From: an uncultured Candidatus Saccharibacteria bacterium
GTDB lineage: Bacteria; Patescibacteriota; Saccharimonadia; Saccharimonadales; Saccharimonadaceae
Assembly (NCBI GenBank): GCA_963516005.1
Contig: CAUPYP010000001.1
Span: forward strand, 39,400-103,399
DNA: 64,000 nt
Reading direction: 5' to 3'
Below the pieces are notes generated by a model. That model saw only the letters and a list, made by a program, of their open reading frames with translations. It ran no database searches and was not told the DNA's origin. Positions 1 to 64,000 of this stretch are shown here, in pieces; the stretch's first letter is position 1, and each line of letters starts with the position of its first letter. The position numbers and the translations under genes were made by a program.

Positions 1-782
1 TTCGGCTCGCCAATGACGGTCGGATTGAGCGGTCGGCGGTGCGAGCGGGACTAGTGACGCCAGATGGCTCGGCTGATCGGGCTGGTCTGAAAAAAGATGA
101 TCAGATTTTGAAAATTGATGGTAAAACTATCGACTCACCGGAGACGATGCGAACTTTAACTAAGGAACTGGCAGGGCGTGAAGTGACGGTCGAGTATCGA
201 CGCGCATCCAGCAAGCAGACTGTCGCTCAGGTTCAAGTCAAAATCAGTGATCATGAGACGGCTAAACAAAAAGGTTATATCGGTATGATCCCAGTACAGG
301 ACGCGAAGATTTATGCTGGCTGGTCGGCACCAATTGTGGGTGTCGGTACGGTGGTACAGATGATGGGCGAAACGCTTAAAGGCGTGGGACAGTTATTTGC
401 TAATTTCTTCGGTGGCTTAGTGCAGAAACTGAGTTTTGACCAGGCGACGCGCCAACAAGCTGATCAAAAAATCGCTCAGGCGGGACAAGCGGTGGCTGGA
501 CCAGTGGGGCTATTGGGGGTGATTTTTCCGGCGTTGATTGGTGGAGAACTGACGACTTTTGTGCTGTTTGTGGCGATTATTTCGCTCACGTTAGCGGTGA
601 TGAATGCTTTGCCGATTCCGGCGCTCGACGGTGGTCGATGGGTGGTGACGGCGATATTTCGTTGCCTAAAAAAGCCACTATCTAAAGAGCTTGAGGAACA
701 AATTCACGGCACTGGTATGATGGTGTTGCTGGCACTGACATTGTTGATTACGATTAGTGATGTGTTTAAGTTTTTTAAATAA
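1..782 (+). CDS. rseP: RseP-type site-2 (M50) intramembrane zinc protease, C-terminal part (5' end lies outside the window)
   Basis: The frame is open from nt 3 to the window edge. A PDZ-like segment (DRAGLKKDDQILKIDGKTI) is followed by a TM region with the NALPIPALDGGR motif typical of M50 proteases. Confidence 0.8.
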   Translation, partial: RLANDGRIERSAVRAGLVTPDGSADRAGLKKDDQILKIDGKTIDSPETMRTLTKELAGREVTVEYRRASSKQTVAQVQVKISDHETAKQKGYIGMIPVQDAKIYAGWSAPIVGVGTVVQMMGETLKGVGQLFANFFGGLVQKLSFDQATRQQADQKIAQAGQAVAGPVGLLGVIFPALIGGELTTFVLFVAIISLTLAVMNALPIPALDGGRWVVTAIFRCLKKPLSKELEEQIHGTGMMVLLALTLLITISDVFKFFK

Positions 783-1630
783 TGATTGAGGTGGTAGAAG
801 TGAACAAAGAAAACGATGATAAAACGGTCACAAAATCAGTGAAAAAACCAGTCAAAAAGCTAACCAGCAAACAATATTGGCGCCGGGTTGGCTCTAATTT
901 GTCACAGAATCTTGCCTTAATAATTTATCTGGTGGTAATTTATTTGGTGGTGAATTTTATCTGTGGAGCGGTGATTGAGTGGCAACAGGCACATTGGCCA
1001 GTAGATAAACGTTATGTACTGTTATATAACCAATTTTTGCACTTGGTGGTATTTGGTAGTTTTATACTGGTGTTATGGGCGGTGCCGAAGTTCGTCTTGT
1101 CAAAATGGCGCTGGAGCAAAGGCTTAAAGTGGGACAAATCGCGTCTAGGTGTGACTGGTTGGCTAAAATGGCGCGAAATTGGCTTGGCGCTGACTGGTTT
1201 TGTGCTGGCGTTTATCTTGCGAATTGTGATGATTTTAGTGGTTAAAGAGCTAATTCCAGGTTTTGACATTGAGCAGAAGCAGGATTTGGGCTTTAATTTT
1301 GGTTGGCAAAACTCACGTTTAGAACTGATGGCGGTATTTTTCACGCTGGTGGTACTAGCACCAGTGACGGAAGAGCTGATTTTTCGTGGGTTTATGTTTG
1401 AAAAAGTGCGAGCACGGTCTAATTTTTTGATGACGGCGTTGCTGGTGAGTCTGTTATTTGGATTAGCTCACTTCGCGGGCGGAGGCTGGGTAACCGTAGT
1501 GGTGACTTTTTCATTGTCGCTAGTGATGTGTTTAACACGAGAGGTGTCGGGCTCGATTTATCCGGCAATGATTATTCACGCACTCAATAACGGACTAGCG
1601 TTTTGGGTGATTTTAAGTGGTTTAAAGTAG
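782..1630 (+). CDS. CPBP-family (CAAX/Abi) intramembrane metalloprotease
   Basis: Multi-TM protein with TEELIFRGF, FGLAHF and HALNN motifs. Its start overlaps the upstream stop (TAATG). Confidence 0.8.
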   Translation: MIEVVEVNKENDDKTVTKSVKKPVKKLTSKQYWRRVGSNLSQNLALIIYLVVIYLVVNFICGAVIEWQQAHWPVDKRYVLLYNQFLHLVVFGSFILVLWAVPKFVLSKWRWSKGLKWDKSRLGVTGWLKWREIGLALTGFVLAFILRIVMILVVKELIPGFDIEQKQDLGFNFGWQNSRLELMAVFFTLVVLAPVTEELIFRGFMFEKVRARSNFLMTALLVSLLFGLAHFAGGGWVTVVVTFSLSLVMCLTREVSGSIYPAMIIHALNNGLAFWVILSGLK

Positions 1631-1668
1631 ATTTTGTGGTATAATATCAGCTGATTAGGAAGTGATGT

Positions 1669-2910
1669 ATGCGACAAACTCAAATTTTTACAAAAACTAC
1701 CAAAAACCTGCCAGCTGATGAAGTAGCAAAAAACGCTCAGTTATTGATTCGAGCTGGCTATGTATATAAAGAAATGGCGGGTGTTTATGCTTATTTGCCA
1801 CTCGGTTTACGGGTGTTGGAGAAGATTAAGCAGATTATTCGCGAGGAAATGGAAGCGATTGGTGGAAATGAAATCGTGATGACTAGCCTACAAAAGCCGG
1901 CTACTTGGCAACAAACTGGGCGTTGGAGTGACGAAGTTGTCGATATTTGGTTTAAAACTGAATTAAAAGATCACACGCAACTCGGTCTGGGCTGGAGTCA
2001 CGAAGAGCCAATCGTGGAAATGCTGAAGCAATTTGTGCGTAGTTATAAAGATTTACCGGTGAGTGTGTACCAGTTCCAGACGAAGTTGCGTAATGAACTT
2101 CGTGCGAAATCGGGTGTGATGCGTGGTCGGGAATTTGTGATGAAGGATATGTACAGCGTGCATGCTTCAGCTGAAGATTTAGATAATTATTATCAGAGTG
2201 TGACTGAGGCTTATTTACGGATTTTTGATCGATTGGGTATTGGTCAGGATACTTACGTGACGTTTGCAAGTGGCGGGTCGTTTACGAAGTTTAGTCACGA
2301 ATTTCAGACAATTTGTGAGGCTGGTGAAGATGTGATTTATCTGTATCGTGATAAAAACATGGCGATTAACGAAGAAGTGCTGGATGAGGCGGTAGCGGAG
2401 TTGGGCATTAGCAAAGACCAGCTTGAGCGCGTTAAAACCGCCGAAGTCGGCAATATCTTTCACTTCGGTACGCAAAAAACCGACGACATGGGTCTGAAAT
2501 TCACCGATCAAGATGGCCAAATTAAGTCGCTGTATATGGGCTCGTATGGCATTGGTGTGACGCGGTTAATGGGGGTGATTGTTGAAAAAATGGCTGATGA
2601 GAAGGGTTTGGTTTGGCCTCAGGCGATTGCGCCATTTCAACTTCATCTGGTATTGCTGGATGAGGAGGCGCGCCAACAAGCTGATGAGTTGTATCAGCAA
2701 TTACAGGAACGAGGTGTTGAAGTATTATACGACGATCGACCAAAAATCCGCCCTGGTGAGAAATTTGCCGATAGCGATTTGCTTGGCATTCCGTATCGAG
2801 TGGTTGTAGGTAAGCGCTCACTCGGTCAAGACCGATACGAAGTCGTGAAGCGCGCTGATGGCCAAAAACTATCGCTCACCCAAGAAGAGATTATTAAAAC
2901 AATTTTATAA
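1669..2910 (+). CDS. proS: Prolyl-tRNA synthetase, short bacterial-type form without the INS editing domain
   Basis: The N-terminus (MRQTQIFTKTTK..AQLLIRAGYV), a class II core and a C-terminal anticodon-binding domain fit bacterial ProRS. It is only 413 aa. An AGGAAG RBS lies upstream. Confidence 0.9.
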   Translation: MRQTQIFTKTTKNLPADEVAKNAQLLIRAGYVYKEMAGVYAYLPLGLRVLEKIKQIIREEMEAIGGNEIVMTSLQKPATWQQTGRWSDEVVDIWFKTELKDHTQLGLGWSHEEPIVEMLKQFVRSYKDLPVSVYQFQTKLRNELRAKSGVMRGREFVMKDMYSVHASAEDLDNYYQSVTEAYLRIFDRLGIGQDTYVTFASGGSFTKFSHEFQTICEAGEDVIYLYRDKNMAINEEVLDEAVAELGISKDQLERVKTAEVGNIFHFGTQKTDDMGLKFTDQDGQIKSLYMGSYGIGVTRLMGVIVEKMADEKGLVWPQAIAPFQLHLVLLDEEARQQADELYQQLQERGVEVLYDDRPKIRPGEKFADSDLLGIPYRVVVGKRSLGQDRYEVVKRADGQKLSLTQEEIIKTIL

Positions 2911-2928
2911 ATTACAAAGGAGACAACA

Positions 2929-3393
2929 ATGGTAAAACAAGTAATTCAACTGACCGAAGACGGTTTAAGCGAACTGGTCGCAGAACTTGAGGCGTTAAAA
3001 TCACGTCGCACTGAAATTGCAAATCGTATTGCTGAAGCGCGCGATTTCGGTGACTTACGTGAAAACTCGGAATACGACGCAGCCCGCGGTGAACAAACTG
3101 CGGTTGAGACTCGTATCGTGGAAATCGAAGACATTATCCAAAAAGCAGAAGTAATTGAGGCGGGTAGCGGTAATAAAGTTCATGTCGGCTCAACCGTCAC
3201 GATTCAGCGCTTGGCTGATAAAAAAGAATTTACCTATCGAGTGGTTGGTTCAATTGAGGCTAACCCAGCAGAAGGTCGGGTGAGTGACGAATCGCCAATG
3301 GGTGCTGGTCTGTTGAACCAAAAAGTTGGCGATGTTGTATCAATTCACGCACCAAAAGGTCCGGTTGAATACAAAATTTTGTCATTAGAATAA
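2929..3393 (+). CDS. greA: Transcription elongation factor GreA
   Basis: 154 aa with an N-terminal coiled coil (DFGDLRENSEYDAAR) and a C-terminal FKBP-like domain. AAGGAG RBS. Confidence 0.95.
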   Translation: MVKQVIQLTEDGLSELVAELEALKSRRTEIANRIAEARDFGDLRENSEYDAARGEQTAVETRIVEIEDIIQKAEVIEAGSGNKVHVGSTVTIQRLADKKEFTYRVVGSIEANPAEGRVSDESPMGAGLLNQKVGDVVSIHAPKGPVEYKILSLE

Positions 3394-3413
3394 AAAAATA
3401 TGTCATTAAAACT

Positions 3414-3450
3414 CGCCCTTGTGTAGTAATTTGCTAACAGGGGCGGTTTT
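3414..3450 (+). terminator. Intrinsic terminator after greA
   Basis: Stem CGCCCTTGT / ACAGGGGCG followed by GTTTT. Confidence 0.6.
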
Positions 3451-3488
3451 ATGTTAAAATAACTAGAGAAAGACAAAACGGAGACACT

Positions 3489-4991
3489 ATGGCAACACTA
3501 CAAGATTATCGTAACGAACGCCTGCGCAAACGACAGGAACTGTTAGACTTGGGATATGATTTATATCCAAGCAAGGCAAATCGCACTCACCAAGCTGACC
3601 AAATTACAGCACAATTTAACGAACTCGAAGGTCAAGCGGTCACAGTGGCGGGTCGGATTATGAAAATCCGTAAGTTCGGTAAAATTGCGTTTGTAGTGTT
3701 GAAGGATTTTAGCGGTGAAGTGCAAGTTTTCTTGAAAAAAGATGATTTGAAGCTAGCTGATGTGGCGCAAAATACCATCGATATGGCGACTTTGCGGTTG
3801 CTTGATATTGGTGATTTTGTCGAAGCAGTTGGCATGGTTGGTAAAACGCAAACTGGTGAAATCTCCGTTTTGGCGCAGTCAGTGCGGCTATTAACTAAAT
3901 CACTTCGTCCGTTGCCCGAGGAGTTAACTAATAAAGAAGAGCGTCTCCGTCGCCGTTATCTGGACATTAATCTCAACCAAGAGGTACGCGATCGTTATAT
4001 TCGCCGGTCGAAATTCTGGCAGGCGACGCGTGATTTTTTGAATGCGCGCGGTTTTATCGAAATTAATACCTCAGTTTTAGAGCATACTACTGGTGGTGCC
4101 GACGCTAATCCGTTTGTGACACATATGGATGCGCTAGGCGAGGATTTTTATCTACGCATTTCGCACGAATTGCCACTTAAGCGCTTAATTGGCGCTGGCT
4201 ATGAAAAAGTCTACGACATTGGTCAGCGGTTTCGTAATGAAAACTATTCAGATGAACACTTGCCGGAGCATGTGGCGATGGAATGGTATTGGGCGTATGC
4301 TAACTGGCAAGATGGCATGCAAATGATGGAGGAGATGTATAAATATGTCCTCGAGCAGACTTTCGGCAAATTGCAGTTTAAACTGGGTGATTTTGAAGTT
4401 GATATGAGCGGTAAATGGGAAGTCTGGGATTATGCTACAACCATCAACCAGCGTTATGGTATTGATATTTTTACGACAGAAATGGCGGAATTGCAACGGA
4501 TTATGCATGAAAATGGTCTAGAGGTTGAAAAAGCTGATAATCGTTCACGCGTTATTGATAAATTATGGAAAAATATCCGCAAAGATGTGGCTGGTCCAGT
4601 CTGGCTGATTAATACGCCGAAGTTTATTTCGCCACTATCAAAAACTAGCCTGGAAGATGTGCGATTGACGGAACGCTTCCAGCCAGTGATTGCTGGTTCG
4701 GAGCTGGGTAATGGGTTCTCAGAGTTAAATGACCCAATTGATCAGCTAGAGCGTTTCTTGGAACAACAACAAATGCGTGAGGCGGGCGATGACGAGGCGA
4801 TGATGCTGGATATTGACTTCGTGGAGATGCTTGAATATGGCATGCCGCCGACTTGTGGTTGGGGTTATTCTGAGCGGGTATTTTGGATTTTTGAAGGTGT
4901 GACCGCTCGTGAGGGCGTGCCGTTCCCACAACTACGCCGTGGTGTTGATCCGGTAACTCGTAAGATTTATCCTGAAGTGAAATTTGATTAA
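3489..4991 (+). CDS. lysS: Lysyl-tRNA synthetase, class II
   Basis: 500 aa with an N-terminal OB anticodon-binding domain and a class II catalytic core (IGQRFRNE, GWGYSERV). Confidence 0.95.
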   Translation: MATLQDYRNERLRKRQELLDLGYDLYPSKANRTHQADQITAQFNELEGQAVTVAGRIMKIRKFGKIAFVVLKDFSGEVQVFLKKDDLKLADVAQNTIDMATLRLLDIGDFVEAVGMVGKTQTGEISVLAQSVRLLTKSLRPLPEELTNKEERLRRRYLDINLNQEVRDRYIRRSKFWQATRDFLNARGFIEINTSVLEHTTGGADANPFVTHMDALGEDFYLRISHELPLKRLIGAGYEKVYDIGQRFRNENYSDEHLPEHVAMEWYWAYANWQDGMQMMEEMYKYVLEQTFGKLQFKLGDFEVDMSGKWEVWDYATTINQRYGIDIFTTEMAELQRIMHENGLEVEKADNRSRVIDKLWKNIRKDVAGPVWLINTPKFISPLSKTSLEDVRLTERFQPVIAGSELGNGFSELNDPIDQLERFLEQQQMREAGDDEAMMLDIDFVEMLEYGMPPTCGWGYSERVFWIFEGVTAREGVPFPQLRRGVDPVTRKIYPEVKFD

Positions 4992-5011
4992 AATTGCTTT
5001 TTATGACATAA

Positions 5012-5050
5012 AACTACTCAGTTAAAATGAGCTGAGTAGTTTTTGTTTTT
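5012..5050 (+). terminator. Intrinsic terminator after lysS
   Basis: 10-bp stem AACTACTCAG / CTGAGTAGTT followed by TTTTGTTTTTT. Confidence 0.75.
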
Positions 5051-5096
5051 TAGAAAAAAAATATCGGTGTGTCTTTATTTTTAAGCATAAGCAAGG

Positions 5097-5102
5097 TATA
5101 AT
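5097..5102 (+). promoter_or_regulatory. -10 box TATAAT 6 nt upstream of ATG 5109 (leaderless-type start)
   Basis: The sequence reads GGTATAATttaagtATG, with no SD element. Confidence 0.45.
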
Positions 5103-5108
5103 TTAAGT

Positions 5109-5501
5109 ATGAAATTTCAACTTTCTTCGCGTAAAGTGGTGCGTTTAGTGATTGTAGCTATCGGAGTAGTGACTTTGATCGTGATGTTGTTGATGGTGTT
5201 AAACGAAAAAAATATTCACGACAAAGTGACGGATATGATAGTTATGCTGGTTGGGATGATTGCGCTGGTAATGGCGGTACTGACCGAGGCGGAGCTGGAG
5301 CGTCATACACGACGATCATTGCAGATTCATCAAGAAGTGCTGGCGGCGCTGGCAGAAATTCGGGAAATTAATCACGATAATGATAAAATACGGCAACTTA
5401 TCAGCAAAGATTATCAAGTGGATAAACAAATTGCTCATCGGCTTGCGCATCTGACAGAACAGGCTGACGCTTCTAAGAAGGCGACTAGGAATAAGGAATA
5501 A
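5109..5501 (+). CDS. Hypothetical membrane protein (2 TM plus a helical cytoplasmic tail)
   Basis: 130-aa ORF with two hydrophobic helices. TATAAT sits 6 nt upstream of the ATG. No family recognised. Confidence 0.6.
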   Translation: MKFQLSSRKVVRLVIVAIGVVTLIVMLLMVLNEKNIHDKVTDMIVMLVGMIALVMAVLTEAELERHTRRSLQIHQEVLAALAEIREINHDNDKIRQLISKDYQVDKQIAHRLAHLTEQADASKKATRNKE

Positions 5502-5513
5502 TCAGGGCGGGTT

Positions 5514-6503
5514 ATGAAAATTATCAACTTCGGGGTGCGGGAAGATGAGCGTCAGTATTTTGAGCGGTTTGCGACAGAATTTGGCGTGCAATGTTTTACA
5601 ACAGATCGTCCCCTTGATAAAAGCACGATGCACTTATTAAAAGGTATGAATGGCGTGACAGATATTACGACGCGCTGTTATGCACCAGAAGTGTATCAGA
5701 TGATGCATGATCAAGGTATTAAGTATTTTTCATTGCGTCAGGCGGGATTTGATGGGCTGAATTGCGTTGATGGTCGGCGCTATGGCATACGGTTTGCGCG
5801 CGTGCCAGATTATTCACCTAATGCGATTAGTGAGCATTCGGTGGCACTAGCCTTAATGCTATTGCGTAATTTGCACACTGGCTACATGCGTTGGCATAAT
5901 CAAGATTATCGCTTAGAAGGCTTAATTGGCAAAGAAATTCGTGATTATACAGTGGGTATTCTCGGAACGGGGCATATTGGACTCGAGGCGGCGAAGGCGT
6001 TTCAGGGGTTTGGCGGACGGGTGATTGCCTATGATGTGGCGCCACGACCGGAGGAACGGAAGTGGCTGGAATATGTCGATGATTTGGATGATTTTTTCCG
6101 TCAGGCAAATTTGATTGGGATTTATATGCCACTTAATGCCGGTAATCACTGCATTATTAACCAACAAACCATCGAAAAAATGTCAAATGGCACGGTGATT
6201 ATTAACGTGGCGCGAGGTGAACATATCAAAACTGACGATTTGTATCAAGCGCTGGTATCGGGAAAATTGGCTGGTGCGGCACTAGATGTATATGAGGGTG
6301 AGCGTGGGATTTTTCATCAGGATTTTTCGACTCGAGCAGTGCCAGATGAACTATTTCGTAAGCTTGAAGCTTTGCCGAATGTGATTATTACTCCGCACAT
6401 TGCCTTTAATACTGATCATGCGGTGCGTAATATGGTCAAAATCAGCTTAGAAAATATTTTAAAAATGTCTAAGTGTGATAAAATTAAAAATGAAATACCT
6501 TAA
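5514..6503 (+). CDS. D-isomer-specific 2-hydroxyacid dehydrogenase (D-lactate dehydrogenase-like)
   Basis: Has the NAD-binding GILGTGHIGLEAA motif and catalytic Arg/Glu/His contexts (VARGEHI, DVYEGE, ITPHIAF). Confidence 0.8.
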   Translation: MKIINFGVREDERQYFERFATEFGVQCFTTDRPLDKSTMHLLKGMNGVTDITTRCYAPEVYQMMHDQGIKYFSLRQAGFDGLNCVDGRRYGIRFARVPDYSPNAISEHSVALALMLLRNLHTGYMRWHNQDYRLEGLIGKEIRDYTVGILGTGHIGLEAAKAFQGFGGRVIAYDVAPRPEERKWLEYVDDLDDFFRQANLIGIYMPLNAGNHCIINQQTIEKMSNGTVIINVARGEHIKTDDLYQALVSGKLAGAALDVYEGERGIFHQDFSTRAVPDELFRKLEALPNVIITPHIAFNTDHAVRNMVKISLENILKMSKCDKIKNEIP

Positions 6504-6531
6504 GTTAACTTAAATCATAGGGGAGAAAAAA

Positions 6532-8388
6532 ATGAGTAGGTGGCAAAAAATGCTTTTGGTGGCTGGTTTAGCGCTGGTCGGCACCATCGGTTCGGTAATT
6601 GGTTTAACGACGCAGTTAGTTAGCGCTGGCGTCGATAATTTTTATTTTGATAAAATGGAAGTCGATTATTATCTCAGTAAAAACGCCGATGGTCAATCAC
6701 AATTACGCGTCAAAGAAGTCTTGTATCCAGTTTTTCCAAATTATAATCAGAACCGGGGGATTGTCCGGTCGATTCCACTGACTTACCAAAAACACACACT
6801 TGATTTGCAGATGGGCGAGATGTTGCGCGATGATTTGCCAGCCCCGGTTTATAAAGACGAAACCAAATCTGGTTTTCGAGTGCTAATGATTCGCGACAAG
6901 AGTGATTCAGCATATTTGCATGGTCGCCATAAGTATGAATTTAATTACACTATGCGTGATGTGACGATGAAACCAACTGATAACCCTAAACAGGAGTTCT
7001 ATTGGGATGTTAATGGTACGGGCTGGCGTCAACAATTCCGACAAGTGGTGGCGCGAGTGCACTTAGATGAGTCGATACGAGGTGATTTTAACCCTAATCA
7101 AGTTGCTTGCTATACGGGCAAGTTAAATAGCACTGAACGCAATTGTCGTTATGTCATCAGTCAAGACAAGAGTGTTGTGACATTTACAACAACTAAATCA
7201 TTAGGCATTGGTGGTAATATAACTATTGCAATGCAGTTTAAAGAGGCAACTTTTGCGGAGTATAAAATTAGTGATCATCACCGTATGTTAGCTTGGCTAG
7301 TGGCAGTACTTGGTATTGCTGGCGTTGGCTTGATGCTGGTGGCAATTGGGCAAGTATTGAGATTGTCTCGTCGCAATAAGCCAACCACAATTGTGACTGA
7401 ATATTTACCGCCAGCGGAGCTTGATGTTTTTCAATCAGCGGTTTTAGATGCTAATCTAACGTCCTATTCAGCTAAGACTATGCCAGCTGGCTTGATTAAT
7501 TTAGCGATTGAGCGCAAGATTCAAATTATTGAACAAGACACTTCAGTGCTTTTGTTTAATAGTAAAGATTATCTGGTTAAGGTTTTGCCTAACAAAACCT
7601 GGACTAAGCGCGAAGAGGCATTTTTCTTCGCAATCTTTAAGACTAAGCCAGTTGAAGGCCAGAGCTATAAAATCGAGAAGCGAGACTACGGTATGAGTTC
7701 ACGTGTCGAATCATTTACGGAACGAACGGTAGATTCGCTTCAGGGAGATTTCTACGATATACAAGCCACTAAACAAGCGACACGACCAATTTTAATTAAA
7801 ACAGTGATAGCAATGATCGCGTCTGGCATCTCGATGGTTGTACTCCTAACTTCTCTAGAAGCAGTTAGTGTGGATAGTATGAGTGGAATCTTAGCTGATG
7901 TATTTAGGCCGTTCTCAATCGTATTTATTCAAGTTTTGACAATTGTGGTTGGTGTATTTATCCTGACGTTCAATGCGTCGTTTAAACAATTAACTCCAGC
8001 TGGACTCAAGGCGAAAGCGCATCTCAAAGGGTTAAAACGTTATATTACAATGGCTGAAGCGGAGCGGTTGGCATTTAACCAATCAGTAAGCGGGGCAGCG
8101 CGTGATGCTCAAGGGTTAGTCGAATTATACGAGCGGTTGTTGCCGTATGCGGTTATGTTTGGCTTAGAGGCTTCATGGAGTAGAGTATTGAATGCGGTCT
8201 ATAAGGAAGCAAATTATACACCAGCTTGGTATTTCGGCACACAAGCCTTTAATGCTTCATCGTTTAGTCGTTCAATCGGCTCATTTAGTTCGGCGGCTTC
8301 GTCAGCTAGCTCGTCTGGCCGATCGGGTTCGGGTGGAGGCGGATACTCTGGCGGTGGAGGCGGTGGAGGCGGTGGCGGTGGATGCTAA
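6532..8388 (+). CDS. DUF2207-like membrane protein with a C-terminal poly-Gly tail
   Basis: Signal/TM segment, a large extracytoplasmic domain, several TM helices, and a Ser-rich then Gly-run C-terminus (GGGGYSGGGGGGGGGGGC). This layout is characteristic of DUF2207 proteins. Confidence 0.65.
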   Translation: MSRWQKMLLVAGLALVGTIGSVIGLTTQLVSAGVDNFYFDKMEVDYYLSKNADGQSQLRVKEVLYPVFPNYNQNRGIVRSIPLTYQKHTLDLQMGEMLRDDLPAPVYKDETKSGFRVLMIRDKSDSAYLHGRHKYEFNYTMRDVTMKPTDNPKQEFYWDVNGTGWRQQFRQVVARVHLDESIRGDFNPNQVACYTGKLNSTERNCRYVISQDKSVVTFTTTKSLGIGGNITIAMQFKEATFAEYKISDHHRMLAWLVAVLGIAGVGLMLVAIGQVLRLSRRNKPTTIVTEYLPPAELDVFQSAVLDANLTSYSAKTMPAGLINLAIERKIQIIEQDTSVLLFNSKDYLVKVLPNKTWTKREEAFFFAIFKTKPVEGQSYKIEKRDYGMSSRVESFTERTVDSLQGDFYDIQATKQATRPILIKTVIAMIASGISMVVLLTSLEAVSVDSMSGILADVFRPFSIVFIQVLTIVVGVFILTFNASFKQLTPAGLKAKAHLKGLKRYITMAEAERLAFNQSVSGAARDAQGLVELYERLLPYAVMFGLEASWSRVLNAVYKEANYTPAWYFGTQAFNASSFSRSIGSFSSAASSASSSGRSGSGGGGYSGGGGGGGGGGGC

Positions 8389-8427
8389 GCCTCGAATAAT
8401 TTGTTTGAAATAAAAAAAAGGAAAGAT

Positions 8428-9648
8428 ATGATCAAATTAAGTAAGAAAACTTTAATTAAATTAAGTGTGGTGATGCTGATGATAGTAGCTGTGATCGGTC
8501 TTGCTCGACCGGGCTTAGTGTTAGCCGAGGCGAAACAAGATACAGAGTCGTCACAAACAACCAGCCAATCGGGTGATAATCAAGATGACAAACAGACCAA
8601 CCAATCAAAAACCAAGACTGGTAATGATGAAATCTCACTTGATAAGCAGATTGACGGTGATGCGATTTGCGTGAGTTCTAGTCGGTGTGCAATTGGTGGA
8701 GTGGTAGAGGACGATGTATTGGCGGCAGCGCTGACTATTGAAATTCGCGGAGAAGTGAAAGGCGATGTTCGCGCCGTAGCTAATGAGCTGATAATTGCAT
8801 CTGGTGCGAAAATCCACGGTAATGTTTCGATTTTTGCTCCAAAACTGACCATTCAAAAAGGTGCGGTAATTGGCAAAGATGCGATGCTATCTGGAGGTCA
8901 AATACGAGTTGAGGGGAAAATCGGTCGTGATGTAATGATTGCCAGTGAAGACACTTATATTGAAGGTCAAATCGGTCGTGATGCTAATATTTACTCTAGT
9001 CGCCATACTAGAGTGGCAGATACCGCGAAGATTTCCGGTAATTTATCTAATATGAGCAATACCAAGGACATCGCCGAATCGGCGATTGCTGGTAAATTTA
9101 CACATGAAGTTGCAAAAATGGTTGACTGGAAACATCGCAGTCCGATATCTGGTACGACACTGTGGGTGCTGGCGGTTGGTATTTTACTAGTTATGGTAAC
9201 GATATTACGACCAAAACGCTTCCGTGATTTTAGTCGCGAGCAGTTCAAAGTAGTTAATTTTTTCTATATTGGCATCGGTTATACTCTGCTGTTCCTGCTT
9301 ATGATGTTGTCGATTTTGGCGGCACTTACAGTTATCGGTATCCCATTTGCCATTTTGTCGCTTGCAATGTTCATGATAGTGTTAATTTTGTCGATTCCGC
9401 TAGCAATTTACTACTTATCTAATAACACCTTGGCGCTGTTCGGTAATCATAGTGAATGGTTGGCGTTAGTATTTGGGGTGTTCGTCTATGGGTTGATAAA
9501 CACCGTGCCATCTTTATCGATAAGCGCTAATATTGCTTTGGTCGGCTTGGGTGTTGGACTGTTTATTAAAATAGCACTTGGGGCGCGAACGCCTCATGCA
9601 AAAGAGTCGATAAATCAACCAATGGATCAGCGAGTAGAGGATAAATAA
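8428..9648 (+). CDS. Membrane protein with bactofilin-like (polymer-forming, beta-helix) repeats and a C-terminal multi-TM domain
   Basis: The ATG at 8428 follows AAGGAAAG; the TTG at 8401 is less likely. An N-terminal TM and a Ser/Thr/Gln-rich linker precede repeated G-x-V/I-x-G-D/N-V segments and 5-6 TM helices. Confidence 0.4.
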   Translation: MIKLSKKTLIKLSVVMLMIVAVIGLARPGLVLAEAKQDTESSQTTSQSGDNQDDKQTNQSKTKTGNDEISLDKQIDGDAICVSSSRCAIGGVVEDDVLAAALTIEIRGEVKGDVRAVANELIIASGAKIHGNVSIFAPKLTIQKGAVIGKDAMLSGGQIRVEGKIGRDVMIASEDTYIEGQIGRDANIYSSRHTRVADTAKISGNLSNMSNTKDIAESAIAGKFTHEVAKMVDWKHRSPISGTTLWVLAVGILLVMVTILRPKRFRDFSREQFKVVNFFYIGIGYTLLFLLMMLSILAALTVIGIPFAILSLAMFMIVLILSIPLAIYYLSNNTLALFGNHSEWLALVFGVFVYGLINTVPSLSISANIALVGLGVGLFIKIALGARTPHAKESINQPMDQRVEDK

Positions 9649-10353
9649 ATGATTGAAATTAAAAACGTCAGAAAAACCTATGGTAAGGGTAAAAATGCTT
9701 TTGTGGCTTTAAAAAATATCAATTTAACGCTTGAAGATAACAGTTCGGTGGCGATTGTTGGTAAGTCTGGTTCGGGGAAATCAACGCTGATGCACGCTAT
9801 TTCTGGTCTGGATAAGCCACAAAAAGGCCAAGTGGTAGTTGATGGCCAAAACATCTTAAAATTAAAACCAAAAGACACTGATAAGTTCCGTGCCGAAAAA
9901 ATGAGTTTTATTTTTCAGAGTTTCTTTGTGGAAGCGGGCGAAACTTGTTATGACAATGTTAGTCTATCACTAGAAACCGCTGGCGTGCCAGCTAGTGAAC
10001 GACGCGAGCGCATTGAGCAGGCGCTTAAAGCAGTTGATTTAGCTGATAAAATCAATGTCAAAGCAGGCGATCTGTCAGGTGGTCAAAAACAACGGTTGGC
10101 GATTGCTCGGGCAATTGTCGGTAAGCCTAAGATTTTATTCGCGGATGAACCAACTGGCAACCTCGACTCGGCGACTTCAAAAGTGGTTGAGGATTTGTTG
10201 TTTGATTATCAACGATCTGAACAGGCGATTCTGATTGTGGTAACTCACGACGAAGAACTGGCGGGGCGATGTGAACACTTAGTGCGGATTAAAGATGGTG
10301 AGGTAGTTGAAGAAAAACACAACTCTCGCAATCACAAGAAAGGAACGAAATAA
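9649..10353 (+). CDS. ABC transporter ATP-binding protein (MacB/LolD/FtsE-like)
   Basis: Walker A GKSGSGKST, signature LSGGQKQR and Walker B ILFADEPT are present. It directly abuts the upstream stop. Confidence 0.9.
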   Translation: MIEIKNVRKTYGKGKNAFVALKNINLTLEDNSSVAIVGKSGSGKSTLMHAISGLDKPQKGQVVVDGQNILKLKPKDTDKFRAEKMSFIFQSFFVEAGETCYDNVSLSLETAGVPASERRERIEQALKAVDLADKINVKAGDLSGGQKQRLAIARAIVGKPKILFADEPTGNLDSATSKVVEDLLFDYQRSEQAILIVVTHDEELAGRCEHLVRIKDGEVVEEKHNSRNHKKGTK

Positions 10354-11717
10354 TGAAAACGATTGATATTATCAAACGGGCTGGTCGGAACTTACGTCGG
10401 GCCAAGATGCGTACTTTTTTGACCAGTGTGGCGATTGCGGTGGGCGGTTTTGCGATTATGGCTTCGTTGATGGCGGGCGAGGGCGCGCGTCAGTATGTTG
10501 ATCGGATTATTTCGAGTAATATTGACCCTAACGGATTAATTATTACTAAGGATGAAAAACTCGTTAGTATGCGCGTCAATGGCGGTATGGGTAATGATCT
10601 AAAAGAATATAATCCCGACGCTATGGCTTATTATGGGCGTGATTATACTAGTTTAACACAGCAAGATTTAGATAAGCTACGAGCTCGATCTGATCTAAAA
10701 GATGTCTTGCCGATGTATAATATCACGCCTAAATACACTGTATTTGAGGCGGTCAAGGATAAAAAATATATCGCTTCAGTGATGGTTCATGATCACACGA
10801 CGAAGAGTGAACCACTCGCTGGCAAAAGTTTAGCTGTTGGTCAGAAGTTAAATGACGATGAAGTGACTATTCCTGAGAGTTTTTTACAGACGCTCAATAA
10901 AACAGCCGATCAGATGCTTGGTTCTAAAGTGACGATTACGGTAGCACAACAACCGCAAAAAGTCGATGAAGCGACTGTTCGGCGAATTTTTATGGAGCAA
11001 GGTGAGGCTGGCTTGCGGAAGTTGACTGAGGTTAAAACCCTTAACAAAGAGTTGACAATTACTGCAGTGCTTAAAAAATCACCAGATCAGATCTCTAATA
11101 TGCCAATGATTCGGGTAAGCCAAAATGTAGCACGAGAATTGAGTGAGTTCAGTACGGTCGGTACTGAAATGCACCAAAAATATCTATTGGTGCAAGCGAC
11201 GGCTGTTTCCAAAACTCCTGAGGAAGTCAAACGATCGCTCAAAGACGCTGGCTATCATTCAATGACTTCTAAAGATATGCAGTCGATGATTTTTACCTTT
11301 GTTAACGTGCTACAAAACATCGTTATGGGATTTGGTGCGCTGGCACTGATTGTCAGTATCTTTGGCATCGTCAACACTCAATATATTTCGGTATTGGAAC
11401 GTACTCAGCAAATTGGCTTGATGAAGGCACTAGGTGCTTCAAGACGTGATATCGCACGGTTATTTCGCTATGAAGCTGGCTGGGTTGGCTTCTTGGGCGG
11501 GCTATTTGGTGTGACACTAGCTTACCTCGTAGCTGTGATTTTTAATCCGGCAATTTCCCAGGCTTTGAACTTCGGTAAGCATGATTTGTTGGTGTTTAAA
11601 CTAGAGTTCGGTGTCGGCGTGATTGTGGTGCTGATGTTGGTGGCAATTGTGGCTGGCTTATTGCCAAGTCGTAAGGCCGCGAAGCTCGATCCAATTGAAG
11701 CTCTGCGGACAGAATAA
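10353..11717 (+). CDS. ABC transporter permease, FtsX/MacB-type with a large periplasmic domain
   Basis: TM1, an extracytoplasmic domain of about 250 aa, and a C-terminal FtsX-like 3-TM bundle ending KLDPIEALR. Its start overlaps the ATPase stop. Confidence 0.85.
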   Translation: MKTIDIIKRAGRNLRRAKMRTFLTSVAIAVGGFAIMASLMAGEGARQYVDRIISSNIDPNGLIITKDEKLVSMRVNGGMGNDLKEYNPDAMAYYGRDYTSLTQQDLDKLRARSDLKDVLPMYNITPKYTVFEAVKDKKYIASVMVHDHTTKSEPLAGKSLAVGQKLNDDEVTIPESFLQTLNKTADQMLGSKVTITVAQQPQKVDEATVRRIFMEQGEAGLRKLTEVKTLNKELTITAVLKKSPDQISNMPMIRVSQNVARELSEFSTVGTEMHQKYLLVQATAVSKTPEEVKRSLKDAGYHSMTSKDMQSMIFTFVNVLQNIVMGFGALALIVSIFGIVNTQYISVLERTQQIGLMKALGASRRDIARLFRYEAGWVGFLGGLFGVTLAYLVAVIFNPAISQALNFGKHDLLVFKLEFGVGVIVVLMLVAIVAGLLPSRKAAKLDPIEALRTE

Positions 11718-11723
11718 GGCTGG

Positions 11724-11755
11724 GGCGTGCTCAAATAATTGAGCGCGCCTCTATT
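11724..11755 (+). terminator. Terminator-like hairpin after the ABC permease gene
   Basis: Stem GGCGTGCTCAA / TTGAGCGCGCC. The T-rich tail is weak. Confidence 0.45.
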
Positions 11756-11778
11756 ATATAAAACGACAAAAACAGTTT

Positions 11779-11807
11779 TTGCTAAAAAAGTCAAAAAATA
11801 GTAAAAT
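11779..11807 (+). promoter_or_regulatory. uppS promoter TTGCTA-17-TAAAAT, with the -10 box 7 nt upstream of ATG 11815
   Basis: Read directly from the sequence. There is no SD between the -10 and the ATG. Confidence 0.5.
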
Positions 11808-11814
11808 TAGAATT

Positions 11815-12495
11815 ATGAACAACAGTGTGCAGTCAATTGGCTTTATCGTAGATGGCAATCGTCGTTGGGCGGTAGAACAAGGCATGAGTAAACTTGATGG
11901 TCATCGATATGGCGCTGATCGAGTGATGGATGTGATTGATTGGGCGTTTGAGTTAGGTGTCAAGCAACTGTGTTTTTATCTATTTTCAACCGAAAATTGG
12001 AATCGCACGCCAATTGAAGTCAAGGCACTGATGAGCTTGTTTGAGGTGCAGTTTAAGAAGTTTGCTGAGCAAGCACGACGCAAAGGGGCGCGGATTCATT
12101 TTATTGGACGCAAAACAGACTTTTCACCAAAACTACAAAAACTGATGGCGGAGCTGGAAGCAGAAACTGCTCGTAATCAGCGAATTGAGATTTTTTTCGC
12201 AGTTTCGTATGGTGGTCGAGCAGAAATTATTGAGGCGATTAAAACTTTACAACCGCAACAATTAGCGAATCTGACTGAACAAACTTTTGAATCAAGTTTA
12301 TGGTCCGCGGGTCTGACTGACCCGGAATTAATTATTCGCACTGGTGGCGACCATCGCCTGTCGAACTTCCTTCTCTGGAAGTCTTCATACTCGGAACTAG
12401 TTTTTACACAAACCAAGTGGCCAGATTTTTCGCAAGAAGAATTGCAATCAATTATCAAAAACTATCAACAAGTAAGAATTAATAAAGGAAAATAA
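11815..12495 (+). CDS. uppS: Undecaprenyl-diphosphate synthase (cis-isoprenyl transferase)
   Basis: Motifs IVDGNRRWA, STENWNR and RTGGDHRLSNFLLW are present. I chose the ATG at 11815 because the TTG at 11779 coincides with a -35 box. Confidence 0.9.
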   Translation: MNNSVQSIGFIVDGNRRWAVEQGMSKLDGHRYGADRVMDVIDWAFELGVKQLCFYLFSTENWNRTPIEVKALMSLFEVQFKKFAEQARRKGARIHFIGRKTDFSPKLQKLMAELEAETARNQRIEIFFAVSYGGRAEIIEAIKTLQPQQLANLTEQTFESSLWSAGLTDPELIIRTGGDHRLSNFLLWKSSYSELVFTQTKWPDFSQEELQSIIKNYQQVRINKGK

Positions 12496-12496
12496 T

Positions 12497-13798
12497 ATGC
12501 TAGATATCAATTTTATTCGCGACAACCAAGATAAAGTCCAACAAAACGCTATCAACAAAGGTGTTGATGTGAGCGTAGCAGATTTGATTAAGTTGGATGA
12601 TCGACGCCGTGAGTTGCAAGCGCAACTGGATGAGCTACGTCAAACCCGCAACCAAATCGCCGACCAAATCAAGCAAGCCGGTAAGCCGGATCAAGAGCTT
12701 ATTGACAAAGGTAAAGCGATCAAAGAACAATTAACGGCACTAGAGGCTGACTTTAATCAGAATTATGAACAATATTTAGCGCTGTTGAAGCGTGTTCCGA
12801 ATATGGCGCTTGATAGTGTGCCAGTTGGTTTGACTGAGGATGAAAACGTGCTTGATTATCAGGTGGGCGAACCAACCAAGTTTGATTTTGAACCAAAAAA
12901 TCACTACGAAATTGCTAAAATGCGTGATTGGATTGATAAAGAACGAGCGGCGCAAGTGACTGGTGCGCGGTTTGCTTATCTAAAAGGTGATTTAGTGAAA
13001 TTGCAATTTGCAATTATCAACTTCGTGATGGACACGCTGAGTGATGAGGCAGTAATTGCGCAAATTGTGCATGATAATAATCTGAACATCAGCACTAAAC
13101 CATTTATGCCGATTTTGCCGCCATATATGATTAAAACTGCACCGTATGACGCCATGGATCGCCTCGAGCCTCGCGAAGATCGCTATAAGATTGAAGGTGA
13201 GGATTTGTGGCTACAGGGTAGTGCGGAGCACGTTCTAGGAAGCATGCATGCTGGTGAAATTTTTGAAGAAGCGGATTTGCCAGTGCGCTATCTCGGCTAT
13301 GCAACTAGTTTCCGCAAAGAAGCTGGAACTTATGGCAAGGATATGGAAGGGATTTTACGCATGCACCAGTTTGATAAACTAGAGATGGAAACCTTCACAA
13401 CTGCTGAAAAAAGCCATGACGAACACCGCTTGTTGGTGGCAATTCAGGAATATATGTTAAAAGCGCTCGAATTACCGTATCAAGTGATTAAAAAATGTAC
13501 TTTTGATATTGGTAAACCAAACGCTGCTGGCGTTGATATGGAGGTGTGGTTGCCAGGTCAGGGCAAATACCGTGAAACGCACACTGCTGACTATATGACG
13601 GATTATCAAGCGCGTCGTTTGCAAACGCGCGTCCGTCGTGCTAATGGCGAGCTGGAGCTAATCCATACGAATGACGCAACAGCTTTTGCGATTGGTCGGT
13701 TGCTGATTGCGATTATCGAAAACGGTCAAACTGCTGACGCCAAGGTCAAAATCCCAACCGTTCTGCAAAATTATCTGGGTGGCCGAACAGAGATTTAG
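12497..13798 (+). CDS. serS: Seryl-tRNA synthetase
   Basis: An N-terminal coiled-coil arm (MLDINFIRDN..) is followed by a class II core (FRKEAG, GSAEH). Confidence 0.95.
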   Translation: MLDINFIRDNQDKVQQNAINKGVDVSVADLIKLDDRRRELQAQLDELRQTRNQIADQIKQAGKPDQELIDKGKAIKEQLTALEADFNQNYEQYLALLKRVPNMALDSVPVGLTEDENVLDYQVGEPTKFDFEPKNHYEIAKMRDWIDKERAAQVTGARFAYLKGDLVKLQFAIINFVMDTLSDEAVIAQIVHDNNLNISTKPFMPILPPYMIKTAPYDAMDRLEPREDRYKIEGEDLWLQGSAEHVLGSMHAGEIFEEADLPVRYLGYATSFRKEAGTYGKDMEGILRMHQFDKLEMETFTTAEKSHDEHRLLVAIQEYMLKALELPYQVIKKCTFDIGKPNAAGVDMEVWLPGQGKYRETHTADYMTDYQARRLQTRVRRANGELELIHTNDATAFAIGRLLIAIIENGQTADAKVKIPTVLQNYLGGRTEI

Positions 13799-13881
13799 GA
13801 CGCGAGCTAAAACTTGATTACCTCTTGAGTGATGGTGAAGCTTTATGATAAAATAAAGACAAGCAAAACTGAAAGGAAAAT

Positions 13882-14250
13882 ATGAACAAAGTTGAAATTT
13901 CGACCATTAAATATGACGCCGATGATACCATTAAACAATACGCTGAGAAAAAAATCGGCCATACTTTGAAATATCTGCCACGTCACGCTAAGAAAAGTGC
14001 TAGTTGTCACGTCACTCTCGAGAAACTTTCAAAAAAGCGCGATGATCAGTATCAGGTTGAGGTGGCGATTACCGTTCCAGATAAGACTTTGACTGTTACG
14101 TCGAATGCCAGTACGATTTTGGCGGCGATTGATATTGCACAACCAAAAATCCTGTCGCAAGTACGCCGTTACAAAACCGAAACCGTTCCGCATATCGGTA
14201 AACGAGGCGTGTTCTCAAAACTGAAGAATAAGTTTTTAAACCGCAAATAA
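13882..14250 (+). CDS. hpf: Ribosome hibernation/associated factor (HPF/RaiA family, short form)
   Basis: 122 aa. The N-terminal beta-alpha pattern (MNKVEIST..DDTIKQYAEKKI) fits the family, as does its position upstream of secA as in Firmicutes. Confidence 0.6.
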   Translation: MNKVEISTIKYDADDTIKQYAEKKIGHTLKYLPRHAKKSASCHVTLEKLSKKRDDQYQVEVAITVPDKTLTVTSNASTILAAIDIAQPKILSQVRRYKTETVPHIGKRGVFSKLKNKFLNRK

Positions 14251-14278
14251 TACGGAAGCCACATCTCTCAAACAAAAC

Positions 14279-14310
14279 ATCACCTCGACTTAGTGCGAGG
14301 TGATATTTGC
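14279..14310 (+). terminator. Terminator-like hairpin after hpf
   Basis: Stem ATCACCTCG / CGAGGTGAT followed by ATTTGCG. Confidence 0.5.
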
Positions 14311-14351
14311 GTAATAAATAATGAGGCGCTGGTTTTTAGATTAAATATTAG

Positions 14352-14381
14352 ACCAAAAACCCGCTAGCGGATACTAGCGGG
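14352..14381 (-). terminator. Intrinsic terminator after rpmB
   Basis: On the - strand the stem CCCGCTAG / CTAGCGGG is followed by TTTTTGG. Confidence 0.65.
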
Positions 14382-14388
14382 CAAGGGG

Positions 14389-14586
14389 TTATTTTTTAAT
14401 TAAACCTTTTTTGCGCAGAGTGCGGATAGCTTGGGTTGAAAGTGTCATGGTTACTTTTTTGCCGTCAACGGTCAGAGTTTTCTTCTGTAGATTTGGTTTA
14501 AAAACTCGTTTAGTTCGGCGTTGGGAAAAGCTGACATTGTGCCCAAACATTTTGCCTTTGCCGGTCAATTCACATTTTGATGCCAT
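14389..14586 (-). CDS. rpmB: 50S ribosomal protein L28
   Basis: The sequence MASKCELTGKGKMFGHNVSFSQRRTKRVFKPNLQ is the classic L28 sequence. Confidence 0.95.
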   Translation of the reverse strand: MASKCELTGKGKMFGHNVSFSQRRTKRVFKPNLQKKTLTVDGKKVTMTLSTQAIRTLRKKGLIKK

Positions 14587-14618
14587 TATTTTTACCTTTG
14601 TTTTAAATTATCCATGTA

Positions 14619-14647
14619 ATTTTACCTGATTTACTGCTAAAAGTCAA
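14619..14647 (-). promoter_or_regulatory. rpmB promoter TTGACT-17-TAAAAT
   Basis: On the - strand the -35 is at 14642-14647 and the -10 at 14619-14624. Confidence 0.55.
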
Positions 14648-14648
14648 A

Positions 14649-15929
14649 TCAGAACCAACGTTTGCGTTTTTTGGCAGGGGCAGGGCGATTAGCGATGACT
14701 TTTTCAAAAAGCTCAATCATTTTGCGGGTTTGTTCCAGCTCAGAGAATTGTTGAGCGCGCGCCTGAACTGCTTTCGACATGACCCGATATTGATCTGTCG
14801 GCAGAGATAGTAATTGAATAATAGTATTCGCTAGATTTCGCGGGTTATTGCGGGCAAACATACCAGTTTGGTTGGGGATGAGCAGTTCGCTGACTTCGCG
14901 ATCGACTAAGATCAGTGGTAAGCCGGCCATGGCGGCCTCATGAACAACTAAGCCCTGAGTATCGGTAATAGACGGAAAGGCGAAGACGTCGCCAAGAGCA
15001 TAATAATCGCCTAGTTGATGGCGCGGAACTTTACCAGTGAAAATGATTTTGTCGGCGTGGCGTTTGTGGCTTGCTTTTTCCTCGAGAATTGGGCGATATT
15101 CATAATCACCAACTAATACCAGATAGGTCTCAGGCATGGCATCATTAACACGATCGAAACAATCGACTAATAAATCGAGGTTTTTTTCGGCAGCGATTCG
15201 CCCAACATACAAAATTACCTTGGCGTCATCAGGAATGCCAAGTTTAGCACGTAATTTCGAGCTGTTGGCGGTTGGTTTGATAGCATCAACGCCAGTTGGC
15301 AGGAGCTCAACACGACTTTGGGTTTTCCAGGCGATCAGTTGTTTCTGTTTTTTGCGCGATAGAGCAATTACCGCATCACAGTTGTTATGGAGCATGGTGA
15401 CGCAGTTTTTAACCAGACTTTGTGAGAATTTAATATTGGTTTTGCGACGATGGCGCAGATCGTTGGCGATATTGGCAAGAGCTTTGCCACCGCCTTTGAG
15501 TGAAACGGTAGCGATACCAGTCAGAGCTAACACGCCAGGCATGGCCTCAGGATAGAGGCGAACGTATTCGTAAACGTCGGTGGAGTATTGTGTGACGAGC
15601 GGTAAGTTGAATTTTTTAGCGGCTGCGATACCTAATAAGCCGACTTGACTAGGGGTGAGAACTAGAATAATATCGAGTTTTTGGCGTTTGATTTTACGCA
15701 GTTCGACCGCTGGGAAGAAAATGCTAGTTAAATAATCATCATAAAATAAGCCTTGAATAGCCGGGAAGCGGACAACGTTAGGCTTAGTCTCTTTGTAACG
15801 AAATGGTTTTGGCGCAAAAATCACCACCTCATGACCGAGTTTTTTAAAATTAGTTTCCAAAATATCAATCACGGCTACCACGCCATTGACTTGAGGTTTA
15901 TAATAATCGCTAAAAATTCCAATCCGCAT
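14649..15929 (-). CDS. GT4-family glycosyltransferase (possibly a glycolipid/diacylglycerol glycosyltransferase)
   Basis: N-terminal MRIGIFSDYYKPQVNGV plus the EX7E region (HEAAMAGLPLI). It is the downstream gene of a tandem GT4 pair. Confidence 0.75.
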   Translation of the reverse strand: MRIGIFSDYYKPQVNGVVAVIDILETNFKKLGHEVVIFAPKPFRYKETKPNVVRFPAIQGLFYDDYLTSIFFPAVELRKIKRQKLDIILVLTPSQVGLLGIAAAKKFNLPLVTQYSTDVYEYVRLYPEAMPGVLALTGIATVSLKGGGKALANIANDLRHRRKTNIKFSQSLVKNCVTMLHNNCDAVIALSRKKQKQLIAWKTQSRVELLPTGVDAIKPTANSSKLRAKLGIPDDAKVILYVGRIAAEKNLDLLVDCFDRVNDAMPETYLVLVGDYEYRPILEEKASHKRHADKIIFTGKVPRHQLGDYYALGDVFAFPSITDTQGLVVHEAAMAGLPLILVDREVSELLIPNQTGMFARNNPRNLANTIIQLLSLPTDQYRVMSKAVQARAQQFSELEQTRKMIELFEKVIANRPAPAKKRKRWF

Positions 15930-16981
15930 TACTTCTCCTGGTCACCGTTTAATAATTGTTGATAAAATACCATGAGCTTGTCGATGGCTGTTTCGACGTC
16001 AAAACGCTTGGCGATGAGCGCTGATTTGGCTTGGTAATTACGTCGCAATTGGTCGTCATTTATGACTTGTTGGGCTAACTCATAAAAATCAGCATCGGTT
16101 TTTGCAAGTAGTACATCTTGACCAAAAGTATCGTGGTAATTAGGGATATCACGCAAAATAATCGGTAAACCGCTAGCGGCGGCCTCGATGACACACATCG
16201 GGTGGTTTTCTTGTTCAGCTGGTAAAATAAACAAATCAGCGACCGCGTAATATTTTTTGACTTGTTCAAGTGGAATCACGCCGGTAACCGTCATATTATC
16301 AGGCACAGATTGAATTAGTTGCTCCATAGCTTTATGGTCAGCGCCAAGATTTTTAAAAGGAATCCCGCCAACCCAGAAAAAACGCACGTTGGGCATTTTT
16401 TTTGCCATTTCGACTAAAATATCAAAGCGCTTGCGAGGTTGCACTTGACCATTGCCGATAATGACAAATTGTTCAGGTTGAATCTGCAATTCTTGACGAG
16501 CTTGAGCCCGCTCAGCATCTGAAAAATGATATTTGCTGGTGTCAATAGAATTATAGAGCACATCGGTATTGGTCAATTTCATGTTGTTAATCAGTTCGTC
16601 TTTGACCATACCGGAGCAGGCAAGCACTAAATCGGCTCGGCCGTAGAAGCGTTTGAGCCACCATGCGCCCAGCGGTCGCCAGTATTTAGCGCCGACGATT
16701 GAACCGATGAAGCTATCTGGTACGAGGTGGCCAGAGACGACTTTTTTGCCATATGGTTTGTTTAAAAACTTCCAAGCGAACGTGCCCATGGTGTGAATAT
16801 GAATAATGTCGGCTTTGACTTGTTTGTCATTGATATGAAGCTCAATATCAGGTCGTCGTTGCAGGCCGTCACGCATTTCGACATACGCGGTATGAACGCC
16901 ATGGCCTTTGACGGAGAATTCAGTTTCGGAGATAATATTGACGATTAATGGTTTTGTCATGTTTTTACTATAAATTGGCAT
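15929..16981 (-). CDS. GT4-family glycosyltransferase
   Basis: EX7E region (IEAAASGLPII). Its stop overlaps the start of the downstream GT4 gene. Confidence 0.75.
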   Translation of the reverse strand: MPIYSKNMTKPLIVNIISETEFSVKGHGVHTAYVEMRDGLQRRPDIELHINDKQVKADIIHIHTMGTFAWKFLNKPYGKKVVSGHLVPDSFIGSIVGAKYWRPLGAWWLKRFYGRADLVLACSGMVKDELINNMKLTNTDVLYNSIDTSKYHFSDAERAQARQELQIQPEQFVIIGNGQVQPRKRFDILVEMAKKMPNVRFFWVGGIPFKNLGADHKAMEQLIQSVPDNMTVTGVIPLEQVKKYYAVADLFILPAEQENHPMCVIEAAASGLPIILRDIPNYHDTFGQDVLLAKTDADFYELAQQVINDDQLRRNYQAKSALIAKRFDVETAIDKLMVFYQQLLNGDQEK

Positions 16982-17115
16982 CTGTTGTTAAATAAGATAT
17001 TATTATTATACTACATTTTGCAGTTGTGTGATTTTTACACTTTTAAAAAAGGTCAAAAAATCGTATAATTTAAGACAAAGTTTTTATAAGTTTAAAAATA
17101 TTGAAGGGAAATACC

Positions 17116-19731
17116 GTGAGCAAGGGGAAAATATTAAAACGAATTTTTGGTGACCCGCAGGCGAAGGCTCTGCGTCGGATTAAAACAAAAGTCAAAGAAA
17201 TCAATGACTTGGCGCCAAAATATCAGAAAATGTCCGACCAAGACCTGGTAGCACAAACTGACAAATTAAAAAAAGATTTAGCTAAAAAAACACTTGATAA
17301 AATCTTGCCAGAGGCGTTTGCAGTGGTACGTGAAGCCAGCGACCGTGTACTGAAAATGCGTCATTTTGACGTTCAGCTGATCGGTGGTATCGTTCTGCAC
17401 GAAGGCAATGTTGCCGAAATGAAAACTGGTGAAGGTAAAACGTTGGTGGCAACTTTGCCGGTTTATCTCAATGCGCTGGAGGGTAAGGGTGTGCACGTGG
17501 TGACCGTCAATGATTATCTAGCGAAGCGCGATGCCGGCTGGATGGGTCAAGTTTATGATTTCTTAGGTGTGAGTGTCGCGGTGATTGTGGCTGATGAGTC
17601 GTATATTTATGACAAAGATTACTCAAACGATAATTTCACTGATCCACGCATGAAAGCGCTGAAACCATGTACCCGTAAAGAAGCCTATATGGCGGACATT
17701 ACTTACGGTACGAATAATGAGTTTGGTTTTGACTATTTGCGTGACAACATGGTCAATGATGCTGAATTACTTCGTCAACGTGAACTGAACTTCGCGATTG
17801 TTGACGAGGTGGACTCAATTCTGATTGATGAAGCACGAACACCGTTGATTATTTCGTCGCCAGCTGGTGATAATCCTGATAGCTACAAACAATTTGCGAG
17901 TGTAGTGAGTAAATTAAACAAAGACGATTACGAAATTGACGAAAAACGTCGCTCAGTGTCGCTGACCGATGATGGTATCGAAAAAATCCAAAATATTCTC
18001 GGCGTCGAAAATCTTTATAGCCCAGAACATGTGCGGTTGGTTTATCACCTTAATCAGGCCTTGCGTGCCGAAACTTTATTTAAGCGTGACAAAGATTACG
18101 TGGTAACGACGAACGGTGAAGTCGTGATTGTCGATGAACACACTGGTCGGTTGATGGATGGCCGTCGTTATAACGAGGGTCTACACCAAGCCATTGAGGC
18201 CAAGGAAAATGTGCCAATTCTTGAGGAAAGTATGACTTTGGCGACAATTTCATTCCAGAACTACTTCCGTTTGTATAAAAAACTCTCGGGTATGACTGGT
18301 ACAGCCATGACTGAGGCAGAAGAGTTTCAGCAGATTTATAGTTTGGATGTGATTGAAATTCCATCCAACAAGCCACTGGCACGTGAAGACAAACCAGATT
18401 TGATTTTCAAAACTGAACGGGCGAAGATTTTGGCCGTAGTTGAGGCGATTAAAGAACATCACTCAGCTGGTCGACCAGTGTTGGTGGGCTCGGGTTCAAT
18501 CGAAAAAAACGAAGTGATTGCGACCTATCTCGACCAGGCTGGTTTGCCATATGAACTGCTTAACGCGAAAAACAACGAGCGCGAGGCGGCGATTGTCGCC
18601 AAGGCTGGCGAAAAAGGCGCAATTACATTGGCAACCAATATCGCTGGTCGTGGTACCGACATTGTCTTGGGCGAAGGTGTTAAAGAATTGGGCGGTTTGG
18701 TGGTGATTGGTTCAGAGCGTCACGAATCACGCCGAATTGATAATCAGTTGCGCGGTCGCAGTGGCCGTCAGGGTGACCCAGGTGAAAGCCAATTCTTTGT
18801 CTCAACCGAGGATGATTTGATGCGTATTTTTCAAGGTGAACGAATTGCGCTCCTGATGGATCGTCTAAATATCGATGAGTCAATTCCGATTAAAAACAGT
18901 GCACTATCGAAGCTGTTAGAATCATCCCAGCGCCGAGTCGAAGGTTTTAACTTTGACACCCGCAAAAATGTGGTGCAATATGACAATGTCATTAACCGCC
19001 ACCGCAAAGTGGTGTATGGTATGCGCCGTAAGATTTTGGAAGGGGAAGATATTGCCGATGAAATCACTCGTTTGATCAACGAAAAGACTAAAGATTTGGC
19101 CTTCTTACCAGCCAAGATTAATCCGAAATTTGTTGAGAATTTTACAACAATTTTACCACGAGTGAGTGAAGACGTATTTGAGGAAATCGGTCAAATCAAA
19201 AAAGACAAAGAACGCTTAAATGCTACTCGCAAGCTCCTCAAAGAAGTCTATGCCGAAAAAGAAGCAGAATTTACTCCAGAGTTAATGCGCAAAATCGAGC
19301 GTGAAGTCTATATGCAAGTGCTAGACGTGCTGTGGATGCAACACCTCGAGAATATGCAACACTTGCGTGAGGGTATTCACTGGCGCAGTATCGGTCAGCG
19401 TGATCCGCTAGTGGAATATCGAGCTGAATCTCAGAAGCTGTTTGAAGCGGTGCAGATGTCATTGCGTGATGAAGTTTTAAAAACTATCTTAAACCTGTCG
19501 CAAAACCAGCTCAATCCGAGCTTAGTCGATGATGATTACCAGACGGAACTGACTAAAGCAGCTGAAGGTGCAGTCGAAAAAGGCGTCAATGAAATCTCTA
19601 GCCATAAAGGTGTCGGTGATGATGACTTTGGAGCAAAAACAGCAGTCAAAACTACTGTCAAAACCAAGAATTATGATCGTAAAAAGAAAAAAACTGAGCG
19701 TAAAAACCGCAAAAAAGGTCGCCGTAAATAG
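17116..19731 (+). CDS. secA: Preprotein translocase ATPase SecA
   Basis: DEAD-motor motifs are present (MKTGEGKTLV, DEVDSILIDEARTPLIIS, TNIAGRGTDI). The GTG at 17116 follows GAAGGGAAA. The C-terminus is a Lys/Arg tail with no zinc-finger motif. Confidence 0.95.
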   Translation: MSKGKILKRIFGDPQAKALRRIKTKVKEINDLAPKYQKMSDQDLVAQTDKLKKDLAKKTLDKILPEAFAVVREASDRVLKMRHFDVQLIGGIVLHEGNVAEMKTGEGKTLVATLPVYLNALEGKGVHVVTVNDYLAKRDAGWMGQVYDFLGVSVAVIVADESYIYDKDYSNDNFTDPRMKALKPCTRKEAYMADITYGTNNEFGFDYLRDNMVNDAELLRQRELNFAIVDEVDSILIDEARTPLIISSPAGDNPDSYKQFASVVSKLNKDDYEIDEKRRSVSLTDDGIEKIQNILGVENLYSPEHVRLVYHLNQALRAETLFKRDKDYVVTTNGEVVIVDEHTGRLMDGRRYNEGLHQAIEAKENVPILEESMTLATISFQNYFRLYKKLSGMTGTAMTEAEEFQQIYSLDVIEIPSNKPLAREDKPDLIFKTERAKILAVVEAIKEHHSAGRPVLVGSGSIEKNEVIATYLDQAGLPYELLNAKNNEREAAIVAKAGEKGAITLATNIAGRGTDIVLGEGVKELGGLVVIGSERHESRRIDNQLRGRSGRQGDPGESQFFVSTEDDLMRIFQGERIALLMDRLNIDESIPIKNSALSKLLESSQRRVEGFNFDTRKNVVQYDNVINRHRKVVYGMRRKILEGEDIADEITRLINEKTKDLAFLPAKINPKFVENFTTILPRVSEDVFEEIGQIKKDKERLNATRKLLKEVYAEKEAEFTPELMRKIEREVYMQVLDVLWMQHLENMQHLREGIHWRSIGQRDPLVEYRAESQKLFEAVQMSLRDEVLKTILNLSQNQLNPSLVDDDYQTELTKAAEGAVEKGVNEISSHKGVGDDDFGAKTAVKTTVKTKNYDRKKKKTERKNRKKGRRK

Positions 19732-19746
19732 TTATTAAGGAGGGTT

Positions 19747-21030
19747 ATGAAACACACGGTTAAAGAAGTGGTGCTTAAAAACGGTGCCCGGGGTTTGTTC
19801 ATCAATATTCCCGACGCTACCGTGATGCAATATAAGATTCATTTTCGGGCAGGTAATCGATTAGTTCGCTCGCCGGAAGTGTATGAGACGGCACATGTAA
19901 TGGAACATATGTCGTTTGGTGCCAATACGAAATTTGAAAGTGAGCAGGAATACGCGGCAGAGTTTTCCAAAAATGGCGCTCGCAATAATGCTTACACATC
20001 AGATACATCAATGGTGTATCTCGGCGTATGCGCTGATTTTGAATGGGAAAGGGTGTTAAAATTACAACAGTTGGCGATCTGTCAACCGCGTTTTTCGCAG
20101 TCAAAACTCGAAGCTGAACAGGGCAATATTCGTAATGAATTAACGGCAATGTTGTCAAATCACTCTAATCTACTATGGTATCGAATGCAACAACTATTGG
20201 GTGAGCAAGTGCTGGATTTAAAACAGCGAATTGCGACAATCGATAATATCCAACTAGAAGATGTGGTCGAACATCACACACGCACTCATACTATTGAGAA
20301 TATGCGGTTTTTGGTGGCGGGGCGACTGACGAATCGTGAGCGCAAGTTGCGGGCTTTGCTCGAAAAATGGAAATTGCCTAAAGGCGAATTATTACCAATT
20401 CCGCACGATCAAATTCATTCACATGACGCCACTTTAATTAAACAAAAAAATGGTCGCAGTCTGACCTTTGGCGTGTCACTAATTTTGGAGCGAAACTTAA
20501 CCCAGCGTGAAGCTTACGCTATGGAAGCTCTTAATCATATTTTGACAGGTACGACATATTCGCGGATTTTTGGCAAGGCGCGGGAACGGGGATTGGTTTA
20601 TAGTATTTACTCGGATTATGATGAGCGTCATCACGATTGTTGTTGGGATTTTGCGGGACAAGTGATGCCTGAGACGGCTGAGGCGCTATTTGATTTAATT
20701 ATTGACGAGCTCAAACAAGTAGCGGCTGGCAAAATTACCAAAAAAGAAATTGATGAAACTAAAAGCTACGGGCTTGGTTCGTTCCAGATTAACACTCAGA
20801 CAATTTCACAACTAGCTAATTTTTATGGCGAGGAATATTTCACTAACCATAAAATCCGTAGTTACGCTACCGTCCCAAATCACTGGGCGAAAATTTCAAA
20901 AGCTGAAATCGTAGCCATTGTCCAAGATTTTATGGCTAATGGTAAATGGGCGCTGGTTGGAGTCGGCAATGTCGATCAGGGACTGCTGGAAAAACTAAAC
21001 GCTAAACTAAAAACAGTTTTTAAAGGATAA
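19747..21030 (+). CDS. M16-family (pitrilysin/insulinase-like) zinc peptidase
   Basis: Inverted zincin motif HVMEH near the N-terminus, 427 aa. AAGGAGG RBS. Confidence 0.8.
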   Translation: MKHTVKEVVLKNGARGLFINIPDATVMQYKIHFRAGNRLVRSPEVYETAHVMEHMSFGANTKFESEQEYAAEFSKNGARNNAYTSDTSMVYLGVCADFEWERVLKLQQLAICQPRFSQSKLEAEQGNIRNELTAMLSNHSNLLWYRMQQLLGEQVLDLKQRIATIDNIQLEDVVEHHTRTHTIENMRFLVAGRLTNRERKLRALLEKWKLPKGELLPIPHDQIHSHDATLIKQKNGRSLTFGVSLILERNLTQREAYAMEALNHILTGTTYSRIFGKARERGLVYSIYSDYDERHHDCCWDFAGQVMPETAEALFDLIIDELKQVAAGKITKKEIDETKSYGLGSFQINTQTISQLANFYGEEYFTNHKIRSYATVPNHWAKISKAEIVAIVQDFMANGKWALVGVGNVDQGLLEKLNAKLKTVFKG

Positions 21031-21036
21031 AAAGCT

Positions 21037-22131
21037 ATGACAAATCGCGTGGGAATTGAGGCAAGACTAGCGGAACTAACCGCTGATTTTGAGGTGGCTT
21101 ATGCGCAATTGCAAATCGAAGCTAAGGCGCAAGAATTAGCTGAATTGGAAGATCAACTTAATCAGCCGTCAATTTGGAATGACCCAATCAAAGCCCAAGC
21201 CTTGGCTAAAACCGTCGCGAGCAAGCAGGAATTTTTGCAACCATGGCAGGCAATGAAACTACAGTTGGCAGATTATCGCGAGTTGTTGACGATCGATGAT
21301 GAGACTTGGCTGGAAGAAGTGGAGCGTCAAATTGAGGCGTTGGCTGAGCAATTGACTGAGCTGAAACGGGCGTTGGCGTTTAATGGCAAACACGACGCTA
21401 GCGATGTGATTTTGCGCTTGACTAGTGGCGTTGGCGGGTTGGATGCTCAGGATTTTACCGAGATGCTCGAGCGGATGTACTTGCGCTGGCTCAAAAACCA
21501 ACAATTTACAGTGAATTTAATTGAGCGCCAGACGAGTGATGAGGCTGGGATTAAAACGGCAGTTTACGAAGTATCAGGTCCGTTTGCTTATGGTAAATTA
21601 AAAAGTGAGAATGGTGTCCACCGACTCGTCCGCCTCAGTCCGTTTAACGCCGATAATTTGCGCCAGACTAGTTTTGCGCTAGTGGAAGTTTTACCAAAAA
21701 TTGAAGCCGATGAGCTCAAAATTGCCGAATCAGATTTAAAAATTGATTATTATCGCTCAGGTGGTCATGGTGGACAGAGCGTTAATACAACCGATAGTGC
21801 AGTGCGCGTGACGCATATTCCGACGGGACTGACGGTGGCAATTCAAAACGAACGTTCACAGATTCAAAATAAAGCAGTGGCGCTAGCAATTTTAACGGCA
21901 AAACTGGCTGAAATGCAGGAGCAACAACAAGCCGAGGATTTATCACAATTAAAAGCTGGCGAGTCGGCTAGTTGGGGCGCACAAATCCGCAATTATGTGC
22001 TTCATCCGTACACTTTAGTGAAAGATACGCGGACAAAATATCAAGAAACTGACGTCGCCAAAGTGCTCGACGGCAAAATCGATGGTTTTATCGAGGCATA
22101 TTTAGATAGTTTATTGGCATTAAAAAACTAA
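21037..22131 (+). CDS. prfB: Peptide chain release factor 2, encoded as one uninterrupted ORF
   Basis: SPF tripeptide (RLSPFNA) and GGQ motif (SGGHGGQSVN). 364 aa in a single frame. Confidence 0.95.
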   Translation: MTNRVGIEARLAELTADFEVAYAQLQIEAKAQELAELEDQLNQPSIWNDPIKAQALAKTVASKQEFLQPWQAMKLQLADYRELLTIDDETWLEEVERQIEALAEQLTELKRALAFNGKHDASDVILRLTSGVGGLDAQDFTEMLERMYLRWLKNQQFTVNLIERQTSDEAGIKTAVYEVSGPFAYGKLKSENGVHRLVRLSPFNADNLRQTSFALVEVLPKIEADELKIAESDLKIDYYRSGGHGGQSVNTTDSAVRVTHIPTGLTVAIQNERSQIQNKAVALAILTAKLAEMQEQQQAEDLSQLKAGESASWGAQIRNYVLHPYTLVKDTRTKYQETDVAKVLDGKIDGFIEAYLDSLLALKN

Positions 22132-22213
22132 TTAACTGATTACTTTGCATATTTTACAAAAAGCTCTATAATAAAACTTAAGCATATAATGCGTAGTGCA
22201 AAAGGAGCAATCA

Positions 22214-23422
22214 ATGAAAAATCCAACACGCAACATTCTATCAATTCTTGGTGTAATAGTTTTTATGGTCGCGAAGTTGACGCTAATTATCGTTGTCGTT
22301 GCTTATTTACTAGCGGTGATTGTTTTAAACGCCGTTTCCTTGTCAAATAATCAAAATAACTCTCGTCGTGCCTCAAATTATTCAAAAGAAGCTACCAAGT
22401 TTATCGCTGTTCACGAGACTCTTGGTATTACTAAAATTCCTATTGGTCGAGTTGTTTTTCCGTATTTAATTAAGCCACAACAAGCTCGTTTTGTTAATTA
22501 TGATGCCTATGGCAATATTACAAAGGAGACTTTTACAGAGACAATTCGTAACGCAACTTATGATCATAACAAACATCTAATCTATTATGAATCGCTGGAT
22601 GGATTTTCGGTGTTTGATTATCGCCAGCAAAAGGTAATAAAGACAGTAAAATATCCATATGATGAACGTTATTTTCCAGATAAAATAACCATTAGATCAA
22701 TTATTGATCGATTGGTTGTTCATAACGGTGAGTTTTATTTCTCACAAGCCGAGGATTTGGAGGGTAATGCTGTTTATAGATTCTGCCAAGCCACAACCAA
22801 GAAATGCTATGACATAGACGGAAAACTTAATCACCTAGTATCAACACCAGCAGGGATAGTAGCTGTTTCACAAAAAACCGTTTGGTTGTTTGACCATAAT
22901 CTTAACTTATTAAAGCGTGAAAAGCTTGATGACGCAACACGAGTTTATGGAGTGGTCGCTGATGGTCAATCGTATCGTCTGATTGTTAATAATAAAATTA
23001 CTAATTTACCATCGATGGTTCTTAGTCGTGAACTAGCCGAGGAATATCAGTATAATCCGTCGGTCTGGTTAAGAATTAGTTTTATCACTCATAATCAACA
23101 AGTTTATATGATCGTCAGCAAGGAACATGAACGGCAAAAGACCGGTGGTTTAACTGCTATGTATGTTGCTGACATCTCGGGTGATAATCAAGCTCAGTTT
23201 AAACTAGTTTGGAAAAAAGACAATGTTTATCATACATCCGATATGGTGATGTCTAATAATCAAAAATTAATGTTTGAAATTCAGGATCGGGATGCTTATA
23301 CTGAAATGACATGCCATTTCATCACTTATGAATTTGCGAAACAACAGGTTCAAGAAATAACGACAAAATTTAATCCGATTAACCAGCAACCAATTGGTTC
23401 TAAATTCTGGATGTTGGATTAG
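22214..23422 (+). CDS. Hypothetical membrane-anchored protein
   Basis: The ATG at 22214 follows AAAGGAG. One N-terminal TM precedes an extracytoplasmic domain of about 350 aa rich in Tyr/Asn. No family recognised. Confidence 0.6.
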   Translation: MKNPTRNILSILGVIVFMVAKLTLIIVVVAYLLAVIVLNAVSLSNNQNNSRRASNYSKEATKFIAVHETLGITKIPIGRVVFPYLIKPQQARFVNYDAYGNITKETFTETIRNATYDHNKHLIYYESLDGFSVFDYRQQKVIKTVKYPYDERYFPDKITIRSIIDRLVVHNGEFYFSQAEDLEGNAVYRFCQATTKKCYDIDGKLNHLVSTPAGIVAVSQKTVWLFDHNLNLLKREKLDDATRVYGVVADGQSYRLIVNNKITNLPSMVLSRELAEEYQYNPSVWLRISFITHNQQVYMIVSKEHERQKTGGLTAMYVADISGDNQAQFKLVWKKDNVYHTSDMVMSNNQKLMFEIQDRDAYTEMTCHFITYEFAKQQVQEITTKFNPINQQPIGSKFWMLD

Positions 23423-23440
23423 ATTCTTGGCAGTATTTTA

Positions 23441-23449
23441 TGCTATAAT
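23441..23449 (+). promoter_or_regulatory. Extended -10 TGcTATAAT 6 nt upstream of the ftsE ATG
   Basis: The sequence reads TGCTATAATaagcttATG. Confidence 0.5.
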
Positions 23450-23455
23450 AAGCTT

Positions 23456-24142
23456 ATGATTTTACTTGATCGAGTTTCTAAAACTTATCCAAAAGGCGAC
23501 AAGCCAGCGCTGGATCGGATTAGTCTGCATATTAAACCGCGAGAATTTGTGAGCATTATTGGGCCGAGTGGCTCGGGTAAGTCAACTCTGCTGAAATTAT
23601 TAACACGCGAAGAAAAACCAACTTCGGGCAAGATTGTGGTTGGTGGAATTGATTATGATACGCTTCATGACAAAGATATTCCTTTGCTACGACGTAAAAT
23701 CGGGGTGATTTTTCAGGATTTTAAACTATTACCACAACGTACAGTTTTTGAAAACGTGGCGTTTGCGCTAGAAATCTCTGGTATGAGTAAGCGAGAAATC
23801 GACAGTGCTGTGCCAAAAGTGATTGAATTGGTTGGTTTAAAAGGCAAGGAAAAAGCCTTTCCACATCAGTTATCTGGTGGTGAGCGTCAGCGCGTGGCGA
23901 TTGCGCGTTCGGTAGTGCGTCAACCGCGGATTTTGATCGCCGATGAGCCAACTGGCAACCTTGATCCGAAGCATTCGTGGGATATTGTGAAAGTTCTAGA
24001 GAAGATTAACGATTATGGCACGACGGTGATTCTGACAACGCACAATGTCGATATTGTTAATAAACTGAAACGCCGAGTCATTGCAATTGAGGGTGGAAAA
24101 ATTATTTCGGATAAATCACGAGGGGAGTATTACGATGGTTAA
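23456..24142 (+). CDS. ftsE: Cell-division ABC ATPase FtsE
   Basis: Walker A GPSGSGKST, LSGGERQR and Walker B ILIADEPT. It is followed by an overlapping FtsX gene. Confidence 0.9.
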   Translation: MILLDRVSKTYPKGDKPALDRISLHIKPREFVSIIGPSGSGKSTLLKLLTREEKPTSGKIVVGGIDYDTLHDKDIPLLRRKIGVIFQDFKLLPQRTVFENVAFALEISGMSKREIDSAVPKVIELVGLKGKEKAFPHQLSGGERQRVAIARSVVRQPRILIADEPTGNLDPKHSWDIVKVLEKINDYGTTVILTTHNVDIVNKLKRRVIAIEGGKIISDKSRGEYYDG

Positions 24143-25112
24143 AAAACGACGACATCGACCAAAGCGCAGTTTTGCAAGGCGTTGGATTTCATTTACACGC
24201 GTGTTTCGCTATGGAGCGGAGAATTTTGTCCGCAATGCTTGGCTGTCGCTAGCGGCAATTTTGATTATGACAATCACACTGCTGATCATTTTTTTGGCTG
24301 TAGCGTCAAACAATATCTTAAAAGATACTGTCAATTCGATTCGCGATCGAGTTCAAATGTCGATTTACGTCAAAAACACAATTGATGAAATCACAGCTCA
24401 ACAAATTAAACATGATATCGAAAAAATACCAGGCGTAATCGCTGTGGAATATATTTCATCAGCTCAGGCGCGTAATGATATTACTAAAGGTAATGTTGAT
24501 GATAAAGGCTTTATTGACGCAATCAACGAAGCTAAGAATAAATTACCATCAACTTATCGGGTCAAAATCACCGACATTAATGATCCATCGAAACTCGAGA
24601 GCTACACAAAAGACAATGATTTAATCAAAAAATGGCTTGATCCGAAACAACCACCGTCTTTTTCATCATCATCACGCACAGCGATAGACAATATTGCGAA
24701 GCATGCCGATTTTGCGGAAAAAGCCGGTGTGGCGGTAGCAGTGATTTTTACGGCGGTAGCAGCACTAGTGGTGTTTAACACCATTCGTATGGCGATTTTT
24801 AACCGCAAAGACGAGATTTATATGATGCGCTTAATCGGTGCAGAGCCAAGCTTTGTTCGTAGTCCGTTTGTGGTGGAAGCAGTGCTTAATGGCGTTATTT
24901 CGGCAATTATCGCCACTTCAACTGGGCTGGTGCTATTTGACTTGGCAAAAGATAAAATCTCATCTTATGGCGTCGAAATTGCACAAACGATTGAGTTTGC
25001 AACTAAGCATTGGTATCTGGTGTATGGTGTGATGATTGGGGCGGGGATTTTGATCGGTATTTTCTCGTCGTTCCTCGCGACCGGTAAATATTTAAAAGAA
25101 AAGCATAACTAG
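24135..25112 (+). CDS. ftsX: Cell-division permease-like protein FtsX
   Basis: The ATG at 24135 overlaps the ftsE stop (ATGGTTAA). TM1, an extracellular loop domain and 3 C-terminal TM helices. Confidence 0.85.
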   Translation: MVKKRRHRPKRSFARRWISFTRVFRYGAENFVRNAWLSLAAILIMTITLLIIFLAVASNNILKDTVNSIRDRVQMSIYVKNTIDEITAQQIKHDIEKIPGVIAVEYISSAQARNDITKGNVDDKGFIDAINEAKNKLPSTYRVKITDINDPSKLESYTKDNDLIKKWLDPKQPPSFSSSSRTAIDNIAKHADFAEKAGVAVAVIFTAVAALVVFNTIRMAIFNRKDEIYMMRLIGAEPSFVRSPFVVEAVLNGVISAIIATSTGLVLFDLAKDKISSYGVEIAQTIEFATKHWYLVYGVMIGAGILIGIFSSFLATGKYLKEKHN

Positions 25113-25147
25113 CGCCGTAGTTGTAAAAACTACACGTTGGTTAGAGC

Positions 25148-25177
25148 TTGACTTTTGCGAAGTGCTTATGGTATAAT
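25148..25177 (+). promoter_or_regulatory. Promoter TTGACT-18-TATAAT for the PcsB-like gene
   Basis: -35 at 25148-25153 and -10 at 25172-25177, with TGg upstream of the -10. Confidence 0.55.
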
Positions 25178-25225
25178 TTAAGACATAAAAAACTGCGACG
25201 AAAATAAAAAATAGCGAGAGTTATA

Positions 25226-26359
25226 ATGACCAACTACAAAAAACATAAAATTTCCCATAAAGCCCTGCTAATTATTACAGCGATTGTTATTACAGCATCT
25301 GGATTATCGTTAAATCATATCTTGTTTAATAATCGAGCACGAGCGGATGTTTTTGACGAAAAAATTCGTCAATTGCGTGAAAATAATAAATACTACGAAT
25401 CGCAGGCTTATGACTTGCGTAAAAAAGCCGAGTCGCTTGAGGCGGAAGTGGCATTTATCAATGAGCAAAAAGCCCAAATTCAGGTGGCGATTAATCAGAT
25501 TAGCGCCCGAATTGATACTTTAAACAAAGAAATTACCGCTCTCGAAAAATCCATTGCTGATAATCGTGAAGCATTAGGGGATGTGATTGCTAAAATTTAT
25601 CTCTCGAGTCAGGTATCGACCATTGAGCGCTTAGCTAGCTCTAAGGCAATTACTGATTTTATTGATGAAGAAGCGCAGAACCAAACTCTCCGTCAGAATC
25701 TGAGTATTAAGCTTAAAGAAATCAAACAACAGCGTGAAGACGTCGGTGCTAAAAAAGCTGAACAAGTCAAAGTTCTCGAAGAACAACAAAAACAAATGAC
25801 TGCTCAAGTATCACTCGAGAATGAAAAACAGCGTATTTTAAATCAAACCAAGGGTGACGAAAATCTTTATCGTCAAATGACCGAGGAGAACAACGCGCGT
25901 ATCGAAAAACTGCGGGCTGAACAGATTGAGGCTAACCGAATTGCCAACGCTGGCTTTAATATTCCAAAAGGTATTCCAGGTGGCGGTGGCTATCCGGGTC
26001 AGTGGGCGAATGCGCCACTTGACGCTTATGTCGATCCATGGGGACTGTATACTCGCGAATGTGTGAGTTATGTTGCGTGGAAGGTATATAGTACCGGTCG
26101 ATTTGTTCCGCATTTCGGCGGTCGGGGTAACGCTAATCAATGGCCATCAACGACGGCTCGCCATGGTATTCCACAAGGTCGTCAGCCAAAAGTTGGCGCT
26201 GCCGCTGTCTTGATGGTTGGCTATTATGGTCACGTGATGTATGTTGAAGCGGTACATGGTGATGGCACGATTACAGTCAGTGACTATAACTTGAACTGGG
26301 ACGGTTTGTATCGTATTTACAGGCGTTCAGCCTCTGGTTTGACTTATATTTACTTTTAA
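25226..26359 (+). CDS. PcsB-like peptidoglycan hydrolase (coiled coil plus C-terminal CHAP domain)
   Basis: An N-terminal anchor and about 200 aa of heptad-rich coiled coil precede a CHAP domain, with Cys in ECVSYVAWKV and His in GHVMYVEAV. Confidence 0.75.
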   Translation: MTNYKKHKISHKALLIITAIVITASGLSLNHILFNNRARADVFDEKIRQLRENNKYYESQAYDLRKKAESLEAEVAFINEQKAQIQVAINQISARIDTLNKEITALEKSIADNREALGDVIAKIYLSSQVSTIERLASSKAITDFIDEEAQNQTLRQNLSIKLKEIKQQREDVGAKKAEQVKVLEEQQKQMTAQVSLENEKQRILNQTKGDENLYRQMTEENNARIEKLRAEQIEANRIANAGFNIPKGIPGGGGYPGQWANAPLDAYVDPWGLYTRECVSYVAWKVYSTGRFVPHFGGRGNANQWPSTTARHGIPQGRQPKVGAAAVLMVGYYGHVMYVEAVHGDGTITVSDYNLNWDGLYRIYRRSASGLTYIYF

Positions 26360-26380
26360 AACTGCTTTTTAGTCATAATT

Positions 26381-26426
26381 TCCGTCCTTGTTGTTTTAAA
26401 CACAACCTTAAAAGGGCGGATTTTTT
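26381..26426 (+). terminator. Intrinsic terminator after the PcsB-like gene
   Basis: Long stem TCCGTCCTT.. / ..AAGGGCGGA followed by TTTTTT. Confidence 0.7.
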
Positions 26427-26501
26427 GTGGTAAAAATGCTACAATAAAATGAGTGATAAAAAGCGTGGGTGCCTTTTTAGGTGCGTGAAAACAGGAGTAA
26501 A

Positions 26502-27707
26502 ATGAATCAACCATCGACAAAACGAACGATTGCTATTGATAAAACTAATTTACTAATTATATTAGTGATTGTGTTTGTACTGGGTTTTAGTTTTGGAGAC
26601 CGCAGTCATACAATTTTTAATTACGTTGGCAAAATGTTTGGATGTAGGATTAACCAAACTGAACTTGACTACAAAACTTTAGATCAAACTTATGCGACTT
26701 TGAAGCAAAAATTTGACGGAAAAATTGATCTACAGACGCTAATTGAGGGTGCGAACAAAGGTCTGGTTGGAGCGCTAGGCGATCGTCATACAGTTTATTT
26801 AACACCAAAAGAAGCCGAGCAATTTAACAAAAACCTCGAGGGCGATATTGGTGGTGGTATTGGCGCGGAAGTTGGGATTCGTAAGGAGTTGATTACGATT
26901 ATCCGCCCGCTGAAAGATAGTCCAGCACTGAAGGCTGGAGTGCAAGCTGGTGATGTGATTTATAAGGTCAACGATGAAGAGGTTGGAAATCAGACACTCG
27001 ACCAGGTTATTCAAAAAATTCGTGGTAAACCTGGCACGGAAGTTAAACTAACCGTTGCACGCAAAAACCATTCACAACCAATTGATATTAAAATTACTCG
27101 CCAAACTATCAACAATCCAAGCGTTAATTTGGAAATCAAAGGTGATGTGGCGGTCTTAACGGTGTCGCGTTTTGACAAACAAACAGCAGTGTTGGCACGT
27201 CAAGAAGCTGAAAAAATCAAAGCCCAAGGTATTTCTAAAGTTGTTCTCGATTTACGGGGGAACTCTGGTGGTTATTTGACGGCGGCACGTGATTTAGCCG
27301 GGTTATGGCTAGATGGTCAGCTAGTGGTGAGTGAGCGGATTGGTGATAAAACTGTCCAGGAGTTTTTCTCGAAAAAAGGTGATAATATCCTGGCAAATAC
27401 CAAAACTGTTATCTTGATGAATGCTGGATCAGCTAGTGCTAGTGAAATCGTCATCGGTGCACTCAAAGATTACAAAAAAGCCACTTTAGTTGGCGAAACT
27501 AGTTTCGGCAAGGGTAGCGTCCAGGAGCTAGTAAATCTGCCAAATGGTGGTCAACTCAAAGTGACAGTCGCGCGGTGGTATACGCCACAAGGTCAAAATA
27601 TTGACGGACAAGGCATCAAACCAGACAAGGAAGTCGAGCTAAAAGCTGATGACTGGCAAAATGATCGTGATCCACAGCTCCAGACGGCGCTTGAGATGCT
27701 AAAATAA
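26502..27707 (+). CDS. ctpA: S41-family C-terminal processing (tail-specific) protease
   Basis: The ATG at 26502 follows AGGAG. PDZ domain, RGNSGGYL, the catalytic-Ser context GSASASEI and the Lys context GKGSVQ. Confidence 0.85.
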   Translation: MNQPSTKRTIAIDKTNLLIILVIVFVLGFSFGDRSHTIFNYVGKMFGCRINQTELDYKTLDQTYATLKQKFDGKIDLQTLIEGANKGLVGALGDRHTVYLTPKEAEQFNKNLEGDIGGGIGAEVGIRKELITIIRPLKDSPALKAGVQAGDVIYKVNDEEVGNQTLDQVIQKIRGKPGTEVKLTVARKNHSQPIDIKITRQTINNPSVNLEIKGDVAVLTVSRFDKQTAVLARQEAEKIKAQGISKVVLDLRGNSGGYLTAARDLAGLWLDGQLVVSERIGDKTVQEFFSKKGDNILANTKTVILMNAGSASASEIVIGALKDYKKATLVGETSFGKGSVQELVNLPNGGQLKVTVARWYTPQGQNIDGQGIKPDKEVELKADDWQNDRDPQLQTALEMLK

Positions 27708-27739
27708 GCTTTAAGTAATAGATATTACAGAGAATGAGG

Positions 27740-27745
27740 TATAAT
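27740..27745 (+). promoter_or_regulatory. -10 box TATAAT 6 nt upstream of the rnhA ATG
   Basis: The sequence reads GGTATAATtaaaacATG. Confidence 0.45.
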
Positions 27746-27751
27746 TAAAAC

Positions 27752-28198
27752 ATGATTGTGTACACTGATGGATCGGCTAGTCCAAATCCTGGCCCGGGCG
27801 GTTTTGCGGTAATTGACCAACATGGTCAACCGCTAGCTTTGGGGCGAGAAGCGTATTCGACTAATATTCAGATGGAAGCGGTGGCGATTATTGAGGCGCT
27901 AAAATTAGCTGATGGGCAACCGATTAAGATTTATACCGATAGTCAGTTTTGGATTAATGTTTTAACGCAATGGGCGCCAACTTGGGCCAAAAATAATTGG
28001 ACGAAGAAAAAAGGCGAGATTAAAAACCTTGATTTAGTTCAAACTGCTTTTGAGCTGTATCAACAGTCACAGGCGACCTTAATTTGGGTGAAGGGACATA
28101 GTGACAATCAGCTCAACGCTCAAGCTGATTATTGGGCAAATCAAGCGCGCCAAGGTGTGACGTTAACCGAAGTAAAGGAGAAAATATGCGCAAATTAG
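27752..28198 (+). CDS. rnhA: Ribonuclease HI
   Basis: A full DEDD/H set is present: YTDGS, QMEAVA, IYTDSQ, KGHS, AQADYWAN. Confidence 0.9.
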   Translation: MIVYTDGSASPNPGPGGFAVIDQHGQPLALGREAYSTNIQMEAVAIIEALKLADGQPIKIYTDSQFWINVLTQWAPTWAKNNWTKKKGEIKNLDLVQTAFELYQQSQATLIWVKGHSDNQLNAQADYWANQARQGVTLTEVKEKICAN

Positions 28199-28719
28199 CT
28201 ATCAAAGTTAAAATCAATGATTCGGTGGCGATTAGCAAAGCATTATATGATGCTGGTCGCAAACTAGGAGATGAATATCAGCAGTTTGATCGAGTGTTTA
28301 TGCCACGTGGTTATCAAAAAACCTATCCAGACCCATCGGTGGCACCACAGCTGATTATTCGTACTAATACGATTGCCGGCCAAATTAGCCATATGATGAT
28401 TTTAAAACGCCCGGTTAATCCTAATTTGACGTATTTTTTTCAGACACAGGTGATGGATTATAATCAAACTGCGCATATCGTCAGCAATATGGGTTACGAG
28501 CTTCACACGGAAGTACCAAAACGGCGCCGTAAACTACTAATTGGTAGTGTAGTGCTGTATTTAGATTATATTGATGGCCACGGCTGGTTTTTAAAAATTG
28601 AAAAAAATCTCAAAAACCACGAAACCGACAATACTGATGATTTATGGAAAATCCTTGAATCGCTCGGTGTACAGCAAGTCGAGGCAGTCGGCCGTTACAG
28701 TGAAATAATTAAACAATAG
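28186..28719 (+). CDS. CYTH-fold (CyaB/ThTPase-like) protein with a degenerate acidic active site
   Basis: The ATG at 28186 follows AAGGAG. The C-terminal pattern VPKRRRKLLIGSVVLYLDYIDGHGWFLKIE matches the CyaB-like K-R..Y..v.lD.v.glG.F.EiE pattern. The N-terminal ExExK is replaced by AIKVK. Confidence 0.55.
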   Translation: MRKLAIKVKINDSVAISKALYDAGRKLGDEYQQFDRVFMPRGYQKTYPDPSVAPQLIIRTNTIAGQISHMMILKRPVNPNLTYFFQTQVMDYNQTAHIVSNMGYELHTEVPKRRRKLLIGSVVLYLDYIDGHGWFLKIEKNLKNHETDNTDDLWKILESLGVQQVEAVGRYSEIIKQ

Positions 28720-28728
28720 GAGAAGAAT

Positions 28729-29745
28729 ATGACCTTAGATACCAATGACCAAGATTCAAAAGCTAGCGAAAAAGTGACTGTCGGGTTTGATTTGTTTAAC
28801 TGGGCGAATAATATCGAGCGTTTCAAAAAAGAACTTGATATGGAAGTGCTGGTGATTAACAAGCACTTTACACCATTTCGGCTCAATCTCGATCAGGATT
28901 TAGATAACCAAACCCGAACAATTTTCTTGTACGAGCTGGTTAATTTTATTAATAAGGGCGCCGAGATTGGGCTGGAGGTCCGGCAATTTGAAATGGAAGA
29001 AGCCTCGAAAGATGTTGTGCTTTATACAACACTAAACCGTGTGGAGCGAGCCAGTTATTTGCTAGACTTCCTGAAAAACCGCTACGGTGAAGTCGTTGAT
29101 TTTAATAACAGCGAGCATGAATTCCGCTTAATGAAAGCCATCGTGGTGAAGTTTACCCATAAAACAGGTGAAGTCGAACCATTTTATATTATTAAACAGC
29201 TGGCCGCTTCGCAGGCAGTGTCGGGCACGACCGCTTGGCAAATCAACAGTTCAAAAGTCGAAGCGTTTGCAAGTGATGTCAGCTTAAAACCACCACTTGA
29301 TAACCAAATGTTGTTAGTTGACAACCAGATTTTTGTGTTTAATCAGGCGAAATTTGAGCGTTTGTTTAATTACGATTACAAAAAACAACTAGTGGCGGAA
29401 GAAAAAGTTCGGGCGATTGAACAGCACTTTAAGCTGAGTTTTCCAGAGGGCGTATCAATGAATATGCTGATCAAAGAGCGCAAAAAGACGCTCGCTAAAA
29501 TCCAAAAACTCGACGTCGATTTTCCGATGAATCAAGAGGAACTGATTGAATATGCTGATGAAATGCAGTTGGAATTGATGACCGATGACCAGGGTGCGAT
29601 TATTATTCTGGATGGTAATGATTTAGATATGTTTATTGGCTTGCTCAACGAAGATTATATGGTCAGCACCGTCACAAACCGTCGTTATGAAATTACTGCC
29701 AAAAAAGCCATGAATGCTCCTGATGGTGAACCGCCACGAGGCTAG
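28729..29745 (+). CDS. Hypothetical protein; possible DUF4868/KwaB-like fold (unverified)
   Basis: 338-aa soluble protein translationally coupled between the CYTH and Pif1 genes. Its size and C-terminal pattern (LLVDNQIFVFNQAKFERLF ... LLNEDYMVSTVTNRRYEITAKK) recall DUF4868. This is from memory only. Confidence 0.35.
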   Translation: MTLDTNDQDSKASEKVTVGFDLFNWANNIERFKKELDMEVLVINKHFTPFRLNLDQDLDNQTRTIFLYELVNFINKGAEIGLEVRQFEMEEASKDVVLYTTLNRVERASYLLDFLKNRYGEVVDFNNSEHEFRLMKAIVVKFTHKTGEVEPFYIIKQLAASQAVSGTTAWQINSSKVEAFASDVSLKPPLDNQMLLVDNQIFVFNQAKFERLFNYDYKKQLVAEEKVRAIEQHFKLSFPEGVSMNMLIKERKKTLAKIQKLDVDFPMNQEELIEYADEMQLELMTDDQGAIIILDGNDLDMFIGLLNEDYMVSTVTNRRYEITAKKAMNAPDGEPPRG

Positions 29746-29748
29746 GAC

Positions 29749-31029
29749 ATGGATCAAGCGCAAGCTCTGAAGATTTTAAACTCCGGTCGCTCAGTGCTAA
29801 TTACTGGTCGAGCTGGTTCGGGTAAGACTTATTTATTAAATCAGTTTATTAAGGCTCGGCGTCAAGCTGGCAAGGTATTAGCAATCACTGCAACGACTGG
29901 TCTGGCGGCGACTCATATTGGCGGTGAAACGATTCATCGCTGGAGTAAAATTGGTGTTCACGACCGATTGCCGGCTACTTTTTTCCAAAAGCTAACTACT
30001 AAAGACCGCCAGCGTCTGTTAGAAGTCGATACGTTAATTATTGACGAAATTAGTATGTTGTCAGATCAGCAATTTGATATGATTAATCAGGTACTAAAGG
30101 CAGTTCGTAGTTCAACAGCGCCATTTGGTGGAGTGCAAGTGGTGATGAGTGGTGATTTTTTTCAGTTGCCACCGATTAAGCGCCAAGTTGTTCAACTCGA
30201 CGTATTTAGCGATGGAGCTGGGGCGGGGTTTGTGACGAGCTCGCGAGCTTATCAGGAGTTAGCGCCGACGGTGTGCTACCTCGAGAGTCAATTTCGTCAG
30301 TCAGACAATGATTTATTAAGCGTGTTAGAGGCGATTAGGACCGGTAATTTTGATGAGTACGAATTTGAATTTTTAAAAAGTCGCCTACATCAACAACCAA
30401 CTGAAGCTGACGGCGTGGTGACGAATTTACATACCTCAAACATGGACGTTGATCGGGTCAATAGTATTAGCTTGGCGCGGATTCGCAATGAGTTAGTCAG
30501 TTATCAGATGATGGGTAGTGGTAGTCGGTATGGTCTGGAGGTACTGAAAAAATCAGTGCTCGCCCCGGAACAACTTGATTTAAAATTAGGTGCGGAAGTG
30601 ATGGCGATTAAAAACGATGCAAAATTACGCTTCGTTAATGGCAGTCTTGGTAAGGTGGTTGATTTTGCTCTTAAGGAAGGCAAGCGTTTGCCGGTGGTGG
30701 AGTTTAACTCTGGTCGGCAGGTGCTAATTGAGCCAGATAGCTGGGACTTAGCGGAAAATGATGTGAAAGTGGCAAGTGTTGCGCAATTACCATTACGCTT
30801 AGCCTATGCGATTACGATTCATAAAGCGCAGGGTATGACGCTGGATAAGGCCAAGATTAATCTGGCCAAGGCTTTTACGCCGGGGATGGGGTATGTGGCA
30901 TTGTCACGAGTGCGGCGATTAGAAGACTTATATTTGATGGGTATTAATCAAATGGCATTGACTGTGTCTGAAGAAGCTCGTCAACTTGACGAAGATTTGA
31001 AGCGCCAATCGCGCATGGAAAAAGTTTAG
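29749..31029 (+). CDS. pif1: Pif1-family (RecD-like SF1B) DNA helicase
   Basis: Walker A GRAGSGKTY, Walker B LIIDEISML, the Pif1 signature PFGGVQVVMSGDFFQLPPI, IHKAQGMT and YVALSRV. Confidence 0.85.
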   Translation: MDQAQALKILNSGRSVLITGRAGSGKTYLLNQFIKARRQAGKVLAITATTGLAATHIGGETIHRWSKIGVHDRLPATFFQKLTTKDRQRLLEVDTLIIDEISMLSDQQFDMINQVLKAVRSSTAPFGGVQVVMSGDFFQLPPIKRQVVQLDVFSDGAGAGFVTSSRAYQELAPTVCYLESQFRQSDNDLLSVLEAIRTGNFDEYEFEFLKSRLHQQPTEADGVVTNLHTSNMDVDRVNSISLARIRNELVSYQMMGSGSRYGLEVLKKSVLAPEQLDLKLGAEVMAIKNDAKLRFVNGSLGKVVDFALKEGKRLPVVEFNSGRQVLIEPDSWDLAENDVKVASVAQLPLRLAYAITIHKAQGMTLDKAKINLAKAFTPGMGYVALSRVRRLEDLYLMGINQMALTVSEEARQLDEDLKRQSRMEKV

Positions 31030-31047
31030 ACAAGTGAGTATAGGGTG

Positions 31048-31056
31048 TGCTAAACT
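31048..31056 (+). promoter_or_regulatory. Extended -10 TGcTAAACT 6 nt upstream of the yvcK ATG
   Basis: The sequence reads TGCTAAACTaaaatcATG. Confidence 0.4.
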
Positions 31057-31062
31057 AAAATC

Positions 31063-32094
31063 ATGAATAATAATCCATTTCGACCTGATGAGGTCAAAAT
31101 TGCGGTCATCGGTGGAGGAACTGGTAGTTTTACTTTACTCTCAGCGCTCAAAAAACACACCAGTCAGATTGCCGCGCTTGTGAATATGGCTGATGATGGT
31201 GGCTCAACCGGCCAATTGCGTGATGAATTAGGAGTTTTGCCGCCTGGTGACGTTCGGCAATGTCTGGTGGCTTTGTCGCGTTTTCCAGAAGTGCGTGATT
31301 TATTTAATTATCGGTTTGAAGCCGGTAGTTTTAAAGGGCATGCCTTTGGCAATTTGTTTTTGACAGCGCTCGAAAAAATGAAAGGTGACTTCGCGGAAGG
31401 GGTGAAGCTAGCTGGTAAAGTATTAAACATTATCGGTACTGTTGAACCAATTACCCTTAATAACGTCACTTTGATGATCGAAGATGACAAAAAGGTAGTC
31501 AAAGGCGAGTATCGAATCAGCGAAAAACGCTTTGCTCAGGCGCGACCAAAAATCTGGCTCGAACCGCACGCTGAGGCTAACCCAATGGCAATTGGAGCGA
31601 TTATGAACGCCGATATGGTGGTGATTGCGCCGGGCAACTTATATAGTAGCTTAGCGCCAGCTCTGTTGGTTGACGGTGTTGGTGAAGCCCTCAAAAGCTC
31701 CCGTGCACTCAAAGTGTATGTATGCAATCTCATGACTAAACCTGGCCAAACTGATGGTTTCATGGTGCAGGATTTTGCGAGCGAAATTGAGCGAATTGCC
31801 GGTACGGAGTTTTTAGATGTAGTGGTGTTTAATACCGAAATCCCAACCGATGAGCTGATCAAAAAATATGCTCGCGATGGCGAATTGCCGGTTGGCTACG
31901 ATGAGCTGGACTTGCTTGAGCAGAATTATCAGGCGCTTGGTGCGAAACTGCTCTCGAGCCAAGTATGGCAACCAGTCAGTAAAGCCGACCCAATTGCCTC
32001 TAGTCGCACACTGATTCGTCACGATTCTGATTTAATTGCTAAGACGTTGCTGGAAGTGTATAAAACTTACAATTTACAGCGCAATGGTGAATAA
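31063..32094 (+). CDS. yvcK: YvcK/CofD-family protein (UPF0052, gluconeogenesis-factor-like)
   Basis: IAVIGGGTGSFTLLSALK and NMADDGGSTGQLRDELGVLPPGDVRQCL. Confidence 0.85.
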   Translation: MNNNPFRPDEVKIAVIGGGTGSFTLLSALKKHTSQIAALVNMADDGGSTGQLRDELGVLPPGDVRQCLVALSRFPEVRDLFNYRFEAGSFKGHAFGNLFLTALEKMKGDFAEGVKLAGKVLNIIGTVEPITLNNVTLMIEDDKKVVKGEYRISEKRFAQARPKIWLEPHAEANPMAIGAIMNADMVVIAPGNLYSSLAPALLVDGVGEALKSSRALKVYVCNLMTKPGQTDGFMVQDFASEIERIAGTEFLDVVVFNTEIPTDELIKKYARDGELPVGYDELDLLEQNYQALGAKLLSSQVWQPVSKADPIASSRTLIRHDSDLIAKTLLEVYKTYNLQRNGE

Positions 32095-32650
32095 ACTATT
32101 TGTTTTGCTGGATTTTGATCGGACGTTAGCGGACACTGATCAGCTAAAATATGATTTTGATCAGCTTCTGGCGCGTGGTTTATCCTCTGAATCAGCGCTG
32201 ATCGAATTTGGGCAAACGCATCAGACACGACAAGCAGGACAAAAGTACTTATTGCCTGGGGTGATAGAATTGTTGAGTTTTTTACAACAAAAGGTAATTC
32301 CGCATGGTATTTTGACTTATGGTCAAGCTGACTGGCAACGGGCGAAAATATTAGCTACAGGATTAGCTGATTTACCAGTTGTGATCACTGATCGTACCGA
32401 TAAGGGCGCATTGATTGCTAGTTGGCGTCAGGCGAGTGGAGCTTATCAGCTACCGCCCGAGCTGGATGGGCAATTTGTCGAGCAGATTATGCTGATTGAT
32501 GATAAAATCTATTCGTTTGATGGCTTGCCGGCTGATGCTCTAGGGCTATATTGTGGAGGCGGACAAGCTGATGATCTGCCACGCAATGTTCAGTCAATCG
32601 CCAACTTAAGCGAAGCGCAGGACTACATCGGTCAGCTTCTAGACTATTAG
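32084..32650 (+). CDS. HAD-superfamily hydrolase-like protein
   Basis: The ATG at 32084 overlaps the yvcK stop. The N-terminal LLDFDRTLADTD resembles HAD motif I (DxD). Confidence 0.5.
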   Translation: MVNKLFVLLDFDRTLADTDQLKYDFDQLLARGLSSESALIEFGQTHQTRQAGQKYLLPGVIELLSFLQQKVIPHGILTYGQADWQRAKILATGLADLPVVITDRTDKGALIASWRQASGAYQLPPELDGQFVEQIMLIDDKIYSFDGLPADALGLYCGGGQADDLPRNVQSIANLSEAQDYIGQLLDY

Positions 32651-32702
32651 ATAACTAAAAATGCCTAGCGTGATACCAGGCGATTTTTAGATTAAAGAGT
32701 GA

Positions 32703-32975
32703 TTATTTAACGCAGACTTGGGTGCGTGGTACGGTTTTACCGCTGAAGCGAGTTTTCTTGACTTTTTTGAACTCAACAACGCCAGCTTTAGCAGCGTGAA
32801 TAGTGTAGTTTCGGCTCATAAAAGTACCTTCACCAGCGATTTTGGTCGCACCAGTTTGGCGAACGAGCACTTCGCCTTCGTTAACTTTTTGGCCACCGAA
32901 TCGTTTGACGCCCAACCGTTGTCCAGGCGAGTCGTGGATGTTCTTACTTGAGCCACCGGCTTTAACTTTTGACAT
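32703..32975 (-). CDS. rpmA: 50S ribosomal protein L27
   Basis: KAGGSSKNIHDSPGQRLGVKRFGGQKV is typical L27. The gene is monocistronic, with no rplU adjacent. Confidence 0.95.
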   Translation of the reverse strand: MSKVKAGGSSKNIHDSPGQRLGVKRFGGQKVNEGEVLVRQTGATKIAGEGTFMSRNYTIHAAKAGVVEFKKVKKTRFSGKTVPRTQVCVK

Positions 32976-33028
32976 TTATTTTCTCCTCACCCCGACTTGG
33001 GGTCTTAGTTTTTATAATAACTCGCTAT

Positions 33029-33057
33029 ATTTTACACAATTGTGGTTAAAAAGTCAA
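33029..33057 (-). promoter_or_regulatory. rpmA promoter TTGACT-17-TAAAAT
   Basis: On the - strand the -35 is at 33052-33057 and the -10 at 33029-33034. Confidence 0.55.
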
Positions 33058-33146
33058 TAAAAGATTGACAATAACCCAAAAAAGCATCAATTTACGATGA
33101 TAATGCTATAATAAAACTATAAGTTATAAATAATAAAGGAGAATTT

Positions 33147-33914
33147 ATGTCAGACAACGTAAATCCAACTCCGGCTGCGCCAAAGTCAACTGCGCCGGTA
33201 TCCACGAAAATTGATTTCAAAAATATGTGGAATTTTCTGAAAAAAACTATCACTAATCCAACCGAAGCTTTGACGAAAGACATCGATGGTTTTGTTGATA
33301 TCAAAAACAGTGCTATCTTAGCGGGTGTCGTGGCGCTGATCGGAGCGCTCATCAATGTCATCACGGCGATGATTGTTGCTCTCAATAGCTCACGCGTAGT
33401 TAAAAGCCTCTTCGGTAGCTCAAAAACTGTTAAAGAAGGTCTCAACTGGGACGCTCTGGGAAGTGTTGAGTATGGCTCAATTATTTTTAAAGCCATCTTG
33501 GCCTATGGTTTGATTATGGCAATCGGTGCTGGTGTTTATTTCATCGCTAGCTCAGTCGTAAAAAAACAAGCTAACTTTTCAAAATTACTAGCTGTCGTCA
33601 GCATTGCTCTATTATTCTATCTGGTGCTATCACAAATTGCTGGTACTTTGATTATGAAACTCAGCGTTCAAGTCGGTATGTTTGTGGCGAAAATTGGTTT
33701 GATTTACGCTCTCGTCTTAGCATACGAAGGTTTGAACTTCCAAATTTTTGGTGACAAAAAAGACCAAACTAAGATTTTCTTCAACATTGCTAGTCTGGCA
33801 GTGGTTGCCGTGGTATTTTATTATATTAACCGCGAACTGATGACTGGTGTGACAGCGTCAAACGTCATGGATGGTCTTGACTCACTCAAATCACTCGAGA
33901 AGCTTTTGAAATAA
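33147..33914 (+). CDS. Hypothetical multi-pass membrane protein
   Basis: AAGGAG RBS. 255 aa with about 5 TM helices. The antisense ORF 33092-33496 is a shadow of this gene. Confidence 0.65.
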   Translation: MSDNVNPTPAAPKSTAPVSTKIDFKNMWNFLKKTITNPTEALTKDIDGFVDIKNSAILAGVVALIGALINVITAMIVALNSSRVVKSLFGSSKTVKEGLNWDALGSVEYGSIIFKAILAYGLIMAIGAGVYFIASSVVKKQANFSKLLAVVSIALLFYLVLSQIAGTLIMKLSVQVGMFVAKIGLIYALVLAYEGLNFQIFGDKKDQTKIFFNIASLAVVAVVFYYINRELMTGVTASNVMDGLDSLKSLEKLLK

Positions 33915-33929
33915 CTGTACCAAATGCAA

Positions 33930-33967
33930 TAAAAACCGCCTCGTGACCATTGAGGCGGTTTTTGTTT
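33930..33967. terminator. Bidirectional terminator between convergent genes
   Basis: Stem AACCGCCTC / GAGGCGGTT, flanked by an A-run on one side and a T-run on the other. Confidence 0.7.
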
Positions 33968-33983
33968 AAAAATATCGATGTAT

Positions 33984-35144
33984 TTACGCTTTACGCAAAA
34001 TTACAATACGACGAGCGACGATTTGATCATCGCGGTGATAGAGTAGGCTACGTTCATCGACGTGCCGTAATTTAACCAACTTGAAGCCGAGTCGTTTGAG
34101 GTAAATCGGCTTAATCAGCTCTAAATCACGATATGAACCGTCACGTCGCAACCAAGCTGGCAGGGCGAGACAAACGCGAGCGCCAGTGGGTAATTGTTGA
34201 TGTAAATTAGTTAAAAATCGGGTTTGTAATTGACTGATAGTATCAGCCTCAGTGTCGATAGTGGTGTCTGATTGAATTGACTTAAATGGATAGCCAAGAT
34301 AAGTTTCACTGGCGACACAGTCGACATCATTTGGCCACTGTGCTTCGGTGGCATCACCAACTAGCAACTCGGGAGCTAAATCACGATCGAGCCAAGCTAG
34401 ATTCTGTTTGGTATAATCAATCATTCGAGGTTCTAGGTCGCTACCAACTACTCGAAAACCAAGCAAATGAGCCTCTTGCAAGACCACGCCCGTTCCGCAA
34501 AACGGATCGAGCAGTTTGAACTGCTGGTTTGTCGCAAACGGTGCTGGGCGTGATAAATTAATCAAAATCTGGGCCAACTTCGGTGGTAGCATGCCAACTC
34601 GAGCATCGCGCTTCGGACGCTTACGGTCACGGTTGACATAGGCGGTGATATTTTGGGCGCCAAGACTGCGACCGATGTAAGTTCGGCCGGCTTGTTTAAC
34701 GATAATCAGTTCGAGTTTTTTGGGACTGAGACCGAGCTTATTATGGTGTGAGACGGCGGTTGATAAGGCGCTAGTTTGGTTGGGGACGAGGCGAATTGAG
34801 CCAGTGAAGGCTGATTTAATGGCTAGACCTAGCTCCTGCGCCTGACGTGGTTTGATGCGCGAATTGTAATAGCTCACGCCGAGAGTGATTTTACCTAAAT
34901 CTTGCGTTAAGGTTTTAGTATAAAACTGCACCAGGCGACTCTTGATGGTTTTAAAATCAGTAGTGTTTAACTCCAAATCAAGTTGTGCTAACTTCAAACA
35001 ACCACCAAAATGATTAATTTCGGCTGTTTCCGCATCAATCAGTGCAAAATCCTCACCAACAAGCTGGAGTTTATCTGCCCCAAAATAACTCTCGAGCTCG
35101 GCCACTGATAGCTCGGCTTGTCGTCCCAAAATTGCAATTAACAT
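33984..35144 (-). CDS. Class I SAM-dependent (RNA) methyltransferase-like protein, UPF0020/Trm11-like
   Basis: SAM motif I LLDPFCGTGVVLQEA. The motif IV position reads SETYLG rather than DPPY, so substrate and activity are uncertain. Confidence 0.5.
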   Translation of the reverse strand: MLIAILGRQAELSVAELESYFGADKLQLVGEDFALIDAETAEINHFGGCLKLAQLDLELNTTDFKTIKSRLVQFYTKTLTQDLGKITLGVSYYNSRIKPRQAQELGLAIKSAFTGSIRLVPNQTSALSTAVSHHNKLGLSPKKLELIIVKQAGRTYIGRSLGAQNITAYVNRDRKRPKRDARVGMLPPKLAQILINLSRPAPFATNQQFKLLDPFCGTGVVLQEAHLLGFRVVGSDLEPRMIDYTKQNLAWLDRDLAPELLVGDATEAQWPNDVDCVASETYLGYPFKSIQSDTTIDTEADTISQLQTRFLTNLHQQLPTGARVCLALPAWLRRDGSYRDLELIKPIYLKRLGFKLVKLRHVDERSLLYHRDDQIVARRIVILRKA

Positions 35145-35161
35145 AAGGCTATTATATATGA

Positions 35162-35167
35162 TATGAT
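35162..35167 (+). promoter_or_regulatory. -10 box TATGAT 6 nt upstream of the xseA ATG
   Basis: The sequence reads TATGATggtgatATG. Confidence 0.4.
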
Positions 35168-35173
35168 GGTGAT

Positions 35174-36283
35174 ATGGAAGTGGGAGAACAAGTTCCGTCG
35201 CTACCGATTTTCGGTGTGGTTGATTTTTTGGCGACGACTAATCAGATTTTAGACTACAGCTTGCCAGTGGTACAAATTATTGGTGAGGTGTCGAGTTTTA
35301 AGATAAATCAAGATAAATATATTTTTTTTGACCTCAAAGAAGACGATAGTTTGGTGAGCTGTTTTATGATGCGGTTTAAACTGCGTCAAGAGATTATTGA
35401 CGGCATGAAGGTAATTATTACTGGTAAACCAAACTTGACGCGGATGGGCAAGTTCAGTATTACCGTCGATAGTATCAAGCCTTTTGGTCAGGGTGAAATT
35501 AAAAAACAGCGTGATTTATTGTTTGAAAAACTTAAAAACGAAGGTTTGTTTGATGAAGCGCGTAAGCGAGCTTTGCCACGCTTACCAGAGCGAATCGGGG
35601 TGATTTCCTCAACCGGTGCCGCTGGTTATCAGGATTTTATTAAGATCATCAATGAACGCTGGTCGGGACTGGAACTGGTGGTGCGTTCAACTCCAGTGCA
35701 GGGTGATATGGCGGCTGACGAAATGATTAATGCTCTCGATGAGCTGAATCAGATGGACTTGGACGTGATTGTGGTGATTCGTGGCGGTGGGTCACGGGAT
35801 GATTTGGCGTGCTTTGACGATGAACGGTTGGCACGGGCGATCGATGAGAGTTATTTGCCGGTGGCGACTGGTATTGGGCATGAGATTGATATGAGTCTGG
35901 CAGATCTAGTGGCGGATTTTCGAGCGGCTACCCCGAGTCATTTAGCACAGGCAATTGTGCCGTCGAAAAAAACCGTGCTTGACGGTCTGGAACAAGGTCT
36001 GAAATACATTCAGGCTGATTTAGTGCAAGCCTGCGATCGCCAACTCGACTGGGTTGACCAGTGTCATCTAGAAGTATTACAGGCGCTGTTTGACAAAATT
36101 GAACAAACCGAAAACCGGGTGTTTGAGATGGCGCGAATTCTCAAGGCGCTTAATCCTCAGCGCGTCTTGGAACGCGGTTATGCTATTGTCCGTGGAATTG
36201 TCGCCCAACAACAGTTAATTGAAATTGAGCTAAAAGATAAAATAATTGCCGCTGAGGTAAAGGAGATTTATGACAAAAAATAA
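35174..36283 (+). CDS. xseA: Exodeoxyribonuclease VII large subunit
   Basis: An N-terminal OB fold is followed by the catalytic domain (RGGGSRDDL, TGIGHEID) and a C-terminal helical region. Confidence 0.9.
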   Translation: MEVGEQVPSLPIFGVVDFLATTNQILDYSLPVVQIIGEVSSFKINQDKYIFFDLKEDDSLVSCFMMRFKLRQEIIDGMKVIITGKPNLTRMGKFSITVDSIKPFGQGEIKKQRDLLFEKLKNEGLFDEARKRALPRLPERIGVISSTGAAGYQDFIKIINERWSGLELVVRSTPVQGDMAADEMINALDELNQMDLDVIVVIRGGGSRDDLACFDDERLARAIDESYLPVATGIGHEIDMSLADLVADFRAATPSHLAQAIVPSKKTVLDGLEQGLKYIQADLVQACDRQLDWVDQCHLEVLQALFDKIEQTENRVFEMARILKALNPQRVLERGYAIVRGIVAQQQLIEIELKDKIIAAEVKEIYDKK

Positions 36284-36452
36284 AACTATTAAGCAACAAA
36301 TGGAAGAAATCGAAGAGATTTTAAACTGGTTCGATCAGGCCAGTGATTTCGATGTCGAGAAGGCGACTGAGAAATACCAGCAGGCTTATGAACTACTCCA
36401 AGAGCTACGTTTAGACCTGGAAACCAAGAAAAATCAGATTGAAGAACTGTAG
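36270..36452 (+). CDS. xseB: Exodeoxyribonuclease VII small subunit
   Basis: 60-aa helical protein that overlaps the xseA 3' end. Confidence 0.85.
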   Translation: MTKNKTIKQQMEEIEEILNWFDQASDFDVEKATEKYQQAYELLQELRLDLETKKNQIEEL

Positions 36453-36542
36453 TAATTTGGAAATTTTGATAAAATATTATCTGGTAGAAAATAAAATAAT
36501 AAAAAGTCAACCGAACAATTTTACACTGGCTGTGGAAAAAGC

Positions 36543-37082
36543 ATGAGCGAGATTTTGATGATAATTGGTGGGGTAGTGGGGGCGATGTTTTTGTTGACAG
36601 TGCTAGTTGGTGCACCGTATGTGCCAACGCATAGTCGTCAGTTTCGTCGGCTGTTGCGTTATTTACGGCTTAATCCGCAGACCGATGTATTGGTCGATTT
36701 AGGTGCGGGCGATGGGAAAATTGTGCGCTTGTCAGCTCCATATGTGAAATTAGCGCTGGGCTACGAAATCAATCCGGCTCTAGTAGCGCTGGCAAAATTA
36801 CGCACTCGGAGTTTCCAGAATACTCGTATCAAATTGGCTGATTTGCGTCAGATTCAGTTGCCTCCGGAAACGACTGTAATTTATATTTTTTCAGCTGGAA
36901 CTTTTTTAAAACAAGTGATTGCGCTCATTAACCGACATCTCCAGCAAGCTAATCGACCATTAACAGTGATTAGTTATGGCTTTGAAATGCCGGATCTCGG
37001 CCAGCCGGAGGTTTATCAGGGCTTTTTGATTTATCGCCTCAAGCAAAAAAGCACTAGCAAAAAACCGTCAAGCAGGGTATAA
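36543..37082 (+). CDS. Small class I SAM-dependent methyltransferase with an N-terminal TM helix
   Basis: Motif I VLVDLGAGDGKIV, then GYEINP. Confidence 0.6.
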   Translation: MSEILMIIGGVVGAMFLLTVLVGAPYVPTHSRQFRRLLRYLRLNPQTDVLVDLGAGDGKIVRLSAPYVKLALGYEINPALVALAKLRTRSFQNTRIKLADLRQIQLPPETTVIYIFSAGTFLKQVIALINRHLQQANRPLTVISYGFEMPDLGQPEVYQGFLIYRLKQKSTSKKPSSRV

Positions 37083-37083
37083 T
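37078..37083 (+). promoter_or_regulatory. -10 box TATAAT 7 nt upstream of ATG 37091
   Basis: The sequence reads GGTATAATttaacttATG. The box overlaps the stop of the upstream gene. Confidence 0.4.
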
Positions 37084-37090
37084 TTAACTT

Positions 37091-37747
37091 ATGGAAAACG
37101 CTCAACAAAAAAATCCCAAAAACGAAGCTAACGGCTTGATGGTGATGGCAGTGGTCTTTGGACTAATTCTATTCTTGGGTCTGGTGACCATGGTGTGGAT
37201 GGCAATTACTTTTGCTAATTATCGTAATAATGATGTTAATCGTCTCAAGGCAAAAGAAGAAGAATCGCGTATTGCGACTACGCAGAAGTTAGAAGCGCAA
37301 TTTGCCGAACTCGAAAAAACACCATATCAGCAGTTTGTGGGGCCAGAAGATTTAGGGCGTGTGGCTTTTTCTTACCCTAAAACTTGGAATCAATACATTA
37401 ATAAGGCCACTCAGCCATTTGAAGTGTTTTTTAACCCAAATCTAGTCCGTCCAGTATCTGATGCTAACTCGCGCTATGCTCTGCGGATGCTAATTGAACC
37501 AAATGATTATGTCAAAGTTGTTGATAAATACAGTAGTTTAATTAAAAGTAATAAACTCAAACAATCGATTATTAATATCAACGGTCAGCAGTCAACCCGC
37601 CTTGATGGTCAATTTAGTGACAAAATCACTGGTTCAGCAGTTATCTTTAAAATCCGTGACAAGACGGTGACGATTCGTACCGACACCGACCAAACTCACT
37701 TGCCAGATTTTAATAAATTGATCGGCACTATCACCTTCAAAGATTAA
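37091..37747 (+). CDS. Hypothetical membrane-anchored protein
   Basis: 218 aa with one TM and an extracytoplasmic domain. TATAAT sits 7 nt upstream of the ATG. Confidence 0.65.
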   Translation: MENAQQKNPKNEANGLMVMAVVFGLILFLGLVTMVWMAITFANYRNNDVNRLKAKEEESRIATTQKLEAQFAELEKTPYQQFVGPEDLGRVAFSYPKTWNQYINKATQPFEVFFNPNLVRPVSDANSRYALRMLIEPNDYVKVVDKYSSLIKSNKLKQSIININGQQSTRLDGQFSDKITGSAVIFKIRDKTVTIRTDTDQTHLPDFNKLIGTITFKD

Positions 37748-37772
37748 AAAACTTACTCACTAGGGAATTGAA

Positions 37773-37801
37773 AACCGTTGTATTTACTACAACGGTTTTT
37801 T
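37773..37801 (+). terminator. Intrinsic terminator after gene 37091-37747
   Basis: Stem AACCGTTGTA / TACAACGGTT followed by TTTTT. Confidence 0.7.
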
Positions 37802-37858
37802 AGATATGTTGACGTATGGAGCTGTCTAGAGAATTGTGTTTTATGTTACAATGGCAAT

Positions 37859-38563
37859 ATGAATAACTCAGAGTGGAGCGCGTTGGATTTAGGGCAAAAC
37901 ACCATTGTAGCACACGAACTAAAAAGTCCGTTGGCGCTGATTCGTCAGATGTCGTTGTTTTTGACGCAGAATCAACTCGAGCCAGCTAAAACTCAGCGCT
38001 ATTTGCAACAAATTGTTGCCACCTCCGAGCGAGCCTTGCGGTTGACTAATGGTCTCAGTCGGTTGGCGAATCTAGATCAATTACCACTAAATCTCGAGCC
38101 AATTAACGTGGCTGAACTCTGTAAGCAAGTCGAACTTGAACTCAATCCGTTGTTTAAATTACATCAAAAACGCTTATTGGTGCGCAAAAAACGTCGTCAA
38201 TATCTAGCGGTGGCGGATTATTTTTTATTGAAGTCGGTGTTAATTCAGTTCTGTGATAATGCACTGCACTATGCGGATGCGCATCATCCAGTCAAAATCG
38301 AAATTGCCCAGACAAAACAAGCAATTCGGGTGAGTGTTAAAGATCGCGGACCACGTTTGCCAACTGCGGTTTGGCGTCAGCTCAATGCTAATCGTCTAGC
38401 CCCGCAAGCTATCGCTTCTCGTCCGCAGAGTAGTGGAATTGGACTCTGTATAGCTCAGCAATTCGCCGAGGCAATGTCGGCGCGCATCGGCGCTCAGTCA
38501 CATACTGACGGAGTTAGTTTTTATATCGATTTAATGGTTTCTAATCAGTTGTCACTGTTATGA
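37859..38563 (+). CDS. Cytoplasmic histidine kinase lacking TM and sensor domains
   Basis: The ATG at 37859 is preferred. H-box AHELKSPLA, N-box FCDNALHYA, G1 VKDRGPRL and G2 SGIGLCIA are present. Confidence 0.75.
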   Translation: MNNSEWSALDLGQNTIVAHELKSPLALIRQMSLFLTQNQLEPAKTQRYLQQIVATSERALRLTNGLSRLANLDQLPLNLEPINVAELCKQVELELNPLFKLHQKRLLVRKKRRQYLAVADYFLLKSVLIQFCDNALHYADAHHPVKIEIAQTKQAIRVSVKDRGPRLPTAVWRQLNANRLAPQAIASRPQSSGIGLCIAQQFAEAMSARIGAQSHTDGVSFYIDLMVSNQLSLL

Positions 38564-38964
38564 TAAGAGCGCAAATTACCACTGATGGCGTTTCAACAAG
38601 TAAGCTACCGCTCGTCATGGTGGTGGATGATGATGTGTTTTTGGGGCAATTAGTTCAGGATGTGCTAGATGAATATCAAGTTGTGCTGTGTACTGATGCG
38701 GTGATGGCGTTAGAGCAACTCGATGAGCTAACGCCACAAGCAATGATTATCGATTTGTTAATGCCGGCGGCGACTGGTTTTAGTTTGATTCAGGAGTTAA
38801 TTTCACATGACGATCTCAATAAAATCCCGTTAATTATTTGTTCAAGCGTGGCAAATGAAGTTGACGCCGAGTTTTTGCAGGCGAGTGGTGTACGGGCGAT
38901 TCTAGACAAGAATACTATCCAGCCTCAGGATTTAAAATTAACACTTAAACGGCTTGGTATATGA
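38560..38964 (+). CDS. Stand-alone response-regulator receiver domain (CheY-like)
   Basis: Its start overlaps the kinase stop (ATGA). Acidic pocket VVDDD, phospho-acceptor context MIIDLLMP, then IICSS and LDK. Confidence 0.8.
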   Translation: MIRAQITTDGVSTSKLPLVMVVDDDVFLGQLVQDVLDEYQVVLCTDAVMALEQLDELTPQAMIIDLLMPAATGFSLIQELISHDDLNKIPLIICSSVANEVDAEFLQASGVRAILDKNTIQPQDLKLTLKRLGI

Positions 38965-39013
38965 TGTTAAAAACACAACATTATCTAAAAACCGCACTGT
39001 TCAGGAGGTTGCA

Positions 39014-39694
39014 ATGAGTCAGTTTTTGCGGACGCAGGCGATTATTTTACGGCGGACTAACTACGGTGAAGCTGATAAAATTATCAATTTCTTAACCACT
39101 GACGGTCAGTTGTCAGCTGTGGCACGGGGTATTCGCAAGGCAGGCAGTAAGCTGGCCGGGGCGCTTGAGCCGTTTAGCGTAGTGGAGCTGGTGTTAGTTA
39201 AAACTCGCGGTGATTTATATCGGATTACCAGTGCTAATTTGTTGGAATATTTTGATCAAATTATCGCTTCGTATGAGCGGTTAGAACTCGGTTATTATTT
39301 CATGAAAATTGCCAGTCGGCTCAGTCAGGATTTGGACGGTGATTATTGGTTTGTGATTTTAAAACAAACACTGGAAGTGCTTAATCAGCCAACGATTGAT
39401 ATGCGCTTAATTAAGGCTTGGTTTAATTTTCAGGCGGCGATTGCGCAGGGTGAGGCTTTTAACTGGGAACTAACAGCTGATGGACAGGCGACGCAATTAA
39501 CGCAGAATTACAACTATGACGTCGGGCAAAAAGTCTTAATGCCTGATTCGCATGGTCGAATTACTAGTGATGTCTTAAAGCTTATCAAAGTGTTAAATCT
39601 CTACGACCTGCCAACAGTAGCGCGGATTAGAGGTGTGGAACCATATCTAGACTTATTATTAAATGTGTCAGTGGCACATTTGAGTATGGAATAA
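39014..39694 (+). CDS. recO: DNA repair protein RecO
   Basis: N-terminal OB fold (LRTQAIILRRTNYGEADKII). About 226 aa from the ATG at 39014. Confidence 0.8.
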   Translation: MSQFLRTQAIILRRTNYGEADKIINFLTTDGQLSAVARGIRKAGSKLAGALEPFSVVELVLVKTRGDLYRITSANLLEYFDQIIASYERLELGYYFMKIASRLSQDLDGDYWFVILKQTLEVLNQPTIDMRLIKAWFNFQAAIAQGEAFNWELTADGQATQLTQNYNYDVGQKVLMPDSHGRITSDVLKLIKVLNLYDLPTVARIRGVEPYLDLLLNVSVAHLSME

Positions 39695-39708
39695 AGGTTG
39701 ATATTAAA

Positions 39709-39730
39709 ATACCCGCATTATTGCGGGTAT
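39709..39730. terminator. Hairpin between recO and the convergent AT-rich gene
   Basis: Stem ATACCCGCA / TGCGGGTAT. The right arm overlaps the last codons of gene 39718-40233. Confidence 0.5.
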
Positions 39731-40233
39731 TGCATTGGTGGGTATTTTTTTATATGATTTTGGAATGCCATTTCATTAATGAAGTTGACATTGCCGTAGT
39801 GCTTGAGATCTTGTCTCATTTTTTTGAATGTCTTTCCCTTTTTAGAGTCGACATTTGTTGCATCTACTTTCATAATTAAATGATGCATATAAGGTCCTTC
39901 TTCAGAGTTATTTCTAGCTCGTGACATGAACACATAATGACTCGAGCTTTTAATAACTGATGCAGTTTTAAGTTGTTTGAGACGTATGTGTATTTGTCTA
40001 CCGTCGCTCTCCTGCATCTTTGCTTTAAGAAGTGCAACAATCTGTTGCTTATCTTTTTTATAAATTGCTTGAAAATAATCAATCTCATTATTGCCAATGC
40101 TAGCAACATTGAGTGACAAGAAATCAATACAGCATATGTGCTCATCACTATATTTATTTTCTATTAAGCATGCGTATTGCTTGCCTCGATAAGTTATTGT
40201 GTGATACGATAATAATCTTTTTTTATTTTTCAT
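39718..40233 (-). CDS. Hypothetical Lys-rich protein, AT-rich gene
   Basis: The ATG at 40233 follows a strong AGGAGG RBS. It is visibly more AT-rich than its neighbours. No family recognised. Confidence 0.55.
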   Translation of the reverse strand: MKNKKRLLSYHTITYRGKQYACLIENKYSDEHICCIDFLSLNVASIGNNEIDYFQAIYKKDKQQIVALLKAKMQESDGRQIHIRLKQLKTASVIKSSSHYVFMSRARNNSEEGPYMHHLIMKVDATNVDSKKGKTFKKMRQDLKHYGNVNFINEMAFQNHIKKYPPMQYPQ

Positions 40234-40371
40234 AAATCCTCCTAGAAAAATAGAGCGCACTAGGCGCTCAAAGTAGTTTTAACTATCTTAAGAGCCACTT
40301 TAGATGTAAAAGAACTAATAAGACGCCTATATTGTATCAGAAAATGCTTATTTTGCAAGCATAAACAGTTT

Positions 40372-40404
40372 CAAAAACCACCTTGTCGCATGAGGAGAAG
40401 GTGG
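40372..40404 (-). terminator. Intrinsic terminator after gene 40431-40844
   Basis: On the - strand the stem CCACCTT / AAGGTGG is followed by TTTTTG. Confidence 0.6.
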
Positions 40405-40430
40405 TTGATGATGATCATGAAACGCTGATT

Positions 40431-40844
40431 TTAAGCCAATTCACGCTGTAAAACCTGCAGACCGCGCTGGAACATTGACTGGCGCTTGGTGTTAAGCTGT
40501 TGATTCATCACCAGAGCGATACGCATCAGCTGAGAGTTGGTCTCTTGCTCTTGCTTCAAAATATCAGTCAAGAGATTGTCGATATTAACCGTCTTGAGGG
40601 TAGCGTTAAACTTGCCGAATTCATCGAGTGTAATTTTAATCGCTAAATCTTTGGCCTCGAGAATATTATTAAAACCGAGCGTCACGTCACGAAAAGTAGG
40701 CTGACCGTGCTCAAAGCGCGCTAGGGCAGAATTGACTTCTCGCAAAATTTCCAAGCTAGCATAGAGTGCTGTCGCCCGAGTCTGAACCACGGGATTTTTG
40801 GCACTAAAAAGTAGCTCTAAAAACTGTTTTAGATCTGATTTCAA
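40431..40844 (-). CDS. Hypothetical helical cytoplasmic protein
   Basis: TTG start after AAGGA. It has its own TTGACT-17-TATAAT promoter and its own terminator. Confidence 0.6.
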   Translation of the reverse strand: MKSDLKQFLELLFSAKNPVVQTRATALYASLEILREVNSALARFEHGQPTFRDVTLGFNNILEAKDLAIKITLDEFGKFNATLKTVNIDNLLTDILKQEQETNSQLMRIALVMNQQLNTKRQSMFQRGLQVLQRELA

Positions 40845-40885
40845 ATTGTTTATCCTTTTTTGTGTTATTAATTAATAATATCTTC

Positions 40886-40914
40886 ATTATAGCATAATTA
40901 TTATAAAAAGTCAA
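40886..40914 (-). promoter_or_regulatory. Promoter TTGACT-17-TATAAT for gene 40431-40844
   Basis: On the - strand the -35 is at 40909-40914 and the -10 at 40886-40891. Confidence 0.55.
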
Positions 40915-40989
40915 TTATCATCCCGCGCTCAGTATCTGTAAAATTCACTCAATTCTGGTATAATAAAAAGCAGAAGAAACGGAGATAAC

Positions 40990-42342
40990 ATGAAACAAGA
41001 TGATACAATGGCGAAATTGATTGCGCTAGCCAAGCGACGCGGGTTTATTTATCAGGGTAGTGAAGTATACGGTGGTCTGTCGGGAACTTGGGATTATGGT
41101 CCGCTGGGTGTAGCATTGAAGCGCAAAATTATCAATCGCTTCTGGCAAATATTTATTGATGGACGCGACGATATGTATGGCGTTGACGCAGCGATTTTGA
41201 TGAACCAAAAAGTCTGGCGGGCGAGTGGGCATGTTGAGACTTTTGTTGATCCGTTGTGCGAGGATGTAGTGACCAAAAAACGCTATCGCACTGATCATGT
41301 TCTAAAAGACAATGGTTTGTCGGCAGACGGCTTGACAATGGCAGAAATGGATGCGCTGATTATCGAAAAAGGCATTAAATCGCCAGATGGCAACCCTTTG
41401 AGCGCCTCACGAGTGTTTAATATGATGTTTAAAACTAATGTCGGTGCGATGGAGAGTGAGGATTCAGTCAGCTATCTGCGACCAGAGACGGCACAGGGTA
41501 TTTTTACGAATTATCGGAATGTAGTGGATTGCTTTTATCCGGATTTACCGTTCGGTATTGGCCAGGTGGGTAAGGCTTTTCGTAACGAAATCAGCCCACG
41601 AGATTTTGTGTTCCGATCGCGTGAGTTTGAACAAATGGAAATTGAATATTTTGTTAATCCGAACGATTGGGAACGGGCGTTTGAAGAGTGGCGTCAGGCG
41701 TTTTGGGATTTTCTAACTGGTTTAGGTTTGCCGAAAGAAGCGATTCATGAGTTAGAAGTGCCAGAGGCGGATCGTGCCCATTACTCGAAGCGGACGATTG
41801 ATTTTGAATTTGATTATCCAGGTCTCGGTCGGGAAGAATTGATGGGAATTGCCTATCGTACGGATTTCGACCTCAATAATATTGAGCGAGCTAGTGGTAA
41901 AAAGATGGAATATCTCGTCAAAGGCTCAAATGAAAGGTTCGTGCCACATGTGATTGAGCCAAGTATTGGCGTCGAGCGACTACTGATGGCGGTATTGGCG
42001 ACGGCTTATACTGAGGATCAAGTTGGTGGCGAGACTCGAGTGGTATTGCGTCTGTCAGAAGAATTGGCACCAGTACGCTATTGCGTATCGCCACTGCTCA
42101 AAAACAAACCAGCGCTAGTCGAAAAAGCCCGCGAAGTGTATCGTGCTTTGAAACAAAAATACGGCAATGTGGTCTGGGATGACAATGGCAATATCGGTAA
42201 ACGCTATCGCCGTCAGGATGAAATCGGTACACCGTATTGTGTCGTGGTGGACTTTGATAGTCTCGAGGATAACACTGTAACTGTGCGTGAGCGTGACACA
42301 GCTGAACAAAAGCGAGTAGCTATTAGCGAACTAATTGGTTAA
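40990..42342 (+). CDS. glyQS: Glycyl-tRNA synthetase, dimeric (alpha2) type
   Basis: RRGFIYQGSEVYGGLSGTWDYGPLG, FRNEISPR and a C-terminal anticodon-binding domain. Confidence 0.95.
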   Translation: MKQDDTMAKLIALAKRRGFIYQGSEVYGGLSGTWDYGPLGVALKRKIINRFWQIFIDGRDDMYGVDAAILMNQKVWRASGHVETFVDPLCEDVVTKKRYRTDHVLKDNGLSADGLTMAEMDALIIEKGIKSPDGNPLSASRVFNMMFKTNVGAMESEDSVSYLRPETAQGIFTNYRNVVDCFYPDLPFGIGQVGKAFRNEISPRDFVFRSREFEQMEIEYFVNPNDWERAFEEWRQAFWDFLTGLGLPKEAIHELEVPEADRAHYSKRTIDFEFDYPGLGREELMGIAYRTDFDLNNIERASGKKMEYLVKGSNERFVPHVIEPSIGVERLLMAVLATAYTEDQVGGETRVVLRLSEELAPVRYCVSPLLKNKPALVEKAREVYRALKQKYGNVVWDDNGNIGKRYRRQDEIGTPYCVVVDFDSLEDNTVTVRERDTAEQKRVAISELIG

Positions 42343-43125
42343 ATGTATATGGAAATAATTCGCTCGCGTCAAAATACAAAAATCAAGCAAATTGCCAAGC
42401 TAGTCACTGAGGCTAAAGCTCGGCGTCAGGCTGGTTTGACGGTTATTGATGGGGTGAGTTTTGTCCGGGATTATATCGCGAAATTTGGTCAGCTAGAGAT
42501 GTTGCTGATTGATGAAACTAAACAAGAGCGTGTGCGGGCCGTCTCGGAGTTGGCGAGTGAATATATTTTGGTATCGCCAGAAGTGATGAAACTAATCTCT
42601 CCAGTCAAAACCAATGCCGGTGTCTTGGCGGTGGTTAAAATCCCAACCATGTCTCAATTCCATGCCACCGAACAATCGGTAATTTTGATCGATCAAGTGC
42701 AGGATCCGGGTAACCTCGGGGCGATTTGTCGCTTGGCGCTGGCAGTTGGTATTAAAGATATCGTGTTGGCTGATGGCTCGGTGGATGCGTTTGCGCCGAG
42801 CGTGATTCGAGCTAGCGCTGGTGCGGTATTTGATTTAAATATTTACCAAAAAACTGATTTGGCACAGTTTATTATGACACATACGGAGTATCAATTTATC
42901 GCGACGAGTTCACATGCTGAGAAAAATATCTTTGAGCTAGATCTGACTGGCAAAATTGGCTGGTTGGTGGGCAATGAAGGTGCAGGGGTTTCACCGACGC
43001 TTTTGCAGTTAGCGACTTTGACAACTAAAATCCCGCAATCTGATCAGTTGGAATCGCTTAATTTGGCGATGGCCACGACAGTTTGTTTATATGAACAATA
43101 TCGCCAAAATCTACGTTTAAGCTAG
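42343..43125 (+). CDS. TrmH/SpoU-family RNA 2'-O-methyltransferase (RlmB-like)
   Basis: DQVQDPGNLGAICR, GNEGAGVS and ESLNLAMATTVCLYE. The start could instead be the ATG at 42349. Confidence 0.85.
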   Translation: MYMEIIRSRQNTKIKQIAKLVTEAKARRQAGLTVIDGVSFVRDYIAKFGQLEMLLIDETKQERVRAVSELASEYILVSPEVMKLISPVKTNAGVLAVVKIPTMSQFHATEQSVILIDQVQDPGNLGAICRLALAVGIKDIVLADGSVDAFAPSVIRASAGAVFDLNIYQKTDLAQFIMTHTEYQFIATSSHAEKNIFELDLTGKIGWLVGNEGAGVSPTLLQLATLTTKIPQSDQLESLNLAMATTVCLYEQYRQNLRLS

Positions 43126-43237
43126 TAATAACTAATTATTGCTAAATTAGTAAAATAATGATTTTAAGTTTGTATTTATAATAAAAGCTGTTTTGGATAT
43201 TGACATATAAGCATAAGTGTGATAGAATGCTGGTATT

Positions 43238-43801
43238 ATGAAACAAAACAAACAAAAATCAACCAAAAAAGCCCAAGTATCATTTTGGCAACAAGAAGTA
43301 TCATTTGACCTGAAAAAAAGTCCAGTTTTGAACTTTTTCAAACAAGACGTCGATATGGATATTAATAATAGTCCAATCGTGAAGTTTTTAAATAAAGAGA
43401 TTAACACTGACTTGAAACAAAGCCCAGTGCTAAACTTCTTGAAACAAGATATTGACATGAATGTCAACAATAGTCCAGTTGTTAAATTCTTAAACAAAGA
43501 GATTGAGACTGATTTAACCAAAAGCCCGATATTGAACTTTTGTAAACAAGAAGTGACTCTCGGTGGTTTTGCTGATGTGTCAGCGAGTCCAATCCTGAAC
43601 TGGTTTAAGCCTGCTAAAGTCAAAACTCGCACTGCTAAAATCGCGACTGACGAAGTTGTTGTCAAAGCCATCGACAAGGATTTTGTCATCAGCTGTCTGA
43701 TTGTGTCATTACTAATGAATATGTTTATGCTGATTTCGTGGTTATACTACCAAGTGGACCCAGCATCACGCCAGGCTATCATTCAGATGATTTTTGGCTA
43801 A
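43238..43801 (+). CDS. Tail-anchored protein made of 17-aa SP(V/I)(L/V)(N/K)F tandem repeats
   Basis: At least six repeats (SPVLNFFKQDVDMDINN, SPIVKFLNKEINTDLKQ ...) and one C-terminal TM helix. The antisense ORF 43147-43689 is a shadow. Confidence 0.65.
   Translation: MKQNKQKSTKKAQVSFWQQEVSFDLKKSPVLNFFKQDVDMDINNSPIVKFLNKEINTDLKQSPVLNFLKQDIDMNVNNSPVVKFLNKEIETDLTKSPILNFCKQEVTLGGFADVSASPILNWFKPAKVKTRTAKIATDEVVVKAIDKDFVISCLIVSLLMNMFMLISWLYYQVDPASRQAIIQMIFG
43319..43612 (+). repeat. In-frame 51-bp tandem repeats (102-bp double unit) inside CDS 43238-43801
   Basis: The DNA periodicity mirrors the 17-aa peptide repeats. The units diverge mainly at synonymous or conservative positions. Confidence 0.7.
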
Positions 43802-43820
43802 AATCACTCTCAAAATAAAA

Positions 43821-43850
43821 ACGCTACCCACTAAGGTGGCGTTTTTTTTA
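43821..43850 (+). terminator. Intrinsic terminator after the repeat-protein gene
   Basis: Stem ACGCTACC / GGTGGCGT followed by TTTTTTTT. Confidence 0.7.
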
Positions 43851-43913
43851 GATTTTGACCGCTAAGCTCATAACAGGGGTGAATAGGGCGGGGCGATATT
43901 AAAAAATCCACAC

Positions 43914-43935
43914 TTTTCCACAGTTCTGTGGAAAA
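43914..43935. promoter_or_regulatory. Perfect 10-bp inverted repeat TTTTCCACAG-tt-CTGTGGAAAA (DnaA-box-like half sites)
   Basis: Read directly from the sequence. Each half contains TTTTCCACA, one mismatch from the DnaA box TTATCCACA. An extra AAATCCACA lies at 43904-43912. Confidence 0.4.
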
Positions 43936-43975
43936 CTAGCTAAAAATCGGCTACTTTGTAATAAAAAAGTCGAAA

Positions 43976-44023
43976 ATGGGGGTTGCAGTGGGTGAAAGTG
44001 GGTAGTATAATGAAGTCAGTGGA
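43976..44023 (+). promoter_or_regulatory. mraZ/dcw promoter (TTGCAG-17-TATAAT) overlapped by phased (A/G)TGGG boxes (putative MraZ operator)
   Basis: ATGGG is at 43976, GTGGG at 43988 and 43998, and GTGGA at 44019, giving spacings of about 10-12 and 21 nt. The -35 is at 43983-43988 and the -10 at 44006-44011. Confidence 0.5.
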
Positions 44024-44084
44024 AAACTAAAAACAAAAACCACTAAAAAACAAACTTTAAAAAACCTATGAGAGAAAGGTAAAA

Positions 44085-44453
44085 ATGGACACAGACTATT
44101 TCGAAAGGAAGCTCGATGACAAGAACCGCTTGACCATCCCAGCTGACTTGCGCAAAGAGTTTGAATCCGGATTGATCCTGACTCGCGGTTTTGGAAAATA
44201 CCTACATCTTTATTCAAAAAATGTTTGGGATAAAGAAGTAGAACCAGCTTTGGAAGGTAGCATTCTCGACGAGAAAGTTGCCGACATCAACGTTCGGTTC
44301 CGCCGTGGTAAAACCGGTGGGATGCTCGACCAAAAACAAGGTCGCATTACCATCGAAAAGCATTTACTGGATTACGCTGGAATTGACCGTGATGTAGTTG
44401 CTGTTAGGGCTGGTAAGTATTGGCGATTAATGCGTCCGGACAGTCTCGATTGA
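44085..44453 (+). CDS. mraZ: Transcriptional regulator MraZ
   Basis: Two SpoVT/AbrB-like halves carry the DxxxR motifs (DDKNRLTIP, DQKQGRITI). It is the first gene of the dcw cluster. Confidence 0.8.
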   Translation: MDTDYFERKLDDKNRLTIPADLRKEFESGLILTRGFGKYLHLYSKNVWDKEVEPALEGSILDEKVADINVRFRRGKTGGMLDQKQGRITIEKHLLDYAGIDRDVVAVRAGKYWRLMRPDSLD

Positions 44454-44488
44454 CCGATGGCTCATCGCACCCCTGCACATTAACAATT

Positions 44489-44750
44489 CATTCTAGGTCG
44501 GATATCTGGTAACTTGACGGTGGAAGATATTCGAAAACCACCTCACAAAAGTTTCGACGCACTAATACATAAAACACACACCTCCCAAATTCACATATAA
44601 GTCTCTCAAGCGGTTGTTTCTCTCTCCCTTATTTGGAAACAACCGAACCTTATATAATAAAGAATTTAGAACAACTCTATAACACTTTTTTAAAAAACAA
44701 ACACTTAACAAACACAAACAGTTAAGTTATCAGATACCTGACCTAGAATG
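44489..44750 (+). repeat. 262-nt element bounded by 30-nt imperfect inverted repeats (structured RNA or MITE-like insertion) between mraZ and rsmH
   Basis: The arms are 44489-44518 (CATTCTAGGTCGGATATCTGGTAACTTGAC) and 44721-44750 (GTTAAGTTATCAGATACCTGACCTAGAATG). 26 of 30 positions are complementary, and 3 of the 4 exceptions are G-U on the + strand RNA. An internal perfect 10-bp hairpin spans 44611-44645. Confidence 0.5.
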
Positions 44751-44778
44751 ACACTGTTAGAAAGGTAGAACCTGCCGT

Positions 44779-44807
44779 TTGAGTTTATAAGCGGTTTAGG
44801 TTACAAT
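44779..44807 (+). promoter_or_regulatory. rsmH-proximal promoter TTGAGT-17-TACAAT, 7 nt upstream of ATG 44815
   Basis: Read directly from the sequence. It lies just after the inverted-repeat element. Confidence 0.45.
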
Positions 44808-45795
44808 GACAATTATGTCAGATCTACATCAGTCAGTATTATTAGAAGCAACCTTGCGCGAGCTCCAACCTCAAGCGGGTGAGTCGTATTTGGATTTAAC
44901 AGCCGGTATGGGCGGACACGCTCGAGCGGTGTTAGCTCAAACGACTAATTACGCAGGCAGTTTGCTAGTTGATCGCGATGATTTCGCATTGAATCAATTG
45001 GCTGATTTGCGTGCTCAAGGTGTAACGACTTGGAAAAGTGATTTTGCGGCCGCGACTGAGCGACTGGTGATAGATCAACGACAGTTTGATTTGATCTTGC
45101 TGGATTTAGGTGTTTCGTCGCCACAGCTTGATCAGGGCGAGCGAGGCTTTTCGTTTAATAAAACTGCCAAGCTCAATATGCGAATGGATCAAACTGCCGA
45201 ACTTGACGCTTATCAGATTGTTAATTACTACTCGATTGGTCAAATCGTCCAAATTCTGACTGATTATGCTGAAATCAAGCCCAAACTGGCAATGCGAGTT
45301 GCCCAGGCGATTGATACAGCTCGACGTCAGCAGGTGATTGAAACCACCACCGAACTAGCCGAGATTATTTGTCAGACTCTACCTTCAAAATTAAAATATG
45401 GCAAAACCCATCCAGCGACTAAATATTTTCAGGCAATTCGGATGGCGGTTAATGACGAATTAGGGCAGCTGCGGGCGGCACTAGAGCGTTTGCCACAATT
45501 GCTAACCCCAGGAGGGCGAATGGCGATTATCAGTTTTCATAGTTTGGAAGACCGACTAGTGAAAACTTTTTTCAAAACTCAGACTCAGCGCGGTTTATTA
45601 GCCGAACTGGAGTTAGTCACCCCGAAGCCGATTTTAGGCTCGGTTGAAGATGTTTCCAATCCGCGATCACGTAGCGCAGTGCTACGAGTCGCAATGAAAA
45701 AACAAAAACAAAAAGGAGGCTATAATGCCAAAACAAATCAAAGTAGCAAGCAAGTCACGAGCAACCCGCGTCATTGTACGCGTAGCTTAAGCTAA
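44806..45795 (+). CDS. rsmH: 16S rRNA (cytosine1402-N4)-methyltransferase RsmH
   Basis: HQSVLLEATL, DLTAGMGGHA, LLDLGVSSPQLD and SFHSLEDR. The true start may be the ATG at 44815, which is 7 nt after a TACAAT box. Confidence 0.95.
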   Translation: MTIMSDLHQSVLLEATLRELQPQAGESYLDLTAGMGGHARAVLAQTTNYAGSLLVDRDDFALNQLADLRAQGVTTWKSDFAAATERLVIDQRQFDLILLDLGVSSPQLDQGERGFSFNKTAKLNMRMDQTAELDAYQIVNYYSIGQIVQILTDYAEIKPKLAMRVAQAIDTARRQQVIETTTELAEIICQTLPSKLKYGKTHPATKYFQAIRMAVNDELGQLRAALERLPQLLTPGGRMAIISFHSLEDRLVKTFFKTQTQRGLLAELELVTPKPILGSVEDVSNPRSRSAVLRVAMKKQKQKGGYNAKTNQSSKQVTSNPRHCTRSLS

Positions 45796-45812
45796 GCTAA
45801 TTTACTAAAAAG

Positions 45813-45877
45813 GAGAAGCGCCGGCTTCGGGTTTATAATCAACTCGAAGTGGCGTCTTCTCGCCAAGTTTTATTTTT
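45813..45877 (+). terminator. Terminator/attenuator-like hairpin inside the dcw cluster, between rsmH and ftsL
   Basis: Stem GAGAAGCGCC / GGCGTCTTCTC with an inner CTTCG / CGAAG helix, followed by AAGTTTTATTTTT. Confidence 0.5.
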
Positions 45878-45932
45878 AAAACATAATTACCAAAAAACCA
45901 ACACCAACAAGAATATAGGATTAACACCAACA

Positions 45933-46277
45933 ATGAACAACATTACTTACGCATCACGGCGGGGAAATCGGAATTATGGGCGCAACAAAAACATTTCCGC
46001 CTATCAATCCAACATCAAACTCGGTCCTGTAGCTCACACAGTCCTGGTCGGATTGATGATTACGGTACTTGGCTTGATTTACCTGACTCAAGCAACCAAA
46101 ACCACTGGTTATGATTACGAAATTAACAAAGTCGATACGGAAATCGCCGAACTAACCACTAAAAAAACTGATCTCGAGATTGAAAAAGCTCGCTTGACAG
46201 CCTTGGCTACGATCGAGAACAGTTCAGTGGCACAAAACATGACGAAGCCCGCTCAGACAACTTTTGTAAAAAATTAG
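45933..46277 (+). CDS. ftsL: FtsL/DivIC-like division protein (TM plus coiled coil)
   Basis: About 114 aa from the ATG at 45933. One TM then a heptad-rich segment (EINKVDTEIAELTTKKTDLEIEKARL). It sits between rsmH and ftsI. Confidence 0.45.
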   Translation: MNNITYASRRGNRNYGRNKNISAYQSNIKLGPVAHTVLVGLMITVLGLIYLTQATKTTGYDYEINKVDTEIAELTTKKTDLEIEKARLTALATIENSSVAQNMTKPAQTTFVKN

Positions 46278-46469
46278 CACCGGAGTTTTTAAAGTTAAAT
46301 GGCAACTTGGGAACTAACCGGAGTGATTTTTTGTTGGGTGCGCGTGGTAATTTTAGCAATCCAAGCGCAATTTTAAGTGGGTTTTGGTCGCTAAGGACTA
46401 GTGTTAATCAAGTTGGTTATGGTATAATTAGATGAAATAATAACAGTAAAAGGTTTGAATTAAATCACC

Positions 46470-48197
46470 GTGAAAATTCTCTTCGCTAAACACAGCCAGG
46501 TCCGCATTTTGAGCGGAATTTTAACCGTCACGGTGGCGTTGATTGTGGTGCGCTTGTTTCAGCTACAGGTGATTGATCATCAAAAATATCGCCAGCTGGC
46601 TTATCAAGAACAGGTGAAAAAACTCACAATTCCAGCGCATCGAGGTCTGATTTATGCGTTAGATCATCAAACGCCGGCACCGCTTGTGATGAATGAGACG
46701 GTCTATACGATGTTTGTTGACCCACAAGTAGTGAAGGACGATAAGGCGGTTTTGGCGGCGCTGGTAGGGTTAAATCAAGATTTAATTATTGGCAATCCAG
46801 CCGAAAAACTAACTCAAAAAAATACCCGCTATCAGGTGCTGGCGCGCGGTTTGTCCCGTCAACAAGCTGAAGCGATTAAAGCCAAAAAACTAACTGGTAT
46901 CGGTTTTCAGGCGGTGAGTCGGCGGATCTATCCGGAAGGGGCACTAGCCTCGCAAGTATTAGGTTTTGTTAATGCGAACGGTGGTCAGTATGGCGTTGAA
47001 GGCAAGCTCGACAAGCGCTTAACCGGCGAAAATGGCGTGCTAGAAGCGGTGACTGATATTTCTGATGTGCCACTAACTGTTGGCGAAAAATACACCAATA
47101 TTCCGGCTCGCAATGGCGATAATCTAGTGCTAAGCATTGATCGTAATATCCAATCGCAAGTCGAAAAAATCCTCAAAGCCGGTCTGGAAAAAGTCGGCGC
47201 TGATAATGGTAGTGCGCTGGTGATGAATCCCCAAACTGGTCAAATTATGGCGATGGTGAATTATCCGAGTTATTCGGTAGCTGAGTTTAATAAAGTTAAA
47301 GACGTGGCACTGTTTAACAATGCGACGGTTGATCGCCCTTATGAGGCCGGATCAGTCATCAAAGTCTTCACGGTAGCGATGGGTATTAATGAAGGTAAAA
47401 TCACCCCGCAAACGGTGTTTTACAACCAAGATACAGTGAAAGTTGGCGATCGCACCATTAAGAACGCCTACAAGGGCAAAATCGGTAATATCACAATGCA
47501 AGACGCCCTGCAATATTCGCTCAACACTGGTATGGTGAATATTATTTCACGTCTCGGCGGTGGCAATATTGATCGGTCGGCACGTAATATTATTTACAAT
47601 TATTTTCACGATCGGTTCCGGCTTGGTCAAAAAACTAATGTTGAACTGCCAGAAACAGCCGGCATTATCATCCCTCCCACTGAGGTTGAGGGTAATGCTG
47701 TGCGGTATTCGAATATGTCTTTCGGACAGGGAATGGATGTGACAATGGTGCAAGTGGCCGCGGGATTTTCGGCAATTATCAATGGGGGCGTTTATTATCA
47801 GCCAACTGTCCTAGCTGGTACGGTTGAAAATGGTATTTTTAAGGCACAAGCCCCGAAAGTGATTGATGGGCAGGTGGTTAAAAACACCACCTCGACGCAA
47901 GTTCGCCAGATGTTAACTGAGGCGCGTCGGCTGTATTATAAAAATGTTGACCGGGCTGGTTATGAAATCGGTGGTAAAACTGGTACCAGCGAGAAGATTG
48001 TTGATGGTAAATATGTGGAAAATCAAACAATTGCGACTTATTTGGGTTATGGCGGGACAAATCGCCCCGAATATGTCATAATGATTAGAGTGGACGGCAA
48101 GGGTAAATACCTGGCTGGTAATACCGATGCCGCACCAATTTTTACTGATATTTCCAACTGGTTAATTGATTATTTAAAACTATATCCGAAGGAGTAA
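46470..48197 (+). CDS. ftsI: Class B penicillin-binding protein (FtsI-type transpeptidase)
   Basis: SxxK (SVIKVF), SxN (YSLNTG) and KTGT motifs, with an N-terminal TM and dimerisation domain. Confidence 0.9.
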   Translation: MKILFAKHSQVRILSGILTVTVALIVVRLFQLQVIDHQKYRQLAYQEQVKKLTIPAHRGLIYALDHQTPAPLVMNETVYTMFVDPQVVKDDKAVLAALVGLNQDLIIGNPAEKLTQKNTRYQVLARGLSRQQAEAIKAKKLTGIGFQAVSRRIYPEGALASQVLGFVNANGGQYGVEGKLDKRLTGENGVLEAVTDISDVPLTVGEKYTNIPARNGDNLVLSIDRNIQSQVEKILKAGLEKVGADNGSALVMNPQTGQIMAMVNYPSYSVAEFNKVKDVALFNNATVDRPYEAGSVIKVFTVAMGINEGKITPQTVFYNQDTVKVGDRTIKNAYKGKIGNITMQDALQYSLNTGMVNIISRLGGGNIDRSARNIIYNYFHDRFRLGQKTNVELPETAGIIIPPTEVEGNAVRYSNMSFGQGMDVTMVQVAAGFSAIINGGVYYQPTVLAGTVENGIFKAQAPKVIDGQVVKNTTSTQVRQMLTEARRLYYKNVDRAGYEIGGKTGTSEKIVDGKYVENQTIATYLGYGGTNRPEYVIMIRVDGKGKYLAGNTDAAPIFTDISNWLIDYLKLYPKE

Positions 48198-48198
48198 G

Positions 48199-49236
48199 AT
48201 GATTTTTAGCTCGCTAACCACCATTTCAAATTATGCCCAGAATAGCTTTAGTCTGGCAATTGCCACGATAATTATTGCTTTTTTGTTGACGCCGATTTAC
48301 ACTCATGTGGCTTATAAATATAAATTCTGGAAAAAACAACGCGAAACTACCACGACGGGCGAAAAATTAAAGGTGTTTACTAAACTCCACGCTGCGAAGT
48401 TTCGTCGCAATATTCCGACGATGGCGGGAGTGATTATCGTGCTGTCAGTATCGATTGTAACGCTCGGCTGGAACCTGGATCGTGGTCAGACTTATCTACC
48501 ATTGGCTGCACTGATTGGTGGTGGTTTGGTTGGCTTGATTGATGACGTGATCAACGTGTTCGGCACTGGCAAAGGCGTAGCGGGTTTGCGGTCAAGCTTA
48601 AAATTTATCATGGTGTTATTGCTCGGTTTAGGGCTGGGATGGTATTTTTATGCGAAATTAGGCTATCACACCATGCACGTGCCGTTTGTTGGCAATTGGG
48701 ATTTGGGCTGGTTGATTATTCCAGTGTTTGCTTTTGCGGTGGTGTCAACTGGCAATGCGGTCAATATTAGTGACGGCTTGGATGGTTTGGCGGGGGGATT
48801 AGCGGCATCGGCTTTCACGGGATTTGGGACAATTGCTTTGTTGCAAGGTCATGTTGGTATTGCTGGGTTCTGCTTTACGGTTGTGGGGGCGCTGGTGGCG
48901 TATTTGTGGTTTAATATTTATCCGGCGCGCTTTTTCATGGGAGACGTTGGTAGTTTTGCCTTGGGCACTAGCCTAGGGGTGATTGCAATGCTGACCGATA
49001 CGTTTTTACTAGTGCCGGTCATCGGAGCTCTGTTTGTAATTGAAGCCGGGTCAAGCTTACTACAAATCACCTCGAAGCGTCTTTTTGGTAAGAAAATCTT
49101 CATTTCAGCGCCGATTCATCATCATTTAGAGGCTAAGGGCTGGGAGGAAACGAAAATTACCATGCGCTTTTGGCTAATTTCGGCAGCGGTGGTAGCAATC
49201 GGAGTCTTAATTGCAATCAAAGGTGGTCATGTCTAA
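48199..49236 (+). CDS. mraY: Phospho-N-acetylmuramoyl-pentapeptide transferase MraY
   Basis: 10-TM protein with NAVNISDGLDGLA, MGDVGS and APIHHH motifs. Confidence 0.95.
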   Translation: MIFSSLTTISNYAQNSFSLAIATIIIAFLLTPIYTHVAYKYKFWKKQRETTTTGEKLKVFTKLHAAKFRRNIPTMAGVIIVLSVSIVTLGWNLDRGQTYLPLAALIGGGLVGLIDDVINVFGTGKGVAGLRSSLKFIMVLLLGLGLGWYFYAKLGYHTMHVPFVGNWDLGWLIIPVFAFAVVSTGNAVNISDGLDGLAGGLAASAFTGFGTIALLQGHVGIAGFCFTVVGALVAYLWFNIYPARFFMGDVGSFALGTSLGVIAMLTDTFLLVPVIGALFVIEAGSSLLQITSKRLFGKKIFISAPIHHHLEAKGWEETKITMRFWLISAAVVAIGVLIAIKGGHV

Positions 49237-50566
49237 AAGCTTTTTTAGTACTATTGGTGGGCTATGGACTAATTTTTTAGCAATTGTTGGACAAGCTAGC
49301 GGGCGAGTATCTGATCGGCCAACTCAGGCACGACGTATTGCGAAGCCGGGACTTAAGAATTTATCTAGTGCCAGTCAGACAATTGTTCGTAAACATCGTC
49401 CAGATTATTACATTGTGATGTATATGATTTTGTTGATGCTAATCGGCTTAGTGCTGATTTATGCGATTGGTCCACAGCGTGTGAATCTACTCAATCGTTC
49501 GTTTGATAGTAATAATCAATATAGTCAGACTTATTTTTTCTCGAAGCAGTTGATAAGTTTGGTGTTGGCAATCGTAGCCTTTGTGATGACCGCTAACATA
49601 CCTCTGGAAAAACTGAAAAAACACGCATTGTTAATTTTAGCAATGGGTCTCGGGGCTGGCATGTTTTTGTTTATATTCTCAAAACAACCACTGTATAAAC
49701 TGGGTTTGGTGCAGTGCAGTTTAGGGGCGTGTCGGTGGCTGAATTTTCGGTTTATGACTATTCAGGTAGCTGAAGTGATTAAAATCAGTTTAGTAGTGTT
49801 TTTTGCGGTATTTTGGAAATTTTTTGCTGATAAACAAACGCTGAATAAATCAGCTAATCTATTTTATTCGGCGGTAATTTTGGCGTTAGCGCTGTTGATG
49901 ATTGTGGTTTGGCAAAACGACTTAGGTACGGGCTTATCAATGGTGTTTATTTTGCTGGCGATGCTATGGAATGCTGGTGTTAAACCGCAAATTATGCTGT
50001 TAATTGCGGTCTGTGGGGCTGTGGTGGCGTTGGGGTTTGTGGCTGTAAAACCGCACCGTATGGCGCGGGTGATGACTTTCTTAAAAGGCGACAGTACAGA
50101 AATTACCGATTCCACGCGTCATATTATCCAAGCAAAGATCGCTGTTGGCTCTGGTGGAATGTTTGGTTTAGGCATCGGTAAGAGTGTGCAAGCAACTGGC
50201 TACTTACCGGAAGCGATTAACGACTCAATTTTTGCGATTATCGGCGAAGTGTTTGGTTTTGCGGGCTGTATTGTAGTAGTTGGGTTATTCGCGGCATTGG
50301 TGGCTCGCTTGCTAAAAAATGTAGCAACTTCGCATGATACATTTAATCGTTTGTTGATTACTGGGGCGGCTGCTTGGGTGTTTTCGCATTTTGCGATTAA
50401 TATTACTTCAATGCTGGGAATTGCGCCGATGACTGGTATAACCTTGCCGTTTTTGAGTTATGGTGGTACGAGTATGATTTTTGTGGCTGGGGTGCTTGGC
50501 TTGGCGTTTAACGCCTCGCAATTTACGGCGCATAGCATTTATTCATTCAAACGAGGTAAATTATGA
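49229..50566 (+). CDS. ftsW: SEDS-family peptidoglycan polymerase FtsW
   Basis: The ATG at 49229 overlaps the mraY stop. Polytopic, with a C-terminal LPFLSYGGTS motif. Confidence 0.9.
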   Translation: MSKSFFSTIGGLWTNFLAIVGQASGRVSDRPTQARRIAKPGLKNLSSASQTIVRKHRPDYYIVMYMILLMLIGLVLIYAIGPQRVNLLNRSFDSNNQYSQTYFFSKQLISLVLAIVAFVMTANIPLEKLKKHALLILAMGLGAGMFLFIFSKQPLYKLGLVQCSLGACRWLNFRFMTIQVAEVIKISLVVFFAVFWKFFADKQTLNKSANLFYSAVILALALLMIVVWQNDLGTGLSMVFILLAMLWNAGVKPQIMLLIAVCGAVVALGFVAVKPHRMARVMTFLKGDSTEITDSTRHIIQAKIAVGSGGMFGLGIGKSVQATGYLPEAINDSIFAIIGEVFGFAGCIVVVGLFAALVARLLKNVATSHDTFNRLLITGAAAWVFSHFAINITSMLGIAPMTGITLPFLSYGGTSMIFVAGVLGLAFNASQFTAHSIYSFKRGKL

Positions 50567-51705
50567 AAATTTTAACAGTTGGTGGTGGATCGGGTGGACA
50601 TATTATTCCGGTAGTGGCAGTGGTCGAAAAACTACATCAGCTGGCACCGGAAGCGGAAATTCGTTTTTGGTGCGATCGCAAGAGTTTGAAAATGGCACGA
50701 GAGGCGTTTGCTGGTCAATCGGTTGCAATTAAATCTATCTCAGCTGGTAAGTTTCGGCGTTATCATCACTTCAGTTGGTGGCAACATTTGCGCCCCTCAA
50801 TTGTCATTCCAAATTTGATTGATTTGTTCAAGATTGTTGGTGGTTTTATACAGAGTTGGTGGCGACTACTGATCTGGCGACCAGATGTAGTGTTTGCAAA
50901 AGGTGGTTTTGTGTGTTTACCGGTGGGGATCGTGGCACATTGGCTGGGGATTAAACTGATTATTCACGATTCAGACACCGTAGCTGGGCTAACTAATCGA
51001 ATTTTATCGAAATATGCTGTAAAAATCACAACAGGTATGCCGGTTGAATACTATCGTTATCCAACCGACAAAACAGTGTTTGTCGGTAGTCCGGTGCGTC
51101 AGGGCGGTGGATCGGTAGCTGATCTTCGGGCAGAATTACATATTTCGCCAAAAAAATTAGTGATTTTAGTCTCGGGTGGAGGACTAGGTTCGGACTTTTT
51201 AAATCGGATGACGCTAGCTAATCTTGAGCGTTTGCCAGAGAATTGTCAGGTGATTTTGTCGGCCGGTCGGGGTAATTATCAGGCGGTTATGAACCAAAAA
51301 TTTGATAAAAATACGCTAATCGTGCGTGATTTTGTGACTAATTTTGCCGATTATGTGCGATTGGCGGATGTGGTAGTGGCACGGGCTGGAGCAACTACTA
51401 TTGCCGAGCTGGCAGTGCTAGCCAAACCAGTGATTTTGGTTCCAAATCCAAAGTTGGTCGAGGGACATCAGTTGAAAAATGCCCAGATGCTAGCTGATAA
51501 ACAAGCAGCGGTAGTGCTGGATGAGTTTGCTTTGGAGCAGGTGCCAGAGCAATTCGGACGGGCAATTAATGAATTGTTAGATAATCAGCATCAGAGAGAA
51601 ATGTTGAGTCGTAATATTCAACAATTTGCGAATCCGCAGTCAGCGTTGACTCTGGCGGAATTAATTATTGCGGAAATTCAGGGCGGGGAAGGTGAGCGTG
51701 GATAA
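50563..51705 (+). CDS. murG: UDP-GlcNAc:lipid I GlcNAc transferase MurG
   Basis: GGGSGGHIIPVVAV, and RAGATTIAELA followed by the HQ..NA region. Confidence 0.9.
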   Translation: MKILTVGGGSGGHIIPVVAVVEKLHQLAPEAEIRFWCDRKSLKMAREAFAGQSVAIKSISAGKFRRYHHFSWWQHLRPSIVIPNLIDLFKIVGGFIQSWWRLLIWRPDVVFAKGGFVCLPVGIVAHWLGIKLIIHDSDTVAGLTNRILSKYAVKITTGMPVEYYRYPTDKTVFVGSPVRQGGGSVADLRAELHISPKKLVILVSGGGLGSDFLNRMTLANLERLPENCQVILSAGRGNYQAVMNQKFDKNTLIVRDFVTNFADYVRLADVVVARAGATTIAELAVLAKPVILVPNPKLVEGHQLKNAQMLADKQAAVVLDEFALEQVPEQFGRAINELLDNQHQREMLSRNIQQFANPQSALTLAELIIAEIQGGEGERG

Positions 51706-52777
51706 TTTTCGACCAAAATTTTACTATTCGCACAAAAACACAAACGCTAAGCGATTGCCTCGGCGTTCATTAGCACGAACAGAGTCGCAAACGGCCTCTG
51801 TGGAAGATACTCATCCTTCAGTGAAAGTGCCAATTGGCGACTCCACGAATTTCACGGCGGAATCGGCGATTGATACCGTGCCGACTTATCAACCGCGTTT
51901 AGATCAGCGTTCGCAACTGCGTCAGTCGGCACCGCACTCAGCACGCACTTCTCAGATGACTTTTTCGGGTAGGAGTTTTAATGTTGGTCAAACCTTGCGA
52001 GCTAATGAAGTGTCGGAACGTGACAATCTCAAAAAACTACGCAATCGGCGTAAAAAAATCCTTCGATTGCTACGCTACAGCATCTTCGGTATTGTGCTAA
52101 TGACGATTTTTATGCGGTTTTTTATTTTTAAAATTGAGGTAAAAGTCGTTGATTTTCAAACTCCACCCGAGACTGCTAAATACCAAACGGCGATTGCTAA
52201 TTATTTGGCGCAACAGCCATTTGAGCGACTGAGTTTTAATATTGATAAATCACATTTGGAGCGTTCGATTCAGGCGGAACATCCAGAATTATTAGAAGTA
52301 AAACAGATTACTAGTGGCTTTTTGCAACCAACTCAATTTGAGCTGGTACTGCGCAAGCCGGTGGCGACCATGTTAGTTAATCAAAAACGCTATTTTGTCG
52401 ATTCGGCTGGTGTGCCGTTTGCCCATAATTACCATCAAACCCCAAGTATTGAGATTAATGATCAATCCGGCATTAAACAGTCAGGACAGCTCAATCAACA
52501 ACTAATCAGCGGACGATTTTTACGCTTTATCGGTCGAGCGATTGCCCTGACTAGCGAAAAAAACTATCAGATCGTCTCAGCGATAATTCCGACTGGTACG
52601 GTGCATCAAATTGAATTTAAGGTCAAAGGTTTTGAGCTGTATCTTAAAATGACGATTGATCGAGATGTGGCTGAACAAGTTGAAGATGCAACGCGAAGTC
52701 TTGATTATATCAAGCGAACTGGGCTTAAGCCTCAATATCTCGATGTACGTGTCGCCAATAAGGTATTTTATAAATAA
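51668..52777 (+). CDS. ftsQ: FtsQ/DivIB-like division protein with a long basic, disordered N-terminal extension
   Basis: About 120 aa of low-complexity N-terminus, one TM, then a POTRA/FtsQ-like domain. The start codon is uncertain (TTG 51668, GTG 51692 or GTG 51698). Confidence 0.55.
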   Translation: MRKFRAGKVSVDNFRPKFYYSHKNTNAKRLPRRSLARTESQTASVEDTHPSVKVPIGDSTNFTAESAIDTVPTYQPRLDQRSQLRQSAPHSARTSQMTFSGRSFNVGQTLRANEVSERDNLKKLRNRRKKILRLLRYSIFGIVLMTIFMRFFIFKIEVKVVDFQTPPETAKYQTAIANYLAQQPFERLSFNIDKSHLERSIQAEHPELLEVKQITSGFLQPTQFELVLRKPVATMLVNQKRYFVDSAGVPFAHNYHQTPSIEINDQSGIKQSGQLNQQLISGRFLRFIGRAIALTSEKNYQIVSAIIPTGTVHQIEFKVKGFELYLKMTIDRDVAEQVEDATRSLDYIKRTGLKPQYLDVRVANKVFYK

Positions 52778-52796
52778 ATAGATATTAAATAGACAT

Positions 52797-52866
52797 AAAA
52801 AATAGCCACTTGGTAGGCCGGCGAATACTAGGAGGGTAAGATCCGCCAGCCAACTAAATGGCTATG
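52797..52866 (-). ncRNA. Candidate small RNA: a 64-nt imperfect hairpin with a C-rich loop, followed by a U-tract
   Basis: A stem of about 25 bp (AUAGCCA..UGGCUAU at the base) carries 3 G-U pairs that would be A-C mismatches on the + strand. The 14-nt loop is CUUACCCUCCUAGU and a U6 tract follows. A consensus promoter lies just upstream. Confidence 0.5.
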
Positions 52867-52872
52867 TAGGGG

Positions 52873-52901
52873 ATTATAGCAGGTCGAGGTGATAAAGTCA
52901 A
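52873..52901 (-). promoter_or_regulatory. Sigma70-type promoter TTGACT-17-TATAAT driving the hairpin sRNA candidate
   Basis: On the - strand the -35 TTGACT is at 52896-52901 and the -10 TATAAT at 52873-52878, with TGc just upstream of the -10. The spacer is 17 nt. Confidence 0.55.
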
Positions 52902-52989
52902 GTATTTTTCGGGTTTTCCCCTGATCTCTGCTCTAGTTCGGTTTTTGTTCTTTTAATCAAATACAGGGGTGGACTGGCGAAAAATATAT

Positions 52990-53018
52990 ATTATCATATC
53001 AAAATATAAAAAAGTCAA
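52990..53018 (-). promoter_or_regulatory. Second leftward promoter, TTGACT-17-GATAAT
   Basis: On the - strand the -35 is at 53013-53018 and the -10 GATAAT at 52990-52995. Confidence 0.4.
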
Positions 53019-53323
53019 ATAGGGCGGGTAGGGCGAAAAAACATAGAGCAGGGCATAAAATCAAAAAAATGCAAATTATATTTAATCTGTGGAAAACTTT
53101 TAAATTAGGCATCAAATGTTGTAAAAAATGACATAAACTAATGGACTAAAACTGAACGTGCGGTAGTGGCAGAGTTATAGGCAGTGGCTGACTAGCTGAA
53201 TAACTAACCGAGTGCGAGTTAATCAGTGGTAGATGATAATTAGAGCATGTGTCAGAGATGGTTAATACTCGAGAAGTATAGAAACTTCCCTGGCAATTTT
53301 TTGATAAATCTGGGGCGGTTCAT

Positions 53324-53414
53324 TGGTCTTAAGTAACTAGTTAGCTCAAATCCAGGTTCGAGAATTCGATAATGGTCTTAATAAAATTGATTCTTAGCTC
53401 CCTGCTGGGTTCGA
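53324..53414 (+). repeat. Degenerate tandem duplication TGGTCTTAA-N(8/12)-TTAGCTC-N7-GGTTCGA
   Basis: Unit 1 has its boxes at 53324, 53341 and 53355. Unit 2 has them at 53373, 53394 and 53408. Confidence 0.5.
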
Positions 53415-53921
53415 CAGGGGTTTTGGGGCGATTTATGCTTGGACACGGCTGGATGTTGAATCATCTAGAGATCGCTTCTTTAATGACATAAAATAAACAT
53501 TGTGCGACATTAAGATATAAACATAAACATGAATATATACTCATCTAAAATCAGTCTCAAAACTAGCCTTATGACATAACATTCCCTAAAACACGTTTTA
53601 GAGCCCCTATTTACGGCTTGGAATGGTTTTTCGACCCATTGTGCCGATATTCACATTATGTTGCATATCAGCCTGATTTTGGCAGATTGATGATTATTCG
53701 GTAATTGAGCCCAAGCTTTAATAACGGCCGGATGAATGATTAATATTACAAACAGATTCTGATGATAATGAATTAGTGTATGTAATCAACTTAAACCAAC
53801 GAGCGCTAGCCGACGGTTTAAAATATTATAAGTTCGGTTTTTGTTCAGCGGGAATCGTGTGTTGAAATATTAAAGGTAGTTGGTGCCTCGCCTACTCCGT
53901 TTCCGAAGGTGTAAATCTTGA

Positions 53922-53952
53922 CGCAAAACCACCTCTGTTTAAACAGAGGTGG
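53922..53952 (-). terminator. Intrinsic terminator after the VirD4/TraD-like ATPase gene
   Basis: Perfect 12-bp palindrome CCACCTCTGTTT/AAACAGAGGTGG, followed on the - strand by TTTTGCG. Confidence 0.7.
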
Positions 53953-53960
53953 GGAATTGA

Positions 53961-56684
53961 CTATTTCGGCTGGTTTTTTGACTTATTGTGAGGTGGACGA
54001 CGGCGTGGACGTTTTTTAGCAGTAGTGCCAGCTGGATTCTGTCCTGCCGATGATCCGGTGTTGGTGTTTGGCGTGCCAAAGAGGCTCTTGATTTCACTCA
54101 GGGCTTTCGGATTGAGGCGTTGGTAGCCACTATCGGAGGTATCAGTGCCATCAGGCGCAGGTTCATGATCAGAAGGGCGTATTTTACGCAAATCAAGCTG
54201 ATTATTTCCCCTGTTATCCCCTGTTGGTTGGTGTAATTTTTCTTGAAAACGCTGGCGACTTGGTGTGTCAAATTGTTCAGGAATCTTAATGACGCTAGCG
54301 ATTTCATGCTCAACATCAGCTCGATTACGGCCGTAATAACGGCGACTGTGATCGATAATTTGGTCGAGATAATCAGCTGGTGGTTCAGGTAGATTGAGGG
54401 TCGAAGCCGAGAAGGCCGGTTGTTTTTCACCGTTAATAATCATGCTCATAATGAAATGACGGTTGTGCATATTGACTAAATCATTGACCTCAAACTGTGG
54501 TTCGAATTGTTTGACTAACAGTGGTGCATCATCAGCTGACACGCGGAAGGAAATCATCGAACCGACGTTACCGAAGACGGCAGTGCGTACTTCATCACTC
54601 ATCTGGGCAATGTACTGGTTGGCGACGGTCAGGTTTAGAGCGTATTTGCGCGCCTCAGACAGAATAGTCGCGAAAGAGTCGGTGGCAAAGTTCTGGAACT
54701 CGTCAACGTAGAGATAGAACGGACGACGATCGGCGATGTTCGGAATATCAGAACGACTCATGGCGGCGAGCTGAATCTTAGTTACTAAGAATGCCCCCAA
54801 AATACTGGCATTATCCTCTCCAATTAGACCTTTGGAGAGATTAACAACCAGGATTTTACCATCATCCATCAGTTGGCGAATATTAAAGGTTGATTTTGGT
54901 TGGCCGATGATATTACGAATAATTGGGTTGGCGGTGAAGGCACCGACTTTGTTCAGGACTGGCGCAATAGCTTCAGTGGCGTATTTTTCATTCCAACTGG
55001 CAAATTCCAGCTTCCAGAACTGTAAAATCACGGTGTCTGTGACATAATTGAGGGTTTCTTTACGGAACTCCTTGTCAGTCAACATACGGGTGATATCGAG
55101 AATAGTCGTCTCCGGTCGCTCCAGAAGCGCTAGAATGGTATAGCGCAAGATGTGCTCAAGACGTGGACCCCAGGAATTACCAAACATGCGTTTGAGCACA
55201 CCAATTACCTCTGATGAAACTGTCAGGCGTTGGCTTGGGCTAGTAATTTCCAATGGGTTAAAACCAAGCGGAAAAGCGGTATCAGCTGGATTAAAATAGA
55301 TGACGTCTTTAATTCGGCGCTCAGGGATGAAGCGTAAATTATTGATAGCAAAGTCGCCGTGCGGATCAATGATCGCATAGCCTTGATTGTGATAAATATC
55401 CGAGAGTGCTAATAACTCCAAAGTACCAGATTTACCAGCGCCAGTTTGACCGATAATATAGAGGTGACGAGAGCGATCCTTGCGTAACATACCAAATTGA
55501 TGTTTGACGCCTCGGAAATCGGTCATACCAAAAGCTGAAATAGCGGGATTGGGAGCGGCATTGGGGTTAATAATTGGCAGTTTGGATGGTGGTTCGGCGG
55601 TTTTGGAAGATGCCCAAACAATATTAGGAGTTTCAACGTTAGTGTGGGGCAAGTGGTAAACACTAGCAAGCTCTTCGATGTTTAAAATAAAACCCTCATC
55701 GCTAAAACTACGAGCTTGGTAGGCAGTAATTTTCTCGGGGTCGAAGCTTGATTGTGACATCTGAAAACCGTTCAAATTGGTACTGTTAAACTGCTTAAAA
55801 GTACCGATAATCGACTGCATGCGCAAGCGAGCATGGTCTTCGTTACTGCCGGCGTAAACAATGCGGATTTTGACTTTAAAGCCGAGTTTAGCGGCTTTTT
55901 TCTCAGCTTCCGAGACTTGGAGTTTTTCGCGCTCGGAGAGTTCAGGTTTGTCAGGTTTTTCGCCAGCTTCGGGTGGTTTGGCAAGTGCGCCCAGGGCGGT
56001 CAAAAACCATTTAGCATCAAGGGCAAATTTAGCCTTTTTATCAGTGATATTGTCTTTGACCCATTTTTCAGAATCTTTATGCCAGGAGTCGGCAATCGGA
56101 CGAATCAGAATCTGAATCCATAATTCCTCGTCGGCGTCTTCAAGTTTAGCTAAAGTTCCAGTGATGCCAGCCAAGGGATCAACCTCGAAGCCATTAAAAG
56201 TACGAATTGGCAAAAACTCCGATTCTTTGAGGTCAACTTCAGCGGTGTGTACTACTGGCTTGCGGACATTGAGCGAATAATCATAATCAGCGGTTTTAAT
56301 TTGAACGCTAGGGTATTGAGCGTAAATCTGACCTTCAACGAAATTACGCAGGGTTTTTGGTAGACATAGATAAAACATAATTTGGCCATTGACAGTGGCG
56401 ATTTCGAAGCTGAGGTGTTCTTGAGGCACGCCACTCTCAATCAAGCTGGCGTCACGCAGAATACCGTGCAAGCTGGCGAACAACTGTTCAGCGGCAAGTT
56501 CGGATTTGTCATTGGTTTTGGGAATTTCGAGAATCAACAGTGTGCTTTCGGCTGATGATTCGATGGTTTGAATTTCGAGCTTTTGGTAATTGCGCCAGGT
56601 TAAATAGAGTAACAGAGTAACGGTTGGCATCCATACATACCAACTCAAGATGAATTTTATTAAGCCGGAAATCATTTCTAACAT
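53961..56684 (-). CDS. VirD4/TraD/TraG-like coupling-protein-type ATPase (FtsK/HerA superfamily) with an N-terminal TM and a basic C-terminal tail
   Basis: Walker A IIGQTGAGKSG, IIDPHGD, Walker B YLYVDEFQNFAT and ARKYALNLTVANQYIAQM. 907 aa. Confidence 0.6.
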   Translation of the reverse strand: MLEMISGLIKFILSWYVWMPTVTLLLYLTWRNYQKLEIQTIESSAESTLLILEIPKTNDKSELAAEQLFASLHGILRDASLIESGVPQEHLSFEIATVNGQIMFYLCLPKTLRNFVEGQIYAQYPSVQIKTADYDYSLNVRKPVVHTAEVDLKESEFLPIRTFNGFEVDPLAGITGTLAKLEDADEELWIQILIRPIADSWHKDSEKWVKDNITDKKAKFALDAKWFLTALGALAKPPEAGEKPDKPELSEREKLQVSEAEKKAAKLGFKVKIRIVYAGSNEDHARLRMQSIIGTFKQFNSTNLNGFQMSQSSFDPEKITAYQARSFSDEGFILNIEELASVYHLPHTNVETPNIVWASSKTAEPPSKLPIINPNAAPNPAISAFGMTDFRGVKHQFGMLRKDRSRHLYIIGQTGAGKSGTLELLALSDIYHNQGYAIIDPHGDFAINNLRFIPERRIKDVIYFNPADTAFPLGFNPLEITSPSQRLTVSSEVIGVLKRMFGNSWGPRLEHILRYTILALLERPETTILDITRMLTDKEFRKETLNYVTDTVILQFWKLEFASWNEKYATEAIAPVLNKVGAFTANPIIRNIIGQPKSTFNIRQLMDDGKILVVNLSKGLIGEDNASILGAFLVTKIQLAAMSRSDIPNIADRRPFYLYVDEFQNFATDSFATILSEARKYALNLTVANQYIAQMSDEVRTAVFGNVGSMISFRVSADDAPLLVKQFEPQFEVNDLVNMHNRHFIMSMIINGEKQPAFSASTLNLPEPPADYLDQIIDHSRRYYGRNRADVEHEIASVIKIPEQFDTPSRQRFQEKLHQPTGDNRGNNQLDLRKIRPSDHEPAPDGTDTSDSGYQRLNPKALSEIKSLFGTPNTNTGSSAGQNPAGTTAKKRPRRRPPHNKSKNQPK

Positions 56685-56806
56685 AACCGTATTATCTCAT
56701 ATTTTACTAAAAAACTCAATCGCGTCTCGAGTGTGTTAAGCGGACTGGCGAGCGACACAACTCCCCTACTCTTTTTGTGTGAAAAATAGCACTCGTTAAT
56801 GAGCGA

Positions 56807-57859
56807 TTAGGCTTTGGGTACGAAGTCGTAAGTTGCTTTAGCGACGCGTTTGAACTCAGGTCGAGCCTGAAGGTTTAATAACACGGTAGTTTCTTTGACT
56901 TTGCGTCGTTTGAGGACTTGTTTAACGATATCGTCACGATACATTGGCTGACCGTTTTGCTTGATGACATCAGCAATGATGTCTGCCACGGTGCCTTTTT
57001 TATAACCCCACTCATTAAGGGCGTAAATCCCCCGCCCGATTAGCACGAAGCGTTTGTCTTTGATAAGTTCGTTGTGAATGGCCTGTTTGGTGACGTCTTT
57101 GCGTTTAAAATTGCTACTGGCAATCTGGCTAGCAATATCCGAAAAATGCATCGGCTGACCGTTTTGTTTCAAGACAACGTAAATTTTGTCTTTGATATTG
57201 CGAGGATTGACATTTGGATCGGTCGCCATACCCCAGAGGTCGTTAAGGGTAGCGAGTTTTTTCGAAACTGCCGCTAAAGCGAGAATCTGCTTCGGATGGT
57301 TATAATCGAGTTTAGCGTCAAGTTCATCAAGACTGAGGGGCTGTTTGTTGGTTTTGATTAATTTAACGATTTCGTCAATTTGTTTGCGGTAGGTTTTAGC
57401 GTCGCCAAATTCGGCAATAGCAATTGCTTGAGCATAAGAGTCGTTTTCGTCGATTAACACGAGTTTGTTGCTAACTTCAGCGATAAAAGCCACCGTTAAA
57501 TCATCGCGCGCATCGAGCTGGTCGGCAAAGATATTCTTGGTCAAAGTTTTGGTCATGAGAATATTGCCGTTTTCAGTCAGTTGGCGAACAACGAGTTTTT
57601 CAAAAGCTGGCAAGTTGGCAATTTTGCCATCATCAGCGGCGATTTTCAAACGAATTAAGATGGCTTTTTCGAGCTGGCGGACGCGCTCACGAGTGATGCC
57701 CAAAAACTCGCCGATTTGTTCGAGAGTTTCGGTTTTGCCGTCCAGACCGAAGCGTCGGGTGATAATCTGTCGTTCGCGATCCTGTTCTAAATAGCTCAAC
57801 AGATCATTAATTACATCTGTTAGAATTTGATGCTCGGCCGATGTTTGTTTGCCAGTCAT
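56807..57859 (-). CDS. DNA-binding protein: sigma-70 region-4-like HTH plus two HARE-HTH-like modules
   Basis: N-terminal RRFGLDGKTETLEQIGEFLGITRERVRQLEKAIL. The C-terminal half has duplicated segments (VLKQNGQPMHFSDIASQI.., VIKQNGQPMYRDDIVKQV..). Confidence 0.55.
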   Translation of the reverse strand: MTGKQTSAEHQILTDVINDLLSYLEQDRERQIITRRFGLDGKTETLEQIGEFLGITRERVRQLEKAILIRLKIAADDGKIANLPAFEKLVVRQLTENGNILMTKTLTKNIFADQLDARDDLTVAFIAEVSNKLVLIDENDSYAQAIAIAEFGDAKTYRKQIDEIVKLIKTNKQPLSLDELDAKLDYNHPKQILALAAVSKKLATLNDLWGMATDPNVNPRNIKDKIYVVLKQNGQPMHFSDIASQIASSNFKRKDVTKQAIHNELIKDKRFVLIGRGIYALNEWGYKKGTVADIIADVIKQNGQPMYRDDIVKQVLKRRKVKETTVLLNLQARPEFKRVAKATYDFVPKA

Positions 57860-58064
57860 GTATTAATTTTTCCTTTCGTTTGACGAGTGCCAGCGACATG
57901 GTGGCACGGTTTAAAATTTGTTAAATTATTATCTTATATATAATTATACCATAAAATAGACTTTTTCAATATAAAATGTTGTAAAAATAGCAAAAAATCA
58001 ACGGTAGGTTATGACGATGGTTTTAAAGAGTGAATATGGTATGAAACAAGACGCTTACGAGCGA

Positions 58065-58093
58065 AGTAAAACAGCTCACTTGACGTGAGCTGT
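58065..58093 (-). terminator. Intrinsic terminator after topA
   Basis: Stem ACAGCTCAC / GTGAGCTGT, followed on the - strand by TTTTAC. Confidence 0.6.
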
Positions 58094-58112
58094 CATGTTT
58101 AAAAGTCGAAAC

Positions 58113-60476
58113 TTAAGCGGATTTTTTAGTGCGTTTGGTGGTTTTTGTGGCGGTTTTAGCTTTGGCGGTCTTTTTGGCAGTGGTTTTAGCTTTTGCTGTC
58201 GCTTTTTTAGCAGTTTTAGCTGGCTTGCCGGTATTTGCTAAAATATCTAACGCTTGCTGTTTAGTTAATGTATGTGGATCGGTGTCTTTGGGGATTTTGG
58301 CATTAGTTTTGCCATCGGTTACGTAAGGACCAAACCGACCGTTTAAGACTTTCACTTCGCCAAAATCGGCGATGTTTTTCTGGGCTTCTTGGGCAATTTT
58401 TTCTTGGTAGAATTGGCGTGCGGTCTCGAGGTCAATCATCAGCGGGTCGTGATGCTTAATACTGACAAAAGTCGAGCCGACTTTAATATACGGGCCGAAG
58501 CGACCAATATTCGCAATAATCTCTTGACCATCAGTGGTTTGACCAACCGTACGTGGTAACTTAAACATTTCTAAGGCCTGTTCGAGCGTGACGGTGTTGA
58601 GGCTGGTGTTAAACGGCATTGGCGCAAACTGTGGCTTGTTGTCGTCGTCGCTTTTGCCGAGCTGAATCATTGGACCAAACCGACCTAATTTAGCAAAAAC
58701 CGGTAGTTTAGTCTTCGGATCAATACCGAGCTCGCGTTCCATCGAAATCTCGGAACGCTTAATTCCGCCAGATTGCTCAATCAACTGATGAAACGGCTCA
58801 TAAAAACCGCGGAGCATTTTAACTTTGTCGAGCTGACCATGCGCGATTTGGTCGAATTCGGTCTCAACTTTAGCGGTGAAGTCATAGTCGACCACCTGAT
58901 CAAAATGACCCGTCAAAAAAGTATTAAGCAATTCGCCAATCGGCTGTGGGATAAGCTTACCTTTATCGGAACCGGTTTTTTCAGTGACAGTGCTAGTGGT
59001 GACTTGGTTATTAGCTAAAGTCAACAAAATCACCTCACGTGGTTGACCTTCGGTTTGACCTTTGGACACATAACCGCGCGTAACGATAGTATCAAGAATG
59101 GTGGCGTAGGTTGATGGTCGACCAATGCCCAATTCCTCGAGTTTTTTGACTAAACTACCTTCGGTGTAGCGAGCTGGCGGTTTTTTAAAAGTCTGGCGGG
59201 CTTCAGCGGTGATTAGCTCTACTTGGTCGTTGACTTGCAGATCTGGCAATGGCTGATCGGTTGATAAATTCTCGTATAATGCCAAAAAACCCGGGAATGT
59301 CACTACTTCGCCTTGCGCTACGAAAGCGGTGCCGGCTGGGTTGGCAGTGATAGTAGCAGTGGTTTTTTTGAGTTGAGCGGAAGCCATTTGGCTGGCTAAG
59401 GTGCGTTTACGGATTAAATCGTAGAGCTTTTTCTCTTGAGCGCTGGAGCCAGCAGATTCAACCGCTAAATTAGTCGGTCGAATAGCCTCGTGGGCTTCTT
59501 GAGCGCTGGCTGATTTGGTAGCGAAATTGCGGGCTTTGTGATATTTTTCACCATAAGTTGTGGTGATATAATCACGGGCTGATGCAATAATTTGCTTCGA
59601 CAATACGGTTGAGTCGGTTCGCATATAGGTGATTTTACCGGCTTGATAGAGCTTCTGAGCGGCTGACATGGTTTGTTTGGAACTAAAACCAAACTTGCTG
59701 TTAGCTTCTTGTTGTAAGGTTGAAGTCGTAAACGGTGCTCGTGGATTACGCTCGGCATCGCTAGCTTTAACTTCGCTGACGACAAACTGGTTGTTAATTA
59801 AACTTTCTAAAATCTGTTGAGCTTCGGCTTGGTCGGTAGCGCGGGTTTTAACCTCAGCTTTAAAATCAGTGCCATTGGTTTGAAATTGACCAGTGATCTT
59901 GTAATCAGCTTGCGCACTAAAATCACGAATCTCCTGCTCGCGTTCAACCACGAGGCGGACAGCTGGAGACTGAACGCGACCGGCGCTTTTGCCACCTGGC
60001 ACTTTGCGCCAAACGACTGGCGACAGCTCAAAACCAACCAGACGATCGAGAATCTGTCGCGCTTGTTGAGCTTTTACTAGTTGCATATCGATAGTGCGTG
60101 GATTGGCAATTGCTGATTCTAATGCGCTCTTGGTGATTTCATGAAAAACAATGCGCTTGGTGGTTTTGGGATCGAGATTTAACACTTCGGTTAAATGCCA
60201 AGCAATCGCCTCCCCTTCGCGGTCTTCATCGGTTGCGAGCCAAACAGTTTCGGCTTGTTTGACGGATTTTTTAAGCTCGGTGATGACTTTTTTCTTGTCG
60301 GGATCAATTTCATAAATTGTTTTAAAATCATTTTTGATGTCGATTGGCGGAGTTTTACTTTTGACCGGAATCGAGCGGATATGACCAACACTGGAGAGTA
60401 CTGTAAAATCTTTACCGAGATATTTCTCGATGGTTTTGGCCTTGGCGGGGCTCTCAACGATCACTAGATTCTTCAT
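58113..60476 (-). CDS. topA: DNA topoisomerase I
   Basis: Toprim N-terminus (LVIVESPAKAKTIEKYLG) and catalytic Tyr region (ITYMRTDS). The C-terminal GRFGP(Y/M) repeats have no Cys4, and the tail is Lys/Ala/Thr-rich. Confidence 0.95.
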   Translation of the reverse strand: MKNLVIVESPAKAKTIEKYLGKDFTVLSSVGHIRSIPVKSKTPPIDIKNDFKTIYEIDPDKKKVITELKKSVKQAETVWLATDEDREGEAIAWHLTEVLNLDPKTTKRIVFHEITKSALESAIANPRTIDMQLVKAQQARQILDRLVGFELSPVVWRKVPGGKSAGRVQSPAVRLVVEREQEIRDFSAQADYKITGQFQTNGTDFKAEVKTRATDQAEAQQILESLINNQFVVSEVKASDAERNPRAPFTTSTLQQEANSKFGFSSKQTMSAAQKLYQAGKITYMRTDSTVLSKQIIASARDYITTTYGEKYHKARNFATKSASAQEAHEAIRPTNLAVESAGSSAQEKKLYDLIRKRTLASQMASAQLKKTTATITANPAGTAFVAQGEVVTFPGFLALYENLSTDQPLPDLQVNDQVELITAEARQTFKKPPARYTEGSLVKKLEELGIGRPSTYATILDTIVTRGYVSKGQTEGQPREVILLTLANNQVTTSTVTEKTGSDKGKLIPQPIGELLNTFLTGHFDQVVDYDFTAKVETEFDQIAHGQLDKVKMLRGFYEPFHQLIEQSGGIKRSEISMERELGIDPKTKLPVFAKLGRFGPMIQLGKSDDDNKPQFAPMPFNTSLNTVTLEQALEMFKLPRTVGQTTDGQEIIANIGRFGPYIKVGSTFVSIKHHDPLMIDLETARQFYQEKIAQEAQKNIADFGEVKVLNGRFGPYVTDGKTNAKIPKDTDPHTLTKQQALDILANTGKPAKTAKKATAKAKTTAKKTAKAKTATKTTKRTKKSA

Positions 60477-60616
60477 TTAAATAAGTATAAAGCTTTTACG
60501 GCAAAATGGCAAATTTCCGTGATTGTTGTTTTTTAAATAATGCAGATAGTAAAGATGAAAAGCAAGGGTTTTACTTTGCTTTTTTAAATTCTTGAAACGT
60601 ATGATATGCTCGTATT

Positions 60617-61327
60617 ATGCAGTATCGATATAAAATCTTTTATGATTTATCTGTTGATGAGTGGAACTGGCTGGATGCGCATAATCCAATCCATGGTCAA
60701 AATTGGCGCAATAGCTTACTTGGCGTTGAGGATATAGAAATTTATGATAAATTAGCTGAGTTGCCCGACCGACAGGCCGAGGCTTATATTCATCGCCAAC
60801 TTCTTAAGCGTCAACAAGACAGCGATATGTTGATTAAGTTTCAGGCTCAACTAGAACAACAATTGGCTGAGCGGTTTGTATTGGCGTGTCAAGCTGTTGA
60901 ACGCTTAACAAATAAACCATTATTTTTAACGGAATATCATTTCCTTTTAACTACCTTCCCACGGTTGCCGTATAATTATTATGATAACATTGGTGAAGTG
61001 TTTGTTTACGCAACACTCGACCAACGAGCTAATGATCCAATTTTGATGTTTATGCATGAATGTTTGCATTTTCAATTTCATGGGTATTGGCAAAATAATC
61101 CTGATTCAATTGTTTCAAAATTATCTAATGATAAATTTGAAATTCTAAAAGAATCTCTGACAGTTATTCTTGATGATGAGTTAAAGCCACTCATTACTCA
61201 TATTGACGAGGGCTATGCCGAGCATCAGGTTTTACGCCAGAAACTACATCAGCACTGGCAAAAATACCATGATTTTTCTGCATTGGTAGAATTTGGATCT
61301 AATTTGTTGTGCGAAAAGTTAACATAA
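60617..61327 (+). CDS. Hypothetical protein with an HExxH motif (possible zinc metallopeptidase fold)
   Basis: 236-aa soluble protein containing MFMHECLHFQFH. No family recognised. Confidence 0.45.
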   Translation: MQYRYKIFYDLSVDEWNWLDAHNPIHGQNWRNSLLGVEDIEIYDKLAELPDRQAEAYIHRQLLKRQQDSDMLIKFQAQLEQQLAERFVLACQAVERLTNKPLFLTEYHFLLTTFPRLPYNYYDNIGEVFVYATLDQRANDPILMFMHECLHFQFHGYWQNNPDSIVSKLSNDKFEILKESLTVILDDELKPLITHIDEGYAEHQVLRQKLHQHWQKYHDFSALVEFGSNLLCEKLT

Positions 61328-61490
61328 ATTAATTGAAGTAGGTAGTGCTATTTAACGAACTTCAAAATAATGACCACTTATTCTGTTAGTTAATAAATCT
61401 TGTAGAATTAAGTAGCTTCCTTTGTATTTGGATTTTTTGCTATTTCATTTAATCTAACCCATGAATAAGAACTAATTTCATGACCATTAG

Positions 61491-62360
61491 TCATATTTTC
61501 AGCATCCAGCGATTGGCGCCGAGCGGTGCGATATGACCGTTAATTTCTAACATAGTTAGATGAAAATTAAACTCGTCAGGACTGAGTTTGAGCTGTTGTA
61601 GAATCTGGTCGCCGTCACTGATGCCGTCGGCGATTAGTTTGAGAATGCGACTCTGAATTGGGTCGTTAATGATTGGTAATTTGGGCTGAGGGTTGACAAT
61701 GTTGGAACTGGTGATGCCGAGCGCTAAACAGACATCTTCAGCTGAGGTGATCAGCTGAGCGCCTTGTTTGATTAAATTATGACAACCAACTGACATTGGA
61801 CTGGTAATTGCGCCTGGGATGGCGAAAACTTCGTGATTTTGACTGAGGGCGTGAGCGGCGGTTGAGAGTGTGCCACTGCGTGCGGCGGCCTCAACTACAA
61901 TTACTCCGTTGGCAAGTCCGCTGACAATCCGATTGCGTTCTAAAAACTGATGTGGCAACGCTGGCTGATTGGGCATGTATTCACTGAGAATCGCCCCGCC
62001 GGAATCTAAAATCTTCTGAGCTAGGTGGCGATTGGTATGTGGTGTGATGTTATTGAGTCCGCTACCGAGGACGGCTACGGTCAATCCCCCAGCTTCCATA
62101 CAGCCTTTGTGAGCGATGGCATCAATTCCCAGGGCTAAACCGCTGATTATTATCACACCTTTTTTGGCTAAGTCAAAAGCGAGTTGATGGGCAATCTGTC
62201 GCCCATAGGCGGTGGGTTTGCGCGAGCCAACAATGGCGACAATCGGTGCCTCCACCTCTGGTAATTGACCGAGATAATGGATTTTTTCGGGTGGTTGATA
62301 GGTCTCAACTAGCCTATTGAAAAACTTATGCTTAACTGGTGTAATAGATTTAATTTCCAT
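61491..62360 (-). CDS. dprA: DNA processing protein DprA (Smf)
   Basis: Rossmann-like core GLALGIDAIAHKG and ARSGTLSTA, plus a C-terminal winged-helix-like domain. Confidence 0.9.
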   Translation of the reverse strand: MEIKSITPVKHKFFNRLVETYQPPEKIHYLGQLPEVEAPIVAIVGSRKPTAYGRQIAHQLAFDLAKKGVIIISGLALGIDAIAHKGCMEAGGLTVAVLGSGLNNITPHTNRHLAQKILDSGGAILSEYMPNQPALPHQFLERNRIVSGLANGVIVVEAAARSGTLSTAAHALSQNHEVFAIPGAITSPMSVGCHNLIKQGAQLITSAEDVCLALGITSSNIVNPQPKLPIINDPIQSRILKLIADGISDGDQILQQLKLSPDEFNFHLTMLEINGHIAPLGANRWMLKI

Positions 62361-62377
62361 AAAATAGTATTTAATAG

Positions 62378-62406
62378 TTGACTTTACATCTAAACTATGC
62401 TATAAT
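62378..62406 (+). promoter_or_regulatory. Perfect consensus promoter TTGACT-17-TATAAT with no downstream + strand ORF
   Basis: -35 at 62378-62383, -10 at 62401-62406, 17-nt spacer. Confidence 0.6.
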
Positions 62407-62412
62407 GAAAAT

Positions 62413-62646
62413 GTTGGTGAGGATTGAGAGCCTCATCGAACATCAGTTTAACACATAGCAAGTTAGAAATATTATCCCCTTCCCCTTTTTTATTAACAAA
62501 ACTATCTTGATGTGTGTCATAACCCCTTTAACCGGCGGACCCCAGTGAACTATGAGGTGGGTCACGCTTCTCGGGAGAGCCCAAAAAGGTGTGTTAAAGG
62601 GTCAAATGGCGCTAGGTGATGCCCACCCTTACCTAGCGCTTTTTGA
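62413..62646 (+). ncRNA. Candidate structured RNA of about 235 nt, family unknown
   Basis: It is bounded by the consensus promoter and an intrinsic terminator. There is a 5' hairpin at 62411-62443. UUUAACACAU (62447-62456) can pair with GUGUGUUAAA (62589-62598). CCCUUUAAC (62523-62531) offers an alternative pairing with GUUAAAGGG (62593-62601). Four CCCC-type motifs are present. Confidence 0.5.
62609..62646 (+). terminator. Intrinsic terminator of the candidate RNA; straddles the pth stop codon on the opposite strand
   Basis: 9-bp stem GCGCTAGGT / ACCTAGCGC with a 13-nt loop (GATGCCCACCCTT), followed by TTTTTGATTTTTT. Confidence 0.6.
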
Positions 62647-63213
62647 TTTTTTAACGAGTTTGTAGGTGGAGTTTTCAAAAGAACCACTAATGAAGTTTTG
62701 GGTTAGAATCTGGACTTGGCTCGAGATGTCAGATAGGAATTGCTGTTCGTCCTTAGTAAAATGCCCCAGGACGAAGTCGGATTTAGCGATGAGGTTGCGT
62801 TTGTCATTGTTGATGCCGATTTTGATACGACGGAAGTCGACTCCAATTTGGCTAATGATCGATTGCAGACCTTTATTCCCGCCAGCACTACCTGTGTCGC
62901 GGGTTTTAATTACGCCAAAATCAAGTGACAAATCGTCATGCAAAACAAGTAAATCAGTAGTAAAATCGATTTTATAAAAATCAGCAATGGTTTTTAGAGT
63001 AAAACCGGTGAGATTATAAAAAGTGGTGGGTTTAACTAGCAAAACTTTTTCGCCACCGATACGCAGTTCGCAAACTAGCGCCCGAAAAGCCTTTTTTTCG
63101 CTCCAAATCCCCTGGTAATTGTGAGCGATGTCATCAATAATTCGAAAACCAACATTGTGGCGGGTATTATTGTAATTATTGCCAACGTTCCCCTGAGCCA
63201 AAATTAATTTCAT
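62629..63213 (-). CDS. pth: Peptidyl-tRNA hydrolase
   Basis: MKLILAQGNVGNNYNNTRHNVGF, then LHDDLSL and GSAGGNKGLQS. Confidence 0.95.
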   Translation of the reverse strand: MKLILAQGNVGNNYNNTRHNVGFRIIDDIAHNYQGIWSEKKAFRALVCELRIGGEKVLLVKPTTFYNLTGFTLKTIADFYKIDFTTDLLVLHDDLSLDFGVIKTRDTGSAGGNKGLQSIISQIGVDFRRIKIGINNDKRNLIAKSDFVLGHFTKDEQQFLSDISSQVQILTQNFISGSFENSTYKLVKKSKSAR

Positions 63214-63251
63214 AGCATTTCCTTTATTAAAACTTATGGTTATATTTTAAC

Positions 63252-63282
63252 ACAAAAACCGCCTCCTCGGGCGGTTTTGTCT
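63252..63282. terminator. Bidirectional terminator-like hairpin upstream of pth and downstream of the small membrane-protein gene
   Basis: Stem AACCGCC / GGCGGTT, flanked by an A-run on one side and a T-run on the other. Confidence 0.6.
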
Positions 63283-63297
63283 TTGTTTAAAAAAAGT

Positions 63298-63480
63298 TTA
63301 TTTTTCGCAGTCGGCTTTGTTGCCTTCTAGACAAGAGATACGTTTATTAAGATAGATGTTATTTTCGGAGTTGGTGCTGAGGACTTTGTTGTTGGAGGCT
63401 TGAAACTTATTCCATGAATAAACAATACCACATAGCCACAAAGTATTGATAATAGTTAAGATGAGAATAATTACTTGCAA
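63298..63480 (-). CDS. Small membrane protein; the 5' end may be displaced by an A8 homopolymer frameshift
   Basis: The 60-aa ORF starts at a TTG with no RBS. A strong AAGGAG-N5-ATG lies 35 nt upstream in another frame, separated from it by an A8 run. Confidence 0.45.
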   Translation of the reverse strand: MQVIILILTIINTLWLCGIVYSWNKFQASNNKVLSTNSENNIYLNKRISCLEGNKADCEK

Positions 63481-63648
63481 AATTCTGATTGTCTGTTTTT
63501 TTTGTCTTTGCTCATAAAAGCTCCTTTTGAGTTAAGAATATTACTAGTAGGCGTTTTTTCATTTGAACGCCCTCCCTTCTAAAAAGTACTAACTCACAAA
63601 AGCGAGTTGCAAGAACAGTATAGCATAAGAGTTTAAAAAAACAAGTTA

Positions 63649-64000
63649 TCAGATAATATTTTTAGCAAATAAGAGTTTGGTTGATAGCTTGGTTGGCTTG
63701 AGCTTTTGCAGGACTAAAAAGACGATGAATAGCAAAACATTGAACGCCAGCAAGACCACTAGATTATAGAGTGGTGTTGGCCAGTTGAGCTGGATGGATT
63801 TGAGCGGGAGGCGGTTGAGGTAACAGTAATTCGTGCCGGCCAGATAATTAAAACCAATCATAATAAGATGAAAAGCGTTAGTGATAATGGCGATACGGCG
63901 GAGCGAATCAAGATTGAGGCGTGGGCTGGTTTTGACAAAATAAACCGCTGTCCACAATAGCGTGATATGCCCGACGAAATACGAAACATAGCCCCAATGC
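63649..64000 (-). CDS. Integral membrane protein, C-terminal part (5' end lies outside the window)
   Basis: The frame stays open to the window edge upstream of the listed TTG. The sequence is hydrophobic and polytopic. No family assigned. Confidence 0.5.
   Translation of the reverse strand, partial: HWGYVSYFVGHITLLWTAVYFVKTSPRLNLDSLRRIAIITNAFHLIMIGFNYLAGTNYCYLNRLPLKSIQLNWPTPLYNLVVLLAFNVLLFIVFLVLQKLKPTKLSTKLLFAKNII

Follow-up and report, generated by a model that had tools for sequence, protein, structure and literature searches.

Four co-directional open reading frames on the + strand fill positions 27752-31029 of the window, the 64 kb stretch of Saccharibacterial DNA analyzed here, and encode in order RNase HI (rnhA), a CYTH-like protein, a KwaB-like protein and a Pif1-family helicase. 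Re-reading of the coordinates bears out the tight packing described in the original prediction, with a 13-nt overlap at the first junction (28186-28198), a 9-nt gap at the second (28720-28728) and a 3-nt gap at the third (29746-29748). The ORF listing for this strand gives 27752-28198 (148 aa), 28729-29745 (338 aa), 29749-31029 (426 aa) and, beyond the cluster, 31063-32094 (343 aa). Its second ORF begins at a TTG codon at 28132; we prefer the ATG at 28186, because a GGAG sequence lies at 28177-28180 and all 12 of the 12 aligned homologs start with M-R/K-K, and it is this start that yields the overlap with rnhA and the 9-nt gap before the kwaB-like gene. The GC content of the cluster is that of its flanks, gene spacing is tight across the whole window, and the window contains no tRNA genes or Rfam families.

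The TATAAT box predicted upstream of the first gene is present on the + strand at 27740-27745, 6 nt 5′ of the rnhA ATG at 27752, in a leaderless-type layout. The same layout, with TATAAT 5-7 nt before the ATG, is seen again at other operon-first genes of the window, and internal genes, unlike these, are preceded by GGAG-type ribosome-binding sites; it is therefore plausible that rnhA is leaderless. GAGG at 27736-27739 could serve as an alternative, distant ribosome-binding site. The box is missing from a two-hexamer promoter scan because it has no -35 match, and since the generic promoter scan showed no enrichment relative to shuffles (15 sites versus 10.0 +/- 3.2), promoter assignments depend on where the boxes lie and not on statistics. 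The cluster is bounded downstream by the separate -10-like box proposed for yvcK, a + strand TAAACT at 31051-31056 with an upstream TG (TAGACA-18-TAAACT), 6 nt before the ATG of yvcK/CofD (31063-32094, + strand, 343 aa; CofD 293 bits). A generic scan, itself not enriched over shuffles for terminators and promoters, found no + strand terminator-like sites inside 27752-31029.

The outer genes of the cluster encode recognizable enzymes. RNase HI (27752-28198, + strand, 148 aa) matches Pfam RNase_H (PF00075, 113.5 bits) and NCBIfam ribonuclease HI (111 bits), and is intact, as had been claimed, with the D-E-D-D residues and the histidine all kept (D6, E42, D63, H116 and D126). The helicase (29749-31029, + strand, 426 aa) starts 3 nt after the stop of the kwaB-like gene, with GAGG at 29738-29741, and is the minimal Pif1 that was foreseen: a short-form SF1B protein matching PF05970 at 117 bits and Pif1_2B at 28.2 bits (cut-off 23.9). 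It shares Walker A (GRAGSGKT), Walker B (DEIS), the Pif1 core and the 2B/SH3 domain with other bacterial Pif1 helicases, but is approximately 80 residues shorter than the Pif1 of most Saccharibacteria (~505 aa), and differs from other bacterial Pif1 in its 3-nt coupling to a kwaB-like gene, a pairing that we did not find in the searchable literature. To our knowledge, the cellular role of bacterial Pif1 is poorly understood. The helicase domain matches the PADLOC candidates PDC-S68 and PDC-M16A through the generic helicase core only, and neither RNase HI nor the CYTH-like protein matches any PADLOC model.

The second gene (28186-28719, + strand, 177 aa) encodes a protein of the CYTH/TTM fold with degenerate metal-binding motifs. 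It scores slightly below the Pfam CYTH cut-off (21.7 versus 23.2 bits), and also under that of TIGR00318, while its AF2 model (pLDDT 90.7) aligns with class IV adenylate cyclases and triphosphate tunnel metalloenzymes at TM 0.75-0.81 (Foldseek; 2een, 7nsf, 3n0z), with the same eight-stranded tunnel fold. The suspected loss of acidic residues is evident in strand β1 (MRKLAIKVKI), which has no D or E where EXEXK is expected. Throughout the family this motif becomes K-L-(A/S)-I-K, and the first acid of the C-terminal ‘E/D-I-E’ motif becomes an invariant Lys, reading K137-I-E139 in the window protein; these substitutions are invariant over 13 homologs. The basic tunnel residues R36, R59, K74, R75, K112 and R114 are kept. 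Because these residues persist where the β1 glutamates are lost, the sequence suggests that binding of a phosphate or nucleotide is a likelier role for the protein than cyclase or triphosphatase activity. The CYTH gene adjoins the kwaB-like gene in only 13 of 71 loci, and is an optional extra of some lineages.

The KwaB-like protein and its relation to Kiwa

The third gene (28729-29745, + strand, 338 aa; GGAG at 28719-28722) encodes a KwaB-like (DUF4868) protein with a C-terminal PDGEPPRG tail, belonging to a KwaA-independent Saccharibacterial clade. Its proposed resemblance to DUF4868/KwaB is upheld by PF16162 (34.0 bits, cut-off 26.3), by a full-length match to the PADLOC KwaB model (30.6 bits), and by a Foldseek search of the PDB in which KwaB chains alone are significant (9mrx, 9mtn, 9nyu; E 2e-9 to 2e-7), at moderate model confidence (pLDDT 72; TM 0.40-0.46 to KwaB). 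The NCBIfam equivalog NF041623 scores 44.9 bits over residues 33-326, under its curated cut-off of 200, and the protein is therefore a family-level homolog of KwaB, not an equivalog. Neither the protein nor its family profile matched any PDB sequence, and the solved KwaB was reached solely by structure search and via an intermediate sequence, P0237. A 342-aa protein encoded after pif1 in locus L001 was also considered as a KwaB paralog, and was rejected on examination. The KwaB homology of this family is not new, as automated annotation already labels such proteins ‘KwaB-like’; the new part is the context and evolutionary behavior of this lineage, and we found no description of the clade in the literature on DUF4868 or Kiwa in Saccharibacteria.

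The window protein aligns colinearly with E. coli KwaB at ~12% identity. Both are of the same length class, with an N-terminal Rossmann-like domain followed by DUF4868 and a common C-terminal LLNEDY..S..T..Y..K motif, to which the window clade adds an invariant C-terminal GEPPRG tail. The two proteins differ markedly in charge: the C-terminal half carries a net charge of -7 (pI 4.97) in the window protein and +5 (pI 9.11) in E. coli KwaB. This DUF4868 half is acidic in the KwaA-less clade (pI about 4.8-5.6), whereas it is basic in E. coli KwaB, the KwaA-linked KwaB P0141 (pI 8.7) and four canonical-looking KwaBs (canonical ~9). The residues of E. coli KwaB predicted by AF3 to contact DNA are R142, R167, K187, R233, N134 and D169 (Kiwa paper); one of these six positions is conservatively kept in the window protein (R167 to K187), although they vary among canonical KwaBs too.

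In Kiwa, KwaB is encoded adjacent to KwaA, a protein of ~190 aa with four transmembrane helices. The window locus has the DUF4868/KwaB protein but lacks this neighbor, the kwaB-like gene being flanked by the CYTH-like gene and pif1 instead. PADLOC models detected no KwaA in the window (17 ORFs, including those of up to 320 aa with at least two hydrophobic segments), the KwaA of contig L088 serving as positive control (98 bits), and neither the window nor any of 89 related loci gave a tblastn match to this Saccharibacterial KwaA. The claimed absence of a KwaA-like membrane partner thus holds, as does the novelty of a KwaB with pif1 and rnhA as neighbors. Both types meet in L088, a Saccharibacteria-syntenic contig in which KwaA (6463-7014, 183 aa) overlaps P0141 (7001-7942), and a window-type, KwaA-less copy stands alone 5 kb from this canonical pair. 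Because they coexist, the canonical and KwaA-less types are distinct. Of the KwaA-linked relatives found, P0141 is nearest, scoring 229 bits against the family profile with 31% identity to the window protein; it comes from the same bacterial lineage, yet it overlaps KwaA and has a basic DUF4868 half, whereas the window type is KwaA-less and acidic. The window locus is not a Kiwa system. With Hachiman and Gabija it shares a general design only, a helicase encoded beside an uncharacterized partner: the partner proteins have no homology to HamA or GajA, the distribution is not island-like, the PADLOC Hachiman models match nothing in the cluster, and GajB gives only a weak P-loop-level match (13.9 bits).

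Distribution and conservation across Saccharibacteria

Homologs of the KwaB-like protein form 1653 clusters at 90% identity and, among the 120 matches listed, every source name shown is a Saccharibacteria or Patescibacteria label. A search of 1.84 billion proteins returned 257 clusters at 50% identity (E<=1e-3), and the family occurs in at least 281 species-representative genomes; the clade is confined almost only to Saccharibacteria. Across ~80 species, 52 of 58 evaluable loci have pif1 downstream of the kwaB-like gene in the same orientation, and 57 of 71 have rnhA upstream, the other 14 having no nearby rnhA. The conserved core is kwaB-like, pif1 and rnhA, with the tight four-gene arrangement limited to the window's own subclade. 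Four species (L003, L013, L014 and L021) have the order rnhA-CYTH-kwaB-like-yvcK with pif1 not adjacent; Southlakia has a swapped order, RNaseH-hyp-Pif1-DUF4868, with pif1 still adjacent to the DUF4868 gene; and oral taxon 955, also with a swapped order, keeps kwaB-like and pif1 close together on either side of an ABC/FtsX pair. Five local arrangements leave the kwaB-like gene beside at least one of rnhA, CYTH and pif1, and overlapping genes or coupled start codons are seen in the window and in L003-type loci. Many genomes carry variable insertions of up to 2.5 kb between kwaB-like and pif1, whose ORFs (38 loci) are chiefly pilin-like, HD-domain or miscellaneous. Linkage alone is weak evidence, because Saccharibacterial genomes are broadly syntenic and the unrelated yvcK and ctpA stay nearby too; ftsEX, a CHAP peptidase and mraZ/rsmH are likewise syntenic across the class.

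Mean pairwise identity is 0.717 for the KwaB-like protein, 0.709 for Pif1 and 0.639 for YvcK, and the KwaB-like protein is as slow-evolving as Pif1, RNase HI and YvcK. Among the gene pairs compared, KwaB-like and Pif1 co-vary most in their divergence, above either with yvcK or rnhA (r = 0.96-0.97; partial r = 0.91 given CofD and RNase H, pairwise distances not being independent); within the main clade only, r is 0.62 against 0.40-0.47 for control pairs, a smaller margin. The original prediction had proposed to test whether both middle genes co-vary with pif1 and are patchily distributed. The kwaB-like gene does co-vary with pif1 in divergence, and its patchy distribution is contradicted by synteny over 80 species and by identity that tracks core neighbors. 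These comparisons indicate that the KwaB-like clade is vertically inherited in a conserved chromosomal neighborhood under strong purifying selection.

Two other placements of the family were considered and rejected. The ORFs inserted between kwaB-like and pif1 are mostly not defense genes and GC matches the flanks, in disagreement with a defense island. The other was a phage gene: the one IMG/VR contig concerned, L087, shares the chromosomal synteny of cellular loci, a tblastn search of INPHARED phages gave no match, and BFVD contributes one fragment, 37% identical, whose metagenomic record is labeled ‘Siphoviridae sp.’

Southlakia Tn-seq classes rnhA as NE/NE/GD, and both pif1 and the DUF4868 gene as NE (PMC10633639 Table S1); we took the DUF4868 gene at the syntenic position as the ortholog of the window's kwaB-like gene. 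This non-essentiality comes from phage-free co-culture and is compatible with defense and housekeeping readings alike.

Possible roles of the KwaB-like lineage

The Kiwa paper describes KwaB as an anti-phage DNA binder that stalls forks, and canonical Kiwa as dominated by horizontal transfer, with >50% of loci on mobile elements and kwaA and kwaB at times transferred independently. The window clade, in contrast, is vertical and class-wide. The reading of the cluster as a defense module, central to the original prediction, fares poorly against a family that is neither patchy nor island-borne, that shows core-like vertical inheritance and that has lost the basic charge of DUF4868; a defense role is possible but unsupported, and housekeeping processing of RNA-DNA hybrids fits the distribution better. 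We give roughly even chances to a vertically inherited, KwaA-independent KwaB derivative that acts together with Pif1 and RNase HI, its targets being DNA or RNA-DNA intermediates. Such a protein would no longer be a membrane-tethered, non-specific DNA-coating effector, but would more probably assist or regulate Pif1 and RNase HI, as their partner, at DNA forks or RNA-DNA hybrids. These substrates might come from the chromosome of the cell itself or from DNA taken up, the cells being naturally competent. We only infer the partnership with Pif1, and the substrate. The lineage resembles a helicase-associated factor that has been domesticated more than it does a classical mobile defense system.

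A rather unlikely alternative, in our judgment, is a class-wide, chromosomally fixed anti-phage or anti-foreign-DNA module, i.e. a KwaA-independent Kiwa variant in which Pif1, RNase HI and sometimes CYTH take the place of KwaA as sensor or effector partners, and the KwaB-like protein has invading DNA or intermediates of replication as its ligand. Vertical inheritance at a core-like site, with no island features and GC as in the flanks, argues against it, as do inserted ORFs of mostly non-defense type, conservation equal to that of housekeeping neighbors where Kiwa is driven by horizontal transfer on mobile elements, a DUF4868 half that has lost its net positive charge and conservatively keeps one of six predicted DNA contacts, and the lack of PADLOC matches for RNase HI and CYTH. 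Yet the sole characterized homologs are anti-phage DNA binders that stall forks, the homology to them spans the full length, and the occurrence of P0141 in a Saccharibacteria-syntenic genome suggests recent common ancestry with real Kiwa. Moreover, cells can do without pif1 and the DUF4868 gene in phage-free culture, and defense systems often pair a helicase with an unknown partner, although the PDC-S68 and PDC-M16A matches are to the generic core only.

Genome streamlining and frozen synteny might also have packed together four functionally unrelated genes, with an unrelated, Saccharibacteria-specific role for the KwaB-like protein. This would agree with the synteny of ftsEX, the CHAP peptidase, ctpA, yvcK and mraZ/rsmH across the class, the tight spacing window-wide, the rarity of an adjacent CYTH gene (13/71) and the insertions that split kwaB-like from pif1 in many genomes. 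We nevertheless consider it improbable against the five arrangements, including the swapped pif1 order, that keep kwaB-like by at least one of its partners, the co-variation of KwaB-like and Pif1 above that of either with yvcK or rnhA, and the overlaps or coupled starts in the window and L003-type loci. A canonical Kiwa with its kwaA at another site in the genome, or with a kwaA too diverged for detection, is hardly credible: our view of this genome spans 64 kb and the Kiwa paper does report occasional independent transfer of the two genes, but KwaA was found in neither the window nor 89 loci with a working positive control, the canonical pair of L088 is overlapping and adjacent while the window-type copy lies alone 5 kb away, and the family-wide charge reversal of DUF4868 points to another mode of action.

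The sole role known for KwaB is that of effector in Kiwa, a mobile, membrane-anchored defense system of two genes, whereas here a full-length KwaB lineage behaves as a core gene in bacteria with very small genomes. Tentatively, and on balance somewhat doubtfully, a KwaA-independent KwaB derivative may have become fixed throughout the class Saccharibacteria as a partner dedicated to Pif1 and RNase HI, either as a phage-defense effector fold that these ultrasmall, naturally competent episymbionts domesticated to handle their chromosome or foreign DNA, or as a new type of immune module, universal and non-mobile. The genetic tractability of Saccharibacteria such as Southlakia already puts this idea within reach of experiment. 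If the Pif1 link is real, it would provide a candidate partner for bacterial Pif1 and a concrete case of exchange between defense and housekeeping functions. Either version, if true, would be the first KwaB function outside Kiwa, and could uncover the cellular activity that Kiwa drew on for its effector.

Gene block layout and transcription signals

The block comprises four genes on the + strand, namely rnhA (27752-28198), a CYTH-like gene, a kwaB-like gene encoding a 338-aa protein (28729-29745) and pif1 (29749-31029), with yvcK following at 31063-32094 (+). The best start for the CYTH-like gene is the ATG at 28186, which has a GGAG at 28177-28180 and corresponds to homologues that all start M-R/K-K. 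With this start, the 13-nt overlap and the 9-nt and 3-nt gaps of the original prediction are all reproduced exactly, and TATAAT (27740-27745) lies 6 nt 5' of the first ATG. The separate -10 box claimed for yvcK was also seen, as a TAAACT within 31051-31062, 6 nt ahead of its ATG. Upstream sequences were compared for 54 window genes. TATAAT also occurs 5-7 nt 5' of the ATG at the operon-first genes 5109, 23456, 33984 (-), 37091 and 53961 (-), and internal genes, including the CYTH-like gene, kwaB-like and pif1, are preceded by GGAG-type sites, not TATAAT. The pattern points to widespread leaderless transcription in the genome. A scan found no terminator-like site on the + strand within the block, and hits of a generic promoter scan were not enriched relative to shuffled sequence; geometry is therefore the basis for calling an operon. 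The window, part of a Saccharibacteria (TM7) genome, is 97-100% identical across the region to locus L007, which derives from an uncultured Candidatus Saccharibacteria MAG.

Several features of the wider window were also recorded. TATAAT-type boxes lie 5-7 nt before operon-first starts at 5095-5108, 23442-23455, 27740-27751 and 35145-35160 (-), with the same spacing at 37076-37090, 56685-56700 (-) and 31051-31062. GC skew is positive in almost all 1-kb bins and the + strand holds most genes, as expected of a leading-strand stretch. No tRNA genes or Rfam families were detected at gathering threshold in the 64 kb (1-64000). A 179-aa methyltransferase-like ORF at 36543-37082 matches PADLOC 'mad2' partially (38 bits) and Pfam methyltransferase models weakly; possibly it encodes a solitary DNA or RNA methyltransferase.

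A KwaB-like protein without KwaA

The 338-aa protein exceeds the Pfam cut-off for KwaB/DUF4868 (34.0 vs 26.3 bits) and aligns from end to end with the PADLOC KwaB models, which bears out the resemblance originally proposed; its NCBIfam KwaB score of 44.9 is far under the equivalog cut-off of 200. The AF2 model (mean pLDDT 72) has a well-predicted core, and a PDB structure search returned KwaB chains alone (9mrx, 9mtn and 9nyu; E 2e-9 to 2e-7; TM 0.40-0.46 over ~325 aligned columns), with the following match at E 0.7. A bridging alignment with E. coli KwaB is colinear, and both proteins possess the C-terminal LLNEDY..S..T..Y..K motif. Among 22 aligned sequences of 50-88% identity there are 72 invariant columns, including G166, W170, P189 and D191-N192-Q193, in a loop unplaced by the model, and an extreme C-terminal PEGEPPRG. 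The tail, P-E/D-G-E-P-P-R-G (29680-29745), is shared without change by 107 of the 120 closest homologues, is lacking in the oral/Southlakia-type subfamily, and looks like a putative docking peptide. Residues 160-190 (29206-29298) have pLDDT below 50 despite the family-invariant G166, W170 and P189, and the invariant D191-N192-Q193 lies directly beyond them; this segment is probably ordered only in an oligomer or when ligand-bound.

The DUF4868 domain of E. coli KwaB contains a positively charged channel through which the protein binds DNA non-specifically (Kiwa paper). The DUF4868 half is basic (pI 8.7-9.4) in this protein, in the KwaA-linked KwaB P0141 and in four canonical-looking KwaBs, whereas ten clade members and the window protein have an acidic one, with a net charge of -2 to -10 and pI 4.8-5.6. 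A single one of the six DNA-contact residues predicted for E. coli KwaB is conservatively kept, although the positions vary among canonical KwaBs also. Given this difference in charge, KwaB-style non-specific DNA coating should not be assumed for the clade.

Canonical Kiwa requires KwaA, a four-helix membrane protein encoded beside kwaB (Kiwa paper), whereas the genes on either side of kwaB-like in the window encode cytoplasmic proteins. Seventeen window ORFs, among them those of up to 320 aa that a hydrophobicity screen marked as multi-TM, gave no KwaA hit with PADLOC. The related contig L088 supplied a positive control, a 183-aa ORF overlapping P0141 that PADLOC identifies as KwaA (98 bits); used as a tblastn query, it gave no matches in the window and 89 loci, in agreement with the original statement that a KwaA partner is missing. 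The window block is thus not a Kiwa system. L088 additionally encodes a KwaA-less, window-type copy ~5 kb downstream of its KwaA-KwaB pair (41% identity to the window protein), and this co-residence indicates that the canonical and KwaA-less types coexist and are distinct. L088 has Saccharibacteria-type synteny. Its overlapping KwaA-KwaB genes (6463-7942) directly follow a prolyl-tRNA-synthetase-type gene, approximately where rnhA-kwaB-like lies in other genomes, and its KwaA-less gene (13199-14278) is followed by a NUDIX gene.

The other three proteins are as predicted. RNase HI is intact (Pfam 113.5 bits), with D6, E42, D63, H116 and D126 all present, and Pif1 (117 bits, with a 2B domain and Walker A and B motifs) is a short form of 426 aa vs ~505 aa in most Saccharibacteria. 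The CYTH-like protein scores slightly below the Pfam cut-off (21.7 vs 23.2) and at 31 vs 58 for TIGR00318, and its confident model (pLDDT 90.7) gives TM 0.75-0.81 against class IV adenylate cyclases and triphosphate tunnel metalloenzymes. Its EXEXK strand, MRKLAIKVKI, contains no acidic residues and its C-terminal E/D-I-E motif reads K137-I-E139; these substitutions are invariant in 13 homologues, with the basic tunnel residues retained. The description of a degenerate CYTH protein is apt, and binding is more likely than catalysis.

Distribution, synteny and co-variation

Homologs of the KwaB-like protein form 1653 clusters at 90% identity, and the gene occurs in at least 281 species-representative genomes (a lower bound from a pattern filter), a few of them MAGs with other taxon labels and unchanged synteny. 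All source names given among the 120 matches listed, whose identity to the window protein is 49% or more, are Saccharibacteria or Patescibacteria labels. Searched with a profile, 1.84 billion representatives yielded only 257 clusters at E<=1e-3; the clade is compact and remote from the bulk of KwaBs. Two virus-flagged metagenomic records hold members, L087 (IMGVR_UViG_3300008472_000016), with cellular-type RNaseH-KwaB-like-Pif1 synteny at a contig end, and BFVD entry A0A8S5QWK1; INPHARED phages contain no homologue, and both probably represent cellular DNA or sequence flanking a prophage.

Among 80 species loci, 57 of the 71 evaluable for rnhA have it upstream in the same orientation, and 52 of the 58 evaluable for pif1 have it downstream, 17 of them within 100 nt; only 13 of 71 have a CYTH gene adjacent to kwaB-like. 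Five local arrangements were distinguished: rnhA-CYTH-kwaB-pif1, found in the window's subclade; rnhA-CYTH-kwaB-yvcK; CYTH-kwaB-pif1; rnhA-kwaB-(insert)-pif1; and, in the oral-type subfamily, pif1 upstream of kwaB, then GH1 and yvcK. The second, tightly packed, is seen in four Nanosyncoccaceae-like genomes (L003, L013, L014 and L021), with no pif1 within 8 kb. Within the fifth, oral taxon 955 has an ABC/FtsX pair that separates pif1 from kwaB-like. Southlakia epibionticum is ordered RNaseH-hyp-Pif1-DUF4868-GH1-YvcK (PMC10633639 Tables S1, S2). In 38 loci (among L005-L086) the interval from kwaB-like to pif1 is variable, with insertions of 0.25-2.5 kb. Most of the ORFs inserted there are pilin-like, HD-domain or miscellaneous, and they are not defence genes; 15 of 56 inserted ORFs fall in one pilin-like cluster, whose representative has a type IV pilin N_methyl motif, and four are HD-domain-like, while the L022 insert is a toxin-antitoxin-like pair and that of L047 a prephenate-dehydratase-like gene.

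Mean pairwise identity is equal for KwaB-like (0.717) and Pif1 (0.709) and lower for YvcK (0.639). Distances of KwaB-like and Pif1 correlate at r = 0.96-0.97, vs 0.65-0.74 for other gene pairs, and the partial r, controlling for YvcK and RNase H, is 0.91; restricted to the main clade, the correlation is 0.62, with control pairs at 0.40-0.47. This co-variation is suggestive, not decisive. In canonical Kiwa, horizontal transfer is dominant and more than half of loci lie on mobile elements (Kiwa paper); the KwaB-like clade evolves in the opposite manner.

Candidate roles of the KwaA-less clade

A canonical Kiwa system with a hidden KwaA is highly improbable beside the negative PADLOC search of window ORFs and the negative tblastn search of the window and 89 loci. 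A KwaA-less defence module fixed across the class is less likely than the reading favored below. None of the three outcomes named beforehand as refuting the original prediction was seen in its strict form: the 338-aa protein did not prove to belong to a universally conserved housekeeping family, the genes are linked in relatives, and structural similarity to KwaB is present. The distribution nonetheless speaks against a defence island of the usual kind. It is rather improbable that the genes are unrelated and their synteny merely frozen, given the five arrangements and the co-variation with Pif1. In Southlakia co-culture Tn-seq, SEML1_0265 (DUF4868), pif1 (0264), the hypothetical 0263 and yvcK were non-essential at all passages, and rnhA showed a growth defect at the last passage only (PMC10633639). 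From synteny, PF16162 annotation and a 337-aa length, we infer that SEML1_0265 is the KwaB-like orthologue; the sequenced oral-type representative P0325 shares 38% identity with the window protein.

The homology label is already known: the proteins appear in NCBI as 'KwaB-like domain-containing', and DUF4868 is listed for SEML1_0265 by Wang et al. (PMC10633639). The searchable literature contained no account of a KwaA-less KwaB clade, its class-wide conservation, or its Pif1/RNase HI linkage and co-variation, which are what is new here. With moderate confidence, we favor a vertically inherited, KwaA-independent KwaB derivative that would act as an accessory factor alongside Pif1 and RNase HI. 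Its substrates would be DNA forks or RNA-DNA hybrids, arising from the chromosome or from DNA entering naturally competent cells, and the degenerate CYTH protein may be an optional extra that binds a ligand.

Follow-up and report, generated by a model that had tools for sequence, protein, structure and literature searches.

The closest described counterparts of the locus reported here are the Xer/dif systems. The XerCD/dif and FtsK-KOPS system of E. coli and B. subtilis comprises two recombinases, a 28-bp site of 11-6-11 layout present once per chromosome and an FtsK with a gamma domain. In over 500 genomes of Proteobacteria and Firmicutes, dif and the GC-skew shift point coincide within 3% of the genome length (PMC3025954). 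The XerA/dif system of Thermococcales relies on a single recombinase, whose gene is unlinked to its site. That site measures 28 bp, with inverted arms of 11 bp about a centre of 6 bp; conserved sequence flanks it, and it lies 120–142 degrees from oriC, not 180 (Cortez et al. 2010, PMC2958812). Archaea are devoid of FtsK. In the XerS/difSL and XerH/difH systems, which are FtsK-dependent, a single Xer of about 355 aa serves both arms of an atypical site of at least 31 bp adjoining the recombinase gene. The Vibrio IMEX phages of the TLCphi and VGJphi types are integrase-less inoviruses whose attP imitates dif: one arm is good, the other degenerate, and the centre is identical to that of the host. 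A full dif is regenerated on one side of the prophage.

The window analysed in this study, a 64,000-nt stretch of a Saccharibacteria genome (G000), contains a gap of 1183 bp (52778–53960) between the convergent ftsQ-like and VirD4-like ATPase genes (Table 1). The sequence-only reading had described this region as ORF-free, and the ORF scan agreed, as no ORF of 60 codons or more was present and the longest encoded 39 aa. It was the largest ORF-free stretch of the window, the runner-up being 352 bp long, and the third largest in the 736-kb genome, in which gaps had a median of 69 bp and a 95th percentile of 351 bp. The orthologous gap was non-coding in 17 related genera, with no ORF kept across them. 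The tblastx matches in this comparison were spread over all frames and both strands, which indicated conservation at the nucleotide level. A gap of 545–1226 bp is the ancestral state of the family. Among the functions proposed from the sequence alone for so much non-coding DNA, the chromosome-organisation site was supported: the gap very probably constitutes the dif locus of the Saccharibacteria chromosome, with a dif-type Xer recombination site of 28 bp (53483–53510) as its core, placed at a genome-scale switch of gene strand. Among the papers listed by full-text searches, none combined Saccharibacteria with a dif or Xer term, and none described a dif site in this group.

The 28-bp sequence is built of two 11-bp inverted arms about a 6-bp centre, with palindromic outer arms, and so shares the 11-6-11 layout of the E. 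coli and B. subtilis sites, although its arms are near-symmetric. The order-level consensus was ATGTCGCAAAA-TATACA-TTGTGCGACAT. Read in reverse, this consensus agreed with E. coli dif, in the sequence given by PMC3025954, at 19 of 28 positions, among them the whole TGTATA centre. The clade consensus can be written as ATGTCG(C/T)AAAA, N6 and TTGTGCGACAT, from which the left arm in this genus departs by 2–3 substitutions (GACA or GGCA replacing GTCG). The site was unique in G000. Its pattern, with up to two mismatches, was found in 143 of 151 genomes of the family, almost always once, against about 7 hits for a reversed control. The same site type was present in 117 of the 121 order genomes, drawn from 71 families, and, mostly in single copy, in all 121 class genomes and in 98 of 151 genomes of the phylum (Patescibacteria). 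Named genomes bearing it belonged to Saccharibacteria, Paceibacterota, Woesebacteria and other CPR groups. In more than 25 loci from many genera, tblastn placed an ftsQ orthologue 340–700 bp to the left of the site, and the VirD4-like ATPase gene was syntenic beside the site in many Saccharibacteria. Given this synteny, conservation in single copy would by itself be compatible with any conserved cis element.

Table 1. Features of the gap and its boundaries (window coordinates).
Feature	Position	Strand	Basis or remarks
ftsQ-like gene at the end of the dcw cluster, bounding the gap on the left	51668..52777	+	ORF list
Candidate sRNA unit: promoter TTGACT-17-TGcTATAAT (52901..52873), hairpin (52866..52800), U6 tract	52794..52901	-	Promoter scan, folding
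Left GTTC-N7-GTTC box GTTCGGTTTTTGTTC	52936..52950	+	Conserved in 17/17 aligned genera and in G027 (another family)
AT-rich block with leftward promoter-like TTGACT-17-GATAAT (53018..52990)	52990..53020	-	Plus strand reads AAAAAGTCAAAT
KOPS-like G-rich words GGGTAGGG and GAGCAGGG, aimed at the probable dif site	53026..53053	+	Block AGtaGGG conserved across genera
DnaA-box-like 9-mer TGTGGAAAA (TGTGGATAA in some relatives)	53088..53096	+	16/17 genera and G027
Fast-evolving filler	53128..53396		Unalignable even within the genus
Degenerate duplication	53341-53414		Repeat analysis; repeats D1, D2 and D5 listed with the filler
Probable dif site, unoccupied inovirus IMEX attachment site	53483-53510	+	ATGACATAAAA left arm, TAAACA centre, TTGTGCGACAT right arm
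Third copy of the left-arm 12-mer ATGACATAACAT	53571..53582	+	Repeat family D1
Right GTTC-N7-GTTC box	53832..53846	+	Same sequence and orientation as the left box; right-hand copy also in other genera and G027
Intrinsic terminator of the VirD4-like gene	53929..53952	-	Terminator scan: 10-bp stem, then T-run
TrwB/VirD4/HerA-type ATPase gene, 907 aa, right boundary of the gap	53961..56684	-	Pfam PF10412, PF01935, PF02534

Together with the inverted-arm layout of about 28 bp and the single, clade-conserved copy, a Xer-family recombinase was found to be encoded in the genome. It is the only tyrosine recombinase (PF00589) of the genome, a protein of 303 aa encoded at 217.8 kb of contig C2, i.e., on a contig other than that of the site. 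Its NCBIfam scores of 247 bits for XerD and 244 bits for XerC were both below cut-off, whereas the score for the archaeal XerA_Arch model was above it (226.9 vs. 220). By these profiles, the protein is a Xer-family recombinase not assignable to XerC or XerD, which exceeds the threshold for archaeal XerA. The system resembles that of Thermococcales in its single recombinase, in a gene unlinked to the site, in the geometry of the site and in the conserved flanking sequence, and it differs from the E. coli and B. subtilis system in having one recombinase rather than two. A single FtsK-dependent Xer acting on both arms, as proposed here, is also a feature of XerS/difSL and XerH/difH; unlike in those systems, the recombinase here is short, its gene does not adjoin the site and the site has the canonical 28-bp geometry. 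A single FtsK is encoded in the genome and comprises 4TM, alpha, motor and gamma domains; this full FtsK sets the bacterium apart from the archaea. We infer that the sole Xer binds the two 11-bp inverted arms, exchanges strands across the 6-bp centre and in this way resolves chromosome dimers at division. FtsK, through its KOPS-reading gamma domain, would probably deliver or activate Xer, guided by G-rich words of the GNAGGG type that appear to aim at the site from both sides.

Beyond the core site, the gap is a conserved non-coding architecture, made of GTTC-N7-GTTC direct repeats, GYCAAAT boxes, a DnaA box and possibly a minus-strand sRNA, together with filler. The GTTC-N7-GTTC box occurred only twice in the genome, both times within the gap, and the AT-rich block was recognizable family-wide as AatATAT..AAAAA..CAAAT. 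The DnaA-box-like 9-mer was located inside a CTGTGGAAAAC box (53087–53097), which had already been picked out from the sequence. The same 9-mers cluster round dnaA at the skew minimum; the segment 53080–53100 matched the region upstream of dnaA at 20 of 21 nt, and a second common word, AATGTTGTAAAAAAT, followed in both. The presence of a DnaA box raised the idea that the gap is oriC, which was rejected, as there was a single DnaA-box-like 9-mer between convergent genes, and dnaA and the box cluster were found at C2:103–105 kb, at the skew minimum. The G-rich boxes recurring upstream of mraZ and the degenerate tandem duplication at 53341–53414, both reported earlier, were recovered as well. The left edge of the filler is marked by a dif left-arm copy, AATGACATAAAC (53127–53141), and the alignments with two relatives (G001 and G004) broke off at query positions 350 and 321 to restart at 619 and 706. 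No tRNA remnant was identified in the filler or in the 'tRNA-like' duplication, in which just T-loop words of 9–10 nt matched. This fast-evolving segment may contain scars of earlier insertions, and the left-arm 12-mer copy at 53571–53582 is a possible scar or accessory half-site.

The gap contained 14 promoter-like matches vs. 4.7 ± 2.0 in shuffled sequences. Among them were the two near-consensus leftward promoters noticed previously, TTGACT-17-TATAAT at 52901..52873 (11/12 positions, extended TG) and TTGACT-17-GATAAT at 53018..52990. The first of them belongs to a self-contained promoter–hairpin–U6 unit on the minus strand, which recurs in other genera with different stem sequences and on these grounds is a candidate RNA gene; alternatively, the unit may provide a 3' hairpin of ftsQ. 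The hairpin of the proposed sRNA was confirmed, with 25-bp arms at 52802–52865 and a predicted folding energy of -34.5 kcal/mol for the minus strand (z = -6.65) and -28.2 kcal/mol for the plus strand (z = -3.5). Its loop, CTAGGAGGG(C/T)A, was encountered with different stems about 450–500 bp from the site in other genera, in a noisy loop-motif search with matches not far above the control.

The gap could be suspected of housing mainly one or more non-coding RNA genes, chiefly the 52794–52901 unit, so that an RNA function and not a DNA site would explain its retention. The near-consensus promoter and the strong minus-strand fold speak for this explanation, as do the similarity of the loop (CCCUCCU) to the anti-Shine–Dalgarno end of 16S rRNA and the maintenance of the loop with differing stems and upstream minus-strand promoter-like sites in at least 3–5 other genera. 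Moreover, SRP RNA and 6S RNA were not found by Rfam anywhere in the genome; RNase P RNA and tmRNA are encoded outside the gap. However, the Rfam 15 search of the whole window gave no hits at the gathering threshold, so no known RNA family was assigned to the gap, and at E ≤ 10 nothing credible appeared in the gap, the best match being a Plasmodium family with E = 0.57. ARAGORN predicted no tRNA or tmRNA, and the hairpin had no SRP features. The hairpin was also absent in most of the 17 genera, whereas the gap and the dif-type site were present in all of them, and it occupied less than 10% of the gap. Its presence is compatible with a dif locus. An RNA gene as the main content of the gap is thus unlikely.

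Further support for a dif locus came from prophages. In seven relatives of six genera (G002 and six genomes of five other genera), an integrase-less inovirus prophage, with Zot and a rolling-circle Rep, was inserted exactly at the site. In G002, an insert of 4.57 kb between duplicated copies of the site encoded a Zot/pI protein (PF05707) and a rolling-circle Rep (PF23343, E = 2.8e-13) and contained no integrase gene. The prophages shared the layout ftsQ – full site – prophage – hybrid site – virD4, and in each hybrid site the 6-bp centre was the host's own: GATATA in four hosts, GGTACA in G014 and TAAACA in G002. Identity of the hybrid centre with the host centre is the mark of a phage borrowing the host Xer recombinase. 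An integrase-less element between a full and a hybrid site sharing the centre, as expected of IMEX attachment sites, was hence observed in seven genomes of six genera. The integrase-less inoviruses would carry a mimic of the site, in which one arm is degenerate and ends in ACAA, the other is a perfect TTGTGCGAC and the 6-bp centre is that of the host, and would integrate through the host recombinase in the IMEX manner. A search for a free circular phage genome with such an attP mimic was negative, as four GenBank inoviruses (36–40% Zot identity) and two circular IMG/VR genomes (58–59%) did not contain it, and no free IMEX form was accordingly found. As in the Vibrio IMEX phages, these are inoviruses without an integrase that leave a full site on one side. 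Unlike the Vibrio phages, they reside in a CPR host that has a single Xer, they are small (4.5–6 kb) and only distantly related (Zot match to Pfam with E = 2.8e-4), and an activation factor such as XafT was not identified. The genome of the window carries no element at the site and represents the empty, phage-free state.

Alternatively, the 28-bp sequence could be only an attachment site of phages or mobile elements, or an oriT-like site of the adjacent VirD4/TraD-type ATPase, with no role in dimer resolution. The coupling-protein gene adjoins the site in many Saccharibacteria, oriT sites commonly have inverted repeats, and the site lies 80–107 kb off the skew-defined terminus. The distribution of the site points the other way: it is kept in lineages with no detectable VirD4-like neighbour, and such a gene lay within 2.5 kb in only 17 of 120 named loci. 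The site was present in 121 of 121 class genomes vs. phages detected in just 23 of 301 family genomes, and a host would not preserve a mere phage target to this degree. Considering also the dif architecture, the resemblance to E. coli dif and that no relaxase gene was noted, a role limited to attachment or transfer is very unlikely.

The gap had also been taken for the expected position of ftsA-ftsZ, with a recently destroyed gene as one explanation of its content. Both genes are intact and adjacent 76 kb upstream of the gap (ftsA at about 14.3–15.6 kb and ftsZ at 15,584–16,780 of contig C1), so nothing is missing at the gap and that premise is moot. An ftsA/ftsZ pseudogene was rejected, as the gap showed no translated similarity and the functional copies are retained at C1:14.3–16.8 kb. 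What could still suggest a remnant of a destroyed gene or a decayed prophage is the unusual length of the gap and the filler at 53128–53396, whose lack of conservation within the genus and start at a dif left-arm copy hint at an old insertion scar. However, tblastx of the gap against its own genome returned only the self-match, and tblastx and blastn against the own genome, related inovirus loci and GenBank phages revealed nothing beyond the att core; these searches thus showed no trace of a former ftsA or ftsZ, of phage genes or of other genes from this genome. No ORF was conserved across the gaps of 17 genera, and with the gap ancestral to the family, the filler of about 270 bp is the most that could be a scar. 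It is extremely unlikely that the gap as a whole is such a remnant.

The chromosomal position of the probable dif site was compared in G000, the complete genome G017 and G027. In all three, a genome-scale switch of gene strand fell exactly at the site, and the GC-skew peak was located away from it, at a distance of about 107 kb in G000, 100 kb in G017 and 80 kb in G027. Thus, the site does not coincide with the replication terminus as defined by the GC-skew shift, and it is 12–14% of the genome length from the shift point vs. at most 3% for dif of the E. coli and B. subtilis type (PMC3025954). The offset, common to all three genomes examined, is unusual. In G017, the site was about 124 degrees from dnaA/oriC, and in being off 180 degrees it resembles archaeal dif (PMC2958812). 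The 4-nt ASPS words (GTTG/GTTC) of Thermococcales have their peak at dif (PMC2958812), whereas here the replication-linked word GTTG flipped at the skew maximum 80–107 kb away and not at the site, and GNAGGG words appeared to converge on the site. These polar G-rich words resemble KOPS (GGGNAGGG) and SRS (GAGAAGGG) of the E. coli and B. subtilis system.

Gene strand confounded a plain scan of k-mer polarity, and the polar-word analysis was therefore stratified by gene strand. GAAGAAG, a Lactococcus-type polar word, was rejected as the orienting word because it tracked the coding strand. In G000 and G017, GNAGGG reversed its orientation at the site irrespective of gene strand, and its polarity opposed the local GC skew. 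In minus-strand genes of G000, the counts were 11:0 to the left of the site and 9:22 to the right (p = 4e-5), and the flip in G017 had p = 0.006–0.007. The cumulative maximum of AGNAGGG was found 0.4 kb (G000) and 2.5 kb (G017) from the site; in G027, the sign of GNAGGG changed 45 kb past it. Among the 111,452 words of an unbiased scan, GNAGGG came 5th and GGNAGGG 9th, a result not significant after correction for multiple testing. A replication fork trap or terminus element, with the GTTC-N7-GTTC boxes as Ter-like sites of a terminator protein, would suit boxes flanking the site on both sides, their order-wide conservation and the strand switch at the same point. This reading is highly implausible, as the two boxes point the same way, unlike the opposed sites of fork traps, and the GC and GTTG skews continue through the locus for another 80–107 kb, so that forks are not arrested there.

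Little is known of the cell cycle of Saccharibacteria and other CPR bacteria, which are tiny episymbionts. Tentatively, in Saccharibacteria and perhaps in CPR generally, the dimer-resolution site may be uncoupled from the place where forks meet. The site would lie some 124 degrees from oriC, at a point of convergence of gene orientation and KOPS-like words, while by the skew the forks run about 100 kb beyond it, through head-on genes. This site may be embedded in a conserved module of 0.5–0.9 kb that comprises a DnaA box, GYCAAAT boxes and direct GTTC-N7-GTTC repeats on either side; through this module, DnaA or some other DNA-binding protein would be tied to the resolution or segregation of the chromosome. 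To our knowledge, no such module has been described for any dif locus. In practice, the site provides a one-line sequence marker with which CPR assemblies can be oriented and checked, additional copies at contig ends being a sign of prophage insertions. It shows where a family of small inoviruses integrates, and hence which hosts they have, and for the few strains that can be cultivated it offers genetic tools a natural conserved insertion point. With the consistent offset of some 100 kb and the flanking module, it becomes testable whether a minimal bacterial chromosome tolerates the uncoupling of dimer resolution, gene orientation and fork convergence.

The gap at window positions 52778–53960 is flanked by an ftsQ-like gene and a gene encoding a 907-aa TrwB/VirD4/HerA-type ATPase, whose stop codons converge on it. 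It measures 1183 bp, and its longest ORF has 39 aa. No other ORF-free stretch in the window was as long (the runner-up had 352 bp), in line with the sequence-only reading, and it ranked third in the whole 736-kb genome (G000), in which the median gap was 69 bp. The expectation that ftsA–ftsZ should lie here was not borne out, as both genes were found intact and adjacent at 14.3–16.8 kb of contig C1. The gap contained 14 promoter-like sites, the majority leftward, versus 4.7 ± 2.0 in shuffles. The search for RNA genes with Rfam covariance models revealed no match in the window at the gathering threshold and nothing credible in the gap at E ≤ 10, and ARAGORN detected no tRNA or tmRNA. No match to 6S RNA or to either bacterial SRP RNA (small or large) was obtained with Rfam anywhere in G000, a genome 99.9% complete; tmRNA and RNase P RNA lie on its contig C2.

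In all 17 genera examined, ftsQ and the virD4-like gene were separated by a gap of 545–1226 bp, and no ORF was conserved across these gaps. The tblastx matches fell in all frames and on both strands and conservation therefore acted at the nucleotide level, which speaks against the proposal of a recently destroyed gene. Within the genus, G003 kept the gap at full length with 88% identity, and G001 and G004 matched its first 320–350 bp with 86% and 68% identity, respectively. The short matches from other genera were all located on a stretch of about 50 bp, duplicated in the related genome G002, and their alignment revealed a 28-bp site of two 11-bp inverted arms around a 6-bp centre. The sequence was ATGACATAAAA-TAAACA-TTGTGCGACAT in the window, unique in G000, and the consensus from the aligned genera was ATGTCGTAAAA-GATATA-TTGTGCGACAT.

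Genomes were searched with the pattern GTCGTAAAA-N6-TTGTGCGAC, allowing up to two mismatches, the reversed pattern being used as a control. In the family, 143 of 151 genomes carried the pattern, nearly always in one copy, and the control gave about seven matches in total. In the order, 117 of 121 genomes (71 families) had it, with the consensus GTCGCAAAA-TATACA-TTGTGCGAC and almost perfectly symmetric arms. A slightly degenerate pattern was detected in 121/121 genomes of the class and 98/151 of the phylum, where one of the variants was GTCGCATAA-GATACA-TTGTGCGAC; named public genomes with the site belonged to Candidatus Saccharibacteria/Saccharimonadales, Paceibacterota, Woesebacteria, Campbellbacteria and other Patescibacteria. 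On the opposite strand the order consensus reads ATGTCGCACAA-TGTATA-TTTTGCGACAT and is identical to E. coli dif, GGTGCGCATAA-TGTATA-TTATGTTAAAT (PMC3025954), at 19 of 28 positions including the entire centre. Individual loci from Collinsella MAGs (L143, L158, L168, L192, L197, L208 and L228) shared an identical 24-mer, GTCGTAAAAACAAGGTTGTACGAC, which fits the search pattern and may be either a dif-type site of their own or an unrelated conserved element.

G000 encodes exactly one recombinase, a 303-aa Xer-family protein scoring 247 bits for XerD and 244 bits for XerC, each under its own cut-off, and 226.9 bits for archaeal XerA, exceeding the cut-off of 220. The genome also has a single FtsK, comprising 4TM, alpha, motor and gamma domains. 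The recombinase gene was unlinked to the dif site. In the window (53961–57859) and in loci L124–L243, the site was directly adjoined by a membrane-anchored TrwB/HerA-type ATPase gene or, in other Saccharibacteria, by the sigma-region-4/HARE-HTH gene.

In G002 the gap was interrupted: query positions 13–758 and 707–1183 matched segments separated by 4.5 kb, and about 50 bp were present twice. Among the products of the insert, an assembly ATPase of Zot/pI type (PF05707) and a rolling-circle Rep (PF23343, E = 2.8e-13) were recognised, besides a 505-aa protein and small membrane proteins, and no integrase was found in it; on this gene content it was classified as an inovirus-type prophage. It occupied 4.57 kb with eight ORFs, the Zot-like and Rep ones included (L028:2817–7409; G002:C3:~91.8–96.4 kb). 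Its nearest GenBank relatives were 4–6-kb inoviruses from rodent and pig faeces, with a Zot identity of 36–40%, and a dif-like attP was absent from the four examined. Rep homologues were detected in 23 of 301 family genomes, and Rep and Zot genes lay 3–4.5 kb from the site in G002, G014, G060, G077, G144, G124 and G168. The order was ftsQ, complete site, prophage, hybrid site and virD4, the hybrid being on the ftsQ side in G124. Hybrid sites consisted of a degenerate left arm that terminates in ACAA, the host's own centre (GATATA in four hosts, GGTACA in G014 and TAAACA in G002) and a perfect TTGTGCGAC arm. Strand exchange by tyrosine recombinases requires identical centres in the partner sites. 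Across genera, the phage centre varied together with that of the host, which places the crossover inside the 28-mer. No prophage encoded a recombinase, and they match the definition of IMEX, integrase-less elements using the host Xer recombinase to insert at dif. Their nearest counterparts are the TLCphi/VGJphi types (PMC5357621). The presence of inoviruses in CPR genomes has been described before in a general way (PMC6813254). The Rep homologue search found no such phage in G000, so its gap represents an empty site. Additional copies of the site located at contig ends (G047:C35:265, G048:C8:30, G085:C63:31 and G122:C6:29) probably mark further elements inserted at dif that broke the assemblies.

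The suggestion that the region is a chromosome-organisation site was strengthened by the position of this conserved, unique site. On G000 C1, genes were on the plus strand at 10–92 kb and on the minus strand at 93–312 kb, with the site exactly at the switch. The same was observed in the complete genome G017 (778 kb, site at 477,057) and in G027 (complete, 669 kb, another family), which kept the ftsQ–site–virD4 synteny. The cumulative GC-skew maximum was displaced to the virD4 side in all three genomes, to C1:~200 kb in G000 (107 kb off the site), ~380 kb in G017 (roughly 100 kb off) and a point some 80 kb beyond the site in G027, and the replication-linked word GTTG peaked with the skew, away from the site. 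In Proteobacteria and Firmicutes the distance between dif and the skew shift point is within 3% of genome length (PMC3025954), hence an offset of 12–14% is a real departure and counts against a textbook dif. With dnaA and the skew minimum at 743 kb, the G017 site lies at about 124 degrees, and archaeal XerA/dif sites are located at 120–142 degrees (PMC2958812). In the 80–107-kb block on the virD4 side (G000:C1:93–200 kb, G017:380–477 kb and G027:226–306 kb; two families), gene orientation opposed the direction of replication that GC and GTTG skew indicate.

The switch of gene orientation at the site makes every coding-strand word change polarity as well, and polar-word counts were therefore stratified by gene strand. 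Two classes of strand-independent words were distinguished: GTTG-type words followed the skew and G-rich ones (AGGG, AAGGG, GNAGGG) flipped at the site. In G000 the top:bottom ratio of GNAGGG was 11:0 left and 9:22 right of the site in minus-strand genes (p = 4e-5) and 30:5 versus 5:7 in plus-strand genes (p = 0.005), a flip opposing the local GC skew; for the critical block of G017, p was 0.006–0.007. AGNAGGG reached its cumulative maximum at a distance from the site of 0.4 kb (G000) and 2.5 kb (G017). When 111,452 words around the site were scanned without bias in the two genomes, AGGGNA ranked 2nd, AGGGNAG 4th, GNAGGG 5th and GGNAGGG 9th, with scores that alone would fail multiple-testing correction. 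The GNAGGG sign change in G027 was 45 kb past the site. The G-rich words resemble KOPS (GGGNAGGG) and SRS (GAGAAGGG). Words converging on the site are supportive, not decisive, evidence for dif.

Features of the gap from left to right, in window coordinates
Feature	Position	Remark
Hairpin unit, minus strand	52794–52901	near-consensus promoter, 25-bp-arm hairpin, U6 tract
GTTC-N7-GTTC box, left	52936–52950	conserved across genera
AT-rich block	53018..52990	conserved; reads as leftward promoter
GYCAAAT boxes		between AT-rich block and GNAGGG words in the conserved order
GNAGGG words	53026–53053	conserved
DnaA-box-like TGTGGAAAA	53088–53096	TGTGGATAA in some genera
Left-arm copy	53127–53141	AATGACATAAA, left arm of the genus
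Filler	53128–53396	unalignable even inside the genus
Left-arm copy	53482–53496	
dif site	53483–53510	variable DNA to left and right
Left-arm copy	53571–53582	
GTTC-N7-GTTC box, right	53832–53846	same orientation as left box

The conserved module was also carried by G027, in which an extra ORF of ~180 aa was located between ftsQ and the module (G027:C1:225632–226170); the module, not the whole gap, is therefore the conserved unit. Its 9-mer was regarded as the local DnaA box because dnaA, at the skew minimum, is surrounded by a cluster of copies, and the gap and the dnaA upstream region have ATCTGTGGAAAACTT and AATGTTGTAAAAAAT in common. Palindromic pairs of DnaA-box-like sequences, TTTTCCACA-N4-TGTGGAAAA, were noticed upstream of mraZ (window 43914–43935) and near the tmRNA gene (G000:C2:234258–234279), and a triple tandem (G000:C2:166301–166348) where gene orientation diverges, dnaA and the skew minimum being 62 kb away. 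A fork trap is unlikely, given the same-orientation GTTC boxes and a skew showing forks passing through. The filler starts at the first left-arm copy, exactly where the G001 alignment breaks; with this copy and that at 53571, it may be the scar of earlier insertions. No similarity of the filler to phages, tRNAs or other DNA of G000 was found.

The minus-strand unit is a fair sRNA candidate. Its hairpin has a predicted folding energy of −34.5 kcal/mol (z = −6.65), compared with −28.2 (z = −3.5) for the plus strand. The loop is CTAGGAGGG(C/T)A on the plus and CCCUCCUAG on the minus strand. At least three to five other genera had a hairpin at the same place with this loop on different stems, preceded by a promoter-like site on the minus strand. 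The hairpin was absent in most genera and so cannot explain the gap. The recurring loop was found ~450–500 bp from the dif site (L057, L061, G095 and G155), and a similarity between CCCUCCUAG and the anti-Shine-Dalgarno end of 16S rRNA was noted.

The gap is thus likely the phage-free dif locus of a Saccharibacteria chromosome. Among the papers listed by full-text searches, none linked Saccharibacteria with dif or Xer. The locus is noteworthy for the consistent ~100-kb offset of the site from the skew-defined terminus and for the conserved flanking module with its DnaA box.
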